Source: Mobula birostris
Taxonomy: Eukaryota
Assembly (NCBI RefSeq): GCF_030028105.1
Contig: NC_092376.1
Coordinates: 155,216,212 to 155,280,211, forward strand
Direction: 5' to 3'
DNA: 64,000 nt
A program made the position numbers and the translations under genes. Under the pieces are notes generated by a model. The model saw nothing but the letters and a program-made list of their open reading frames with translations. It was not told where the DNA came from and searched no databases. This document shows positions 1-64,000 of the stretch, piece after piece (within the stretch, counting starts at the first letter, position 1; every line of letters starts with the position of its first letter).

Positions 1-132
1 CAATAAACATGATTATGTGCCTAATTATTAACATAATGAACACTCTTTGAGTGATGAGTGGACTTACTTGTCATGCCTACTCCATTCAACTCAGGTCATA
101 AGCAGCAAGGATCCCACACTAACTTCTTCCGT

Positions 133-182
133 ACACTATTGGTCTTAGGCTCCTAACACTATTGGTCTTAGGCTCCTAACAC
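133..182. repeat. Perfect tandem duplication of a 23-bp unit (ACACTATTGGTCTTAGGCTCCTA, 2.2 copies)
   Basis: 133-155 equals 156-178, followed by ACAC. Confidence 0.95.
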
Positions 183-1301
183 AAAAGCAATCCTTGACCA
201 TTCTCTTGTGCCACGGATCAGACAAGCCAATTTTGAATCTAATTTGGCCAGAGTTCTATAGGGTCCTATTTTTGAAATCAGTGAAATCTTGTCAAAGACC
301 TGACTGAAGGTCACATAGACTATACTATCTACCCTACTCTCACCAATACTTTATTCATCTCCTGGAAAGATCTACGTGCTGGATTTGCCTCATCCTCCCT
401 CTTGAATCAGTAGCAGATTTAATATCACTGTCTTTATGATGTGACATTTGTTGTTTGATGGATGCAAAACAGTGCAAAGATACAAAATTACTAGAAATTA
501 CAAAATAAATAAAGACTGCAAAAAAGAGGAAGTAATGAAGTTATTTTCACTTCTACATAATAGAGCACCTACTATACATCAGTAAAGATGCAACGAGAGG
601 TGAACAGAGATAAGGCACAGCTAACCTACAACTTTCTGGAATGATCCTGAGGCTGACAATGACCCTGTCCTCAACTGTCAGAGCAGTTCATGCATGTTTG
701 TGGTTGCGGTCGAAGAAGGTCTAGCCTCTAATGTCTTGCTAAGTCCATAGCTTTTCTAGAAGAATGGAAATTAGCTTCTTGAAATGTCATCTTGATGGTG
801 TGAAATTTTAACGTTAGCCAGGAAGCAAAAAAAACTGATAGGCTAGTTTATTTCAAATTTTGTGTAGGTTGGGAATGAAACTGCTCAACTGTGGTTGAGA
901 TGAATATCATTACCTGTTTCATACCCCATTAAGAGAAATCTCATTTTTTAAAATTCTTCAATTGACTGTTCTTTCATGATCTTAATTTGTTACCTTCCTC
1001 CGCCTCATCTACTACCACAATTCGATCAGACCTGATGATAAATCCAACCTGTTCTGTGGTCAAGCATGTTTCACACTTCTCCCAAACACTATTCAATTCA
1101 ACCAACAAATAATTTATGAAAAACTGGTTTAAATTTTAATAAAACTATGCACCAGATGCATAAATATGCACATAAGAACTTTTCCATTCATCATTTGAAG
1201 ATATTAATATTTCTTATGATGATATTAGGCCCAGCATACAGATTGACAACAAGAAGTGATGAAGACCGCAACTGACAGTCTTTATGGACAAAATAACTCA
1301 T

Positions 1302-1564
1302 TGTCTTGAATAGTTAATATTGTGTATTTAATATTTCAGTAATATGTGAGCAATATTGTAAATATTTTGTTTGATTAAACATTCTTTGTTTGTTTACATA
1401 ATTCATTATGGATTATACATAAGAAGTATGTGAATGATATGTCATTACTCCGCCATGTCATATGTGTGTGCTTTACTAAAAACAGGGAGAAAAACCTAGG
1501 TGGACAAGTATCCCAGCTCCTCTGTTTTTCTTTTGATTAGTTTCTGGAGTTTCAAACCATAACA
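1302..1564 (+). mobile_element. Probable short solo LTR
   Basis: TGT...AACA termini around an AT-rich ~260-bp block; no TSD found. Confidence 0.45.
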
Positions 1565-1751
1565 GTTAACAACTCTATTTTTACTGTTCCATTTGATTGC
1601 AAGTACAAGGTTCAATTAGAGCCTTTGACTGTGGTATGTGATGTGTGTGAAAAGATACCATATGTGATAAAGAAAGGGGTTTAGGGAAATGAACAGGGAA
1701 ATAGGACTGATGGGGTTGCTCTTAGAAACAGCATAGACTGAACAGACAGGA

Positions 1752-1877
1752 GAAAGGCTACCAATTCTGGATATCCAAACAACACACGCACAAAACGCTG
1801 AAGGAACTCAGCAGGCCTGGCAGCAGCTATGGAAAAAGAACCGTTGGCTTTTCGGGCCAAGGACTTTCGGCAGGATT
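1752..1877 (-). mobile_element. Penelope-like terminal repeat with degenerate hammerhead motif
   Basis: Similar to the 15289 family (CAAAACGCTGAAGGAACTCAGCAGGCCTGGCAGCAGCTATGG). Confidence 0.75.
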
Positions 1878-2854
1878 CACAAGCCTACTTCTATGTTGTA
1901 AGGTAATGAAAACAAGAAAAGCTTTTAGACTGATATCCTTTGGCCAAGTTCTTTGATGCAAAGACAAAGAGTTCTTGTCCATGTAATTCAATTAGCCAAT
2001 TATAAAATGCTAGTAGCAGTAATGATAAGCGTATGACTACCAGATTGTCGTTAGAAACCATCTGATTAATTTTTGTACTTCAGAGAAGGAATTCTCCCAT
2101 CATTATACATTCAGGGCCAATTAAGCTGAATAATAAGTCCAGCATTTTTTAGATTCTGTAAATGAACATATAAAAATATAATAAATGTGCATATGGCAGC
2201 TTTCAAACTATAAATGGTGACCGAATGGAATTTCGTATTGAATTCAATCAAAAAAAAAAATCTGGCAATTGCTCTGACTTCTTCCTCACAAGTTTCTGCT
2301 ACAATTCATTTTCATGATCACAAGTGTATCGTCCTTGAGCTAAAACCATCAGACAGAAAAAATTATCTATAATGATTTGGCTATTCCTTTTTTAAAGAAA
2401 ACTTTATAAATGTATTAATTAACTTAGTTTTATTCATGCAGCTGAAAATTGGTTTATTATATAAAAAAAGCATTTTTATTAAAGTCGTTCAATCCTTCAC
2501 TTGTAAGTAACTTGATGTAAAATTGCTATGGCCTACGTAGCAAAACAAAAAGGAAATATTGAACAGTTTTATTGTCTGAATTTCTTAACAATTAATTTTT
2601 CATATAAAAATCAAGAACATTGCTGTGGAGGTAAGGAGCATCGTGAAGTGAATATTCATAAATATTTTAAAATATTTGGACAGGTCAAGCATGTGATTAA
2701 AACGACTTGCAATATAAGAAGTAGGAATCCCAAGTAGCGGATACAAGCAAACTCCACATAGGCAGAACCCTAGGTTAGGATTGAACCTGGATTGCATGTG
2801 CTGTGAAACATCAGTTTAGTTAGGTGCACCACTATGCCTGCTGGTAAAACCATA

Positions 2855-3440
2855 TACATTGAACAGTACTGCACACTACAGACCCTACAGCCTATGATGT
2901 CGTGCCAGCATTTTAACCTACTCCAAAATCAGTCAAATGTTTCCCTTCGACATAGCCCTCTACTTTTCTTTCACCCATGTGCCTATCTAAGAGTCCCTTA
3001 AATGTCCCTAATGGATCTTCCTCTACACCACCCTGGCAGTGCACTCCATGCAAGCACTATTCCCTGTATATTAAAAAAATACTACCTCTAAGATCTTGCC
3101 TATATTATCCTCCAATCACCTTAAAATTGTGACCTCTTGTATCAGCCATTGCTGTCCTTGGGAAATGGTGTTGACTGTCCATTCTATCTATGCCTCTCAT
3201 GAACTAAAAAGCTGTCAAGTCACCTCTCAACCTTCTTTGCTCCAAAGAGAAAAACACTAGCTGGCTTAACCTTTGCTCAAGAGATATGCTCTTGAAACCA
3301 GGTAGCATCCTGGTTAATACCCTCTGCACTCTCTCTGGAGATTCCAGATCCTTACTCGAATGAAGTGGTCAGAAATGAACACAATACTCCAAGTGGAGAC
3401 TAACCAGTGAATTATAGAACTACAACATTACCTTGCATAC
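2855..3440 (-). mobile_element. CR1 LINE 3' fragment
   Basis: Reverse complement shows CR1 ORF2 C-terminal motifs (HLEYCVHF.P) and 3' UTR. Confidence 0.75.
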
Positions 3441-3489
3441 ATATCTATGCACCATATACAACCTTATTTAGCCACAGCCTGAGTACTGA

Positions 3490-3975
3490 GCATAGATGTG
3501 CTCACTACATTACAGGAAGACTATGCCTCTTTGGAGAAGTTGCAGTGGAGATTCACAAACTGTCAGGAACAGAAGAATTTAGTTATGGAGAAAGTCTTTA
3601 TAAAATGTGTCTTTACTGGAACAGACATCTATAAAACTACCTCAGTATGTAGAAATAGTAGAAAGGACCTCTTCCCCTTACAAGAAGTGTCAAAAGCCAT
3701 AGTACGCAGAATCAAAGTAACTGGCAAGAGAAATGAAAAGGAACTTTTCTCCACCCAGAGGATGTAAAGAACCTGGCAATCATAGCATGAAATGATGGTG
3801 AAGGCAGAAAGCCTGCTCACATTCACATTGAACTCAAACAGCCATGACCTGCAAGACTGCAGACCCATTACTGGAAATAGGATTAGACTGGGCAGCATTT
3901 TTTCCACTGAGCTGATCACTGACACCGTGGGCCAATGGCACTGTACTGCAGAACAAATTTCTATGATTCCATGAT
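3490..3975 (+). mobile_element. CR1 LINE 3' fragment, degraded
   Basis: Reads SLEKLQWRFT... and LFSTQR-type CR1 ORF2 tail. Confidence 0.65.
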
Positions 3976-4664
3976 GTGGTGTCACTGACTTTGTACCTAA
4001 TTAATTGTACAATTTGCAGAGCATCTGTGAACTGATGTAATCAGCAAAATATTGATATTTCACCCTGTGGGCAATGTTCTTTTAAGTAAATTGATTCTTG
4101 AACTAGTGAAAAAGATTAGACAAAACATGAATATAAGTGGTCAGGGATATAACACAATTACTCTTAATTTCCCTTCATCTTTTGTGCTAGTCCCTTTTCT
4201 CTCTGATTCCAGCTAGGTTGTATCATTATAACTAATGGAAACAAGTGGAGACTGAGCCTGACTGACGTAATGAAAAGAGCTGTTTTTATCCTCATTTGTA
4301 ACATCCAATTGACTGTTGTTTGTCAATTATTTTGCTCAAATACTAAGGTTGATGAAAATCCCCCACTATTTTTATCAACCATAGGAATGAGCTTTCATGA
4401 GCTTTCTTCATCTTTCTCCACCTGTGTTAATAAGCTCAAAATCAAAAGATGTTGAATCCCTTTTATTCATTGCCTGACTGCCATAGCAACAGCAAAATCG
4501 TATTATATAACCTGTATTTCTCAGAAACAGTTTTGAGAGTGAGGTTCTATTTTTCTCCCAGAACTGTAAAATTTCTTTAGACAGAGGAGGAAGGCATTTT
4601 TGTCCTTTAAGTATTTGCCAGCTCATTGCCCAGTCCTATTCCCTTACTGTTTTCCCTGTAACCT

Positions 4665-5265
4665 ATTAGACTTATACAGCACTATAGCACAGAAACTGGC
4701 TCTTCAGCCCATCTAGTCCATGCTCTGTTAATATGGCCAGTCCCATAACCCCTCATAACCCCCCATTCATGTATATATCTAGATTTTTTTTAAATGTTGA
4801 AATTGAACCTGCATCCTCTACTTGCACTAACGGCTGCTTCCATACTCGAACTAGCTTCTGAGTCCTCTCAGATTCAATTTAAATATTTTACCTTTCACCC
4901 TTATCTGACAATCTCTAATTCTAATCTCATACAACCTCAGTGGAAAATCCCTATCTGTACCCTTCATAATTTTGTATACCTTTATTAATTCTCTTCTCAG
5001 TCCCTTATACTCCGGCAAATACATTTCTAACCTTTTCAACCTTTCCCTCCAACTCAAGTCCTCAAGACCTGGCAGCATTCTTGTAAATTTTCTCTCCACT
5101 CTTTCAAGCTCATTGAATCTTTCCTCTAGGCAGGTGACCAGAACTACACATAATACTTCAAATTAGGCCTCACTAACATCTTATACAACCCAAGCATAAC
5201 ATCCCAACTCCTGTACTCAATCCTTAGATTTATGAAAGCAATGCAACCCTATCTGCCTGTGACAC
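4665..5265 (-). mobile_element. CR1 LINE 3' fragment
   Basis: ORF 4851-5099 (ERKFTRMLPGLEDLSWRERLKRL...ELIKVYKIMKG). Confidence 0.85.
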
Positions 5266-5329
5266 CGTCTTCTTCCCAGCTTCTCTCAGTTTCTTCCACT
5301 CACCTACACATTAAAGATTATTTTTTTAA

Positions 5330-5520
5330 CTATGGTTAATGAACTTACCCATCTGACCATCTTCTAAATGTGGGAGGAAACTGAACCATGCAAAGGAATT
5401 CTACACAGTTACATGGAGTACATGTAAACTCAACACAGACAGAGCCTGATATTAGGATTGAACCTGTGTAGCATGGACTGTGAATCATTAATTCTATTAG
5501 CTGCTCCACCATGCCAGCTG
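5330..5520 (-). mobile_element. tRNA-derived V-type SINE (HE1-like) fragment; a related fragment lies at ~2735-2840
   Basis: Reverse complement GGCATGGTGGAGCAG...GGTTCAATCC...GTCTGTGTTGAGTTTACATGTACTCC, with A/B boxes and V-domain. Confidence 0.65.
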
Positions 5521-5534
5521 GATTCAGGAGCATA

Positions 5535-6208
5535 ACACCATATAGATAGGTCAAGTCTGCTCTGCTATTTCATCATGGCTGATCCATTTCCCTCTCAACA
5601 CTATTCTCCTGCCTTCTCCCCGTAACCTTTCATTCCTTGGCTAATCAAGAACCTTTCAACCTCCAACTTAAATATACCCAATGACCTGGCCTCCACAGAC
5701 TCCTGTGGCAATGAATTCCACAGGTTCACCACTAACTAAAGGAATTCCTCCACATTTCCAGTCTAAATGGATGTCCCTAGACTCCCCCCACTATAGGAAA
5801 CATCCTCTCCACTTCCACTCTATCTAGGCCTTTCAACATTTGTTGCAATTCAATGAGATCCCCAGCCCAGATTCACCAGTCACCCCTCATATGATAAGCC
5901 TTTCATTCTCAGAACTATTCTCTGAACCCTCTTCATTGCCAATAAATAAGGGGACCAAAACTGCCGACAATACTGCAAATGAGACCTCACTTGTGCCTTA
6001 TAAAGCTTCAGCATTACATCCTTGCTTTTAGATTCTAGTCCTCTTGAAATGATTGCTAATATTTCATTTGCCTTCCTCACCGCCGAATCAACCTGCAAAT
6101 TAACCCTTATAGAATGTGGCACATGGACCCCTAAATCCATTTGCACCTCAGATTTTTGAATTTTCTCCTCATTAAGAAAATAGTTTATGCTTTAACTCCT
6201 TCTACCAA
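5535..6208 (-). mobile_element. CR1 LINE 3' fragment
   Basis: ORF 5880-6146 (DLGVHV...VRKANEILAIISRGLESKSKDVMLKLYKAQVRSHLQYC). Confidence 0.9.
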
Positions 6209-6239
6209 GGTCCTTGTGCAAACCTTTCTTGAGGACTTG

Positions 6240-6462
6240 GCTTTGTGGCCAAGCTTGCAGATTATACAAAGATCGTGTTGAGAAAACAGGGAGGCTGCAG
6301 AAGGATGTAGACAGATTAATAGAAGGGCAAAGTGGCAAATGGAATACAGTGTCAGGAGGTGTAGGGTCATGTTCTTTGGTAAAAAGAATAAAACCACAGG
6401 CTACTTTCCAAACAGGGAGAAAATTCAAAAATCCAAGGTGCAAAGTGACTTGGGAGTTCATT
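6240..6462 (+). mobile_element. CR1 ORF2 internal fragment, opposite orientation to its neighbour
   Basis: Reads VAKLADYTK...RLQKDVDRL...MEYSVRRCRVMFFG...SDLGV. Confidence 0.8.
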
Positions 6463-7084
6463 TTCTGGAGCCAGACATAGCTCCTTTCTCCTCATTGTTC
6501 TTCCATATATTTCATGCAGAAAAAAATTGCTGTTGAGTGTACTTTTACATTTGATTCTCTCCACATATATCTAGTTATATTTTTTGTGTATGTGTTGTCT
6601 CTCTAGAATGAAATAATTCCTAAAGTGTCACAACTATGGAACATGGATTTTGATGACTGGGTTTTCACAGATAATAAACACTGGCTTGCTGAATGTTTCC
6701 AACATTTTTTGCTGATTTTAGCAAAGTTAGCAAATTAGATAATTTGATTTTGAATTTCCACTGCTGAAAACATGGCTTTACTACTTATCACTTAAAAGTA
6801 GTCTTAAAACAACAATGTAATCAAATCTCTTGTGTTTATAATGAAATAAAAATTCAATCTCATATTAATAAATAGATTTCGGGCCAGCATAGTTTTGACA
6901 AGAACTAAAATCAATCAATCATTGTCATTTTCAATAAAGTGCAATAAAAATGATATTTACATTATTAATTATTCAGATCCTGGCACTTGACTCAAAGGTG
7001 TTCAGAGCCAGTAACATCAGCTATTTGTCTCATACCCTGTTGTACCCGTAGCCTAACAAGATATAGTTCAATGTATCTCCACCC

Positions 7085-7164
7085 TAGGGATTCTCAAACT
7101 GGGGTCCACAGATCCCTCGGTTAATGGTAAGGCTCCGTGGCATAAAAAAAGTTGGGAACCTCTG
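7085..7164. mobile_element. hAT/Charlie-type MITE (~80 bp)
   Basis: Termini TAGGGATTCTCAA...TTGGGAACCTCTG; imperfect 8-bp TSD ctccaccc/ctctacac. Confidence 0.6.
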
Positions 7165-7319
7165 CTCTACACCTTTAGTAAAGATGCTTGTCTTGGATTT
7201 AAATTAAATCCCTTATTGTAGAAAAGAAAGAGGTTCAGTTAATTGTCCACAATTTTCTATTTTGAATTACTTAAAATGTAGATGCTGAAGAGAATATTGA
7301 TTCATTCCCATACATGTAG

Positions 7320-7535
7320 TCATGGCACCATTATTATCAAGCAATCAGTGAACCCGTGGACACCAGCTCATTATTCCTTCTTTTTGCATTACCTATTTAT
7401 TTTCAAACGCATTTTAAATTTTAGTTCATTGCAGGATGTCCTGTCACAAAATAACATTTTTATGTCATTTAAGACACTGATAATAAACCTTTATCCTGAT
7501 AAACCTGATTCTGATTCTAAATCTAATTCTAATGC
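7320..7535 (+). mobile_element. Rex1/Babar-type 3' tail ending in (GATTCT)n; a related tail lies on the minus strand at ~405-535
   Basis: TGATAATAAACC...TGATTCTGATTCT terminus. Confidence 0.6.
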
Positions 7536-8909
7536 AATTCTGTACATTGCTTTGACAAGTAAATCCCACTAGGGGTCAGTGTGAATCTTTTACAAAATGT
7601 TGCAAACTTCAAAGCAATAGGGAATAAATAAAAGAATAAAAGAAAGGATCTGTCACTTCATATCTTTCAAAGCCTGCATAAGTAATCCTCATAATAAGAG
7701 TTACATTATTCTAGAGTGAAGCAATATTTTTAATAAGCAAGAAATCTAAACACTTTGGGAGACATTCTAATGGTTAACCATCCCACTTGTTCCTTTTCAT
7801 CAGAACAGAATATGACTAACCATGGTACTAAGTTTTTATCATCCATCCATAAAATTAGGTTTCTATAATTTGGGTCACAAGAATTTTTTTTTTAATTAAA
7901 AGCAGAACACTTCATAATTAGTCCTTTAGACGATCTAGCTGTGTGAAGATGAGAGCAGTTCATATTTTGGTCAGCCTATTGGTTTTCATTAACCTGAACG
8001 AGCAATGGAAGTTAGAAAGTGATTTTCCCAACTGACATCTCATTATCAGTCTCAGTCATAGTTTGTAGAGTTTCTCAGAAAGACAGCCAATTAGTGTGAA
8101 ATTATGAAGAGTTTTGTGCTGAAGTGTCATCTTAACTAGGAACTAAGCTGAAACTGTATTAAATAATAAATTTGGAATCCTTGCTTTCTAGCAAGCACCA
8201 CTGTTCATTTAGAAGCTGTCAAAATGACAATTTTTTTTTGTTTATCTGTGCTTTCAGTTTTGATAGAGAGGAAATTTCACAGTTTCGGGCAGGTGGATTA
8301 TTTTTCCCATGTTACAAAAAGGGACTAGCATTAAACACTATGATACGGAAGTAATAAATGCTTAGCTAAAATGTAACACTTGTGTAACTATGTATCCAGT
8401 TTTGAAGTTTCAAATGCTGTTACATTCAAAGCTGTCTTCATCTAAGGGAAGGCAAAGAAGTGCTATTATATTTCTCAAGGAGAGAGACGCCTGTAGATAC
8501 TTCTGTAAATGCCAAGCACTATTACCACAGAAAAGCAAACATTCAGTGGTGTATAAAAACAGGTCATCCAGCCACTCATTAAGGTAGACCTGCTATCCCA
8601 GCACCACCTTCCAGCACTATCCCCGTATCCCACAATTCCATCAGTGTTCAGATATCTGCTGATTTCTGTTTTGGATAAAGGTAATTAGCTTCCACAATCT
8701 TCTAGAGTCGAGAACACATAAGGTTCAACATCCTCTGAATGAAGAAATCTCTCTTCACCTTAGGCTTCAAAGATCTGTGGAGACACAGAAAGCTACTAAT
8801 ACCAGAACTTGGAGCAGAAAAAAGCAAGTTACTGGAGGTAACTGGAGGTTTGTCAGACAGCAACTGTGAAGGGAATTGGATGGTTAATCTGAACTTATAG
8901 GGTATCAGA

Positions 8910-10285
8910 GAGACTGCCTCCTCCACATTGGAGAGATCAGGAACAGACTAAGCTACCACGTACTTTGCGAAGCACCTGCACTCCATCAGCCATGGCCTTT
9001 TCTGGGTCATCAGTTACAATCCATTTGAATTTCCCTTCCCATTCACACACCAAACTCTCTATCCTCAGTCTTTTTCTTTGACAGAATGAGCACAGTACAT
9101 GATGAAAGTACAGGAGTTGAGATGTTATGCTGAAATTGTATAAGAGGTTGATGTGGCCAAATTTGGAGTACTGTGTGCAGTTCTGGTCAGCTACCAGCAG
9201 GAAAGATACTAATAAGACTGAAAGAGTACAGAGAAAATTTTCAAGGGTGTTGCCAGGACTTGACGATGAGTGTCACACGGAAAGGTTGAATATATTAGGA
9301 TTTTATTCCACGGAGCATAAGAGAATGAGGGGAGATTTGACAGAGGTATTTAAAATTATAAAGAGTATAGATAAGGTAAATCCAAGGAGGTATTTAATGA
9401 GAGTGGATGAGGTTAAAACTAAAATTCATAGGTTAAGGGTGAAACGTGAAATATTTAAAGGGAAACTTTGGGGCAATTTCTTTAGCCAGAGAGGGGAGTG
9501 AGTGCAGACTGAGCTGCCAGTGAAAGTGGTGGATGGTAGTTCAGTTTCAATATTTAAAGGATGTTTGGATAAGTACATGGATGAAAATGTATGGAGGGCT
9601 GTGGTTAAGGTGCAGGTTGACAAGAGCAGGCAGAATAACGGTTTGGCACAGACTAGACAGGCCAAAGGTCCTGTTATGTGTTATTGTGCTCCATGACTCC
9701 ATATAAATACAACACCTCACATTCTCCTTGCATTGTCTGCAGCCCAATGGCATGAACAATGAATTCTCCAATTTCAGGTAATGCATTGTTCATTTCTCCT
9801 TCTTCTGATTGACTAAGGACCCCTCACATATTCCTCCTTTCCATGTCACCCCACACTCCCCCTGACCCCCATCACCCCAGTTTCATTTCCCTCTTCCAAA
9901 TACTCCATCTGCCCATAATCCACACACTCTTTCCACAGGGTCCCGATCCCACTACCCCCCAAGCCCCAGCCACTTCTCCCTTTTATCCCTCATTTGATTT
10001 TTTTGGCTGCTGTATTCACTTTTCTTTCAAAGTAAATTACAAAATTTTCAGCCCTTTGCTGACTCCTGTACTGCATTGTCCCCCCTTCCCTGCACTGTCT
10101 GATTCCATCCACCAATCCACCCCTCCTCATCTGGATCCGCTTATTACTTGATAGCTCTTGCCCTCTTCCCCATCCAGACCCCTTTTTACTGGCTATCTAC
10201 TCCATCCTTTCAGATCAGGTGAAGAGTCAAAAATATTAACTACTCATTTCATCCAACAGATGCTACCTTACCTATTGAGTTTCTC
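8910..10285 (+). mobile_element. Penelope-like element 3' part (GIY-YIG endonuclease remnant, pyrimidine-rich UTR, degraded terminal repeat), interrupted by a CR1
   Basis: Reads LLHIGE...FAKHLHSI...HLNFPSHSHT, then after the CR1 QHLTFSLHCLQPNGMNNEFSNFR*. Confidence 0.75.
9090..9697 (+). mobile_element. CR1 LINE 3' fragment nested in the Penelope-like element
   Basis: ORF 9127-9501 (MLKLYKRLMWPNLEYCVQFWS...GNFFSQR). Confidence 0.9.
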
Positions 10286-10859
10286 TGGCAGTTTGTTTTT
10301 TTTTCCACTAGTGAATGGCTTATCCTTATTGAGACTGTTCCCAGAAAGGAGATGTTACTGTAGTGTAGCAGTTAGCATAACATTTTTACAGCTCGGGTGT
10401 CAGAGTTCAGAGTTCAATTCCAATGTTATTTGTAAGGAGTTTTCACGTCCCCTCATAAGATCATCAGATATACTATTATTGGCAAACTTGGAAATATGAC
10501 ATTTAGTTCCCTCTGCTAAGATCTAGGTTGTGAAAAACTGGGACCCAAACACCAATCACATTGATATGCCACTGGTCATAATCTGAGAATTATCGACTCA
10601 TTCACATTCTTTCCTTTCTGTCTGATACCCAATTTTCACTGTAGCATGTAGTCTTTGCCTGTGATATAGCGACTGTGCTATTAAAATTAAGTAGAAGTAC
10701 CTAATACATTGATCTGTGACAGAAAACTGTTTACGTGCCAGCATTTAGTACATGCCACAGGGTAGCTATTTCTACATTTCAGAGATACACTAGGTCTAAA
10801 TTATACACCAGAAAGTACAAAAGGACTTCATAATAAATAGCAAGAAATTTACTCCAGTC

Positions 10860-13667
10860 CAAAGTTCTCTCTAATTTTTAGTAGTCAGTGTGCGCAAAAA
10901 TCTTATGTTGTGCAAATTTTTTTCCTGTGACCAAAGTATGTGCGCATTGAATGCACATCGTACAGTTTATGTAGGTTGACAAAATATTTGACATACATAT
11001 TTGCACAGAATAACAACAAAATAACATACATATTTAAGTCACTCAGTTATTTTTTCTCTTCCGTCTTTGGTATTTACCCATTCTTTGTAAACTCTATCTA
11101 GACTAATAGGACTTCCATCCAATTGATAGCTTTTGATTCTCATCAACATATCCAAATGACATTCACCTAAATGGTTTCTCAGCTTGTTTTTGAGTTGATT
11201 CATTAGGCTAAAACCTCGCTCACAGTCCGCACTAGACGCAAGAAAGGTTCCTCCAATGTCCATCAACTATGCAAGGTCATAAAACTGTTCATTTTGAAGT
11301 ACAAATGCCACCATTTGAGCAAAGTTTGAAATCAGTTTGGATTTAATTTTTTCTTGCACGGACAATTTGAAATCATTAAACCGTCTAACCATTACAGTAT
11401 TTTCAGCTAGTAAATCATGATATTTTAGAGCTTTTGTATACCGTCCAAATGCAATTTACTTGCCAAATAACACTTCAAAAAGTCAGGTTTCCAAATGGCA
11501 GCAACTTTCGCATCACGACAATACAAACAGATATAGTTGAAGTCAGAAGTTTACATACTCCTTAGCCAGATACATTTAACTCAGCTTTTCACAATTCCTG
11601 ACATTTAATCCTAGAAAACATCCCCTGTTCTAGGTCAGTTAGGATCACTACTTTATTTTAAGAATGTGAAATGTCAGGATAATAGTAGAGAGAATAATTT
11701 ATTTCGGCTTTTATTTCTTTCATCACTTTCCCAGTGGGTCAGAAGTTTACATACACTTTGTTAGTATTTGGTAGCACTGCCTTTAAATTGTTTAACTTGG
11801 GTCAAACATTTTGGGTAGCCTTCCACAAGCTTCTCAGAGTAAGTTGCTGGAATTTTGTTCCATTCCTCCAGACAGAACTGATGTAACTGAATCAGATTTG
11901 TAGGCCTCCTCGCTCGCACATGCTTTTTCAGTTCTGCCCACAAATTTTCTATCGGATTGAGGTCAGAAAATGATGTCAAGTCTTGTTCATCCTTGGGAGC
12001 AATTTTCAAATGCCTGAAGGTACCACATTCATCTGTACAAACAATAGTACGCAAGTATAAACAACATGTGACCACATAGCCGTCATACCGCTCAGGAAGG
12101 AGACACATTCTGTCTGCTAATGATGAACGTATTTTGGTGCAAAAAGTGTAAATCAATCCCAGAACAACAGCAAAGAACCTTGTGAAGATGCTGGAGGAAA
12201 CAGGTAGACAAGTATCTATATCCACAGTAAAAAGAGTCCTATATCGACATAACCTGAAAGGCTGCTCAGCAAGGAAGAAGCCACTGCTCCAAAACCGCCA
12301 TAAAAAGCCAGACAATAGTTTGCAAGTGCACATGGGGACAAAAATCTTACTTTTTGGAGAAATGTCCTCTGGTCTGATGAAACAATAAGTGAACTGTTTG
12401 GCCATAATGACCATCATTATGTTTGGAGGAAAAAGGGTGAGGCTTGCAAGCCGAAGAACACCATCCCAACCGTGAATCATGAGGGTGGCAGCATCATACT
12501 GTAGGGGTGCTTTGCTGCAGGAAGGACTGGTGCACTTCACAAAATAGATGGCATCATGAGGAAGGAAAATTATGTGGATATATTGAAGCAACATCTCAAG
12601 ACAGCAGCCAGGAAGTTAAAGCTCAGTCGCAAATGTATACCTCCAAAGTTGTGGCAAAATTGCTTAAGGACAACAAAGTCAAGGTATTGGAGTGGCCATC
12701 ACAAAGCCCTGACCTCAATCTGATAGAATATTTGTGGGCAGAATTGAAAAAGCACGTGCGAGCAAGGAGGCCTACAAACCTGACTCAGTTACACCAGTTA
12801 TGTCTGGAGGAATGGAACAAAATTCCAGCAACTTACTGTGAGAAGCTTGTGGAAGGCTACCCAAAATGTTTGACCCAAGTTGAACAACTTAAAAGCAATG
12901 CTACCAAATACTAACTAAGTGAATGTGAACTTCTGACCCACTGGGAAAGTGATGAAAGAAATAAAAGCTGAAATAAATCATTCTCCCTACTATTATTCTG
13001 ACATTTCGCATTCTTAAAATAAAGTAGTGATCCTAACTGACCTAAGACAGAGAATGTTTTCTAGGATTAAATGTCAGGAATTGTGAAAAGCTGAGTTTAA
13101 ATGTATTTGGCTAAGGTGTATGTAAACTTCTGATTTCATCTGTAACTCCAGTTTCTGAATCATACATAAATATTTCTTGTAGCTGAATGTTCATGACCTC
13201 ATGAGCTTTCAGTGTAGCAGTTTCTACTATTTTGTTAAGCCATTCAACTTTAAACAAATTTGCAGTTCTTTTGCGCTTCACACCCTTCACTTCTTTCGAA
13301 TTCAACATTTTGAATCAATATTTTTTTTCAATAAAAACTTAGTAAGCTATCTACAAGATTTGAAACAGATGTTTGTAAACTTTACGATATGAACGCTGTC
13401 CGCCAAAGATGGCTGCCGCCGCGATGCAGCTTTACAAACCGGAACAGGAAAGGGGAGGTGACGTAAACTAGTGACGTGCATTGTGGTATTTGAAAAAAAC
13501 GACTAACTAGTTAACAGAAGTATTTAGCTAAAAGATTATTTTCAATAAGTATAATTATTAATTACTACAATATCTTAGGTAACTAACCTTTTGTGCGCAC
13601 ATTAATTTCCTTTGTACACTGGTTGAAAAACGTGTGTGCACACGCACACAGCTTAGAGGGAACATAG
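10860..13667 (-). mobile_element. Non-autonomous hAT transposon, internally deleted, host of the Tc1 insertion
   Basis: TIRs CAAAGTTCTCTCTAA and TTAGAGGGAACATAG; 8-bp TSD CTCCAGTC (10852-10859) / CTCCAGCC (13668-13675); N-terminal zinc-finger remnant joined to a hAT dimerisation domain (SSADCERGFSLMNQLKNKLRN, ORF 11039-11266). Confidence 0.9.
11534..13142 (+). mobile_element. Sleeping Beauty-like Tc1 transposon (IR/DR type), defective, with two right ends
   Basis: TA TSD at 11532-11533 and 13143-13144; ends (C)AGTTGAAGTCAGAAGTTTACATAC; transposase remnant SSLGAI...KMLEETG...WSDET...WPSQSPDLN...NATKY* with stops and a deletion of the DNDPK catalytic segment near 12635. Confidence 0.95.
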
Positions 13668-15288
13668 CTCCAGCCCATAAACATTTTCTTATTTTTATCA
13701 TCATTAATCATGGAATAAACAAAGGTCTACTATATCATTCAGATGACATAACAGTAACAGCACCACACAATAATTAGGTCAATGTAGATGCTTTAAGACA
13801 TTTCATGTCAGCTATAGTTACAAACATCCTTGTTCATTTTAAAATATAAATTCTATATTTATATAAAAGCTGGTGTATACCTTTTGATGTACCTCAGTGT
13901 TTTTTGATCATAACAATTTATTTGGTTGATGTGCTCCAACAGAAATCCCGTGCATATTTTCCGTCTATATTTTGTACACCCTCAAATTACACTGCTTAAT
14001 AATTAGGTTGGACACTTACTGATTGGATAAAACTACACGTCGATTATTCTGCTATCTCATGGTGTTTGATTGTTAATCCAAATATACATTTAACCTGAAC
14101 ACACCATCCATAATTTAAACAATAATTAAAGTCAAATTTCATCTCCAAAATTAGCAGATACCGGAAAGTGAACCAATTTATTACAACAGCCTGAAAATAA
14201 GGCTGGCAGTTCTGCATTTGGAAGATTAATGGGAATTGTCATCAGTGACAAATTAACTAGTCTTTTTTAGATCTATTTCTTTATTCATCTCTTTTTTCCA
14301 AAAGCTTGACTTCATCATCTGTTGCCTTGGGGCAGGAGTTCTGTAGTCCTATCACTCAGTCCCTTGCCAGATCCTAGCAGGATGCAGGAAAAGCCTGCAT
14401 AGGATGTGACAGCTGTCCCTGGAGAAATCCTGCCGTGACCCAGCAATTAGAGGAGCAGTCGCTCAGGCACTTAGTGAAGCCATCTGTCCTACTAGGTGAC
14501 ATTGAATTGAACACAAATTGTACTCACTTTCTTGTTTGTTTACACAGGGAAGGGTGAGAAAAAATGGCATTGTTAGAAATAAAATAAGTGTATGGGCATT
14601 TAAGTAGAGAGAAATTTGCTTAATAATTCAATTTCTTCATGTAAAATCTACGTTGTATTAAGCATTTAGGAAAGATTTCTGAAGCTGCAGTACTTTGGCT
14701 ATGAAATAAACATATAACCTTCCAAAATTCTGAAAATCAGTGAATCCGAAATAACCACAGAAAATTCTGGAGATACTCAGCAAGTCAGGCAGCAGCTGTG
14801 GAAAGACAAACCAGGTCAACAAACTTTTCAAAATTTAACTGGGGAAATTTGTTGAGCAATTGTTATTGAATGTGTGTTTTTACAGTATATATAAACAATA
14901 ACAATTGTGGCTTAAAAGTGCAGTCAGAATTCTGGTTTTAAATGGTCAAAATAACATGCCATGTTATTTTATTTCTACCAGGGAAAAATGACTAGCCAAC
15001 TTGTAAAAACTCAGAGGTAACTATTCTATGACTTTGTGAGGGAGAAATTTGTCTTTGGCTGCTGATACTAAACACCTGCATAAGTAATGGTTACTACTTG
15101 TATTTTCCTCTACATATTTTGTTTCCTTGACTTCAACAGAACAAACATGAATAAAACTGACATTAATTATTCTTGTGGCAGTTAGGACCAGCAACCAAAG
15201 ATAAATTTCTCCATCATGAGAACACCTAATGAGTAACCAAGGCAGAGAAGACAGATTTAGCTGTCATTCCATGCTGTGTTATGTAATC

Positions 15289-15495
15289 AACACACATCAA
15301 AGTTGCTGGTGAACGCAGCAGGCCAGGCAGCATCTCTAGGAAGAGGTACAGTCGCCGACAGTCAGTCCTGACGAAGGGTCTCCGCCTGAAACGTCGACTG
15401 TACCTCTTCCGAGAGATGCTGCCTGGCCTGCTGCGTTCACCAGCAACTTTGATGTGTGTTGCTTGAATTTCCAGCATCTGCAGAATTCCTGTTGT
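15289..15495 (+). mobile_element. Penelope-like mini-insertion: 67-bp inverted repeat around a hammerhead motif plus 34-bp tail
   Basis: Arms 15288-15354 and 15395-15461 are complementary at 66/67 positions; 15-bp TSD ctgtg(t/c)tatgtaatc at 15274-15288 and 15496-15510. Confidence 0.92.
15363..15400 (+). ncRNA. Minimal type-I hammerhead ribozyme motif, intact core
   Basis: cagtc-CTGACGA-agg(gtctccg)cct-GAAA-cgTC^-gactg: 5-bp stem I, 3-bp stem II, palindromic ACGT in place of stem III. Confidence 0.8.
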
Positions 15496-18091
15496 CTGTG
15501 CTATGTAATCGCAAGTTAGATATTAGTAGAGATTTCACAATTCATTTTAATGCCACTGATTTAGATGAAATGTTTTTGTTCTTAATTATTGTCTACTAAC
15601 TGTTCAGGGAAGCTCTCACTCATGATATTGTGTATAGACAGGCTCTTGGTGAGCTCTAAAACCTTCTCTCGTCAAACATAGGGCATGAAGAGCTGAGCTT
15701 GAATCATGGGGAATTGGCCAGGGTGCCAGAGGTTCTCCAATGACTGTGATACCATCCCCTGTGAATGAAGAAAGAGAACTAATAACAAAAAGAAATTACA
15801 TTTCCTTCTGAAAACAGCAGGGCATGGTTACAGCTTTATTCTGGTTTTGCACAAGGCAAGGAGCAACATGTTCAGCGATTCTATTTCAGAATATAGTTTA
15901 TTTTAATATCAGCTAGCAACCAGAATTTGCCTCTGATGTATTCTTGATGTCATCATGCACCCAGTGTGCTTTCTTCTTATTAAAATGGGGAATAAAATAG
16001 GCTGATAGTGGCAATATGCGTATAATTTTGCAGTTTTCATCCTGCGTTCTAGATTGAACACTGACTCAAAGGCAAAAGTCAAAGTCAAAGTATATAAGTT
16101 TTATGTTACCATATTCTACCTCGTGATTCACTTACTTACAGGCAGTGACAAGAAAGAAAAAAAACTCAGAACATCTAATTTAGAGTACAATTTACATTCC
16201 TCTGAAAGTTAGTTATTAACTGCCTAAATTTAAAGCAAATGTAATGATTTCCCTTCACTTTATATTGGAAATGCAAGACAAGTGGAAATAAAAAAGAACT
16301 CAAAATGATTTTTTTATTAAGAGAGAAATTGATTTATAATTACCTTCAATTTAACTTGATTTTTCTTCTCCAAGAAGGGGAAAGGATTGGAAGTACTTAA
16401 GTATTGGTCAATTATACAGTTGCTGTGATAGAATTTCATTGGAAAACTAATTACTAAATGTGATCGAGGACTTCACCTGTTAATCCAGAGATTCATGAGC
16501 TAGTTTATGTGTCCGCAATTAACACAATGAATCAACACATGGCCGCACAACAACATGCAGCTCACTTCTGGTCACTTCTTCAGAATTCATTTGCACATGC
16601 AAGGCAGAAGGTGATTATGGGCTCTTCAAGTTGAAATTGGCTGTCAACAATAAAGAGTTTGCTTAAACAAAATGGGAAGGGAGCCTGCAACGTATATAAC
16701 CTAGCGCTGGCAACCACCTGCAGGTTGGCATCTTGTAGGTGAAAAAACAATTCCTCTATAGAGGTTGTTCCTGTGTGCACTCTAAAACCATTCCATCCTC
16801 CCAACCAGCACAAGTGCAGCATTGCCACCCTCAACATCACAACTCAGTTCCAAAGTTGATCCAACTCTGTTCCTCCCTCACTTGGCCCCAGTACCAGAAG
16901 CATACACCCTTACCAATCCCAGCTATTTACCATGCCACCACCGCCAACCACCATTAATGACCATCTTTCAAACACCCGGCTCTCCAGTTCCTGCCTTGTA
17001 TTTCCAGACCTTTTGTTTATTGAATTGAAGAGCAAGCAGAGGAAAGGACTTTGCATATATCAAGACTTTCTAGCACATTGTATGTACAAAACAAATTTAA
17101 TGCATTCTGCGACACCAAACCTTGGCATAAAGCATGCTTTGATTCACTATACTTCACATATTGAATGCATCTTTATCTGCACTATACAATTGCTGGGCCC
17201 CAACAGTGTGCGATGAACATAATAACATAATAAGTCATAACTGTCTTTACTTTTTATACTGTATTTCGATCACCTGAAATGTAAGGTTTTGAAAATAATA
17301 TTTTCTTGCACTTTAAATATTACTTTCTTCAATGTAAAGTGAAGAGTACATTATCATACTGCGATACCAACTTTAAGAGGTAACTGGAATTAACAGGATA
17401 GTTTGCAGTTTTCTTGTGTCCAGACACTCAAGTTTTAAGATTCCATTGAGAGAAATGAGGTATGGACAATTAAATCTGGACACACAGGGAGCTGCAGATC
17501 ATCTGATAACTCAAAATATTTTATCCTCAATAACACAAATGGGAAAAATTAAGATTATATTAGATATTCTCCTTATAGAATCTTGGATGAAGAATTTAAG
17601 TAAATGTATGATAAAAGTAGATTAAACTATAAAATCTAAATGAGACATACATTAAAATTATTCCAGATTAATTCTATGTAACTTGAACATTATCTCTTCT
17701 CTTGGTACATCTGTTCTGTGTTGCTGTTAACTCCAAGAACTTTCCATTAAAAAATACCATAGAGTGAGCAAAACAACACTTGGCTTTACATTCAAAAAGG
17801 CATAAAAGGAAAGTTACAATTTTGAATAATTTATTTTCTCAGGCCAGTGAATTGAATGTATTTCATTTTAAAATGCTTTAATTTAGTTCATCACCTGCTA
17901 TTGCTACCATTTCAATGGAGTGGTCCATCACGAGAAACTTCATTAGAATTATTAGGATACAATTCACTTGGCAAGGTTTTTCTGTTCATTAGAGCCAAGA
18001 AATGTTTCATCCCACTAAATTGACAGATTGAAACTGTGATCTGAAGTTTGAAAGAGCAATATTTCTGATTCCTGGGCAGAGTAAAACTGGA

Positions 18092-18308
18092 GTAAGTCAC
18101 ACAAAGTGCTGGAGGAACTTAGCAGGTCAGGCAACATCTATGGAAATGAATAAACAGTTGATGTTTAGGACCAAGACCCTTCATCTGGACTGGAAAGGAA
18201 GAGGGTAGATGCCAGAATATGTTTATTCATTTCCATCGATGCTTCCTGATCTGCTGAGTTCCACCAGCATTTTGCTCTGGAGGTCCAGCATCTACAGAAT
18301 TTCATGTT
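18092..18308 (+). mobile_element. Penelope-like inverted mini-insertion, older subfamily
   Basis: Inverted terminal-repeat arms; 15-bp TSD ca(g/c)agtaaaactgga at 18077-18091 and 18309-18323; decayed hammerhead on the minus strand at ~18155-18192. Confidence 0.85.
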
Positions 18309-20057
18309 CACAGTAAAACTGGAAATGGATTACCAATCACAGTAAAATCAGAAATATACTGTATACCCCCAATGTTTGATGTTATTGGAATCAATCATGT
18401 AATTTTGCAGAAAATGCATTTCATTGATCAAATGTTGGAAACAGTGGGATTGGGATTCAGTGGAGTGTAGATTTCACTATTCTCACCAAACAAGTGGGGA
18501 AGCAAATAGTTTGTTAGATTTTGCTTTGGAAGTACTTGAGTATGATGTCTCACTGTATATCTCAGCACTTTCACATGCTTCATCAACAGCTTCCCTTTCT
18601 TTATTAGGTAAGAAGTGGAGATATTTGTAAACTGCTCAAAAAAATGAAGCAACTTAAGAAAGCATGCAGTAAAAGATGGATAAAACACAGACTTTGTCTA
18701 GTGATTATCAAGTTACATTCATGATTTACAAGTATCAGACAATAATCTCTTCCAGCATGAGGAAGATAACCACTATCCTCTTAACAATGAATGTCTTTCA
18801 TTAATAATGCATTTCAACACACTGTCAACCCTAGCATAATCACTTAAGGGAAACTGTAACACATTATCCTTGACCTGGCATATAGATGTACAGATTTGAC
18901 CAGATTTGTTTCACCATCATGCTTTGGGAATTTAAAATCCTCCAAGCACACAGATTGAAGAACAACTAGATGCAAGCTTCACACAAGATAATTCTTAAGC
19001 TGATTAACAGGGGGTCTCTGTGTATTGTTATTAAAATACTGAATTGGACAGAAAACAGATTTCAGGACTCTGGAAAAAGTATTTATATTGCAATTGCAAT
19101 TATATTTTTAGAACAAATTACACTACTACTTGGGATCTGGGATCATCATCAAGCTGACTGAAAGATAGGTTTGCACATTTTAAGAAATCTATTCTAAAGA
19201 ACATCGAAAAAGTCTGATTAAGATTAGTTTGTTGATAATTTTCTCCCAAAAATCCTGCAGTTTTGTTCATGAATAATATTACTTAAAAGTGGACTGAATT
19301 GATAACCTGTCCACTGCCTGACACATTAGCATCATTGAGACAAGATCAGAAAAGCAAAGATGTCTAAACTGGCTTAAAAAAATCATCAAGGACATTAAGA
19401 ATGTATGTGAAGTTTTAAGAAATAAGGTGACATTGAAACTGATTGACAGATTCGGATGAAAAAAAATCAATAGTTAGTAACCATTTAAAAAATGCATGTA
19501 CTTCCATATTTGAGAATATATGTTAAGCTACATCGTTCTGTGGGCTACAACGCTTTAAACGTGTTGTAAAATTGTGAATTACTACTGCTCTTTTAAATTT
19601 CAAAAATGTTTTACTTTTACCCCACCAGTGTGATATTTCAAAATATGGTCTCAACAAATTAAAACAGCCCAAATAAATGTAACCAGGTGACCACTGAATA
19701 CCATTTCCTATTGTTAACATGCACTTATGTATTCACCTGGTAGTCCTAGTTACCTGTGTCTTTAAGAGAAAGCGATGACATCATTATACACATGTGGAGC
19801 AGATGAGTTATAATGTTCTAGAAAGAACATCGAGTACTGGTTGTATGGTGAGGAAAGATTTTCATGAGCAAGGTATCAGCACTGGATAACATGATTGTGC
19901 AAGGTTCCTTAACGGCCTCGTAGCATGAACAAGGAGAACTCGTTTCAGGGTCTAGCCAATACATATTTGGAAGTTAAGCTGTGTGTGTGCCAAAAATTGC
20001 TGCTACCATATTGGTTTTCTATATTTTGTTCTATTTATTTTCATATTGTGTCCAATA

Positions 20058-20790
20058 AATGTGCAGACTATTTTCTGAACAGGGAAAAAATCCAAAAATC
20101 TGAGATGCAAAGGGACTTGGGAGTCCTTATGCAGAAAACCCTAAAGGTTAACTTGCAGGTAGAGTCAGTGGTGAGGAAGCCAAATGCAATGTTGGCATTC
20201 ATTTCAAGAGGTCTAGAATACAAGAGCATGGATGTGATGCTGAGGCTCACCGGTGAGGCCTCACCTTGAGTATTGTGAACAGTTTTGAGATCCTCATCTA
20301 AGGTTCAGAGGAGGTTTGGAAGAATGATTCTGAAAATAAAAGGGTTATCATATGAGAAATGTTTGATAGCTTTGGGTCTGTACTTTCTGGAATTTAGAAG
20401 GATGAGGAGGGATCTCATTGAAATCTTTTGAATGTTGAAAGGTCTGGACAGAGTAGAAGTGAAAAGGTTGGTGAGGAACTCTGGAACAAGAGGGCACAGC
20501 CTCAGGATAGAGGGGCATCCATTTAAAACAGAGATGTGGAGAAATTTCTTTTGTTAGAGGGTGGTGAATTTGTGGTATTTTTTACCACAGGCAGCTGGGG
20601 AAACCAGGTCGCTAAGTGTATTAAGGCAGAGCTTGATAGGCCCTTGATTGGACATGGCATCAAAGGTTACAGGGAGGAGGCTGAGGAATGGGGCTGAGGA
20701 GGGTGGAAGGATCAGCCATGATTGAATGGTGGAGCAGACTCATGGGCTAAATGGCCTAATTCTGCTCCTAAGTCTTATGGTCTCATGGTC
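20058..20790 (+). mobile_element. CR1 LINE 3' fragment
   Basis: Reads CADYFLNREKIQKSEMQRDLGVL...; 3' tail TCTTATGGTCTCATGGTCT. Confidence 0.9.
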
Positions 20791-22564
20791 TACTGCATAC
20801 GTAACTAGTTGATACACAAGTGTACGGACCGAAATTAAGCTGAGATTGTAACAGCAGGAACTGCATTTTTTTAGATTCATTTTGTTGTTTTTATTTTGAT
20901 ACTCTCTTTCTGCATTAAAACATCTAAAACACATAAAGGAATTAAAGACTCAAAAAAATACCTGTTGTCCTGAGTGTGTACTTTTGCCAGGCTACATAAA
21001 GGTTCAGTAAAAAAGGGTTTCTGAACTGTCTCCGTCCACTAGGTTCAAATAACTTGTACAAATTCCACCAAGTGAGGAAAGGTGTCTCCACTCAGACTGT
21101 GTACATTTATCATCAAATCACTATTTGCACAATCCATCTAATCTGGGTGTCAATAAATCTAGAACTATGTGTATTAGCCTCATCAATTCACCATTCAAGT
21201 GAGAATCATTGAGATAATTTAACCATATGCAACCATTTATTTGACTTGCGATATCAATGGATTGTTCATTTGTTCATGGAGTGTAGAAGTTAACAGAAGC
21301 AAGTAACTTGACCTATCCTTGCTTCTGATATGGCAGTAAATCGGTCTTCCTTCTTAATGGAGCGATAAATTCAAAAATAAACCCACTGGAATTTCAGTAA
21401 AGGTGGATATTACTGCTGTAGATCAGCAGGCCCTGCCCTAGAAGGCGGCAAATTGATCCTAGTTCATGAAGACCAGATGAATAATTAACATTAGGACTGG
21501 AACAAACAAATTGATCAGATATTCTGTCTGCTTTTAAGGCGAGCATTGTCCTTGAATGGGCCTTTGAGAGATACAATGAACTTCCAAGTGAAAGAAATCA
21601 TTCTGAAGGTTGGCCCTGTGCTATTGTTCCAATAAAGGGGTCAGAATTTAATAAGGTATCAGTTCCCTAATTTATTCATACTTACAAACTGAACAAGGTT
21701 AATCACATCAATACAGTTGCTATAAGAAACTGATAGACTCACCTCTTAACACCCAAAGACTTCAAGTACAATACACAAGCCAGGAGGGTCATGGAATTGT
21801 TTCCTCTGCTGGGGTGAGCATATCTCCAGTAAAACTCAGGAAGCTCAAACCTACTAATGACAAGCAATTGCTTTGTCAACTCATTGGCTACCATAAACAA
21901 TAACTTCTTTACTGTGGCCATAAAATCCATCATCTATTAAATGCTTTACAACTATTAACCAAGGTTTTTGCAAATCATCTCCCAAAACTACTTTTAGAAG
22001 GACAAAGAAAGTGGGGAATTGAAATAGAAATTCATCATTGCTTTAAATATATCATCTACATCACTCCCTTCAGATTTTCACAGAATACTCCTTTCCACTC
22101 ATTAGCCAATTCTATCAGGTGTGCAGTGTCGCATCTATGGGACTGTTCCAAGACCTTGCTCCCTTGCATGAAGCAAATAGAAACTTTCATCTTTCCCAGC
22201 AGCTGCTTCCTTCAAGAACTTGCACTCCCATTTGAAAGCCTTATACTGTGACTATTATATCACTGGGCTGTCTTAGGCAGGCATTCTGAAGCTGAATGGC
22301 TCTGAAATATATACAGTATATAACAATGCTCTCTTGCCTTTTGCACTCACATGGCTGTGCTTGGTGGCAGTTTTCACAGTTGGACTGCACCCAATCAGTG
22401 AATGGGATTCATTAGAAAGGGGCAAATAAAAATAAGGCAGCAGCAAGAGAAGCAGCCATTGGGTGAGTGGACCAGTACTGGAGTGGCTTTGGCTCATCAG
22501 GCTTGGGCAAAGTAAGTATCTGGGTAAATTTCTTCTTCTTCTTCACTCTTCATTCCTCGTCTGT

Positions 22565-22872
22565 GTGAGCATGTGGCCAAGTGGTTAAGGCATTGGACTA
22601 GGGACCTGAAGGTCATGAGTTCGAGCCCCAGCCAAGGGAACGTGTTGTGTCCTTGAGCAAGGCACTTAATCACACATTGCTCTGCGACGACACTGGCCCT
22701 ACACTGGTATGGGTCCTAATCCCCTTCCCTTGGACAACATTGGTGTCGTGGACAGAGGAGACTTGCAGCATGGGCAACTGCTGGTCTTCCATACAACGTT
22801 GCCCAGGCCTGCGCCCTGGAGAGTAAAGACTTTCCAGGCACAAATCCATGGTCTCGCAAGACTAACGGATGC
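22565..22872 (+). mobile_element. tRNA-CORE-RTE SINE
   Basis: A box TGGCCAAGTGG, B box AGTTCGAGCC, CORE-like GTGTCCTTGAGCAAGGCACTTAA, RTE-type tail CCATGGTCTCGCAAGACTAACGGATGCC; ~10-bp TSD cctcgtctgt. Confidence 0.85.
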
Positions 22873-23730
22873 CTCGTCTGTTAGGGCAGAGTTAGTACAG
22901 CAAGAATGCCCCCAGGGCCTGTGTTTGGTTCTGTGTGCGAGAAGTGGGAATTCTGGGAGACTTCAAGCTTCCCGGATAACCACATCTGCACCAGGTGCAC
23001 CAAGCTGCAGCTCCTCTGAGAACGTGTTAAGGAACTGGAGCTGCAGCTCGATGACCTTTGGCTCATATGGGCCACTGAGGAAGTGATAGATAGGAGCTAC
23101 AGGGAGATTATTGCCCCAAGGGTACTGGAAGCAGACAACTCGGTGGCTGTCAGGAGAAGGAAATGAAATGGGCAGCCAGTGCACAGTACCCCTGTGGCTG
23201 TACCCTTCAATAATGAGTATACTGTACCACTTTGGATACTGTTGAGGGGGACAACCTACTGGGGTAGCCACAGTTACTGGGTCTCTGACATTGAGTCTGG
23301 TGCTGTAGCTCAGAAGCAAAGAGAGGTGAAGAGGACAGCACTGGTGATAGGAGATTCCATAGTTAGAGGAATAGAGACAAGATTCTGTGGATGCTACAGA
23401 GACACTTGGATGATATGATGCCTCCCAGGTGCCAGGGTCGGGAATGTCTTGGACTGGGTCCACAGCATTCTGAAGCAGGAGGGTGAGCAGCTAGAAGTCT
23501 TGGTACATATTGGCAGGACAGGAATTCTGTGTTGGGAAGTGGATTGTCATGCACTTTCGTAGAAGAAATAAAAGCATAGACTAATTTCTAAATAGAGAGA
23601 AAATTTAAAAATTGGAGGTGCAAAGGGACTTGGGAACCCTTGTGCAGGATTCTCTAAGGTTAATTTGCAGGTTGATTCAGTGGTGAGGAAGGCAAATGTG
23701 ATGTTAGCATTCATTTCAAGAGGATTAGAA

Positions 23731-24525
23731 TAAAACACAATCACTGGGCTTGTTTGGAAACTTGGTTCGTTAGCCGGCTTTGCTAACAGCCACTGGACTC
23801 AGCAGTGAGAAGGCCATCTTTCTAAAACAATATACGTTAGAGCTGGCATGCTTTGGGTCCAACTAAACAGAAAAGTTGGGACGTTTCAATAACCGGAACT
23901 CAATTTGAGTGAATACTGTGTAAATACTGCCCATACACAATTACCTGTTGGCAAGAAATAACAGATCATACACCACATACAATTACAAAGGAAGTGTATT
24001 TACTAATTTCAGCTTTATCAACCAGTTATTAAGAGCAAAAGTAAAAGAAAAAAAATAAAAGGTTCTATTGCAATTAAACCAGCCTCTATGTGCGCATTGT
24101 GGAGCTTGTATCTTCCAAAAGCTGGGTATGACCATTACTCACAGCCCTTTATTCTCATCACCAATCACCAGTAGAACTTTCCATCTTGGGATCTTTTGAA
24201 TCACAAAGCACTCCTTGCAATCGCGTCTTCTCGTCAGATCAAACCCTATAGCCGACTCTCCCAATTTTCTCCTCTTTCCATCTCCCGCTAAAAAGACCAT
24301 GGACCCCACCAGTGCCCATCACAAATCTCTCTCCGCCTAGCTTTCTCTAGAACCTTCTCCCAATTCCACCATCCTGATTGGCTAATACAATATTCCTAAA
24401 TTGAACATCACAGCCCCTTATCTTTAACCAAAACCCAACCACTAACAGCACTTTGCTTCTACAGAAAGCTACTAAATGAAATACCCTATAGTATGAACAG
24501 TAAAAATCTTAAGCAGGGCACTACA
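23731..24525 (-). mobile_element. Solo LTR (~795 bp) inserted in CR1
   Basis: Cleanly interrupts CR1 ORF2; TSD AGAA at 23727-23730 and 24526-24529; termini TAAAACAC (degenerate TGTAACAC) and CACTACA; strand tentative. Confidence 0.7.
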
Positions 24526-27024
24526 AGAATACAAAACCAAGAATGCAATGTTGATGCTTTATAAACCACTGGTGAGGCCTCACTTGGAGTATTGTGAACA
24601 GTTATGGATCACTATTTAAGAAAGGATGTGTTGACATTGGAGAGGGTTCAAAGGAGGCTCATGAAAATGATTCTGGGATTGAAAGGCTTATCATATGATG
24701 ACCATTTGATGGCTCTGAGCCTGTATTCAGTGGAATTCAGAAGAATGAGTTTGGGGATCTCATTGAAAGACCTATTAGAGTGGAGGTGGAGAGGATGTTT
24801 CCTGTGGTGGATGAGTCTAAGACCAGAGAACATAGCTTCAGAATACAGGAATGTTTATTTAGAATGGAGAAGAAGAGGAATTTCTTTAGCCAGAGAGTGG
24901 TGAATCTGTGGAATTCATTCCCACAGGCGGCTGGGGAGGCCAAGTCATTGGGTACATTTAAGGCAGAGGTTGATAGATTCTTGAGTAGTCAGGGCAAGAA
25001 GAGATACAGGGAGAAGGCAGGATATTGGGGCTGAGAGCGAAATGGATCAGCCATGATGAAATGGTGGAACAGACTTGGTGGACCAAATGAGTTAATTCAG
25101 TTCCTGTATCTTATGGGTTATTGGATTCCTGTTGAATTTGATTTGAGTATCTGCATAACCAAATGGGAAGATGATGACCACAGACATTACCAGTTCTGTG
25201 GGCTTATTCCAAAGGTGCATATTAGAATTATACCTTGAATGAAACAGTTTCACAATTATAATTACCATCTCTACATATGCATCTATTCTGCATATTCCCT
25301 CAAACATTAAATATGGCACAGCAAATACATTCACCTTAAATTCTTTATTAGCTTTCTCACATACCAATCAATCCCACATTGCCAGAACTATAAAGATCTG
25401 GAATCTTTTTACCAATATCTTTAGTCCATTCAGGTATTCACCGTCCCTAAAGGGAGCAGTGGAATCAGAGTGCTGTTGAGTTTAAAAGAAGCACAAGAAG
25501 CAAAGCCTCAGTGAATTTATAGGGAGGGCTGGAAATGCGGCCCTCTAGCCAGATGCCAAACCATCAGGATTTCAGAACAATGGCAAAGCCGATTTTCAGA
25601 ATTTTGCCTTCCCATCTCAGCACAATATTATTTACTCAGTATTTCTGAAGGGTTGTAAAATCTTTTTGCAATTCCTTTTATACTGCTTCCGATGTAACAG
25701 TAAATTGCGAGCGTGCTTTTCTGAAGTCAGTTCTGCTAAATGCATTCTGAGATTTACAGTTACAAGGATTTTCATATGATTTAGAATGTCACGTAAATCT
25801 GCAGAACTACTTTCTACATATTTCTGCTTGTATCTGAAGAATCTGCCACATCTACTTTTTTTGGATGAGAAATTGATTTCTTTAATCAAAAAAGGCTAGT
25901 TTGGAAACAAATCACCAAGCACAGCTGGAGAGCCCCGTGGGTATGTGACAAGCAAAAATGAGAAAAGCTGTAGGTAATCTAGCTTCCTGCTGTTCTGTGA
26001 ATCAGCCTACACCCTAATCTTTATTCTGTTCCAATAGAAAATGTGTAGCCAACGACATATTCCCTCTTATGGAAGCCTTCCCACCTGGCTAGACTCTTCA
26101 CCACCTGCTCGCCCAAACTGTCACAAGGGCAAAGTGGCCTTTACCACCAAATCTCATGCTGGACTGCGGCCTAATCTTCTGGCACATTCTCCTCCTAAAC
26201 GGGATGCAGGGATACGCAGAGCCTAGGGTACTTGTGCATAAATTTTTGAAACTTGTAGGATAAGGGGAGTAATTAACAATAGAAACACAGGACTGAATAA
26301 CTGGACGTATAGAGTAGCATTTCCCAGAATATTCTGCAGCATACACACTTCAAAACCTTCAATGAAAAGCGGTAAGATCAAGAGTCAGATCCAGCTTCCA
26401 TGATCAGAAAATGACAGACTTCCAGTGCAAATAACCTCTGTAAATCTCTTGCTCAGCCCATTCAGCAGCAAACCCCCCACCGTATCACTCACCTTTTACC
26501 TCTTCTCCACATCACATGTTCAGGGAATATTCACTTTACCCTTTGAGGTTACCTCATAGTATGTTAGATCTTACTGATAGAGTATCGTACATGAATAAGC
26601 TATTATGTAGTGTTTTCATTAGATTAGTCCTGGAGTACCATACTTTGCTTTTTCACAAGATTGCTATCGCACAGGGAAAGGATGTGAAGTGTGGAGGAAT
26701 ATTTTCTCCTACTTAAAATAAAAACAGGTTAACTTGTTAACAGTTATGAAACAGTTAGAGGATAATTATATCCACTGGCTGGACCAGTAAGCACCATCTC
26801 AGGAAAGGCTGTTGACTATTTATGACTGGGAAGAAAAATTCCCAATTCTCTATAATCCTTCTAAATGGAAGTGTTTCCTTTGCTTTTGCTTTCTCTTTGT
26901 ATCATCACATGATTATAAGACTTGAAGGACTTTTTTAAAACTTTCAGCACCATAAAAATATTCATTTTGCAGAATACTGATTAGTGTTTTTGATTTTAAT
27001 GTATGATAACAATAACACACCTTA

Positions 27025-27474
27025 ACAACAGGAATTCTGCAGATGCTGGAAATTCAAGCAACACACATAAAAGTTGCTGGTGAACGCAGCAGGGCAGGCA
27101 GCATCTCTAGGAAGAGGTGCAGTCGACATTTCAGGCCGAGACCCTTCGTCAGGACTAACTGAAGGAAAAGTGAGTAAGGGATTTGAAAGTTGGAGGGGGA
27201 GGGGGAGATCCAAAATGATAGGAGAAGACAGGAGGGGGAGGGATGGAGCCAAGAGCTGGATGGGTGATTGGCAAAGGGGATATGAGAGGATCATGGGACA
27301 GGAGGTTCGGGAAGAAAGACAAGGCGGGGGGGGACCCAGAGGATGGGCAAGGGGTATATTCAGAGGGACAGAGGGAGAAAAAGGAGAGTGAGAGAAAGAA
27401 TGTGTGTATAAAAATAAGTAACAGATGGGGTACGAGGGGGAGGTGGGGCATTAGCGGAAGTTAGAGAAGACGAT
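27025..27474 (-). mobile_element. Young Penelope-like element 3' end (ORF stop, UTR, terminal repeat, tail)
   Basis: Reverse complement starts ...FSNFR*; terminal repeat nearly identical to the 15289 copy. Confidence 0.9.
27120..27157 (-). ncRNA. Minimal hammerhead motif with ACGT palindrome mutated to ATGT
   Basis: tagtc-CTGACGA-agggtctcggcct-GAAA-tgTC-gactg. Confidence 0.7.
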
Positions 27475-28076
27475 ACTTTAATTTATTTCCATTCCTCAGT
27501 ACCTTCAATTTGACTGTATGGTGACACTCTAATTCACAGTCTATTTAGGCATTCAAACAGCATCACTCAAATTTAAGATGCAAGCTCAGGTGGATCATAA
27601 CTGCTAACTGATTCACTGAGGTTAAATTACATTTCAAAGTCTCTTGCAAAAATACCTATCTATTACATCAACTGTTATTTGCAGGTGTATGCGAGTTGCT
27701 ATTTGTATTTCTCTCCCTTATTGTGAAAAATTAATAATTGACATTAAATTCTTCATAAAGCAGATACTAAAACGGACACAACTTTCTACCAATGCTTATA
27801 TCATGCTATCCTCATGTATTTTCTTCCTTTTATCATTAGATAAATATGATCTTTTAAAAATCTATTTTAGTCTTTTTTATTCAATAACATCTTCAAACAG
27901 ACTTGTTAATGCTTGTTGACTTTCATGAAACTTTATTAACTGCTTGAACCCTCATTAATGCACAGTTTTGACTAAAATGGCAAAGGTTATCAATTAATAA
28001 TAGAGTCTGGATTTTCTAAACTTACTCCCATTTTGTTTTAAAAATTCCTCGGGTCAATGTTGAACACTGAATAAAA

Positions 28077-29110
28077 GCAACACAGACAAAATGCTGGAGG
28101 AACTCAGCAGGTCAGGCAGCATCTATGGAAATGAATAAGCAGTTGATGTCTTGGGCCGAGACCTTTGTTCAGGACTGAGAGGGAAGGGGAAGATGCCAGA
28201 ATTAAAAGGAGGGAAGAGGGGAAAGATGCTAGCTGGAAGGTGAAAAGTGAAGTCAGATGGATGGGGAAAATGTCTAGGACTGGAGATAAAGGAATCTGAT
28301 AGGAAAGGAGAGTGGACCATCGGAGAAAGGGAAGGAGGAAGTAATAGGCAGGTGAGAAGGGGTAAAGGTCAGAGTGAGGAAAAGAGGAAGTGGATGGGAA
28401 ATTAGTTGACCAAAAGTATTCACCCCATCAGCTTGGAGACTACCCCGATGAAGTATAAGGTGTTGCTCCTCCAGCCTAAGGGTCTCCTCATCTTGACAGA
28501 GGAGGCTATGGTCTGGTACTGTATGTCAGAAAGGGAATGGGAATTAGGATTAAAATATTTGGCCACTAGAAAGTTCTGCTTGGGGCGAACAGAGCAGAGG
28601 TGCTTAATGAAGCAGTCCCTCAACTTACAATGGGGCCTACACGCATGCAAAGGAGGGTACATCAGGAGCACCAGACATAATAGGTGATCCCAGCAGTTTT
28701 GCAGATGAAGGGTTGACTCACCTGGACGTTCTGTTTAGGGCCCTGAATGGAGCTGAGGGAGGAGGTGTATCTTAGGACACTTTCAAAGATAAGTGCCAGG
28801 AGGAAGATTAGTGGGGAAGGAGGAACGGACAAAGAAGTGGAAAGCAGGGAGGGGGTGTAGTTAAAGACATGTTGAGTGATAGGATCCCTTTGAAGATGCT
28901 GGAAGTTGGTGAGGATAATATGTTCAATGTGGACGCTGAGGGGGTGGTAGGTAAGGATAAAGGGAATTCTGTCACAGTTAAAGTGGCAGGGAGATGGGAT
29001 GAGTGTAGATGCTCGGGAAACAGAGGAGATGCAGGTGAGGGCAGCAACAATAGTGGGAGGAGGGAAATCCGTTCTTTGAGAAAAGAGAACATCTCTGATC
29101 ACCTGGAACT
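28077..29110 (-). mobile_element. Penelope-like element 3' ~1 kb (post-RT region, GIY-YIG remnant, terminal repeat)
   Basis: ORFs 28662-29159 (DRIPFILTYHPLS...SIQGPKQ..QVSQPF.C) and 28420-28671 (LRDCFIKHLCSV...VAKYFNPNSHS). Confidence 0.88.
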
Positions 29111-29804
29111 GAATTAAAGTACTAAGCAGTTGTAGTTCATCGGGAGTTATATTCACCATTGCATCGGAATCCTGTTCTTTCTTTACCTGAATGATTCCTT
29201 AAAATTTTATAACAAAGTGATTTCCAAAAAATAAATGACTAAATGTAATCTCAAGTGCCAAACAGATTATAGTCTTAAAATGTCTATAAGAATGCTTCAA
29301 ACAACAAAGTAAGCTCCCTTAGGCAACACTGCTTTTGACCCCGTCTTTGTTTTTTGGACGTATACGTATGTTGTTTCCCTTCACAATGCGACATAACTTT
29401 AAGTAAATAATATAAATCATTAATTCTGGAAAATAGCCCACTTGCATTCTTCCTAGTCATGAGATTACACACTGATGCTACAGTGACAGATTTTATCATT
29501 TAGTATTGTGACTGACTTCACTCTGAGCAAGAATTATGCACAATGAACACACTTGTTTCCTTAACATTAATATGACATCACAAAGTAGATGACTAACTCG
29601 GTCAAATATCCAGCCAGTCTTTAAAGTTATGTCTAGAAACTGAATGCAAAGACCAAGATATTTCTTTGAAAAGTTCCTAAGATTGTTCTTCCCAAGATTT
29701 TATGAAACAAAACTATTGTTTTAATTTACCATCTTATATGGTAACACTTAACTATGTTTCCAAACTGCTCAATCACTAACAGCTTACTCAGTCCAGCGAT
29801 TAAC

Positions 29805-31612
29805 ATAAATCAGTCATAGAAAAGTACGGTACAGAAACAGGCCCTTCAGTCCATCTAGTCCATGCAGAAACCATTTAAATTGCCTACTCCCATCAATCTG
29901 CACTGGGACCATAGCCCTCCATACCACTACCTTCCATGTACCTATCCAAACTGCTTAAATGTTGAAGTCGAGCTCGCATGCACCTCTTGTGCTGGTAGCT
30001 TATTCCACACTCTCACGACCCCCTGAGTGAAGAAGTTTCTCCTCATGTTCCCATAAATTTTTCACCTTTCATCCTTAACCCATGACCTCTAGTTGTAGTC
30101 CCACCCACCCTCAGTGGAAAAAGCCTACTTGTATTCACCCTATCTATCTCCCTCATAATTTTGTATACCTCTATCAAAACTCCTCTCAATTGTCAATATT
30201 TCAAGGAATAAAGTCCAAACCTATTCAATCTTTTCTTATACCTCAGATCCTTCAGACCCAGGAACATCCTTGTAATTTTTTTCTGTACTCTTTCAACCTT
30301 ATTTATATCTTTCCTGTAGGTAGGTGACCAAAACTGCACACAATACTCCAAATTAGCTTCACCAATGTCTTTCAGAACTTCAACATGACATCCCATCTCC
30401 TGTATTCAGTACTTTGATTTATTAAGGCCAATGTGCCAAAAGTTTTTTTTACGACCCTGTCAACATGTGATGCAGCGTTTAATAATTTATGGACCTGTAT
30501 TCGCAGATCCCTTTGTTCTACCACACTCCACAGCGCCCTACCATTCACTGTGTAAGACCTTCACTGGTCAGTCTTACTGAAGTGCAATACCTCACACTTA
30601 TCTGCATTAAATTCCATCTGCTATTTTTCAGCCCATTTTTCCATCTAGTCCAGGTCCCATTGCTAGCCATGATAATCTTCCCCGCTGTCCACTGCACCCC
30701 AAGTCTGGGTGTCATCCACAAATTTTCTAATCCAGTTAACCACATGATCATCTAGATCATTGATATAGATGACAAACCACAATGGACAAGACACTGATCC
30801 TTGCGGCACTCCACTAGTCACAGGCCTCCAGTCAGAGAGGCAACTCATCCACTACCTCTCTCAGGCTTCTCCCACAAAGTCAATGTCTAATCCAATTTAC
30901 TACCTCATCTTGAATGCTGAGCGACTGAACCTTCTTTACCGGCCTCCCACGCGGGACCTTGTGAAATGTCTTGTGAAAGTCCATGTAGACAACATCCACT
31001 GCCATGTTTCATCCACTTTCTTGGTAACTTCCTCAAAAACTCAATAATATTGGTTAGACATGACCTACCATGCATGAAGCCATGCTGACTATTCTTAATC
31101 AGTTCAATTATATCCAAATACTTTTTTTATCCAGTCCCTTAGAATACCTTCCAATTACTTTCCCACTACTGATGTCAGACTCACTGGCCTATAATTTCCT
31201 GGTTTCTGTTTAGAGCCTTTCTTAAACAGCAGAACAATGCTGGCTATCCTCTGATCCTCTTGTTCCTCACCTGTCATTAAGAATGATTTAAATATCTCTG
31301 CTAGTGCCCCAGCAATTTTTGCTCTTGTTTCCTGCAGTGTCTGATGGAACACCTTGTCAGGCCCTGGGAATTTATCCATCCTAATTTGCCTCAGGACAGC
31401 AAACTCTTCCTCCTCTGTAATCTGTATAGGGTCCATGAAGTGAATGTCGCTTTGCCTCACTTCTATAGACTCTGTGTCCATCTCCTGAGTAAATAAGAAT
31501 GCAAAAAATTCATTTAAGATCTCCCACATCTCTGTTGACTCCACACATGGATTACCATTCTGAACTTCCTGAGGATCAGTTTTGTCCCTTTCAATCCTTT
31601 TGCTCTTAATGT
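29805..31612 (-). mobile_element. CR1 LINE 3' ~1.8 kb with RT remnant
   Basis: ORFs 31155-31622 (KFPGPDKV...PGNYRPVSLTSVVGK), 30905-31117 (SQHGFMHGRSCLTN), 30663-30848 (VTSGVPQGSV...KFVDDT). Confidence 0.93.
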
Positions 31613-32079
31613 AGGTTTCCATTCTCTGCAGATTTTGTCTTGTTTATCTTTACCTAGTATTCTGACAGGCATATACAAGTTTTGTACTCCTTCATCTTGT
31701 CTGTTAGGATGACTTTATTCCTTCTTTTATCCCCCTTGATTTCATTCTTAAGTGTTCAATTTCTTCCTTAAGTGATTTAATTCTGTAAATTTGCCTTCAG
31801 ACTTTTTACAGTGAGAATGGAAACATGTTAAAATAGTATAAAAGACTTCAGTAGAGTGAGTGATAATTCCATGTAATAATATCATCAGAATGTATGAATG
31901 CATGAATTTTCTTTGGAATTATTTCATTACTATTATCTGAATGATAAAATTAACATATAGATATTGCTTTTTTATCTGCAATATGTAAAATCATGCTGGC
32001 CATAGGTTGTCATAATTGAGAACATTTTTATGAAGGTTTCAAGGTGGCTCACTGAAAAGAAAACATCTGCTTTCCTATT

Positions 32080-32392
32080 TTAGAGTCATGCAGCATGGAA
32101 ACAGGCCTTTTTAACCTAACTGGTCCACACTAACAAAGATTCCTATCTAAGCCAGTAACATTTGCCCACATTTGGCCTATATCCTTCTCAATATTTTCTA
32201 TCCCTGTGTCTGTCCAAGTAGTCTTTAAATTTTGTTATGGTGTCTGTCTCAACCATTTCCTCGAGCAGCTCTTTTCATATATTTACCAATCTCTGAGTGA
32301 AAAAGTTCTCCCTCGGATTCCTATTAATTCTCTTTCCTCCCACTTAAAATCTATCCTCTCTAGTCCTTGATTCCCCAACCCTGAGAAAAAGA
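32080..32392 (-). mobile_element. CR1 3' end fragment
   Basis: AGAGTCATGCAGCATGGAAACAGGCC-type terminus. Confidence 0.65.
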
Positions 32393-32525
32393 CCCCTTCT
32401 CCCACCACTTTATTCTGGCATCTTCCCCCTTCCTTTCCAGTCTTGAATAAGGGTCTCAAAGGTTTATTCATTTCCATAGATGCTGTCTGACCTGATGAGT
32501 TCCTCCAGCACTTTGTGCGTGTCTG
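32393..32525 (+). mobile_element. Penelope-like terminal repeat with hammerhead partly deleted
   Basis: TTTCCAGTCTTGAATAAGGGTCTC...GATGCTGTCTGACCTGATGAGTTCCTCCAGCA. Confidence 0.75.
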
Positions 32526-32634
32526 CCCTAATAACTTTATACACCTTAATATGCTCATTCCCTCATTCTCTTAAGCTCCAATTAAAAAAAAAAGACTGGT
32601 TTAAAGGCATAGTTTCTACAAAGAGTGACCAAAC

Positions 32635-33328
32635 ATCAAAGTTCAAAGTTCAAAATGAATTTTATTATCAGAGTAATGCACGTCACCACATAGAACCCTG
32701 AGTTTCTTTTTCTGCAGGCCTACTTAGCGAACCTACAGAACAGTATATGGTAAACTGTAAACATCAGGAACTGTGAACTGTAAACAAACTGTGCAAATGC
32801 AGATATAAATAAATAAATAGCAACAAATACTGAGCATGAAATAACAATATTACAGAATCCTTAAGTGAGTCCTTATATGAGTGTAGCTATCCCCTTTTGT
32901 TCAAGAGCCTGATGGTTGAGGGGAAGTTACTGTTCTTGAACCTGGTGGTGTGAGTCCTGAGGTACTTATACCTTCTACTTGATGGCAGCAGTGAGAAAAG
33001 AGCACGGCCTGTGTGGAGAGGATCTTTGATGATGGATGCTACTTTTCTACGGCAATGTTCAATGTAAATGAGCTCAATGGTAAGGAGGGCTTTATCCATG
33101 ATCTCCTGGGCTGAATCCACTACCTTTTGTAGGCTTTTCTGCTCAACGGCATTGGTGTTCCCATACCAGGCCGTAATGCAGCCAGTCAGCACACTTTCCA
33201 CCACACATCTACAGAGGTTTGCCAAGGTTTTCGTTGACATGCCAAACCTCCACAAACTCCTGAGGAGGTAAAGGCATTGCCGTGCATTCTTTCACAATAA
33301 TATTTATATGATGTGTCCAGGATAGGTC
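32635..33328 (-). mobile_element. Rex1/Babar LINE 3' fragment
   Basis: ORF 32887-33255 (RFGMSTKTLANL.RCVVESVLTGCITAWYG...TTRFKNS.FPSTIRLLN); tail TGATAATAAA...TTTGAACTTTGAAC. Confidence 0.88.
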
Positions 33329-33465
33329 CTGTATAACTACAACATCTCAACTTTTATACTCATGAATTCCCTGACCAATGAAGGTGAGCATGCCAAAAGC
33401 TTTCTTCACCACCTCATCTGTTCCTAAGAGTCCCAGACCTATTGTCCCAAGGACTACTGATGACA

Positions 33466-33612
33466 ACATGTCTCCATTCCAGTACTGATGAAGGACCTTG
33501 GCCTGAAACATCCACACTCATTTCCATCCATGCTGCTTGGCCTACTGAGTTCCTCCAGCATTTTGTGTGTGTGGCTCTGGATTTCCAACATCTGCAGATT
33601 TTCTCATGTTTC
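33466..33612 (+). mobile_element. Penelope-like terminal repeat plus tail with hammerhead core (CTGATGA 33485-33491, GAAA 33505-33508)
   Basis: Direct similarity to the 15289 family. Confidence 0.8.
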
Positions 33613-34090
33613 TCCATTCTTCGTCAGTGGTCAGTAATGCCCTGCCATTACAATGAGACTCAAGAACCCAGAATACTGCTTGACATCGCCTACATGATGT
33701 GCCACACTCTGACATCAAGTGCACAGATGATAGGTCCTCTAATTTACAATACATCCACTACTCAACCTCTGGTGAAGGAATAAAATTTCATTCTAAGTTC
33801 ACACCCTACTGGAATAATGGACAGTAACAGTAACTATATTCTGTATGTTGAATGACACCACGTGTCCATCACAATACATGGATACAAGTGTCATAAAGAA
33901 TGTGGTCACAATACAATTTACCAATGATTGTATCTTGCTTCACACAAGTGGTGTGGCCGATTTCAGCAAATGGATTTCAGATAAAATCTTATTACTTAGT
34001 CCAATAGAAGACTTAAGCCATGCAATAGAATTTTTATGCAGAGGCTACCAAGAGAGTTAGCATTAGAGGAAAATAATACTACGGTAATTA

Positions 34091-34210
34091 AAAACACAAG
34101 AGATTCTGCAGATCCAGAGTAACAAACAAAATACTGGAGGAAATCAGCAGGTCAGGCAGCATTGATAGAAAGGGAAAAAACAGTTGACGTTTTCAGCTTC
34201 TTCATCTGGA
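34091..34210 (-). mobile_element. Penelope-like terminal repeat plus tail, degraded
   Basis: AAACACAAGAGATTCTGCAGAT...CTGGAGGAAATCAGCAGGTCAGGCAGCAT. Confidence 0.75.
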
Positions 34211-36474
34211 GTTTATCTCTCTTTCCACAAATGAAGCTCTTTAATGTTAATGAAAAGAATGCTGAGAAAAAGGGAAGCCAAATATATGTGCTTTTATCAA
34301 GGATAAACAATGTAAAGATGATGTGAGAAAATCAAGGCAAATCATTAAACCAAGGTGTGGACCCAAGAACTACGGCATTGGATCACAAGGTTAAGAAGGA
34401 AAGAGAGTGTAAACCATAAATTAATGATGAGGTTATGCCATAGTCAGATTGTTTAAACTTTGAGACGGGACAGGGCTCAACATCACCTATTTCTTGTAGT
34501 TATGGCCCATAGTTCCTACTTGGCCTTAGTAACTTTGAGGAGTCTGAGGGTGGGGTGGAATGGAAGGCAAAAAGTGAAAGTGGATCTAACTGGCCCTCTG
34601 TGACATTAAGTCATGGCTGGAGGGTTAGTTGTTGGCCTGATCTCAGGCCCTACACTAGCATTCTCCTGAGAGCTCTGATAGAAAACTGTGCCTGCTGTAT
34701 AACTGCCTGATTTTAATAACCTTCAAATTGCTATTTTGAAATAGCAACTTGAAACAGAAGCAAAAGTTACTGTAATTAGAGGGCAGTTGTAACAGCAAGT
34801 CAGTGACCTGAAACCTTACCTCAGTTGTCCTGATGCTGTTTGACTTTTCTAGCACTGTATTTCTGATTTCTCAGATCCATAGTATTTCATGGCTGCAAAT
34901 TGCTTTTTTGTGTATCTTGTTCAGTTACATTGAATTCTTGAATAAGTGGCCTCTAGGGAAAACTAAAGGCTTTCAAGTGAAAATGAACATCAGAGGAACA
35001 ATCAGTCAATCAACTAGCACAGAGAGATGATGTTAATGTTTTCTTACAAAGAATAATGATCAGTTTGGCACAGAGAAAACCTGAAATTACAGATTAAGTA
35101 CCTTGAAGTGCACAGTTCATAAGCATGTGAATATTCACAACCCAATGCACGCTTCTTAAGTTTCCATGACCCTCCATGAACAGTCGAAGAATAGAAAAGG
35201 TAATAGCTGGAAAAGGAATCTATGCTGGCCGTGTGTTCTTCATGCTCCCGATCTAATCTGCACATTTGTGATGGTTGGTCTCCAAAGAGATGTCGCAGCC
35301 TTGCATTCAAAGCTCTTTCCTTTCAGACACTTACCTGGTCAAATGTTGCATTTCCATCTCATTCGCTCGAAGTCATCTGAACAAGCTGCCTCAACTTCTT
35401 AATGGCTCTAGTCCAGGGCTGCAACCAGTACTGTTTTATGGCCTTAGTGCTTTTTGCTGAAACCAGGTGACCCAGACACTGAACCTCGGGAGATTACAGA
35501 TTACTCCTCCTGCAAGTTTACCACTTTACATAATACATGGCTACTTGTCTGAGAATGGTCTTGGATTTAGCAGGCCATTGGCTGAAACTCCTCATGTCCA
35601 CATTCAGTTGCTCTGATTAAGTTATCCCACAGCAGGAATCAGTTCATCAAACAGCTCACAAAATGGCGGCTGTAAGGACAGACCCATAAAATGGCCACAT
35701 CCATTCCTAGTCACTGATTGTCCTTCTCTCTGGCTAACAGTTACAAATGAAAGATCCCGGAGTGAGTGAGTGCTTGGAGAAGCAAGTTCAAGGAGTGAGC
35801 CTGATGAAATGCAAACCGACCTATTATGAAGGAATGATTTTAGAGGGAACTAAATATTCATGAAGGTAATTTTGATGGGAGGTCACTTAACGATAACTTG
35901 TAAAAGTCACTGATAAATAATTCAAAGGCACAATCATTTCTTCATTAAAATGATCACCATTAAACTTAGTTTCCATTTGATGTGCACGCTATCAGCGTGA
36001 TGTGCTGTGTTAAGATTGGTGTGATTGTTTTTACCTTGGTCAGGTGGTTAACCATTGCAACATTGTATGTACCATGGTTCAGGCAGTTGAGTATTGCAAT
36101 GAACAAACATGTTTCCTCCGTATTTCTCATTGAAGTTAGATTTGCAGCAGTCCACAGTACAAGAAGAACCCAATACACTACAGAAACCTAAACATTAGTT
36201 TTCAATTCTGCTTCAGGCACTTCTGTTTCCAAACCTAGATCATGTCTCTCAGTGACATGGAAATACAAACACCCATGGGTGTGATTGAAATGGATATACA
36301 TCATTACAATTACAACCTTCTCCAAGGGAGCAATAAAGCAATACTGAACTATTGAGTGGAAAGTACACAATTCAATTTACTGTTCTGTTTGGTTTAAAAG
36401 AATGAATTTCCTTAAGAGAGTAAAACCACAATTCACTCTTCAGTGATCTTAGAAACTGGAATTTCAACCGTATA

Positions 36475-37553
36475 GAGTTGATTCCCTTTAACTGGGACAC
36501 ATCGAGACCACTACATTTCAGCCCTATTAGCTGAAGTTTCATCAAAATAGTTGAAAAGGGGTAAAAAAAAGACAATCAACTGAGTAACTGTGTAACAAAT
36601 TAATTTTTTTCATGAAATACAGAAAAAAATATAACACTACCCATAATGCTAGTGGTTGCCCATCGTAACCAAAGACGGCAGGAAACCTGGGCGGGAGAGT
36701 TTTTTAAAAAAAAAACACGACACTGGGGCTGTTGCACTCTCTTGACCTCAAAAGCTTGGATCCAGTGTTACCAGTAGACGTCCTAGCTGCAATCTTCCGT
36801 GGTTGCAGTGAGAGACCATGACTTCTTCTGTGCCTCGCTATGCCCTTCTTTCTCCACGGAGCATTGCAGAACCGCCCTCCTAGTCGTTGGATCGCACTGT
36901 AGATCTCATCCACCCCATCCACTGGAGCTGTGTGCCTGTCTCTATCTGATCAGGGAATGAGACCCGCTGGCTACCCTCACTCAGTTTAGCCCGTTTGTCA
37001 AAGCAGTGCGCCGGGATGTGGCCGCTGTCACGTGCAATCAGCTACTTGGAGCCACAGGCGAGAACTGAGTGTCCGGTAAGGATCAAAGGTAACATTCAAG
37101 TTGATTATTGGTACCTTCAAATTCTTTGTATTACCTAACCTGAAGTAATGAAATCATTTCATTATCACTCCCTGCTGTTTCTGTCATTTCCAAGTCTAAA
37201 AGCTTGAAACCAGAGTGAGCAAACAGTTCTGAATTGTCTTACTGCATATTTCTTGCCAACTGTCAGTGTCAAAGATCACTGGTTTTTGAACAAAAACACA
37301 AGCAACTGATGCCATTTTAGAAACTATTTGCTCCACGCATGGTGTAGTGTCTCGTGGCCATACATTTGCACATGACAGATGCTACTTCAGAATTGTTCAG
37401 CAACAGTTTCCTGTCTTAATTAAGTGACATAGTGTCCCAAATAAATGAAAGGAATCTCTGCTATTTTCTTTTAATTGTTTTTGTGCATTAAGAGTTGTCC
37501 CAAATAAACGGCTGTCCTGATTAACTGATGGTCCAGTTAACTGGAATTCACTG
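36475..37553. mobile_element. Tigger/pogo-like non-autonomous DNA transposon
   Basis: TA-flanked imperfect TIRs GAGTTGATTCCCTTTAACTGG and CCAGTTAACTGGAATTCACTG. Confidence 0.6.
36645..37092 (-). mobile_element. RTE-derived non-coding retroelement (5' UTR-like part joined to 3' tail), nested in the Tigger-like element
   Basis: GC/CpG-rich island in an AT-rich host; 3' end CGTCTTTGGTTACGATGGGCAACCACTAG; 5' part resembles recalled RTE 5' UTRs. Confidence 0.55.
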
Positions 37554-38544
37554 TAGTATGAATCACAATTGCAAGAATTTTCACATATTCATCTACATGA
37601 ATAAAATGTGCATAGTGTCAATGCAAGACAGTCAATATGTCAACAGTATGTTTCATGGTATTATACTATTGTCATTGTGGCTTATGGATGTAGACAAATT
37701 GAAACTTTTTATTTTAAATTTCAGTAATATGTGAGGTTGTAAAAGTACTGATGGTGGGGAGCCAGGAGTTAATTTCTGGAGATTTTCTGTGTGAATCACT
37801 AGTATGAGAACCTTTGAGCTTCTGGGGCACCTCTAATATCACAGAGTACAGGCAGTTAATTAGCAATAATACATGCACAATCTTCAATTATTTCAAATCC
37901 TCCTCCCCTTCTTAAAACTCCCATTTAAAGACAAGTGAAGGAGACATTTAGAAAAGGAATTCTAGATCTTATATGCAATGCATCATACACAGACAATACA
38001 ATGGATGTTTTTATATTTCTGAGAAGTTTGCTCCTATGCAGGACACTCCCCAATAATGCACTAATCCCAAATTTCATGAATGCAATTTTCTTTGGAAGAA
38101 CAATGAGGCAGCAGTGAATGACAAAACCAGTTTATCTAGCAGTTACACACTCACCTGATGCCAAGGCCATTGAGGAGGGGATGGGTTATTCATGACTGTA
38201 ATGGCACGATGTTACTCAAGAGACTCACTGATCTGCTGGAGGGTCAGCCCGTTTGGAAGGTGGTGCCTGGGTCATGCTGGAACAAACGCTATGCTGCCAA
38301 AATCATGTGGCCAATAAACTTGTGTGACACAGTGTCATTTGAAATCCTGCCTCATTCCTTCTTTAAAAGGACCCTTCCTGCCCAAAATAACACAAGTTGT
38401 TTGTCCATAGCTTTAGTGAATCCCAGAGATCAGCTCATTAATGATGCGGAGCCAAAATTAATGACTCAGTCAATCTTAATCCATCTGTTCCTGGTTTTTA
38501 ATGTTCCTCCTACGAGGTTCCTAATCAAGTAATATAACATTTCT

Positions 38545-38738
38545 ACAAGAGATTCTGCAGATGCTGGAAATCCATAACATTCTGGAGAGACTCAGCAGGT
38601 CAGGTATCATCTATGCAAAGAAATAAACAGTCTATGTTTCAGGCCAGGATGACCACTGTTTATACTTTCCATGGTTGCTGCCTGACCTGCTGAGTTCCTA
38701 CAGCATTTTGAATATGTTGCTTTGGATTTCCAGCATCC
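38545..38738. mobile_element. Palindromic Penelope-like terminal-repeat pair followed by a (TG/TA)n microsatellite to 38768
   Basis: GATGCTGGAAATCC...CTCAGCAGGTCAGG and CCTGACCTGCTGAG...GGATTTCCAGCATC. Confidence 0.8.
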
Positions 38739-41099
38739 GTGTGTATGTGTATATATATATATATATATCCATTTTCATGTTCTCACAGAAGAACTGATCA
38801 TTGTAGGTATAATTCTCAGTTTCCAGCCCATGTGTGTTATAATTTAATGGAGTGCAGTCTCTGTTTACACAGCTACACCTGTGATTTCAGAACTGATCAC
38901 CAAAATATTCAATAGAAGTAGTTTGAAAGCTAATTTTTGATTATATAATTTGTTCTCTAACTATATGTTTCATAAACAAGGATATTGGCTCCTAATTAAA
39001 GTTCTTCAGTTTCCAGAAAGCCGGCATCTATTGAAAAAAACTGAAGGTCGACTCTTATAATGAAATTTGTTCTCCATAAATCTTAATCTAAAAGACTTGT
39101 ATTACAGAAGTATGATAGGAATTGGATGGCACAATACATCAGCAGCATAACATATTTAAACTGTCATAAATATTTGTAAATTAGTATTGTTCAGTTTTAT
39201 TAACTAACAAATCCTCCTGAGTCGTTAATTAACTTGCTGATATTTTATTAGTTTTAGTCTTGGTTATTAAATTTCTTAATTTGAAATTTGCTTTTTTTTA
39301 AAAAAAGTAGAGGACAAGAATATGTATGCCTTTTTTAAACTATTAAGACTTGTTTTTTTTTTACCATCATAAACCTTACCATCATTGATCTGTCAATTAG
39401 GATGCAAAGACATGTGATGACAGTGAGGGGCATATTTAGAAAGAAAAAAATCATAATTTCTTTGCTAAAGAATTGACAAAGGTTTTAATTTGGATTTGAT
39501 AGTTATGTGGGTGAATCCACAAGGAGTTGAATGATGTGATCAAGCACATGTGAAAGAAGGATAATTGCTTCAGTTTCCATCAAACAACAGAAAGGATTGA
39601 GTGAAGCAGATTTTTTTCTGCTTTATCTCTTCGGGGAATGTAAGAGAAAATTGTAGAACTCTGTCAAGCAGTATTTAAAAAAACTTAAGTTGCAGGATCT
39701 TAAAAGATTGCAAAATATTACTGATTTAATCTTTTCAATATAACTTTATGAACATCCATTCAAATTTTAGAAGAAAATACTGATCGCAAGTATAAAGTGC
39801 AAACATTTGAAAGCAAAACATTGATAATTTTGTGCTGATAATAAAATACTCATCTCACTTCTGTTTAAATATTTTGAGCAACTTTACCATAGCAGAATTG
39901 GGCCATTCCATCATGACTGATCCTCTCAACCCCTTTCTTCTGCCTTCTCCCCATAAAGAAAGTGAATGCAGCACCTCATCAGATGGGCAAAATGGTAGGC
40001 ATTGGAAAGTTTGTCCCTTTTAAAAAAAAAAGAAACAGCACTCGCAGATAGCACACAGAAAAGTACACAATTTTGTGTAGGGCTTAAAGTTACATTTATT
40101 CAGTGAGGTGTCTGCTACAACACAGCTTCCTTTGTAAATTCAGGTCATTCATGGTTTTCAAGAAAGAAAATTGAATATCGTGATATGACTTGTTTTTGTC
40201 ATGAAGACAGCCTGACACTATCACAGTTAATTTACTTTTTTGTTGGTACTAGACGCAATTTAAAGGAATAGATTGCATTTTTTGGTCATTGTTGATGCTG
40301 GAGATTTGACATAATTAAGCTTGCACATTTAAACAAGTGGTTGCTTACATATTACTTAATTTTAAACAGCTGAAACATTAGAAATAAATCATGCTGAAGA
40401 TGCTTTAATATTTTCCATATTGCAGATGTAACCTACTGCATATACTGTTACGATAGTAAACATATTTCAATACAAGGAAACACATTTGCTTTTGCAAGCA
40501 CTAGTTTATGAGAGTGAATGACATTTGGTTACTTAAAATCAGAGAACTTGCATATTAACATTTCCTTGGGGACTTTTAAGAAAGGAATGCAGAATACATT
40601 CAAACACAATATTACTTCACTCATTGCATATAAAAAACATTTCACTCAGATTAGCTGCAGGGGACATCTGTTTTCCTGATTTGCTGCCAACTGTACAGAA
40701 TGTCCTTGATATTCAGAAAAAGGTTATGGGGCTTTTTTTTTAATTATGAGTAAGGTGCTTTTCTACTTTGAAGAGCATCAGTGTTTAATTCATCTCTTTT
40801 CGGCAGAAAAGTCAGAAAGTGTTTTATGTAAGAATGGCAATATTCTGTTCTGGACTACATACTGGCTGTGCTGCAACTGAGCTGTGAACATGAGGGCTAC
40901 AAGCAATTCAGAGTTAAATCAAACCTCATCATTCTATTATTAAATACCAAGAAAGTAAGATGAGCAATTGTTTACATGTGTTAAAAGACAATTAATTTTT
41001 CCATATATATTCGTATGACATTTCAAAAAACTTCTGCAAATATTTCATTGATAATTTTGATATGTAAACTCATTGCAGAACTATTCTTGCCAGTTGCCA

Positions 41100-41342
41100 A
41101 TGGACAGCACAGTAGTGTAGTGGTTAGCACAATGTTTTACAGTACAGGGCAATCCAAGTTCAATGCCCACCACTGCCTCTAAGGAGCTTATAGGTTCTCT
41201 TCATGACCATGTGGGTTTCCTCTGGGAGACGTACCAGTTAATAAGTTAATTGGTCATTGTAGCTTGTCCGGTGATTAGGCTATTGTCTAAACAAGTGGGT
41301 TGCTGGGTGTCAACATCGTACCTCTAAATTAATAAATAAATT
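41100..41342 (+). mobile_element. tRNA-derived V-type SINE; a shorter 5' fragment lies at ~10350-10450
   Basis: A box TAGTGTAGTGG, B box AGTTCAATGCC, GTGGGTTTCCTCTGGG, (TAAA)n tail. Confidence 0.75.
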
Positions 41343-42161
41343 AATTTCAATAAAATATACTTCCACGTGTACAGTCTGATTCACTTTTGACCTTTTGCAA
41401 ATTAGATAGCTCACATCAACAACTCATGCATGACCAACATGCCATACCCACCAGAACTCACTGTAAAACGTATGAATGTATTGTTATTAATATTTGAATC
41501 TGCAACAGGATATCAATTGACTGAACTCTGGTCTCTCTGTATCAAAAATCAAACCTAATTAAGACTCTAATGACCATCCACATTAGTTAGGTTTGGATTT
41601 CACAATTTAAAATTGTGACTTGCCATAAACAATGTTGCACTTACTAATATTAAAATAAATTACTTACCTGAACTATCCTATCCCTTTGAATTACAACTAG
41701 TTATAAATAAATCATCAGTTAAAAGTTTCCCCAACTTCCTAAGGCAAAACAATAATTAGTCATAAAAGACAAAATTGATTTCTTGAGAGTAATGCCTATT
41801 TTTAAGTTCTGCCTGGTATTTTTAGACTAGAGATATAAACAAAATTCTGATCCAGTCTATTTTTGGTTAATGTCCATCTCCTAATTATCATTTTAATGAA
41901 CAATGATATCTTCAAAATGAATTACCATAATTTACATACACACATGCAAACTAGTTCAGAGAGTAATGCTACTGCTAATGAATTTGATTTAAAACATTTT
42001 ACCCTACACTATTGGCTTTGAATCCACTGAGGAAACTTCTCCTCAGTGTGATGTTCCTCCATGAAAAGAAAAGCTTTGAATTGCTAATCATATTCCTTGT
42101 GGGGTACAAAAACAGTGAACTATTGACAATTTATTCAGAGAGCAATGGTATAAAAACCTGA

Positions 42162-42645
42162 TATCGTGGTCTAAAGCAAAGGGTTATTTTCCAATCATAT
42201 CAGCTATTTGCGCCATGGTCCCGGCTGATAATTCCCCATATTCTCCTAATTCCCTTTGATAGCAGTACACCCGATTCTCACCTAAACCTGCAGCATAAAA
42301 ACCCCGGCTTTGCATCCACTCATCACCAGATCATTTTAGCCAGTGTGGTAATTCACGTTCCCAGCCACTGATAATTGTGTATTCTAAGTTTTACTTCAGT
42401 ACCGAGGTTTACCTGTGTAACTTTGTCGCTCTGTGTCAAGATAAGTATTGCCTGCCGCTTGTCTTTCCTGTTTGCCATTCAGCTCCAGAAATGCCCTGTG
42501 TCAAGTTAAATGCTGCCTGCCTCCTGCTTTTCCGTTCACCCTCTTGTTTGCCATTCAGCTCCAGCCACGCTCACGTCCTCATCTGCATCCTAAAACTATA
42601 TCCATGCCAGTGTCCTGCATTTGAGTTCGCCCGTTCTTTGCAACA
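42162..42645 (+). mobile_element. Probable solo LTR (Gypsy-type)
   Basis: TATA-like CATAAAAACCC; U5-like CTGCATTTGAGTTC...GCAACA end; no TSD found. Confidence 0.5.
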
Positions 42646-43074
42646 AGTTGCAACTTATTAACAAAGTTTGAAGGAGAATGATAGATCATATGAATCAAGA
42701 TACATTAATGCTAGAATTTTAAAAGCCTATGAGGAATGGAGGTCAAAGATTTATGAAGTTCCTTAGCTTTAAGTTCATGAGAAAGAATGTAACTGGACAG
42801 AATGTTTTATAAGTAGATCTCCACAGAGCCAATAAAAAGTATGCAAGAAACTTATTATAGCTTAAAAGTTAAAAGGAAGTTCAAAATGGTAATGTTGGTG
42901 GTAGAAAGAATGAAATTAAGCTATTCAGTGTTGTGGCAGAGGGAGGGGTGGAAATGAGTGTGTAGGTGTTAAAGCCAAAAAGGGGAGATTAGGTCTATTA
43001 AACAAACTTGATCTCCAACTACTATACCCATGTGGAATAAAACTGGAAAAAAAGACCTCAAATTCTAAATAGCA

Positions 43075-43640
43075 CCTTGAAAACTTAAGATAACCCTGAG
43101 CTTCCAGTCACCATCACTGTAATTCTCTTTCTGTCTCCTATTTTGACATCTTGGACTTTGGCCTCTTACACCAATCCAATGATGGCCACAGAAGCGTGAG
43201 GAATAGCAACTCACCTGCAGGGAAGACACAATGCTAGCCTTAGGACTGAACATTGAATTCAATAAATACAGTTCTGATGAAACCATTTCAAGTTTGTATC
43301 AGAACTGGACAACTCTGAGTAGAACTCACCAATCATAAATGTTATTTGTTTCTCTCTCTGCATATGCTGCACGAATTGCTGTCCAAGATGATCAGCTGTG
43401 ATTAACAAGCCTCCATGCTCTCTCAGCTGACATTATTCATGTCATTCAATCTTTCACGTACTCCACTCTGGCACAAAAACCTCTTTATGTCTTTCTCACC
43501 ACTCACCCTTCTCTGCAACTTAGAACACAATAGACTTCTAACTTCTCCTAGTTCTAATGAAAAATTATTGGTGTTAAACACTAACCCACTCCTCACTTCA
43601 GATGTTGGCTGACTAATTGAGTATTCCCAGCATTGTCTAA
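43075..43640. mobile_element. Old Penelope-like remnants
   Basis: Degraded GIY-YIG C-terminus and two decayed TTCTGATGAAA / TTCTAATGAAA terminal-repeat cores. Confidence 0.5.
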
Positions 43641-44699
43641 TTTTGCAAGTATTCTTACAACAAATAATCTTATAAAATAAGTTTCCTCTGTTTTGCTTTC
43701 ACTTGGAATGACTTGCATATCTGAACTTAGCTTAGCACTATTAATCTTGTTTAAAATTTTCAAATTCCACTATTGCAAGAAAGTAAACAGCAGTATCTCC
43801 ATTTTACTGAATCTCTGTGATAATTTGATGCATTGCCATAATTATGTTGTGGTAGGTGGTCCTACTCTTGCAGCCTTTAGACAGACTTCTGCTACTTGAC
43901 ATTTCTTGCCAATTAGGTCAATAAGGACCAAATTAGACGGATTCCAATCCTTCTCACCAGTTGCTCCATCTTGGTCTTGATTATCCATGATTTTGGAGTG
44001 TTGTCTTCACTCATAACCTTAGCTTGGTTCTAGTTCCTCATAAATGCACCATAAAAAACAACTGCTTATCCTATCCATAAATTGGGCAATAATTTAGTAG
44101 AGGTGGTTTCACTTTTCTTGGGCAGTCTGTTGTTCCTACACTAGCGTTTGGTCTTTTGGCAGATATATTTTGTTTGGGAATGTTGTCTTGTAACTTCTTT
44201 AGGTGCATTAGTGGTGATTTCATGTCTACCTTAAACAGTATTGTTCTGTGGAATCATCAACCTAGAACTAAATGGTTTGATTTGGAAATTAAAAAATTAA
44301 AGCAAAAGTACAAAAACATACATCAGTTGAACCTTAATTACCAGGAACTTTGGATTGTGCTATTATGTGTTATATTGAATAACAGCTCCTAACTAATGAA
44401 AATAATTAGTTGATGCCTCGGAGTTATTGAGGAGAAAACCGTCCAAATTTGTTAATAACCCAAGATTACAATAAATGCATGATGCATGGATATATATCGC
44501 TTGACCAAAATTCCATAAAGGTCAAGCCAATCGGGTAAAATAATCATATACTTCTTCATGAATAATGGTGGCACAGTGATCAGGGCGACAAATGACAGAG
44601 CAATCACAGTGGGCCAAACTCAATACTGGTGAGGAGTTTGCACTTGAAGTCAAGGAATAGTGACTGGAAGCAAAACAGATGAAGTACATTCTCGACAGC

Positions 44700-45296
44700 C
44701 CCAACCAAAACGTAGACAAAGTTAATTCAAGATAAGTGGTAATGGAGAAAGCACAAACCTGGGGAAAGTAACGAGAACAACAGGAATTCTGCAGATGCTG
44801 GAAATTCAAGCAACACACATCAAAGTTGCTGGTGAATGCAGCAGGCCAGGCAGCATCTCTAGGAAGTGGTACAATCGACGTTTCAGGCCGAGACCCTTCG
44901 TCAGTAATGAGACCTTGTCAAAGACACTGAACATGCCTCAGGACTCAGTGCATTCCAGCATGAAAAAGTGGAAAAATTATGAAACCACAATCACACTGCC
45001 TCAGACAGGCCTCCCGTCTAAAGTGAATCGCTGAAGAATTAGATCATTTGTAAGAGGTTACTGTGGCACCAGCAGACACTCTGAGTGAGCTGCAGAAGTG
45101 AGTGGCTGTAACTGGAAACTAAGTTCATTGCTCCACAATCTCTAAGCCCTTGAAGAAAAAGGGTATTTTGAGAAGAGTGGCAAGGGAGAAGCCCTGACTT
45201 AAAAAAAAGGCATATCATTTTCTGTCAAGACTTGGGAAGCGTCACTTAGAAGATACCGTAAAGATGTGGAAGAAGGTCTTGTGGTCGGATGAGACA
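44700..45296 (+). mobile_element. Tc1 transposase N-terminal remnant, second Tc1 family
   Basis: Reads EKHKPGESNETLSKTLNMP...KKWKNYETTITLPQTGLPSK...MWKKVLWSDET once the 44777 insertion is removed. Confidence 0.8.
44777..44902 (-). mobile_element. Young Penelope-like terminal repeat plus tail inserted in Tc1, 5'-truncated at the hammerhead core
   Basis: Nearly identical to the 15289 and 27025 copies; TSD agtaa(c/t)gaga at 44767-44776 and 44903-44912. Confidence 0.88.
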
Positions 45297-46680
45297 TCGT
45301 TGCTGAAGAGGCCAAGCACTGTTGTAACATCGACGAACGTGATGATATGGGTCGAGCTGGATCTGGTAGTGCAGTCATAAGTCAGTAACATGTTTAGCTG
45401 CGGGCTGAGCACACAGCCTTGTGGGGGGTGGGGGGTGGAACAGTGCTCAGCATGATGGAGCTTGAGATGTTGCTGCCAATATGGATTGACTGGGGTCTTT
45501 CTATCAAGAAGTCTAAGATCAAATTACAAAGAGGGGCATCGAGTCCCATAGAGGACAATTTACTCATAGCCCAAGGGATGATCGTGTTAAACACCAAGCT
45601 GAAGCTGATGAACAACATTTTGATGTATGAGATATCATTCTCTAAGTATGATCGGACAAAGTGAAGGGCTGAAACTATGGCATCATCAGTGGACTGGTTT
45701 GAGTGGTTCTCAGTACCTCCAGTTGAACTCTGTCTTTTTGTGTCTTTCCCTTTAGCTGTCAGTCTGTGGTTTTGTATTACCCTGTGCTCCTGTCCCCACT
45801 CCTACTCTTCTCTGGCCCCTGTATGACTGAGTACTCCATTTCTCATCTGTTTCTCATTATTCCCTGTATTGCTGCCACCTGTGTCTCATTGTGCTCCACC
45901 TATCACCTGCCTCTCTGTTTATTGCTCAGTGTATTTCAGTCCTGTGTTTTCATCTGTTTGCTGTCAGATTGTGCCAGTGCATTTTCCTGAGCCTTTCCAA
46001 CATTCGTATCTGTACTCTGTCTGTCCGAATATCAACTCTGCCTGCTTCCTGATTCTGGTTTTTGGATTTCACTGGATGTTTTGATCTCTGTCTGAACTTT
46101 GACGCTGACTTGATTTGCATCTTGGGATTTGTTACTCAATTAATATCACTGTGTGCGCAGTACTAGGTCTGCGATTGGATCCCTGTTCCAGCATTCTGAC
46201 AGTGATAGGCAAATTGGAAAGAGTCCAATATAGCTGGAAGGTGGAATTTTTATGATCCATTACCAGCCATTGAAAACACTTCATGACTGGTGAAGTCAGA
46301 GCTACTGTGTGGTAATTATTTAGGTCAGAAGCCATCGCTCTCTTGGGCACCAGAATCATGGTGCCTATCCTGAAAACTGCAGGGACAGTAGATTGTTACA
46401 AATGGATAGTAAAGATGTCCATTAAGATGGCTGTTAGCTGGGCTGCACAATCCCTCAGCACCTGACTAGTTATGTTGTCTGGCCCCGTTGTTTTGTGTGT
46501 GGGTTTACGCTAACTAATATCCTCCTCAATTCAGCTGTGGCCAGAGAGGGTTACTGACACTCAGGGTGGACTTGTAATCTGGTAAGATTTATATACATTG
46601 ATACATGCTCATGTCCCCGGCAATACAAAGGTGTCTTTGAATTTTCTGTGAGTACTCATGCTTTGCTAGACAGTGTATAA
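45297..46680 (-). mobile_element. Rex1/Babar RT fragment interrupted by a solo LTR
   Basis: ORFs 45394-45618 (LFISFSLVFNTIIP...LCNLILDFLIERPQ) and 46132-46359 (LVPK...LNNYHTVALTSPVMKCF). Confidence 0.8.
45704..46201 (+). mobile_element. Solo LTR (Gypsy-type), left end eroded
   Basis: Interrupts the Rex1 RT (tttgagtg|...|gtgataggc); ends CTGCGATTGGATCC...CTGACA. Confidence 0.65.
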
Positions 46681-47943
46681 AACTGGATAAACTTGTCAGA
46701 AACCCTGAAATAGATCACAGATATTTGTGGATCACCTGAGGTGTCAATATTTATGAGGACAGGGAGGAGTGATAGTCAGAAATAGCTTATAGTACCTCCT
46801 AAAGCATTGAATCAGAGCCCTTATTGCCCATTATCTCCAGCAGAGTTAGAAGTAAAGCTTGTTTAATCCTGATGACATAAATGGCATTAAAGCTATTGGT
46901 GCAAGGAAGATAGGACATTAACACGTACGAGGGAAAGAAATATTAATTCCAAGTTAGTTTTGGGGATTTAACCCTTCCAAAAACTTATTTCTGAATTTAT
47001 TTCTGGGATCATAACTACACTTATTTTCACATTTTGGCTTTATACTCATTTTTAGCAAGTCTGATTTTTAAAAAAATGTGTAATAATTTTAGAAATAATG
47101 TACAATAAAAATTATACTTTGCAAAGGATATCAATACTAGATCAGAGTCCATGCTGGACAGTGCTGATTCCAAGTGATGTCATCAATAATTGTTTAAAAC
47201 TTGGAAAGGAGCTCGTAACGTTGAGTGTTATTGGTACCAGAAGCAAATCTGTACACCGAACAATTCATTAGATAGAACAAAGCATTTGGGGAACAAGGTA
47301 TTTCATCATATAAATTAGCCTTGTTCAATAGCTCATTTTATAAAAACCTATAAACATTATACCTTTAATAAATACACACATTTAAAATATTAACTAATTG
47401 AATGGTTAAAACATATGATAAAATTTAGATCCAAACATTCAATCGAATACAAACAGTTCAATTCGTTGCTAAGAAGTTCATACAAATTTATGATTTTTTA
47501 GAAAAGGATTATTGTGAAAATCTAAAACAATAATAGTTCAATACAAAGAGGTGGTTTGGTATTACAGTTCATATTGTCTTATTTACATGAGAAGATAGGA
47601 AGGGCAGTCTCTCCTATGAGAAACAAATGACACATTAGCCATGTTCTTGCTTCTTCCAAGAGTTTCTTCCAAAATTAAATTCTTCAAATTGCTTAACAGG
47701 AATAGCCGACGACGAAGCTCTAGATCATTCCAAACACACTGCAGTTTTGTTTCTGTACAATTTGTCATAAAGTTTACTTCCTACAGGAAACTGTCCTTAA
47801 GGCTTCTGGGAAGGAATTATTTATAGCATTTGAAATGAATGAGGAAAAAGGCCATTCATTTCTGAAGCTGCTTCTAATTGGATAGATTTACTGCAGTCCT
47901 CAAAGGGATTCATTTTGTGGCCTAATATGTCCTGAGGACAATT

Positions 47944-48223
47944 TCAGACACGATTGATGGACCTTTGTATTTCTACTATTCCCACTGGGGGAGATGCAAT
48001 CTGAGAATCAGAATCACTTATTATAGGACAAAGTTTGTTGGCATTTTCCACACTTGATTGATCAGTAAACTCTGCTAAATTTGGCACATCATTCCCTGAG
48101 ATGTTAAGGCCTTTCCAATCCCTTATGGCTTGGACCTGTTGCTCTTTGTCCAAATTGTCCAGTTGGCGAACTTTCAGAAGGCAAGATGAAGATAATGTGC
48201 CTTGCAAACTACGAATGAAATAC
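47944..48223 (-). CDS. ATP10B: ATP10B last coding exon: (R)[24 protein letters not shown]...SINRV*
   Basis: Acceptor atcatcag|G TAT TTC completes the phase-2 Arg codon; YFxxSLQGT is typical of ATP10B; TGA at 47946-47944. Confidence 0.9.
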
Positions 48224-51200
48224 CTGATGATATAAACAAAGATAAGAAAACTATTTCTAATGCATGCAATGTTAAAATAAAAGTCATCAAAAATGAGTTT
48301 TGTTCAATTTTATCAACTTTATGTAAACACTTTACAATGTTCAGTTTGCTCATATAAAACTGTACAATTCCATGGAATGATGAGTGGTCCAGTAACTCAT
48401 GAGATATTTAAAAAGTAATGGTAACCCTCAAAAAATAAATGGAAGGTTAAAATACCAAAATTATGAAAACACACGCTAAACCACCTCAAACTCTCCCATT
48501 TCCAATCTAATGGATGTAATGTCATGGATGATGACAAACCATCTACAGCAAGCTGATCATCAGAAAAACTTGTTAAGGAGTTTTTGAGCTCCTAATTTTA
48601 TGAATCTATTTTTAACTCATGCCCCAAGAAACTCAGCTGTTACTAGGAGATAAGAACAACACAGATCACCAGGTATGTATTTTTACAGTAGTTTATGGAA
48701 GAGAAGTTTCCATAAGGCTCTGACTGCTTTTGCCTCATGTCACACTCCCTGCACATTTCCAGTCTCCCTTATCACTGGGGCCCTGACAGAACCAACTCTT
48801 CATCTTCCCCAATTCCTGCTAAATTACTTCAAAGTTCAAAATAAATTTACTATCAAAGTATGTATATTTTACCATTTACTATTTTGAGATAAATTTTCTT
48901 GCAGGCAGTTACGGGAAAGAAATATAATAGAACTTTATGGAAAACTATACATTAACAGACAGAGACTGACAAATATTAATGACAAACAAGAAGCCTAGGT
49001 TATTCCCATTCCATCCCCATCTCATTTTAACCCACACTATTCTCAATCTTTTGAAGCTATTCTCAGTTGTTCTGAAATGAAAATGATGGATTACCTTGGT
49101 AACAGAGCCAGGATTGGTGTGGTAAGACAGATGAGGTAGAAGAGTGGATCAGTCATCTGACGTTGCATTATCCAATAAGGATTTGATGGACTGTTGCAGG
49201 TCACACAGAAGGTACTATAAACAAGTGTAATTGCAAAGTATAATAAAATGCTCCCAATCATGGAAACCCAATGCAGGAAGGTCTGTTAAAAAAAGAATCA
49301 TAAAGAATAAATTACTTAAGCCTAATATTTCAGGCAAACAAACATATATATGTTGCTGAATAGCAATCTTTTCTTCAGATGTAATGGTGAAGAAAGTAGA
49401 CAGACTGGTCTAACTCACTGGCCCTCTGCCTCTGACAGCACACTACAATTTTTAAAGCTTTGATGATGTGGTAGTGGTTTGGGGGTTGCCGGCAGGAGCG
49501 TTTGGGTTGGTTGTAGAGCATAAATAGTAACATGTCTTAAACTCAGTGAAATGTGTCTTGCTGATATCCTTCTGGACTCTTACCAAAATAATCTGAATAA
49601 CATGCAATTTTAATACCCTTGTATGACATCAGGATGCAATTATGCTTAAAGATTTCAAAGAGAAGCTAGCAGGTGCTGATCTTAGAGGCCTAATGGAATA
49701 CAGAACATTATAACATTAGAAAGCTTTTAATAAAAACAGGTCATTCAGCCCAACAAAGCTTGCCAAATTCCTATTCACATAGAGTAGTTAAATAACCGTC
49801 ACATTTAGATTTGAAAGGCTCTAAGGTATTCAACTACACAACTAGGTAGTTTGCTCCATGTTTCCACAAGTCACCTTTAAAGAAATGCTTTGTGATGTTA
49901 GTCTGAAATCTCCCTTTAACCAGTCTCCACCTATGGCTCTGTGCCCTCATTGATGGATTAATTTTGAAGTGGCAGCTGGCATCCACTTTACATAGTTCCT
50001 TTATGATTTCGAACACTTCTATCATGTCCCCTCTCATTCTATGTCTACTTAGCCTAAAAAGATTCTTTCATCTTTCTTCATAGCTCATACTCTGCAGACC
50101 TGGAATGAGTCTCGTTGTCCTTCTCTGAACTTTCTGTAGTGCCTTGACATCCCATATAAAGGCATCCGTTAGTCTTGCGAGACCATGGATCTGCGCCTGG
50201 AAAGTCTTCACTCTCAAGGGCGGCAGGCCTGGACAAGGTTGCATGGAAGACCAGCAGTTGCCCATGCTGCAAGTCTCCCCTCTCCATGACACCAATGTTG
50301 TCCAAGGGAAGGGCATTAGGATCCATACAACTTGGCACCGGTGTCGTCGCAGAGCAATGTGTGATTAAGTGCCTTGCTCAAGGACACAACTCGTTGCCTC
50401 GGCTGGGGCTCGAACTCACGACCTTCAGGTCGCTAGTCCAATGCCTTAACCACTTAGCCACATGCCCACAACACCCCATATAATAGCTAATATTCTCCAA
50501 TCCGGACAACGTGCTGATGTACCTCTTCTGCACCATCTCCAAAGTCTCTATGTCCTTCCTGTAAAGGATGAACCAAATGCATCCACACTAAACCTTTATA
50601 CAGTTGCAACATATCTTCTCAACTTTAGACTCAACACCCTAAACAACAAAGGCAAGCATGCCGTACCCCACCTTCAGCATCCTTTCTGCATGTGGTACAA
50701 CTTTCAGAGAGCTATGGATTTGCTCAAGTTCCCTCTGTATTCTTAATCTGGAATTTGCTGGTTTTCAGGTACAATACCCACCAACTGACGTGTCTTTGCT
50801 AAATAGGTGTCTGACAATAATATTAGCTTCAGAGAAGAAATACTGTATTCCTGGAGTGACCTGCAAATTCAGAGTGCTCCAATTCCATCCAGCATATGAT
50901 GGATAGGTTGTTTTCAGGGGGATTTTCGATAGGTGTTCTGTGAAGCACAGTTAGTTTAGGAAATGGACCTCAGAGTACTTACTTAATTCTACCCAGAGGA
51001 CAGTGATCAGCAGAACACCTAAAAGAAGGTAGTTCACATTAATTCTGAAAAATTAATAAATGCCAAGTTTGTTCACTTCAACATTTTTGTGCATCTTTGA
51101 AATGGCATCACATTAAGCAAACTATTTATAAATAAATAACCCTTTTGAGGCAGGTACACTTTTCTAATCTAATGAACTCAACTCTGAACTGTATGGACTC

Positions 51201-54200
51201 ACTTTCAAGGACCCTACAACTAATGTCCTTGGTATTATTTATTTGTTTCATCACTATTATTTGATTTTTTTTGGATTTGCGCAGCTTGACTTCTTTTGCA
51301 CATTGGTTGTTTGTCAGTTTTTGTGTGTAGTTTTTCATTGATTCTATCGTATTTCTTTGTTCTATTGTGAATGCCTGCAAGAAAATGAATCACAGGATAG
51401 TATATGGTGACACATATGTATTTTGTTAATAAATGTATTTTGTATTTTGAACTTTTATATGGAAACTTAGTTAATTTTCTGAATAGAAAACATATAACCC
51501 TATTTCCAGTGGGAAGGACTGACTTCATTCCCTACTTCTAATAGTCTGCATTTTTTCTTGGATGATTCAGCATGAGGTAAGCACTCTGGGTATCAGCTGC
51601 GGCTAACTTGTTATTACCCCAGCTTACAAGTCTCTCTCTAGAAGTTTGTGCACAAAAGTTACGGTTCATATTGCAGGAAGTGCAGGACCACCAGAAGAAA
51701 TATTAAATTGAGCTAATTACTGACTAACCCAGAGTCTGACTAATATTTTTCTCTCAATCAATATTCATACAAAACAGATTATATGATCACGGTCATATTC
51801 ATTTTAGCATGAGGTCACTGTATTGGCTGTGAATTCTACATTACAACAAAAGCTCACCTTCAAAACTGTTTCTCAACTGCGTGTAGTTTTGCCATTCTTT
51901 TACTATTCAAGGCAATGTGTTACACCATGACAATACTGCATAATTCATACTGCGTGCACTTTTTTATTTAAAGTACTAACAGTGATCGATGTCATTTATC
52001 TTATTTATTTCTTACAAAGGCAAAATCCATTTATGGTTAACAGTCAAAGTAGACTGGTTTTCATTTTCATTTATCTGAGTTAATGGGGCAGACAGAACTG
52101 TTTTGCTTCATTAAAGATAACAATGCTAACAGATGGAAAATTACTCCTAAAAGCCCATATTATCACCATCATGGCGCAGGCAAGTCAACACTACAAAATT
52201 TTATAACTTCCATTCAGCTTTCTTACTTGAGCATACCTTGCCATATTACCATTTCTAACTGGTGTTGTTATACAAGATAATAGGATTTTCACCAGAAAGC
52301 TCAGCTTGTATTTTATTGCAGTCTGCTTGGCTCTATTGTTCTAAGATCCTGACTTACCCAGGTTTTGGTTTCAATTGCCAGATGTGCTAGAATTGTGAAG
52401 AAGGCCGCTGTGTTCATTGGCGTGCCAAATGTAAAGACATCAGTATTTGAATCTCGATAAGTCTTGAAATAAAAACAAGAATAGCTTCTAGTAAATGGAG
52501 AGCATAAACATGTTCAAGGATAACAGTACAGAATAGAATGGCACTAGTACTTACAAAGTACGGAATGAAAAAGCAAACAAGACTTTGATAAAAAGCATCC
52601 AGCACAGTGATCCAGAAAGTGCAGTTATTGTAGGCCTGGAAAAGACATCAGTAAATTCTAGTTAGTTTCTGTTTGGTGACCAAAGAACAAAAAAGCATGT
52701 TTGTGAGATGCTGGCATTCTTCCTATTTCTTTGACTCCATTATCACTCTTCCCAAGACACCACAGTTTTGTACATCAGTTTAGTCATTAGCCATGAACAT
52801 GTGTAGTATGTTCAAATACACAAAGTACCAAATTACCGCTTTGAAAGAAACATTGAGGGAAGCTGACATGTGTACAAGAGTGGTCAGAAGGAATCCTTCT
52901 ATGGGTATTCTTTGTCAGTGAAAAATTAATGCACGTCTTCATTTTACAACTCAGAGGTGGCAGGATTTTTCATCATTTCAGGGTCTAATTGCTGGCAGTG
53001 CTTTTGTTCAAGTGAAATGGAAATTTAGGGTTTGGCCACAGTCTCAGGTTATATGATGACCAATAGTTCTCTCAGAATCAAAATCACCAAAAGACAATTC
53101 TATGCAATTGTCCCATTCACGTTAAAAAGGCTTTACAGTAGATAATTTGATGGTTGCGATTTTGACGTTACAACAGAAACTGCACAACAAAAGTGTGTCA
53201 CAGATGTTGAAGGGCTTTTGGGAATCCTTAGGTGGTGAAAGGTGTTTTAGCAAAGAATATATTCCTTTCTTCTCTTTCTGAATATTTTCCACTAAAGGAA
53301 TAATTCCATAGAGATTAAACCACAAATGTATTAAGAAGCAAAAAATAAAACCAGATTCAGTAACTGTTTGCATTATTAAAAGATAATATTTCTAATATAT
53401 ATTTACCCCTGATTGTTGACTGTATCTGTAAAGTTCAGGAAACTCTAAAAGCATTTCTGCAGAGACATCCTTGTCCAGTATTCCACATGTTAATGGAGGG
53501 AGGGAGGTGAATAGAAGGTTGAAGAAAATCATCAGCCAATAGTCAATCATAGAAGATCCACTAAAGCCGCAAAAGAACTGGTACCAGAACAGTAGATTCA
53601 CATAGGCCTAGAAAAAAGAATTAGAAAGCTGATTCAGAATTGAAATATTCTCAAGAGCCTCACTCAAAACTATTGGAGTTGCAAACTGGTCATTAACTAA
53701 ATATTAGGTAAATGAGAAACAGCTTGAAATTCAACCTATGTAAATGGGAGCAACATTCCCAATATAGCTTAATTTTGTGCACAATCATCTAACTTGATGC
53801 CACAAGTGACAAGCAGCTAGTCTGCAGCTATAACATGCCCCACTCATTGTTATCAATGGGCTGTGCCAGCTTATGAATGAGCTCAGCAGGCTGTGCTGCT
53901 GGCACTCTCCACACCACTTGACCACTGATGCGTGAAAGCCACCAGCAACCAGCCACGGAGCAAACACCGATGGCATAAAGTTAGTTTTATCGGTTTCCTT
54001 AGAGGAAAACACTTGGTTGTATTTCTAAGCTGTGTCCTTCTTTGGATTTTCCATATCTAAAGAGGGTTATGTTAAAATACACAAAAATATAACTTACAGC
54101 CATCTATAACCACTTCAAAATGCACAATTATCTATTCACTGATTTCAATAGAAAGCATTCTTTTCCTTTCTTATTACTTCCCAATGCTCTCCCTGCCAAA

Positions 54201-57200
54201 TTGCCCCAGCCAACACCTGGACTCCTCTCCCATTCCAGGCCCACCCTTCTGGACTTCCTTCTCCCACATCTGAGAACCACACAGAATTGATGACTCTGTT
54301 ATTATACAAACTCTCAATCAGTTAGATACCTTTTACCATTCAGTAACCAAGCTGGCATGGGAAGCTGCCACATGAGGCTGGAACATTAAGATCCCAGCAT
54401 GTGACAAGGACCTAACTAGATGGCAAGGGATAAGTCAGAATTTCAGCAGTTACCAAGAGAATCTGGTAATTTGGCAAATTAACAGCCAGAAATAAAGGGG
54501 AGTAAAGGCAGTTACTCATAATACTGTCAGTCCATTTGTTGGTTGATCTGACCTTTGATGCAACAATTGGATATCAAGATGTTGTAAGATACGTCCATAA
54601 ATAATTTTGATTCAATCCAACCTCAAAACACTTTAACTATCACTTCCCCATTTTTAAAGCAAACACTATCTTCTAATTTGTACAATTGTTTCAAAACTTT
54701 GTTGCATAGCTGGTTGGTTCAGCTGTGGTTTCTCGATCATAGCTCACTGCAGTAGAACTATTGCTTGTGCCAAATGCAATGCTGTCTTTCAGTTTAAGGA
54801 GACCTTGATGGAAAATGATTTTCATCACAGAAAACAGACTTGGGTAAATTTGGTAAATAAAAAGTGGCCTTTGAAGTACTTAAGAAATTGTAGGATCTGT
54901 ACTAATACTGACTGTGGTCTAAAAATAGTAGCTGAGATGTACTGAAATCATTTTGCAAAGTATTAGTGCAAAGCTTGATTTGCCATTTGGTTTCCATTTA
55001 CTCCACCTTTTGGTAGTCATTTGCATATATTCATAACTGATAAGTACCTGCTTTGTAGTTGCACCTACATATTTTAGAATTTGAACCTACCAGGACAGTT
55101 TAGATGAAAATGGAAAGAAGAAACAAAGAATTTGGCTTATTAAGTAAAGAGCTTAACAATATTAGCAGAAAATCATGGTGATATCAGAATGGCTATGATA
55201 AGCATGCTACCTGACTAGCCAAAAGCCAAATTTGTCCACTTACCACATTCTTGTAAAAGTAGAAAATGATCATATTTGCCAAGCGGGCGTAACACCAGTG
55301 ACCATGTACCAACAGCAGTTTTTTAAGATATTTAAAATGAGAAATTGCAAAATCACTGGCCATCACAGCCTGTAAACACAAAAAATATGTATGAGAAAAT
55401 TTCAAATTTATTAAACATTGCATGGATCAAACACATAATCAGAACTCTCTGTTCTACCAGACTGTTTGCCTCAGTTCTATGTGCCGTCTGTGTGACGATC
55501 TTCTATTCTATACTAATACAAACTCACTTTAAAATTTGCACCAGCTAGTCAGTGGAAGTACATTCACATTCTGAGTAACCTCTGAGTAAATTCTGAATTC
55601 GCTGCTTAGTTACGAACAAAAGAGATGCTGCGGATGCTGGAAATCGAGAGTAACACATACAAAATGCTGTAGATACTTAGCAATTCAGGCAGAAATAAAC
55701 AGTTAACATTTTAGCCCAGATTAAGTGTGGAGATTGGAACTAAAATGATTGGCCTCTGGGAAATCCTGCTTCTGCAGATGGAATGAACGTGCTCAATAAA
55801 GCAGCTCCTCAATCTATAGTATGCTGGGTCTCACCAACGTAGAGGAGGCTGCGACTTCCGCCATCTTCGACAGGATCCTATCACCAAACAAATCTTTACC
55901 TCACCGCCACTCTCCGCTTTCTTCAGGGTTCACCCTCTCCATTGTTCCTTTGTCCATTCTTCCCTCCCCACTGGCAAGCAGATGAAGTGCTACACCTGCC
56001 CAATCACCTCCCTCTTCTTCACTTCCATTCAGGGCCTCAAACAGTCCTTCCAGTTGAGGCAACAGCAGTCATCTACTGACTGGACTCCCATTCTGACAAG
56101 CTGATTCATGGCCTCCTCGACTGCCATGATGAGGTCACTCTCATATTGGAGGAGCATATTCCGTCTGGGTAGCCTCCAACCTGAAGACATAAATATCGAT
56201 TTCTCAAACTTCCGGTAATTTCTCCCTTTCCCTCTTCCCTCCTCTTCCATTTCCTGCATTAGTTCCCTTCTTAGCTCTTTTCTTCTCACTTGCCTAACAC
56301 CTCTCCCTGGTTCCCCTCCTCATTCCCTTTCTCCCAAGGTCCACTCTCCTCTCCTGTCATATTCTTTCTTCTTCAGTCCCCCTGGTTTTTTCACCTATCA
56401 CCTCCTAGCTTCTCGCTTCATCTCTCCTTCTCCAGCCACCTGGCTTCACCTATCACCTTCTCGCTTGTACTCCTTCTTATCCTGGCTTCCTCCCCCTTCA
56501 TTTCCAGACCTGATGAAGGGTCTTGGCCTGAAAATTCAGCTATTTATTCCTTCCCATAGATACTGCCTGACCTGCTGAATTCCTCCAGCATTTTGTAGGT
56601 GTTCACTGCTTAGTTTACTCCCTTTTCTCCAACACTAAACAATATGTAGGCCAGTTTTTTCATTCGAAATGTAAGAGAAAAACTGGGCCCATCATCATTG
56701 GATGTTCTTCTTTTTGATTCAGTCAAGGGGTGTGGGCTTCACAGCTGGATCCACAGTTATTGCCATCTCTAATTGGCCCTGAGAAGGTGACACTGAGCAC
56801 ACTTCTTGAACCACTGAATATATCGACAATGCTACTAGGGAGGGAGTACCAAGATTTTGACCCAGTGGTGGTGAAGGAACAGCAATATCTTTCCAAATCA
56901 GAATGATGTATGCTTGGAGGGATATACCCTGGAGGTGTCCTCATGTTTTTGCTACCTTGTCCTTCTAACTGGTAGAGTTGATGGTTAGGAAGAAGCTGTC
57001 TAAGTAGTCTTGGTGAGTTTATCCAATACTTCATGGTACCAAACTGCTGCTACTGTTGTCAGAGGTGATGTGAGTGAATGGTTGCAGATAGGATACCTAT
57101 CAATAGTCCCTTGTGTTGTTGAGGCTGCACTTATCCCAGTATCCCATCATACTGCTTGAGGCTTATAGATCATGGATTGGCTTTGGGGAGTTAGGGGGTG

Positions 57201-60200
57201 AGTTACTTACCCCAGGTGTCCTAGCCTCTGACCTACTCTTGTAGACATATTGTGTAGTTAATTGACTACTCCAATACAGTTTCTGGTCAATGGTATCCCT
57301 TAGGATACTGATAGCTGGGGATTAAATAATGGATAGTTGAATATTCTCTTGTTGGCACTTGTGTGGTACAAATATTACTTGCTACTATCAGCCGAGACCT
57401 GGACTAATGTCAGGTCTTGCTGCATTTGGTTGAAGATTGCTTCATTATCTGAGCCACCGCAAATTGCCCTAGACTTTCTGCAATCATAAGCCAAACACCT
57501 ATATTTTTGAGCCTATAATTGATGAAGCAACTGAAAATGGTTAGACCTTGAGCACTATCCTAGGGAATTTCTGCAATGTTATTCTGTGCTGAGATGACTT
57601 TACTCTAACCTCCACTACAATGTCTTCTATTGTGATCATCTATGATTTGAATCAATGTAAGGTTTCCCCCTCATTCCCATATATTTCAGTTTAATCAATG
57701 CTCCTTCATGTCATACACAATCATATCCTTCCCTAGCATTCAGGATAGTTACTCTCATTTCACTGTGTCAACTTTAATAGAACTTCTTCTAACTTTAAAA
57801 GATCTATATTGGTCTTGATTCAGAACAGACTGCCGTTATCCAGTCTGTTCATCCATTCTGCACTGACATTATTACACATTTCTGGCATCTTTCTCTTAAG
57901 TCATGTTTGCACCCTCTTCTTGTGCCCCATATCATTTTCACAAGCTGGTAAACACAATTCAACCTTGTCAGTACTGTACAGAGTATTCAAATGTTATTAA
58001 AGGAAATCTCAGCATGAATACAAATATATAGTACCATATAATGAAAGAGGAGAATGAACATTCTGACCATGATTTATTGGATATTTTGCCAGCATGATTT
58101 ATTCTTTTCCTGCTAAATTTCAAAGAGTACTGTACCTGCATTCCTTCTTGACCAGTAATCCCAATGCCTACGTTAGCAGCTTGGATCATACTGACATCAT
58201 TGGCTCCATCGCCTAGACAATAAAGTACATCAACTTAATACATCCTTCAATGAATAGTATGGAATGATCAATAGCTTGCTCTTGCACTGCATCTTATTCA
58301 AATATAAATCAACTCTGTATGACAAAATGACATTAGTATGCAAGTACAAAAATGCTGGACAAAAGAGATCCCAGGCCCATGAAATATTCCAATGAACTGC
58401 AGAAAATTAAGCATCATGGTTCTAATATCTCCAACCCATGGAGTCTCTTGGGAAGACCATGAAAAAATGTCCCTCAGAAACCAGCCCAGAATGATTAGAA
58501 AACACGGCGACATAATCTACAATTCCTAAAGACAATTGAGGCAAGTTATCATTCATTATGGTGTTCCAAAATGTATCTTTTGTACGACAATATGTCATTT
58601 CACAGGTAGAAATCTATTCAGGAGACATTTGAGTCTTTACAGAGAATGTGTGCATACTTCACAAGGAAACAGTTTGATCTTAATGTGGACAAACCTGCAA
58701 AAACAAAATCTACTGACGTGTAACAGAATTTGAGCAGAGACACTCTCAGCGTCCCCAAAACTTTGCAGATAATAACCAGCGTGCAAAAGACAACAAACTG
58801 CGCAGATACTGCATGCTTGGTAATCAAGCATGGTGGTGCAGTCTTTTATTGATTCTATTATGGTTGTTGGGTTTGTTGAGTATGTCCCCAAGAAAATGAA
58901 TCTCTGGATTGTATATAGTGACAAATATGCACTTTGATAATACACTTACTTTGAAATTTGAGCCCTCTGTATAACGGTGTTATCCTTCAGATTGCTCTTA
59001 AAATTCTCCCCTCTTATCTTGTATCTGTGTCCTTCAGTTTTAACTTCTCAAATCTGGGGCAATAGACTTACTATCCAACTTATCCATCTGCTTTATGATT
59101 TTATAAACTTCTATGAGGTTCCTCTCTTTCTGCTGCATTCCAGAGTGTAAAAATCTATCATAGCCAGCCTCCCTCTATAGATCAAACCTTCTAGTCAGGC
59201 AGCATCCTCGTAAATCTCTGCTGCACCCTCTCCAGCTTGACAATGTCTTTCTCATAACTGGGTGACCAAAACTGTACGCAATAATCCAAGTGCAGCCTCA
59301 CCAATGCGCCTACTCCTAAGTTCATTATCCTGATGGATGAAGACCAGTATGCTAAACACCTCCTTCACCACCCTGTCTACTTATGTGGCCATTTTCAACA
59401 AAGTGTGAACTCGCACTCTGTTCCGCAACACTTATCTGTGACTTGCCCTTCATAGTACAAGTCTTACACTAGTTCGACCGTTCAAAATGAATCACTTTAA
59501 ACTTAACTAAGTTAAAATTCATTTGCTATTCCTCAGCCCAATTCCCTGATTGATCAAGATTTCTTTGCAATTCACTGTAACCTACTTCCTATCAACAAGA
59601 CTCTCTAAATTTAGTTTCATCATCAAAATTGCTAATCTTGCTATGTATACTCATATCCAAATCATTTACATAAATAATGAATAACAGAGGGCCCAATATT
59701 GACCACTGCAGCATCCCACTAGTCACAGGCCTCCAGTTGGAGAATTGACCTCCAACTATCACTTTTGCTGCCCATCAATAAGGCCCTTTGATTTCAGTTC
59801 GCTCGCTCACCCTGAATCCCATGCAAACTAATCTTTCAGGTTAGCCTGCCATGCAGGACCTTTTTAAAAGCATTTGAAATTTGAACTTACTAAAGTCAAT
59901 ATCGCCAACAGCCACTACCCTACCTTCGTCTTGTCCCTTAGTTACCTTGGTGAAAAATTCCAAATGATTCATCAGACGTTATCTCCTATGCACAAAATCC
60001 TGCCAATTATTCCTGACCTGGCCTTGACTTTCCAAGTGATGATACATCTTGTCCCTCAGAATTTCTTCCAGTAACAGCTGTATAACTGAAGTCAAGATCA
60101 TTGGCCTATAGGAAGTGGTAGAGACTAATATAACTTCAATGCTTACAAGGCTTGTCTGTGCTGTGTAATTCTGTCTTCTGTTCATATTAAAGAATTCTCA

Positions 60201-60575
60201 AATACTAGGAGTAAGAAATAATTTTCCACTTACTTGAAAAATAACAGAGAGATACATACCTATTGCTAATGTCACGGCATTCAGATGATCTCGAACTAGT
60301 TCGACTACCATGCTTTTCTGCCGTGGTGTGGAACGACAGCATAAAACAGATTGGCAACACTTTGCCAGATCCAGAAACCTCTTCTGCAGATTTCCTTGGA
60401 AAATCATATTCAAAGTCTTCCCATCAATTACCAACCCAAAACTCGGTTTGGCTGTAGGGTTGTATGTTGCGGACATGGGTGCAATATTCACAGTTAATTT
60501 GGAAGTAGTACAATTTATTCCATTGTACTTTTGCACTTCATCTAAGAAGCAATCCAAGGAAGATTCACAGGTTTC
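47944..60575 (-). CDS. ATP10B: P4-ATPase phospholipid flippase ATP10B, 3' part (8 coding exons; 5' exons beyond window)
   Basis: The spliced exons join in frame with GT..AG introns and give ...[15 protein letters not shown]...[10 protein letters not shown]...[14 protein letters not shown]...[14 protein letters not shown]...HGHWCY...FYKN...LALLPRYF. The segments ETCESxLxC, IDGKTLNxIFQG, MIDYWxMIFFNL, DVFTFGTP and CNSPxNPYW match recalled ATP10B better than ATP10A or ATP10D. Confidence 0.9.
49095..49282 (-). CDS. ATP10B: ATP10B exon (188 bp): [16 protein letters not shown]...[34 protein letters not shown](R)
   Basis: Absent from the ORF track, translated by hand. Acceptor tttaacag|ACC; donor CCA AG|gtaatc. 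Confidence 0.96.
49700..50745 (-). mobile_element. CR1 3' fragment(s) in an ATP10B intron, interrupted by a SINE
   Basis: ORF 49834-50037 ([13 protein letters not shown]) and [27 protein letters not shown]. Confidence 0.75.
50160..50470 (-). mobile_element. tRNA-CORE-RTE SINE, second copy
   Basis: Same family as 22565; 13-bp TSD aca(t/c)cccatataa at 50147-50159 and 50471-50483. Confidence 0.9.
51180..51453 (+). mobile_element. Rex1/Babar-type 3' UTR; further tails at ~16075-16165(-), ~48830-48985(-) and ~58790-58962(+)
   Basis: GCAAGAAAATGAATC.CAGG.TAGTATATGGTGAC...AATAAA...TTTGAACTT, same tail as 32635. Confidence 0.75.
52358..52462 (-). CDS. ATP10B: ATP10B exon (105 bp): [35 protein letters not shown]
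   Basis: Absent from the ORF track, translated by hand. Acceptor atttcaag|ACT after a 92-bp intron; donor TGG|gtaagt. Confidence 0.95.
52555..52635 (-). CDS. ATP10B: ATP10B exon (81 bp): [27 protein letters not shown]
   Basis: Acceptor tttccag|GCC; donor TTT|gtaagt. Confidence 0.96.
53407..53607 (-). CDS. ATP10B: ATP10B exon (201 bp): [24 protein letters not shown]...[11 protein letters not shown]
   Basis: Acceptor ttttctag|GCC; donor GGG|gtaaat; transmembrane region. Confidence 0.97.
55244..55369 (-). CDS. ATP10B: ATP10B exon (126 bp): [42 protein letters not shown]
   Basis: Acceptor tttacag|GCT; donor GTG|gtaagt. Confidence 0.97.
55612..56603 (-). mobile_element. Penelope-like insertion with internal inversion in an ATP10B intron
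   Basis: Tail-bearing terminal repeat at left (minus); GIY-YIG remnant, UTR and tail-less repeat at right (plus); ~14-bp TSD ttc(g/a)ctgcttagtt at 55598-55611 and 56602-56615. Confidence 0.85.
56735..57770 (-). mobile_element. Old CR1-group LINE 3' fragment; a related copy lies at ~61130-61660(+)
   Basis: TTATTGCCATCTCTAATTGGCCCTGAGAAGGTG terminus; ORF 56723-57034 ([15 protein letters not shown]). Confidence 0.6.
58136..58212 (-). CDS. ATP10B: ATP10B exon (77 bp): [26 protein letters not shown]
   Basis: Acceptor ttgtctag|GC; donor CAG|gtacag; GDGAND hinge motif of P-type ATPases. Confidence 0.97.
58330..58740 (+). mobile_element. Degenerate retroviral-type integrase fragment
   Basis: ORF 58536-58733 reads [14 protein letters not shown]....CHFTG...[12 protein letters not shown]. 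Confidence 0.45.
58965..60110 (-). mobile_element. Degraded CR1 RT/3' fragment
   Basis: GGTGACCAAAACTGTACGCAATA, CCCACTAGTCACAGGCCTCCA; ORF 59979-60185 (YRPMILTSV...[10 protein letters not shown]). Confidence 0.75.
60260..60575 (-). CDS. ATP10B: ATP10B exon (316 bp, phase 0 to 1): [11 protein letters not shown]...VTLAI(G)
   Basis: Acceptor tttaacag|GAA; donor ATA G|gtatgt; P-domain motif CCRSTP.QK. Confidence 0.95.
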
Positions 60576-61844
60576 CTGTTAAATAACAGCAGATTAAAAA
60601 TAATTACCATTTAGAAAATAGAGTAATTATTTAGTAAGTTATTGCCAAGGATCATTTATTGTAGTTCAAGTTATTTCAGAGCAGAACAGTCATTTCTCAC
60701 CTTAAACCACACTGAGCGAATTTTAAGAGTGGTAAGAGCTTTGATAATATATCTGTGAAATACATGACTCATAATTGCAATAAAGGTGTAACACTACAGG
60801 TCCTAGACATGTAAAATTGTGAAATCCAAACTCCTATTAGAGATAGAAGGAATGAAAAATTTATGTCCAATAATTCCTCAATATTTGGGCAATGTTCACT
60901 TCCATTGGAATTCTTCTGATTAAAAAACACAATCAGAGCATACATATAGCTAGACCAAGACAACATTTAGACATAGGCCAATAAATGCCAAGTAAAACTT
61001 CACCACATTAACAATGGGCAATAATCAACTCCATCCTGAGGGGAAAAAAAAATCTACCTCTGGCATACTAAGTTGTCCTTTTTAGATCACCCTATCCAGC
61101 CCTTGGCCAACACCCCACTGATCCCATTTTTGGCCTAAAATGTAACTGGACATGTCACAAAAAATTCTGACTGGAAAAACATGAGCATGCCCAGGAGTGG
61201 ATAGCAAGGACAGAGCAATTGACCAATTCTCCAGTGTCTGGAAATAAGATGGAATACTTCTCATTTATCGTGAGCATTCAAGGAGCATGACACCATTCAG
61301 GGAAAAATAGCCCAGATGATCACCACCCAATCCTACACACCAAATATTCACTCCCTCTGCCATCTTTAACCATGGCTGCAGTGCCTACAAAATGCACTGC
61401 TGCAACTTGTCAAGATATCCTCATCATACACCAGCAACCTCTACCAGCTAGAAAGACAGAGACAGCAGGCACATGGTAAAGCTTTTATCTGCAAGTCCTT
61501 TTGAAACTCACATACTACCCCGACTTCAAAATATATTGCAATTCCTGTGTCACTACTGTGTTTAAATATTGAAAGTCAACCAAGCAGCACTGCATTGCAG
61601 TGATTTAAAAAGATGCAACACCACCACCACCCACCAAGAAGCAGTTAAGGGTTGACATCATAGAATCATAGGATAGTCACAGCAAGAATAAAAGCCTTTC
61701 ATCTCATTGTGTCCAGTATTCTACCAAAGTAATTCACTAGTTCCGATCCCAGTCCTTTCTCCTGCAGAAAATTCACAAAACTACTTCTTTTACTATTTCA
61801 AGTATGATTGTATTACTCAGCTGTGTGTAATTGCAAACTGTGAT

Positions 61845-62048
61845 TTGCCAGCTGTTTACTTCATCTCTCCCCCTCCAGGTTTCACCTATCATGGGGTGTT
61901 TATTTCTCCCCTTCCTCCACCTTTTAGATCTCCTCCTCAACTTTTTTTCTCCAGTCCTGCTGCAGGGCTTTGGCCCAAAACATTGACGGTACTTTTTGCC
62001 ATATTGCTGCTTGGCCTGCTGAGTTCCTCCAGCATTGCGTGTGTGTTG
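61845..62048 (+). mobile_element. Penelope-like 3' UTR and terminal repeat with decayed hammerhead
   Basis: CAGTCCTGCTGCAGGGCTTTGGCCCAAAACATTGACGG...CTGCTGAGTTCCTCCAGCA. Confidence 0.75.
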
Positions 62049-62057
62049 TTTCCGATT

Positions 62058-62692
62058 GAGTAATCTGGCATTTTGCTGTCTCTGAGGGAGTTTGGTGAGG
62101 TTCGGAGTGGGGCGGGTGGCCTGGAGGCCTGGAGATGGGGCATAAGTCCATGCTCGGCTTCACTGTGTTCACCCGATCGACTGGCGGGCGTTCGGCTCCA
62201 TCTGCCTGCGTTTGGTTGGTCTTCCCCTCCATCTTGCTAGCTGTTGGCGGAGAAAAGAGCAGGTGCCTTAGAATCCACATTGCAAGGATGGATCAGAGGC
62301 CATGGACTCGTTTTAGGGGACTTTGAGATTCATGTTGCATGTTCTGATTACTCATTTTTTTTGCTGCTTTTGATTGGTTTGATCGAGGTAATTGAAGCGG
62401 ACTGGGGCACTTTGGCGGAGAACAGCCCTGCGGCCTGCAGTGGGCTAGTGGCGCAGTGCTGAACTGAACTAAACTGAATACTACTGGACTCCTGGTTTGT
62501 TGCCTGATATTCTACATCTTGTATGTCTGCTTTCAGCCATTTGTGCAATTTGTTCTTTTTTCCTGTGCTGAGCTTTTTAATGTTTTTTTGAATGGGATCC
62601 ATGGTGTTTCTTTGTTTCATGGCTGCCTGCAGGAGGAAAAATCTCAGAGTTGTATTCTGTATAAATACTTAGATAATAAATGTACTTTGAAA
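62058..62692 (+). mobile_element. GC-rich non-coding element ending in a Rex1/Babar-type tail
   Basis: 3' end GGAAAAATCTCAGAGTTGTATTC...GATAATAAATGTACTTTGAAA; no RT-like ORF upstream. Confidence 0.55.
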
Positions 62693-62699
62693 ATCCTTG

Positions 62700-63200
62700 C
62701 AGAATTTTCCTCATCATGTCCTTATCCAGCTGCGTTCTTGGCCACAATGGGACTGACTCTGACACATCTACAGGCAGTCCATTCCAAATTCCAACAACAC
62801 ACTGTGGTAAAAAGAACCTTCATGCCACCAATAATTCTCCTCCCTGTATTTTGTTGATGTGATCTTCAGTCCTTGGCCCCTCAACCGATGCACAACCTCC
62901 TATCATCCACTCTGTCCAGACCCTTCTTCATTTTATTATCCAATAATATATCCCCCTTAGGCCTCTATTCTCCAAAGAAAACAGTCTAATATTTCCTAAT
63001 AATTGTAATCCTCAAATCAGGAGCCATTCTCATTATCTATTTTCTGAACCATTCCAATGCTTATACCTCCTGCCTAAGGTGACCAGAATTGAACACAATA
63101 TTTAAGCTGAGGCCAGTTCTGTGTTTTATGAAGAAGCAGCACAATTTCACTGCTTTTATACTCTGTCTCTACTGATGAAAGCCCAGAATTGTATACATTT
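62700..63200 (-). mobile_element. Degraded CR1 3' fragment
   Basis: [13 protein letters not shown] in ORF 63074-63316. Confidence 0.65.
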
Positions 63201-63239
63201 ATTAATTCAGCTGTCTCATCTAATGCTATTAATTTAGAG

Positions 63240-64000
63240 TGTGACGAGAATACACATAAATTAAGATGTTTGCTGGCCTGGGCTAGCATCAGTGGCATCA
63301 GCAGTTGGTCTGCCACCTGTCCTCAGGGGGGGGAGGGATAAGGAACAATGAAGCAACATCTGGAGATGTGTAATGAAGGGACGGGAGAGACAGCTGTCTA
63401 GAGCGGCTCCCCCTTTGAACCCTGAACTGTTTGAAGTGATGGACAGGCGATACCCCAGCAGGGGGATAAAAAGGGACAGGTTCGCTAAGGCAGGACACAC
63501 ACGACACCCGAGGTAATGAGACCCTGGAAGCGGTGCGCCTCTCACGAGTCGGTGGGAAGTACCGGACCTTAAATGCACAGGGTGGAAAGGTACGATCAGC
63601 GGGAACCCGGTGTGTGTCCGCCCTTGCTTGGGTGCCGGGTTCACTGCAGAGGATCGACCGCATCTGGAGGAGGGGTCACAGTCCGTGACCTCAAGTGACA
63701 TCACAAAGGACTCGCCCGAAAGCTGCTTGTGAGCAATATCACCAGTCTGTGAGTGGAAGCCGTTTCTGAATGATCAGTCGTTCTCGTTCTCTCTCTCCCT
63801 CCCCCCCCCACGTTGCCCATCGCCATGGCAACGATTACTGCGAACTGAACTAAATCGAACTGGACTTTTGTGTCACTTTGAAATTGGTCATTTACCCCTA
63901 GACAACGATAGAGCTTGATTGATGCTGTTATCTTAATTCTGTGCACATGTGTGTTTATCATTGCTGAACTGTTGCATTTATTATCCTTTCGATTACTGTG
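63240..64000 (+). mobile_element. Young LTR (solo or 5' LTR), runs off the window
   Basis: Starts TGTGACGAG; abrupt rise in GC/CpG; TATA-like GATAAAAA at 63465-63472; no protein similarity. Confidence 0.7.

What the first reader, a model, noticed from the sequence alone, without database searches (positions are those of the whole stretch)
11532..13144. Natural Sleeping Beauty-like transposon with two right ends
Seen: 11534-11966 is an inverted copy of 12709-13142 (about 32 differences in 433 bp by hand count) and includes the last ~68 transposase codons. The left IR/DR, promoter and ATG are absent. The junction is at a TCAG microhomology (GAGGTCAG|AAAA, matching the recalled CTCAGAAAA near the transposase start). 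TA flanks both ends and the host hAT frame rejoins when the element is removed. Established: the SB left IR carries a transposition enhancer, and engineered right/right constructs are reported to transpose poorly. Inference: either this symmetric derivative was mobilised as a unit, or the left end was converted in situ. Any read-through transcript would form a ~430-bp hairpin able to silence the family.
Basis: partly seen in the sequence, partly recalled or inferred. Interest (0 to 1): 0.7.

Follow-up and report, generated by a model that had tools for sequence, protein, structure and literature searches.

The report
Two-right-ended Sleeping Beauty family dominates
This dead Sleeping Beauty-type jumping gene has a mirror copy of its right end in place of its left end, and the same join occurs at least 727 times in the genome against 152 for copies with a normal left end, so this form likely spread by borrowing enzyme from intact copies even though it lacks the left-end enhancer that helps jumping in the laboratory.

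Summary
Confirmed, and it is a family, not a one-off. The 434-bp inverted arms, the TA duplication and the loss of left end, promoter region and ATG are real. The junction occurs 727 times in the genome, against 152 for left-end-bearing sisters and 2 full-length copies found. Flanks differ and 66 of 82 ends read TA, so it moved as a unit. Extras: the two arms of a copy share 61 changes against 13 expected, and 11 of 45 first breaks fall in 16 nt near the arm's inner end. End replacement is known in insect mariners; I found no report for Sleeping Beauty in 10 searches. Silencing is untested, and copy number does not prove better jumping. The scan found this family before, on this genome and others.

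The parts
11532..11533 (.). TA target-site duplication, left
   Evidence: single TA at the empty site in host-repeat paralogs L216, L218
11534..11760 (-). inverted copy of the right IR/DR (outer DR 11534-11565, inner DR about 11730-11761), standing in for the left end; no half-DR
11761..11966 (-). inverted last 206 nt of the transposase ORF (about 68 codons with the stop); completes the 433/434-bp left arm
   Evidence: DDE_3 match on the minus frame
11964..11980 (+). 17-nt remnant of the parent's 5' UTR; first 3 nt (CAG) shared with the arm, last 4 nt (CAAG) shared with the ORF at codons 19-20
   Evidence: alignment to L062, L031, L063
11978..12914 (+). transposase ORF from codon 20 to the stop, no start codon; broken in this copy by a 1-bp deletion near 12301, a 28-bp deletion near 12634 and stop codons
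   Evidence: PF25787, PF01498, PF13358
12709..13142 (+). right arm: ORF end (12709-12914) plus the native right IR/DR (12915-13142)
13143..13144 (.). TA target-site duplication, right
11941..11956 (.). position of the family-wide break hotspot in the left arm (mirror at 12719-12734); intact in this copy
10860..11531 (-). host repeat, part 1: multi-copy decayed DNA-transposon-like element with a weak hAT dimerisation match
13145..13670 (-). host repeat, part 2 (continues part 1 across the insertion)

Best explanation
This is one decayed copy of a non-autonomous Sleeping Beauty-clade Tc1 family that has the right end at both ends and outnumbers its left-end-bearing sisters about five to one, and it likely spread by cut-and-paste using transposase made by the few full-length copies. 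Origin (inferred): a microhomology deletion removed most of the 5' UTR, the ATG and codons 1-19; repair of a break at the left end then likely copied the right end in reverse and rejoined at a 3-nt microhomology in the remaining UTR. The founder had identical 434-bp arms and four direct repeats with the same core, enough for the transposase although the half-DR enhancer is gone. Its success most likely reflects a usable, promoterless substrate plus founder effect; a contributing advantage is plausible because the sister form's left inner repeat is damaged. After insertion the arms likely pair now and then in single-stranded DNA, which would explain changes shared between arms and part of the deletion hotspot.
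For: Mobility: 40 of 40 scored matches (of 1772 candidates) span the junction; 291 exact and 727 near (up to 2 mismatches) junction 28-mers, reversed control 0; 17 of 30 loci are full length with unrelated flanks; 66 of 82 ends of 50 copies read TA, often in TATATA-like context. Sisters: 152 copies of the left-form N-terminal 28-mer, 74 exact for the UTR-less left/right junction, left-IR 62 against right-IR 824 exact 28-mers; 28 of 30 left-IR loci are the UTR-less left/right form, none left/left; the 5' UTR query found 3 places: 2 full-length copies and L063. Same burst: non-CpG distance to consensus 3.0% (69 right/right) and 3.5% (62 left-bearing); no fixed difference in the shared body. Founder arms differ at one CpG site only. 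Order of events: L063 has the same UTR deletion with a different 350-bp arm and a filler. DR cores: 0 mismatches in both repeats of the right arm, 2 in the sister's left inner repeat. Arm pairing: 61 shared non-CpG changes within 50 copies against a permutation mean of 12.9 (max 27 in 5000); transversions 20 against 1.8. Junction also lies in contigs of four other organism labels.
Against: No left/right intermediate with the UTR deletion was found (3 places only), so the order rests on L063 alone. Copy number reflects timing and drift as well as jumping rate, and the comparison sister has a damaged left inner repeat, so it is not a clean left/right control. In two other runs contig depth at the junction is low against the body (X7, X12), hinting that dominance is not general; the tool warns that such depth is no copy number. 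Shared arm changes could partly be inherited from source copies rather than made in place. The hotspot site is also hit in left/right copies (2 poly(A)-type insertions and one 26-bp deletion among about 26), and 10 of 70 against 0 of 27 for large deletions is not significant (Fisher p=0.057). No active transposase copy was shown: L031 has a broken frame.
Confidence: 0.9

Rival explanations
1. The left end was converted in situ at this one locus; the structure never moved.
For: End replacement happened at least twice (L063), and arms exchange sequence after insertion, so in-place conversion exists as a process.
Against: The identical junction is at 727 places with unrelated flanks and TA ends; the empty site shows insertion of the whole element.
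Confidence: 0.01
2. Right/right is intrinsically the better substrate for this lineage's transposase (matched DR cores, or long arms that help the ends pair), and this, not chance, made it dominant.
For: 4.8-fold excess at similar or slightly younger age; two independent right/right origins and no left/left form in 30 left-IR loci; perfect DR cores against a damaged left inner repeat; Mos1 prefers two right ends (PMC4505599).
Against: For Sleeping Beauty the left end carries the enhancer and left/left is the improved vector. One founder's success cannot separate rate from luck. Junction depth looks lower in two other runs.
Confidence: 0.3
3. The right/right copies acted as a killer: read-through RNA folds into a 434-bp hairpin whose small RNAs silenced the family and ended the burst.
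For: The copy can fold with 413 arm-to-arm pairs (no shuffle control); the arms cover the ORF end and right IR shared by all forms; SB repeats show weak inward transcription and RNAi effects in cells (PMC3343047 passages); right/right copies are slightly younger.
Against: No RNA evidence: only contigs were available, and runs on record as RNA held 0.46-0.55 of the words. The form reached hundreds of copies before activity stopped, and promoterless copies outnumbering the source can end a burst without RNA silencing.
Confidence: 0.15
4. The break hotspot near the arm's inner end comes from a retroelement endonuclease nick site (TTTTCT/AT) and not from arm pairing.
For: Three breaks end exactly after TTTTCT (L126, L127, L144); left/right copies L210 and L186 carry poly(A)-type insertions there, L210 with a 13-bp duplication.
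Against: Five other sites of that kind in the arm show no cluster; none of the 10 deletion junctions carries a poly-T run; the outer arm is kept in 11 cases and lost in 2 (p=0.022), which fits cutting of a stem near its loop.
Confidence: 0.4
5. Assembly artefact (false inverted duplication).
For: None.
Against: Arms differ at 32 places; 727 junctions; independent contigs of other runs cover the junction, one bridging it with more than 31 bases each side and no difference (X1 record 5).
Confidence: 0

Closest known systems
Sleeping Beauty / salmonid Tss1 subfamily (Tc1, DD34E, IR/DR type)
   Same: Family consensus 94% identical (303 of 321 aa) to a 340-aa SB-type protein P0001 and 88% to a Salmo trutta copy; best solved-structure match SB100X catalytic domain, E=7e-131; IR/DR ends, TA duplication.
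   Different: Left IR, half-DR, most of the UTR, ATG and codons 1-19 are replaced by an inverted 434-bp right arm; non-autonomous from birth. Jia et al. 2022 (PMC9777934; results passages and tables read) list the SB branch in ray-finned fish and one mollusc, none in cartilaginous fish; SB TIRs there reach 415 bp, and I could not see which element that is (spreadsheet not readable).
Rpmar49 and Rpmar17, non-autonomous mariner lineages of Rhodnius prolixus (PMC4678618; passages read)
   Same: 5' part replaced by the 3' part, long TIRs that include transposase sequence, amplification from one progenitor; in Rpmar17 later deletions cluster near the first breakpoint.
   Different: Mariner with short simple TIRs in an insect (13 and about 140-205 copies); here an IR/DR element with a known left-end enhancer, at least 727 copies in a vertebrate, with parent, sister and a second origin all in view.
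Rearranged mariner MITEs of Drosophila: Dromar7, 11, 28, 36 (PMC4161770; passages read)
   Same: One end replaced by an inverted copy of the other, giving long TIRs and a mobile sublineage.
   Different: There the 5' part always replaced the 3' part; here the polarity is opposite and nearly the whole ORF is kept.
Spaced inverted repeats folding back at DNA breaks in yeast (PMC6103520, PMC10164571; abstracts read)
   Same: Long-spacer repeats pair in single-stranded DNA and long loops are processed by Rad1-Rad10; a candidate for arm exchange and the hotspot.
   Different: Shown in yeast with engineered repeats; one of the two papers finds 1-kb-spaced repeats pair mostly between molecules. Nothing here tests the enzymes.

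Membership tests
Tc1 DD34E (Sleeping Beauty clade) | DD34E catalytic triad | tested here: met
   WSDE, MDND, PIEN motifs at 151, 243, 277 as in P0001: D153, D244, E279
Tc1 DD34E (Sleeping Beauty clade) | transposase closely related to SB rather than to sister clades | tested here: met
   94% to P0001; other 340-aa Tc1 hits fall to 52-64%; PDB matches are all SB. No tree was built.
Tc1 DD34E (Sleeping Beauty clade) | IR/DR ends: two direct repeats per end about 200 bp apart | tested here: met
   DR pairs at spacing 196 and 197; cores
Tc1 DD34E (Sleeping Beauty clade) | TA target-site duplication | tested here: met
   empty site; 66 of 82 ends TA
Canonical autonomous SB element | distinct left IR with half-DR, 5' UTR and ATG | tested here: not met
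   absent here, present in L031/L062; half-DR-like 13-mer at left-IR position 155 only. The half-DR was located by likeness to the family's own DR core, not from the published sequence.
Canonical autonomous SB element | active transposase | not testable with these tools
   this copy is broken; the family consensus is open for 321 codons but has no start
End-replacement non-autonomous derivatives (Rpmar49/Rpmar17 type) | one end replaced by an inverted copy of the other, long TIRs containing ORF sequence | tested here: met
End-replacement non-autonomous derivatives (Rpmar49/Rpmar17 type) | amplified by transposition from one progenitor | tested here: met
   shared junction, distinct TA flanks
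Killer-type hairpin locus (Mu killer-like; label recalled, no call) | hairpin transcript giving small RNAs that silence the family in trans | not testable with these tools
   only contigs were served

The most novel reading that the evidence does not exclude
In nature a Sleeping Beauty lineage was taken over by a donor with two right ends because that layout, with matched repeat cores and 434-bp arms, is the better substrate for its transposase despite lacking the left-end enhancer; the same arms then pair in single-stranded DNA, exchange sequence and break near their inner end, leaving hundreds of fragile sites. This would reverse the end preference known from the engineered system and offer a new vector design.
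Probability: 0.25. Interest if true: 0.7.

Novelty: new variant of a known kind. Interest (0 to 1): 0.45.

Why it matters
Sleeping Beauty is a widely used gene-transfer tool whose design rules favour the left end. A natural family that lost the left end yet became about 83% of the lineage (727 of 879 counted junctions) shows that the enhancer was dispensable in a vertebrate germ line, and supplies matched natural donors (full-length, UTR-less left/right, two right/right forms) for a direct test of end preference. Several hundred same-aged spaced inverted repeats are also a natural data set for how such repeats exchange sequence and break. The class of rearrangement is already known from insect mariners, the element is dead, and the scan has noted this family before, which caps the interest.

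Tried and rejected
1) My first reading of the junction as an inverted 10-nt copy of the ATG region (note) was dropped: a longer same-strand 17-nt match lies in the 5' UTR. 2) A left/left family: none in 30 left-IR loci; only 30 of 62 exact hits were read. 3) A left/right intermediate with the UTR deletion: not found; the search skips common words, so absence is not shown. 4) Solo arms as one mobile subfamily or as one inserted element: rejected, breakpoints and partners all differ; insertions longer than the 4-9 kb read are not excluded. 5) Hotspot specific to right/right: not established (p=0.057). 7) Antisense frame 11761-12615 (284 aa; 218 aa in the consensus) that runs into the inverted C-terminus in frame: treated as a by-product; no test of use. 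8) Primary paper on end combinations not held; supplement table of PMC9777934 unreadable, and it may list a similar long-TIR SB element. Repbase and Dfam could not be searched. 9) Ten paper searches found no natural right/right SB family. 10) search of earlier findings by sequence gave nothing.

Full report
Observation. The arms 11534-11966 and 12709-13142 align over 434 columns with 31 substitutions and one gap. Each holds two direct repeats about 197 bp apart and the last 206 nt of a Tc1 transposase frame. Two of nine other copies of the host repeat cover the insertion site and read one TA there, so the flanking TAs are a target duplication of the whole 1609-bp element. The host repeat is multi-copy (1205 candidates); its hAT label is weak (E=0.1).

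It is a family. All 40 scored matches to a 161-bp junction query span the junction (1772 candidates). The junction 28-mer occurs 291 times exactly and 727 times with up to 2 mismatches; the reversed control gives 0. Of the 30 loci fetched, 17 are full length with unrelated flanks; their consensus has arms identical but for one CpG site and a frame open from codon 20 to the stop, without a start. In 50 copies with both arms, 66 of 82 readable ends are TA. Contigs from four other organism labels cover the junction; one bridges it with more than 31 bases each side and no difference. These labels are coded, and I did not identify them.

Relatives in the same genome. A search with PF25787 gave copies with a different, normal left end. 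Most are a second non-autonomous form of 1468 bp, deleted from the left inner repeat to codon 3: 74 exact junctions, 28 of 30 left-IR loci read (of 62 hits). All left-bearing forms together give 152 near matches, so right/right is 4.8 times as common; left-IR and right-IR 28-mers stand at 62 and 824. The 5' UTR query found three places: full-length L031 and L062, and L063. Right/right (69 copies) and left-bearing (62) copies lie 3.0% and 3.5% from the consensus at non-CpG sites and share the same body: one burst, right/right slightly later. No left/left copy was seen.

Origin. L063 carries the same UTR deletion with 50 more bases of UTR, a filler and a 350-bp arm. The deletion 26-mer count (316) agrees with the arm junction count (291), so nearly all deletion carriers are the main form. 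Inference: deletion first, then at least two end replacements, probably by repair synthesis that used the 28-bp identity of the outer repeats. The left/right intermediate was not found.

How it moved. By established SB biology, four direct repeats are needed and the half-DR of the left end is an enhancer that is not essential (PMC7827188, passages); duplicating the left end improves vectors 2-3 times (PMC8151067, passages). Here both repeats of the right arm have the same 13-nt core, the sister's left inner repeat has two mismatches, and a half-DR-like word lies only in the left IR. So the right/right donor meets the minimum and was likely moved in trans. That it jumps better is possible (0.3) but unproven; that engineered right/right jumps poorly is recalled, as the primary paper was not held. 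For Mos1 two right ends are best (PMC4505599, passages).

What the arms do after insertion. Within 50 copies the two arms share 61 non-CpG changes against a permutation mean of 12.9 (max 27 of 5000); transversions 20 against 1.8 (L141 dropped as a duplicate of L140). This is about 8% of all changes, so exchange between arms is real but modest; the focal copy shares one change. Walking inward from 79 sampled right ends (90 loci less 11 duplicates or shorter versions; taken from the first 100 of 824 hits, leaving out the last few hits and four already-held loci, three left/right and L063), 11 of 45 first breaks fall at arm positions 411-426, against 0.5 expected (p about 6e-10 after allowing for window choice). 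Ten are deletions with different partners: three into the other arm, one into the spacer, six into unrelated DNA with no resumption in 4-9 kb; one is an insertion. The control weakens a purely structural reading: among about 26 left/right copies the same site shows two poly(A)-type insertions and one 26-bp deletion, though no large deletion (10 of 70 against 0 of 27, p=0.057). Fold-back with cutting near the loop (yeast precedents PMC6103520 and PMC10164571, abstracts) and a retroelement nick site both remain open, and may act together.

Membership and precedent. The transposase is DD34E, 94% identical to an SB-type protein and matched best by SB100X. It is an SB-clade derivative, not a canonical element. 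A named devil-ray protein carries the family's diagnostic residues (P0070), so the clade is in rays; that the host is a ray is my inference, shared by an earlier unchecked note. The survey PMC9777934 (results passages and tables) lists no SB-branch element in cartilaginous fish, which suggests horizontal transfer; no tree was built. End replacement is described for mariners: 3' over 5' in Rhodnius, with later deletions clustering near the first breakpoint (PMC4678618, passages; lead from finding e1-9954231), and 5' over 3' in Drosophila (PMC4161770, passages). Ten searches found no natural right/right SB family; Repbase, Dfam and one supplement table could not be seen.

Silencing. The copy can fold with 413 arm-to-arm pairs, and SB ends give weak inward transcription (PMC3343047, passages), but no RNA evidence was obtainable. 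It stays a hypothesis (0.15).

Verdict. Real, mobile, dominant in its lineage; a new variant of a known kind of rearrangement. Interest 0.45.

Noticed in passing
L063 (G000:C1:235.67 Mb), 348-1941: Second, independent right/right element: 350-bp left arm, about 40 nt of stuttered filler resembling the left inner repeat end, longer UTR remnant, same promoter deletion; TA at both ends; only one copy found.
   Followed up: yes
L032-L060, L064-L093: A second non-autonomous sister family (1468 bp) that also lost the UTR and ATG, by a different deletion that clips the left inner repeat. Both successful forms are promoterless.
   Followed up: yes
L189/L190 (G000:C3:106.65 Mb) and L199: Right/right copies whose arms carry the two right-IR variants typical of the sister form and of L031; in L189/L190 on both arms. 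Suggests exchange between forms followed by arm-to-arm copying.
   Followed up: partly
L210, about 700 bp inside the right arm: L1-like poly(A) insertion with a 13-bp duplication exactly at the hotspot; L186 has a bare poly-T run at the same site.
   Followed up: partly
L140 and L141 (G000:C1:201.83 and 202.01 Mb): A right/right copy next to a left/right copy, the pair duplicated about 184 kb away.
   Followed up: no
window 11761-12615, minus strand: 284-aa open frame that reads the spacer antisense and enters the inverted C-terminus in frame; 218 aa in the consensus.
   Followed up: partly
family consensus, residue 257: Leucine where the SB-type protein P0001 has tryptophan, in both non-autonomous forms and in P0070.
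   Followed up: no
window 15285-15464 and 15037-15216: A 73-bp-arm near-perfect hairpin (96%) beside a 35-bp-arm inverted repeat; look like MITE-type elements.
   Followed up: no
window 11280-11500 against L215-L223: The focal host repeat lacks about 190 bp and about 30 bp present in its paralogs, which are about 97% alike over 150 bp: a multi-copy family of similar age.
   Followed up: partly
P0070: A devil-ray gene model named as a LACTB2 isoform consists mostly of this family's transposase frame; probably a mis-annotation or exonised copy.
   Followed up: no

What the first reader, a model, noticed from the sequence alone, without database searches (positions are those of the whole stretch)
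15274..15510. 207-bp hairpin retro-insertion with an intact minimal hammerhead ribozyme; the inverted arm ends at the predicted cleavage site
Seen: a non-coding insertion with a 15-bp TSD, made of a 67-bp arm, a 40-nt loop containing cagtc-CTGACGA-stemII-GAAA-cgTC^gactg, the complementary arm and a 34-nt tail. The inverted arm covers C15395 (the predicted cleavage nucleotide) up to the start of the tail. Established: Penelope-like elements carry minimal type-I hammerheads that lack stem III and cleave as dimers through a palindromic tetranucleotide (here ACGT), and they often have a tail-less inverted repeat at the 5' end. Inference: the inversion boundary may record the 5' end of the ribozyme-processed RNA template. 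The unit could be a product of one insertion event or a member of a ribozyme-defined non-autonomous family. The long hairpin would also sequester stem I and could switch the ribozyme off.
Basis: partly seen in the sequence, partly recalled or inferred. Interest (0 to 1): 0.8.

Follow-up and report, generated by a model that had tools for sequence, protein, structure and literature searches.

The report
Penelope fold-back insertion carrying a hammerhead
This is an ordinary short insertion left by a Penelope-like jumping gene, but one of its arms stops at the spot where its small self-cutting RNA motif would cut, and two older insertions nearby do the same, which hints that the motif really cuts in living cells.

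Summary
A 207-bp non-coding insertion (15289-15495) sits between 15-bp target duplications (14/15). It has a 66-nt inverted arm, a 40-nt middle with a complete minimal hammerhead core, the sense copy and a 35-nt tail. A related species' contig lacks exactly 222 bp (insert plus one duplication). A closer relative carries both junctions. So it is one insertion event, not an assembly artefact.

It is a 5'-truncated end of a very abundant Penelope-like element (PLE) family: 18 profile hits in this window and tens of thousands of contigs per genome run. It shows the published PLE signature of an inverted 5' copy, a 30-40-bp tail at one end and a target duplication. Both-strand priming, shown in vitro for an anole PLE, explains the fold-back.

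The interesting part is only partly supported. The short arm ends at the predicted scissile bond, ambiguous between -3, 0 and +1. Both other head-to-head insertions in the window end at +2 and +4, and one plain copy starts near +1. Truncated genome-wide contig joints show many other break points. Unchecked scan notes on other DNA of this genome report the same coincidence, and also arms that run through the ribozyme. Cleavage, RT stalling and chance remain open.

The parts
15274..15288 (.). left copy of the 15-bp target-site duplication
   Evidence: matches 15496-15510 at 14 of 15; the organism C contig has a single copy.
15289..15354 (-). inverted, tail-less, 5'-truncated copy (short arm). 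It is the antisense of 15395-15460, and its inner end lies at the predicted scissile bond.
   Evidence: 1 mismatch in 66. The left arm carries the family-consensus letter at that position (place 15411).
15355..15358 (.). 4-nt junction filler. Three of its letters could instead be arm sequence with one mismatch.
   Evidence: Comparison with long copy 27025-27259 puts the start of the sense copy at 15359.
15359..15495 (+). sense copy of the PLE terminal region (long arm), beginning 37 nt 5' of the scissile bond
   Evidence: about 95% identical to 27025-27161(-) and 44777-44910(-); profile hit.
15363..15400 (+). minimal type-I hammerhead: helix I 15363-67/15396-400, CUGACGA 15368-74, bulged A 15375, helix II 15376-87, GAA 15388-90, ACGU 15391-94, C17 15395
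   Evidence: read. Pattern versus shuffles. No Rfam model matches. Cleavage was not tested.
15461..15495 (+). 35-nt tail, present on the long arm only
   Evidence: loose ends show two discrete 3' ends genome-wide: 15463 without tail, and 15490/15495 with tail.
15496..15510 (.). right copy of the target-site duplication
18092..18308 (.). older hairpin insertion B. The long copy is 18092-18219 on the minus strand, without tail. The short arm is 18220-18308 on the plus strand, with tail, and starts at +4 of the predicted site. The TSD is 18077-18091 / 18309-18323 (14/15).
38548..38739 (.). older hairpin insertion C. One copy is 38548-38654 on the minus strand. The short arm starts at 38655 on the plus strand, at +2 of the predicted site. 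Both arms carry tail sequence, and the right end lies in a microsatellite.
14743..14816 (-). plain 5'-truncated copy whose homology starts about +1 to +5 after the predicted site
   Evidence: The profile alignment starts at position 135; I extended it by eye to about +1.
27025..27259 (-). long copy of the young subfamily, used as reference. It extends at least 100 nt upstream of the hammerhead.
44777..44908 (-). young copy truncated at the CUGACGA box, with a 9-bp TSD (8/9)

Best explanation
The unit is a dead-on-arrival insertion made in one event by the machinery of a Penelope-like retroelement. The following points are shown. The target was cut with a 15-bp stagger. The insert consists of two copies of the element's 3'-terminal region placed head to head. 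One copy starts at the distal 3' end (with tail) and the other at the proximal one (no tail). The event happened after the lineage of organism C split off and before organisms A and B separated. The following steps are inferred. Each of the two DNA 3' ends primed reverse transcription on PLE RNA, as the anole PLE protein does on both strands in vitro. The bottom-strand cDNA read through the hammerhead and stopped 37 nt beyond the scissile bond. The top-strand cDNA ran off a template whose 5' end was the hammerhead cleavage site. Its 3' end then jumped to the end of the other cDNA, leaving 4-5 filler letters, and so made the fold-back. On this reading the short arm is a DNA record of hammerhead self-cleavage in vivo. 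My confidence is about 0.9 for the PLE one-event insertion, about 0.7 for both-strand priming, and about 0.4 for the cleaved-template step. The confidence figure of this field is for the whole chain.
For: One event. The organism C contig (record 25) lies on 14796-15279 and 15502-15738 with adjacent record positions 270 and 269, so it skips 222 bp, which is 207 plus 15. Organism B contigs cross 14700-15317 and 15473-16100.

Family. There are two copies of about 95% identity and about ten older ones in the window and 18 profile hits. Contigs laid were 51,678 (X1), 85,995 (X5), 10,934 (X9) and 5,804 (X15).

PLE signature. PMC8557442 (passages) describes an inverted 5'-truncated copy adjacent at the 5' end and a 30-40-bp tail at one end. 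[quoted passage not shown]

Two priming events rather than snap-back. The arms differ in the tail: A has it on the long arm only, B on the short arm only, C on both. PMC11167929 (passages) reports that the anole protein cleaves and extends both strands and starts at two sites that bracket the tail. In that element the RT start lies 111-118 nt into the ORF and the HHR cut 26 nt into it, which is the same geometry as here (about 65 and 100 nt).

Cleaved template. One search tested all 18 profile hits for an inverted partner and found 3 head-to-head pairs. Their short arms start at 0 (or -3/+1), +2 and +4. One of 12 plain copies starts at about +1. For the two cases found after the hypothesis was formed, P(2 of 2) is 0.008 for a 5-nt window in 55 possible positions. 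Four of 18 5' ends fall in an 8-nt window, where 0.74 are expected, P=0.005.
Against: The arm end is ambiguous by 4 nt in the focal copy, and the three cases scatter over 0 to +4 instead of all sitting at +1. The sample is tiny and the hypothesis was formed on one of the three cases.

One search lists 330 kinds of joints, of which 15 are shown. The short-arm ends of those 15, mirrored onto the sense copy, lie between +4 and +43. No loose end at 15395/15396 is among the 24 of 1,215 loose ends shown. Break points are therefore clearly not confined to the cleavage site, and I could not see the full distribution.

[quoted passage not shown] PMC4209133 reports low in-vitro activity of minimal HHRs, and dual min-HHRs on opposite strands 100-700 bp apart in Schistosoma, which means arms that pass the ribozyme. 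Unchecked scan notes on this genome describe the same.

The predicted minimum-energy fold of the monomer is not the hammerhead fold: -14.3 versus -9.2 kcal/mol.
Confidence: 0.4

Rival explanations
1. This is the same both-strand PLE insertion, but the short cDNA ended because reverse transcriptase stalled at the folded, perhaps dimeric or protein-bound, hammerhead. The stall would occur while entering helix I or the three-way junction, with no RNA cleavage.
For: The ends at 0, +2 and +4 all lie inside the 3' strand of helix I (+1 to +5). That is what a structural stop would give, and it explains the scatter better than an exact run-off. PMC11167929 (passage) calls the anole HHR protein-assisted and found no reads ending at the site.
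Against: Helix I is only 5 bp. The hammerhead fold is not the predicted minimum. The long arms of the same insertions read straight through the motif.
Confidence: 0.25
2. The coincidence is chance. Inner ends of inverted PLE arms are spread broadly, and three of them in this window happen to lie near the site.
For: One search shows many inversion joints elsewhere along the element, with mirrored ends from +4 to +43 in the 15 rows shown. Unchecked scan notes describe inverted arms of 576 and 745 nt, and arms with a hammerhead on each strand. The case was found post hoc, and n=3.
Against: P(2 of 2) is 0.008 to 0.02 for the two cases found afterwards. A plain copy also starts there. Four unchecked scan notes from other pieces of the genome report junctions at or within the hammerhead.
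Confidence: 0.2
3. The hairpin itself is a mobile, non-autonomous unit: a ribozyme-defined family that is copied as a hairpin.
For: Contigs reading A at 15355 (14 in X1, 27 in X5) could be further copies of a similar junction.
Against: The three hairpins in the window differ in long-arm start (37, 60 and about 17-22 nt 5' of the site), in filler and in tail placement. The arms were near-identical at insertion, 1/66 in the young copy and 87% and 78% in the older ones, as expected if each was made anew. Plain copies far outnumber hairpins, 12 to 3 among the window's units.
Confidence: 0.03
4. The arm arose by snap-back self-priming of a single cDNA, or the structure is an assembly or sequencing artefact.
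For: An unchecked scan note reads similar insertions as snap-back. Inverted chimeras are a known long-read artefact (recalled).
Against: A snap-back copy would reproduce the other arm's 3' end, but the tail is present on one arm only in A and B. Independent contigs of organism B carry both junctions, and organism C shows the clean empty site.
Confidence: 0.02

Closest known systems
Penelope-like element insertions (Penelope/Poseidon type) with pseudo-LTR, inverted 5'-truncated copy and 30-40-bp tail
   Same: It shares 5' truncation, an adjacent inverted 5'-truncated copy, a tail at one end only, a target duplication and a hammerhead in the terminal repeat (PMC8557442 passages; PMC11167929 passages).
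   Different: This is a miniature case of 207 bp with no ORF. The published descriptions I read do not relate the inner end of the inverted copy to the ribozyme's scissile bond.
Minimal hammerhead ribozymes of metazoan PLEs (Cervera and De la Pena 2014, PMC4209133)
   Same: It is type I with no helix III, a palindromic tetranucleotide (ACGU) for dimer formation, a short helix I (5 bp), and a nucleotide between A9 and 10.1.
   Different: Position 10.1-11.1 is G.U (or A-U in the other register) instead of the highly conserved G-C. Helix II has only 4 pairs, against 6-8 in the Schistosoma and Drosophila examples described in the text.
R2 elements, whose HDV-like ribozyme sets the RNA 5' end and hence the 5' junction (PMC3774820, abstract in the search listing only)
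   Same: A self-cleaving ribozyme defines the 5' end of the RNA template, and that end is visible in the DNA junction. This is the same logic as the proposal here.
   Different: R2 uses a different ribozyme class that sits at the element's 5' end, so cleavage yields the full-length template. Here cleavage would leave only a 65-100-nt stub, so the record is an abortive arm.
L1 twin-priming inversions (recalled, not looked up)
   Same: The second DNA end primes reverse transcription and produces an inverted segment within one target duplication.
   Different: In twin priming the inverted part is a different, upstream part of the same RNA. Here the two arms are duplicates of the same 3' region, each starting at a regular PLE start site.
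Animal non-LTR retrozymes (PMC7229834 abstract in listing; bioRxiv 10.64898/2026.07.22.740005 abstract and two passages)
   Same: They are hammerhead-bearing non-autonomous sequences derived from PLE termini.
   Different: Retrozymes are tandem arrays processed into circular RNAs. The copies here are dispersed single insertions, with none in tandem among the 18 profile hits.

Membership tests
Penelope-like element insertion | Inverted 5'-truncated copy immediately adjacent to the 5' end of a 5'-truncated copy | tested here: met
   15289-15354 is the reverse complement of 15395-15460
Penelope-like element insertion | Optional 30-40-bp tail, often at one end only, reflecting two reverse-transcription start sites | tested here: met
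   The 35-nt tail is on one arm. Genome-wide contig ends fall at 15463 and at 15490/15495.
Penelope-like element insertion | Target-site duplication and an empty site in a relative | tested here: met
   14/15; the organism C contig skips 222 bp
Penelope-like element insertion | Link to an ORF with a telomerase-like RT and a GIY-YIG endonuclease | tested here: inconclusive
   There is no such ORF in the window. Of 4 ORFs of 150 aa or more, none has an RT or GIY-YIG hit. The autonomous partner elsewhere in the genome could not be reached. Scan notes that mention GIY-YIG arms are unchecked.
Hammerhead ribozyme, minimal type I | Conserved core C3-A9, G12-A14, A15.1-U16.1, H17 | tested here: met
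   Read. The pattern gives 2 matches against 0 in 100 shuffles.
Hammerhead ribozyme, minimal type I | Helices I and II flanking the core, and a palindrome at 15.1-16.1 for dimeric helix III | tested here: met
   Helix I has 5 bp, helix II has 4 pairs including 2 G.U, and ACGU is present.
Hammerhead ribozyme, minimal type I | G10.1-C11.1 pair | tested here: not met
   It is G15376.U15387 here, and also in the family copies.
Hammerhead ribozyme, minimal type I | Match to a curated covariance model | tested here: not met
   There were 0 matches at gathering score in the window. No hammerhead model matched at E up to 10 in 15200-15600. That the Rfam models expect a helix III is my recollection.
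Hammerhead ribozyme, minimal type I | Self-cleavage after C17 | not testable with these tools
   This needs transcription and cleavage assays. All runs were contigs, which cannot show RNA ends.
Non-LTR retrozyme | Head-to-tail tandem units with one hammerhead each | tested here: not met
   The 18 profile hits are dispersed or head to head, and none is in tandem.
L1-type twin priming | The inverted segment is a different, more 5' part of the template | tested here: not met
   The arms are duplicates of the same 66 nt.
MITE or microRNA hairpin | Family of hairpin units with fixed terminal inverted repeats, or a match to a miRNA family | tested here: not met
   Plain single-arm copies dominate. 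miRNA models score 23-36 bits against gathering scores of 65-110.

The most novel reading that the evidence does not exclude
In this genome the short inverted arms and stubs of PLE insertions are run-off cDNAs made on hammerhead-cleaved RNA. Their inner ends would then form a genome-wide fossil record of hammerhead self-cleavage in vivo. They would also show that the ribozyme acts within the integration complex, possibly as a dimer that holds the two templates of a both-strand priming event together. This would give the PLE hammerhead a first in-vivo read-out that needs only an assembled genome.
Probability: 0.35. Interest if true: 0.7.

Novelty: new member of a known kind. Interest (0 to 1): 0.45.

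Why it matters
The function of hammerheads in PLEs is an acknowledged open question. PMC8557442 (passage) says HHR function in endonuclease-bearing PLEs is still unclear. PMC11167929 (passages) found that cleavage was not needed for insertion in vitro, and that no RNA reads ended at the site. If the inner ends of inverted arms pile up at the scissile bond, existing assemblies of this repeat-rich genome, with tens of thousands of copies, would show that cleavage happens in vivo and at what stage. If they do not pile up, the insertion is just one more PLE fold-back. The empty-site and occupied-site comparison between three organisms also dates this insertion. It shows cleanly that an inverted arm, the main copy, the tail and the target duplication arise in a single event.

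Tried and rejected
Rfam. There was no hammerhead hit at gathering score in the window, and none at E up to 10 around the site. The six weak hits are miRNA-precursor models matching the long hairpin, all far below their gathering scores, so the miRNA reading was dropped.

Autonomous partner. The window has four ORFs of 150 aa or more. Pfam gave only a sub-threshold DDE_3 hit on one of them, which belongs to a different transposon, and no RT or GIY-YIG.

More copies from public collections. One scan of metagenome contigs with a 19-letter pattern from the conserved core gave 114 stretches. The family profile found only one 28-nt weak hit (E 4.6e-4) among all 114. These were chance matches and were of no use.

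Genome-wide break-point table. Read laying returned contigs only. It showed 15 of 330 joints and 24 of 1,215 loose ends, so enrichment at the site could not be computed.

Models rejected.
- Snap-back self-priming was rejected because the tail sits on one arm only.
- Microhomology annealing of the two cDNA ends through the helix I complement was considered. The 6-nt repeat 15348-15353 / 15358-15363 would predict one copy of it at the joint, but two copies with 4 letters between them are seen.
- Central deletion of a longer palindrome was rejected because it is not tied to the ribozyme.
- Twin priming was rejected because the arms are duplicates.

Literature. I made four valid searches and in-paper searches or readings. 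I found no statement that inverted-arm ends coincide with the cleavage site. That is not proof of absence. Supplementary files were not seen: the figures S2-S7 of PMC4209133 and S1-S2 of PMC11167929 show alignments and read ends that may bear on this. Subscription papers on Penelope structure are not in the library.

The organism was not identified. My impression that the repeat looks like one from cartilaginous fishes is recollection only.
Full report
WHAT IS THERE. A 15-nt direct repeat, 15274-15288 and 15496-15510 (14 of 15 identical), brackets a 207-bp insert, 15289-15495. Positions 15289-15354 are the reverse complement of 15395-15460, with one mismatch in 66. Between them lie 40 nt (15355-15394), and after the right arm come 35 nt with no partner (15461-15495).

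The middle and the start of the right arm spell a complete minimal hammerhead. Helix I is 15363-15367 with 15396-15400. The CUGACGA box is 15368-15374, followed by an extra A. Helix II has four pairs (15376-79 with 15384-87) and a 4-nt loop. Then come GAA, the palindrome ACGU, and C17 at 15395. The core pattern occurs twice in the window and in none of 100 shuffles. No Rfam model recognises it. The only weak hits are miRNA-precursor models that respond to the long hairpin.

IT IS A MEMBER OF A HUGE FAMILY. The right part (15358-15495) has two copies of about 95% identity in the window, at 27025-27161 and 44777-44910, both on the minus strand. About ten older copies are 70-81% identical. A profile built from these finds 18 hits. 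Copy 27025-27259 continues at least 100 nt upstream of the hammerhead. Copy 44777-44908 is cut at the CUGACGA box and has its own 9-bp duplication.

Laid on 14700-16100, public contig sets gave 51,678 pieces (run X1, organism A) and 85,995 (X5, organism B). They also gave 10,934 (X9, organism C) and 5,804 (X15, guessed RNA, organism A). All of these lie on the element, while the flanks stay at single-copy depth. The flanks have no contig in X15, so nothing shows that this particular copy is transcribed.

The majority letters of the family differ from the focal copy at 15383 (loop of helix II) and at 15411. At 15411 the left arm has kept the family letter.

IT IS ONE INSERTION EVENT. In one search an 815-nt contig of organism C lies on 14796-15279 and on 15502-15738 with adjacent record positions. 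It therefore lacks exactly 222 bp, the insert plus one copy of the duplication. Its flanks differ from the window by about 6% (29 of 484 and 15 of 237 letters).

Organism B has the insertion. One contig runs from 14700 into the left arm to 15317 (10 differences in 618). Another runs from the tail at 15473 to 16100 (6 in 628). The insertion is thus younger than the split from C and at least as old as the A-B split. This fits the 1-in-66 difference between the arms. An assembly artefact is excluded.

WHAT KIND OF THING. The features match published descriptions of Penelope-like elements.
- PMC8557442 (passages read) describes heavy 5' truncation. [quoted passage not shown] It also describes a 30-40-bp tail at one end only, and hammerheads in the pseudo-LTRs.
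- PMC4209133 (text parts 1 and 2 read) defines the minimal hammerhead of metazoan PLEs. [quoted passage not shown] It probably acts as a dimer and has low activity in vitro.
- PMC11167929 (passages read) shows that the anole PLE protein cleaves and extends both DNA strands. Reverse transcription starts at two internal sites that bracket the tail. The hammerhead cut lies 26 nt into the ORF and the start sites 111-118 nt into it.

The same geometry is seen here. Contigs of the family end at 15463 (no tail) or at 15490/15495 (tail), about 65 and 100 nt after the predicted cut.

One published hallmark, the G10.1-C11.1 pair, is not met; it is G.U here. No RT or GIY-YIG ORF lies in the window, so the link to an autonomous element rests on the signature alone.

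HOW THE FOLD-BACK AROSE. One search tested all 18 profile hits for an inverted partner upstream. It found three head-to-head pairs: the focal one (A), 18092-18308 (B, with a 15-bp duplication, 14/15) and 38548-38739 (C).

The tail sits on the long arm only in A, on the short arm only in B, and on both arms in C. A cDNA that snapped back on itself would copy whatever 3' end the first arm had, so snap-back is rejected. Two separate initiations, one on each DNA end, fit both the data and the in-vitro work. The two cDNA ends must then have been joined. In A, 4-5 letters at 15355-15358 belong to neither arm. In B there is no filler.

THE COINCIDENCE WITH THE CLEAVAGE SITE. Aligning each short arm to its partner gives these starts relative to the scissile bond. 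A starts at 0, or at -3 with one mismatch, or at +1 if the first filler letter matches by chance. C starts at +2 and B at +4.

The ambiguity in A is made worse by a 6-nt palindrome (15393-15398) centred on the bond. A plain truncated copy, 14743-14816, also starts at about +1 (the last letters were judged by eye).

The 18 5' ends in the window fall as follows:
- six lie 100 nt or more upstream;
- five lie 0-9 nt upstream of the CUGANGA box;
- three are scattered, at about 60, 17-22 and 14 nt upstream;
- four lie within -3 to +4.

For the two hairpins found after the idea was formed, the chance of both falling in a 5-nt window out of 55 usable positions is 0.008. Four of 18 ends in an 8-nt window, against 0.74 expected, gives P=0.005. 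These numbers rest on very few cases and on a window chosen after seeing the data.

EVIDENCE AGAINST A SIMPLE RULE. The contig joints show that inverted junctions are common and varied. Of 330 kinds, 15 are shown, and their short-arm ends, mirrored onto the sense copy, lie between +4 and +43. One of them is a near-perfect palindrome with a 5-letter centre. No loose end at 15395/15396 is among the 24 of 1,215 shown. The listing is truncated, and joints identical to the reference are not reported, so neither enrichment nor its absence can be read from it.

PMC4209133 mentions dual hammerheads on opposite strands 100-700 bp apart in Schistosoma. PMC11167929 found that ribozyme mutants insert normally in vitro and that no RNA reads end at the site.

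Earlier notes of this scan on other pieces of the same genome, all unchecked, point both ways. Four report junctions at or inside the hammerhead. At least four others report long inverted arms or a hammerhead on each strand. The scan has therefore seen this pattern before on other DNA, but nobody has counted it.

MOST LIKELY MECHANISM AND RIVALS. I take the insertion to be a both-strand target-primed event. One cDNA read through the ribozyme and stopped 37 nt beyond it. The other ended at the ribozyme site and then switched to the end of the first.

Three explanations remain for why it ended there. The first is run-off on hammerhead-cleaved RNA, at about 0.4. This is the same logic as the R2 ribozyme that fixes the 5' junction (PMC3774820, abstract in the listing). 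The second is a stall in helix I of a folded or protein-bound ribozyme, at about 0.25, which explains the 0 to +4 scatter well. The third is chance, at about 0.2. A hairpin-shaped mobile family and artefacts are unlikely.

A transcript of the whole unit would fold into a 66-bp duplex that buries the 3' strand of helix I (-149 kcal/mol).

VERDICT. The object is an ordinary new member of a known kind. Its value is as a clean, dated example, and as one of three local cases of a junction-at-ribozyme pattern. That pattern is cheap to test genome-wide and bears on the unresolved role of PLE hammerheads.

Noticed in passing
window 15359, 33479, 44904-44908, about 1881, about 34212; read laying place 15364: There is a second discrete class of 5' ends 0-9 nt upstream of the CUGANGA box, which gives units of about 130-137 nt (hammerhead plus terminal region). 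Five of the 18 ends in the window belong to it. Genome-wide, 165 contigs of run X5 start their match at 15364 after unrelated AT-rich DNA. It could be a transcription start in the pseudo-LTR or a preferred drop-off point.
   Followed up: partly
window 27162-27185 minus strand, and the profile consensus: Directly upstream of helix I the long copies read a polypyrimidine run followed by CAG, like a 3' splice site. PMC4209133 states that the D. virilis Penelope intron ends at the 5' end of helix I.
   Followed up: no
window 15355 (read-laying table 3): 14 contigs of X1 and 27 of X5 read A instead of C at this place, the exact complement of U16.1. They may be perfect palindromes with both arms starting at +1, or copies starting 3 nt upstream of the bond. 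The output was too truncated to tell.
   Followed up: no
window 15393-15398: The young subfamily has a 6-nt palindrome centred exactly on the scissile bond and overlapping the ACGU palindrome. It blurs any head-to-head joint made at +1 and could offer an alternative intermolecular pairing.
   Followed up: no
window 18077-18323: Hairpin insertion B has a 15-bp target duplication (14/15), the same length as the focal one. Its hammerhead core has decayed (CAGATGA, TAAA).
   Followed up: yes
window 38740-38775: Hairpin insertion C abuts a TG/TA microsatellite at its right end. PMC8557442 notes an insertion bias of PLEs for microsatellites.
   Followed up: no
window 11761-12594: A 277-aa ORF on the minus strand has a sub-threshold DDE_3 hit (E 0.0018, 18.6 bits against a cut-off of 28.6). 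It lies inside the Tc1-like transposon noted by another reader (s1-894834).
   Followed up: no
Read-laying run X15: A run guessed to be RNA holds 5,804 contigs of the family but none on the single-copy flanks of this locus. One of those contigs shows an inverted junction inside the element (loose end before 15407).
   Followed up: no
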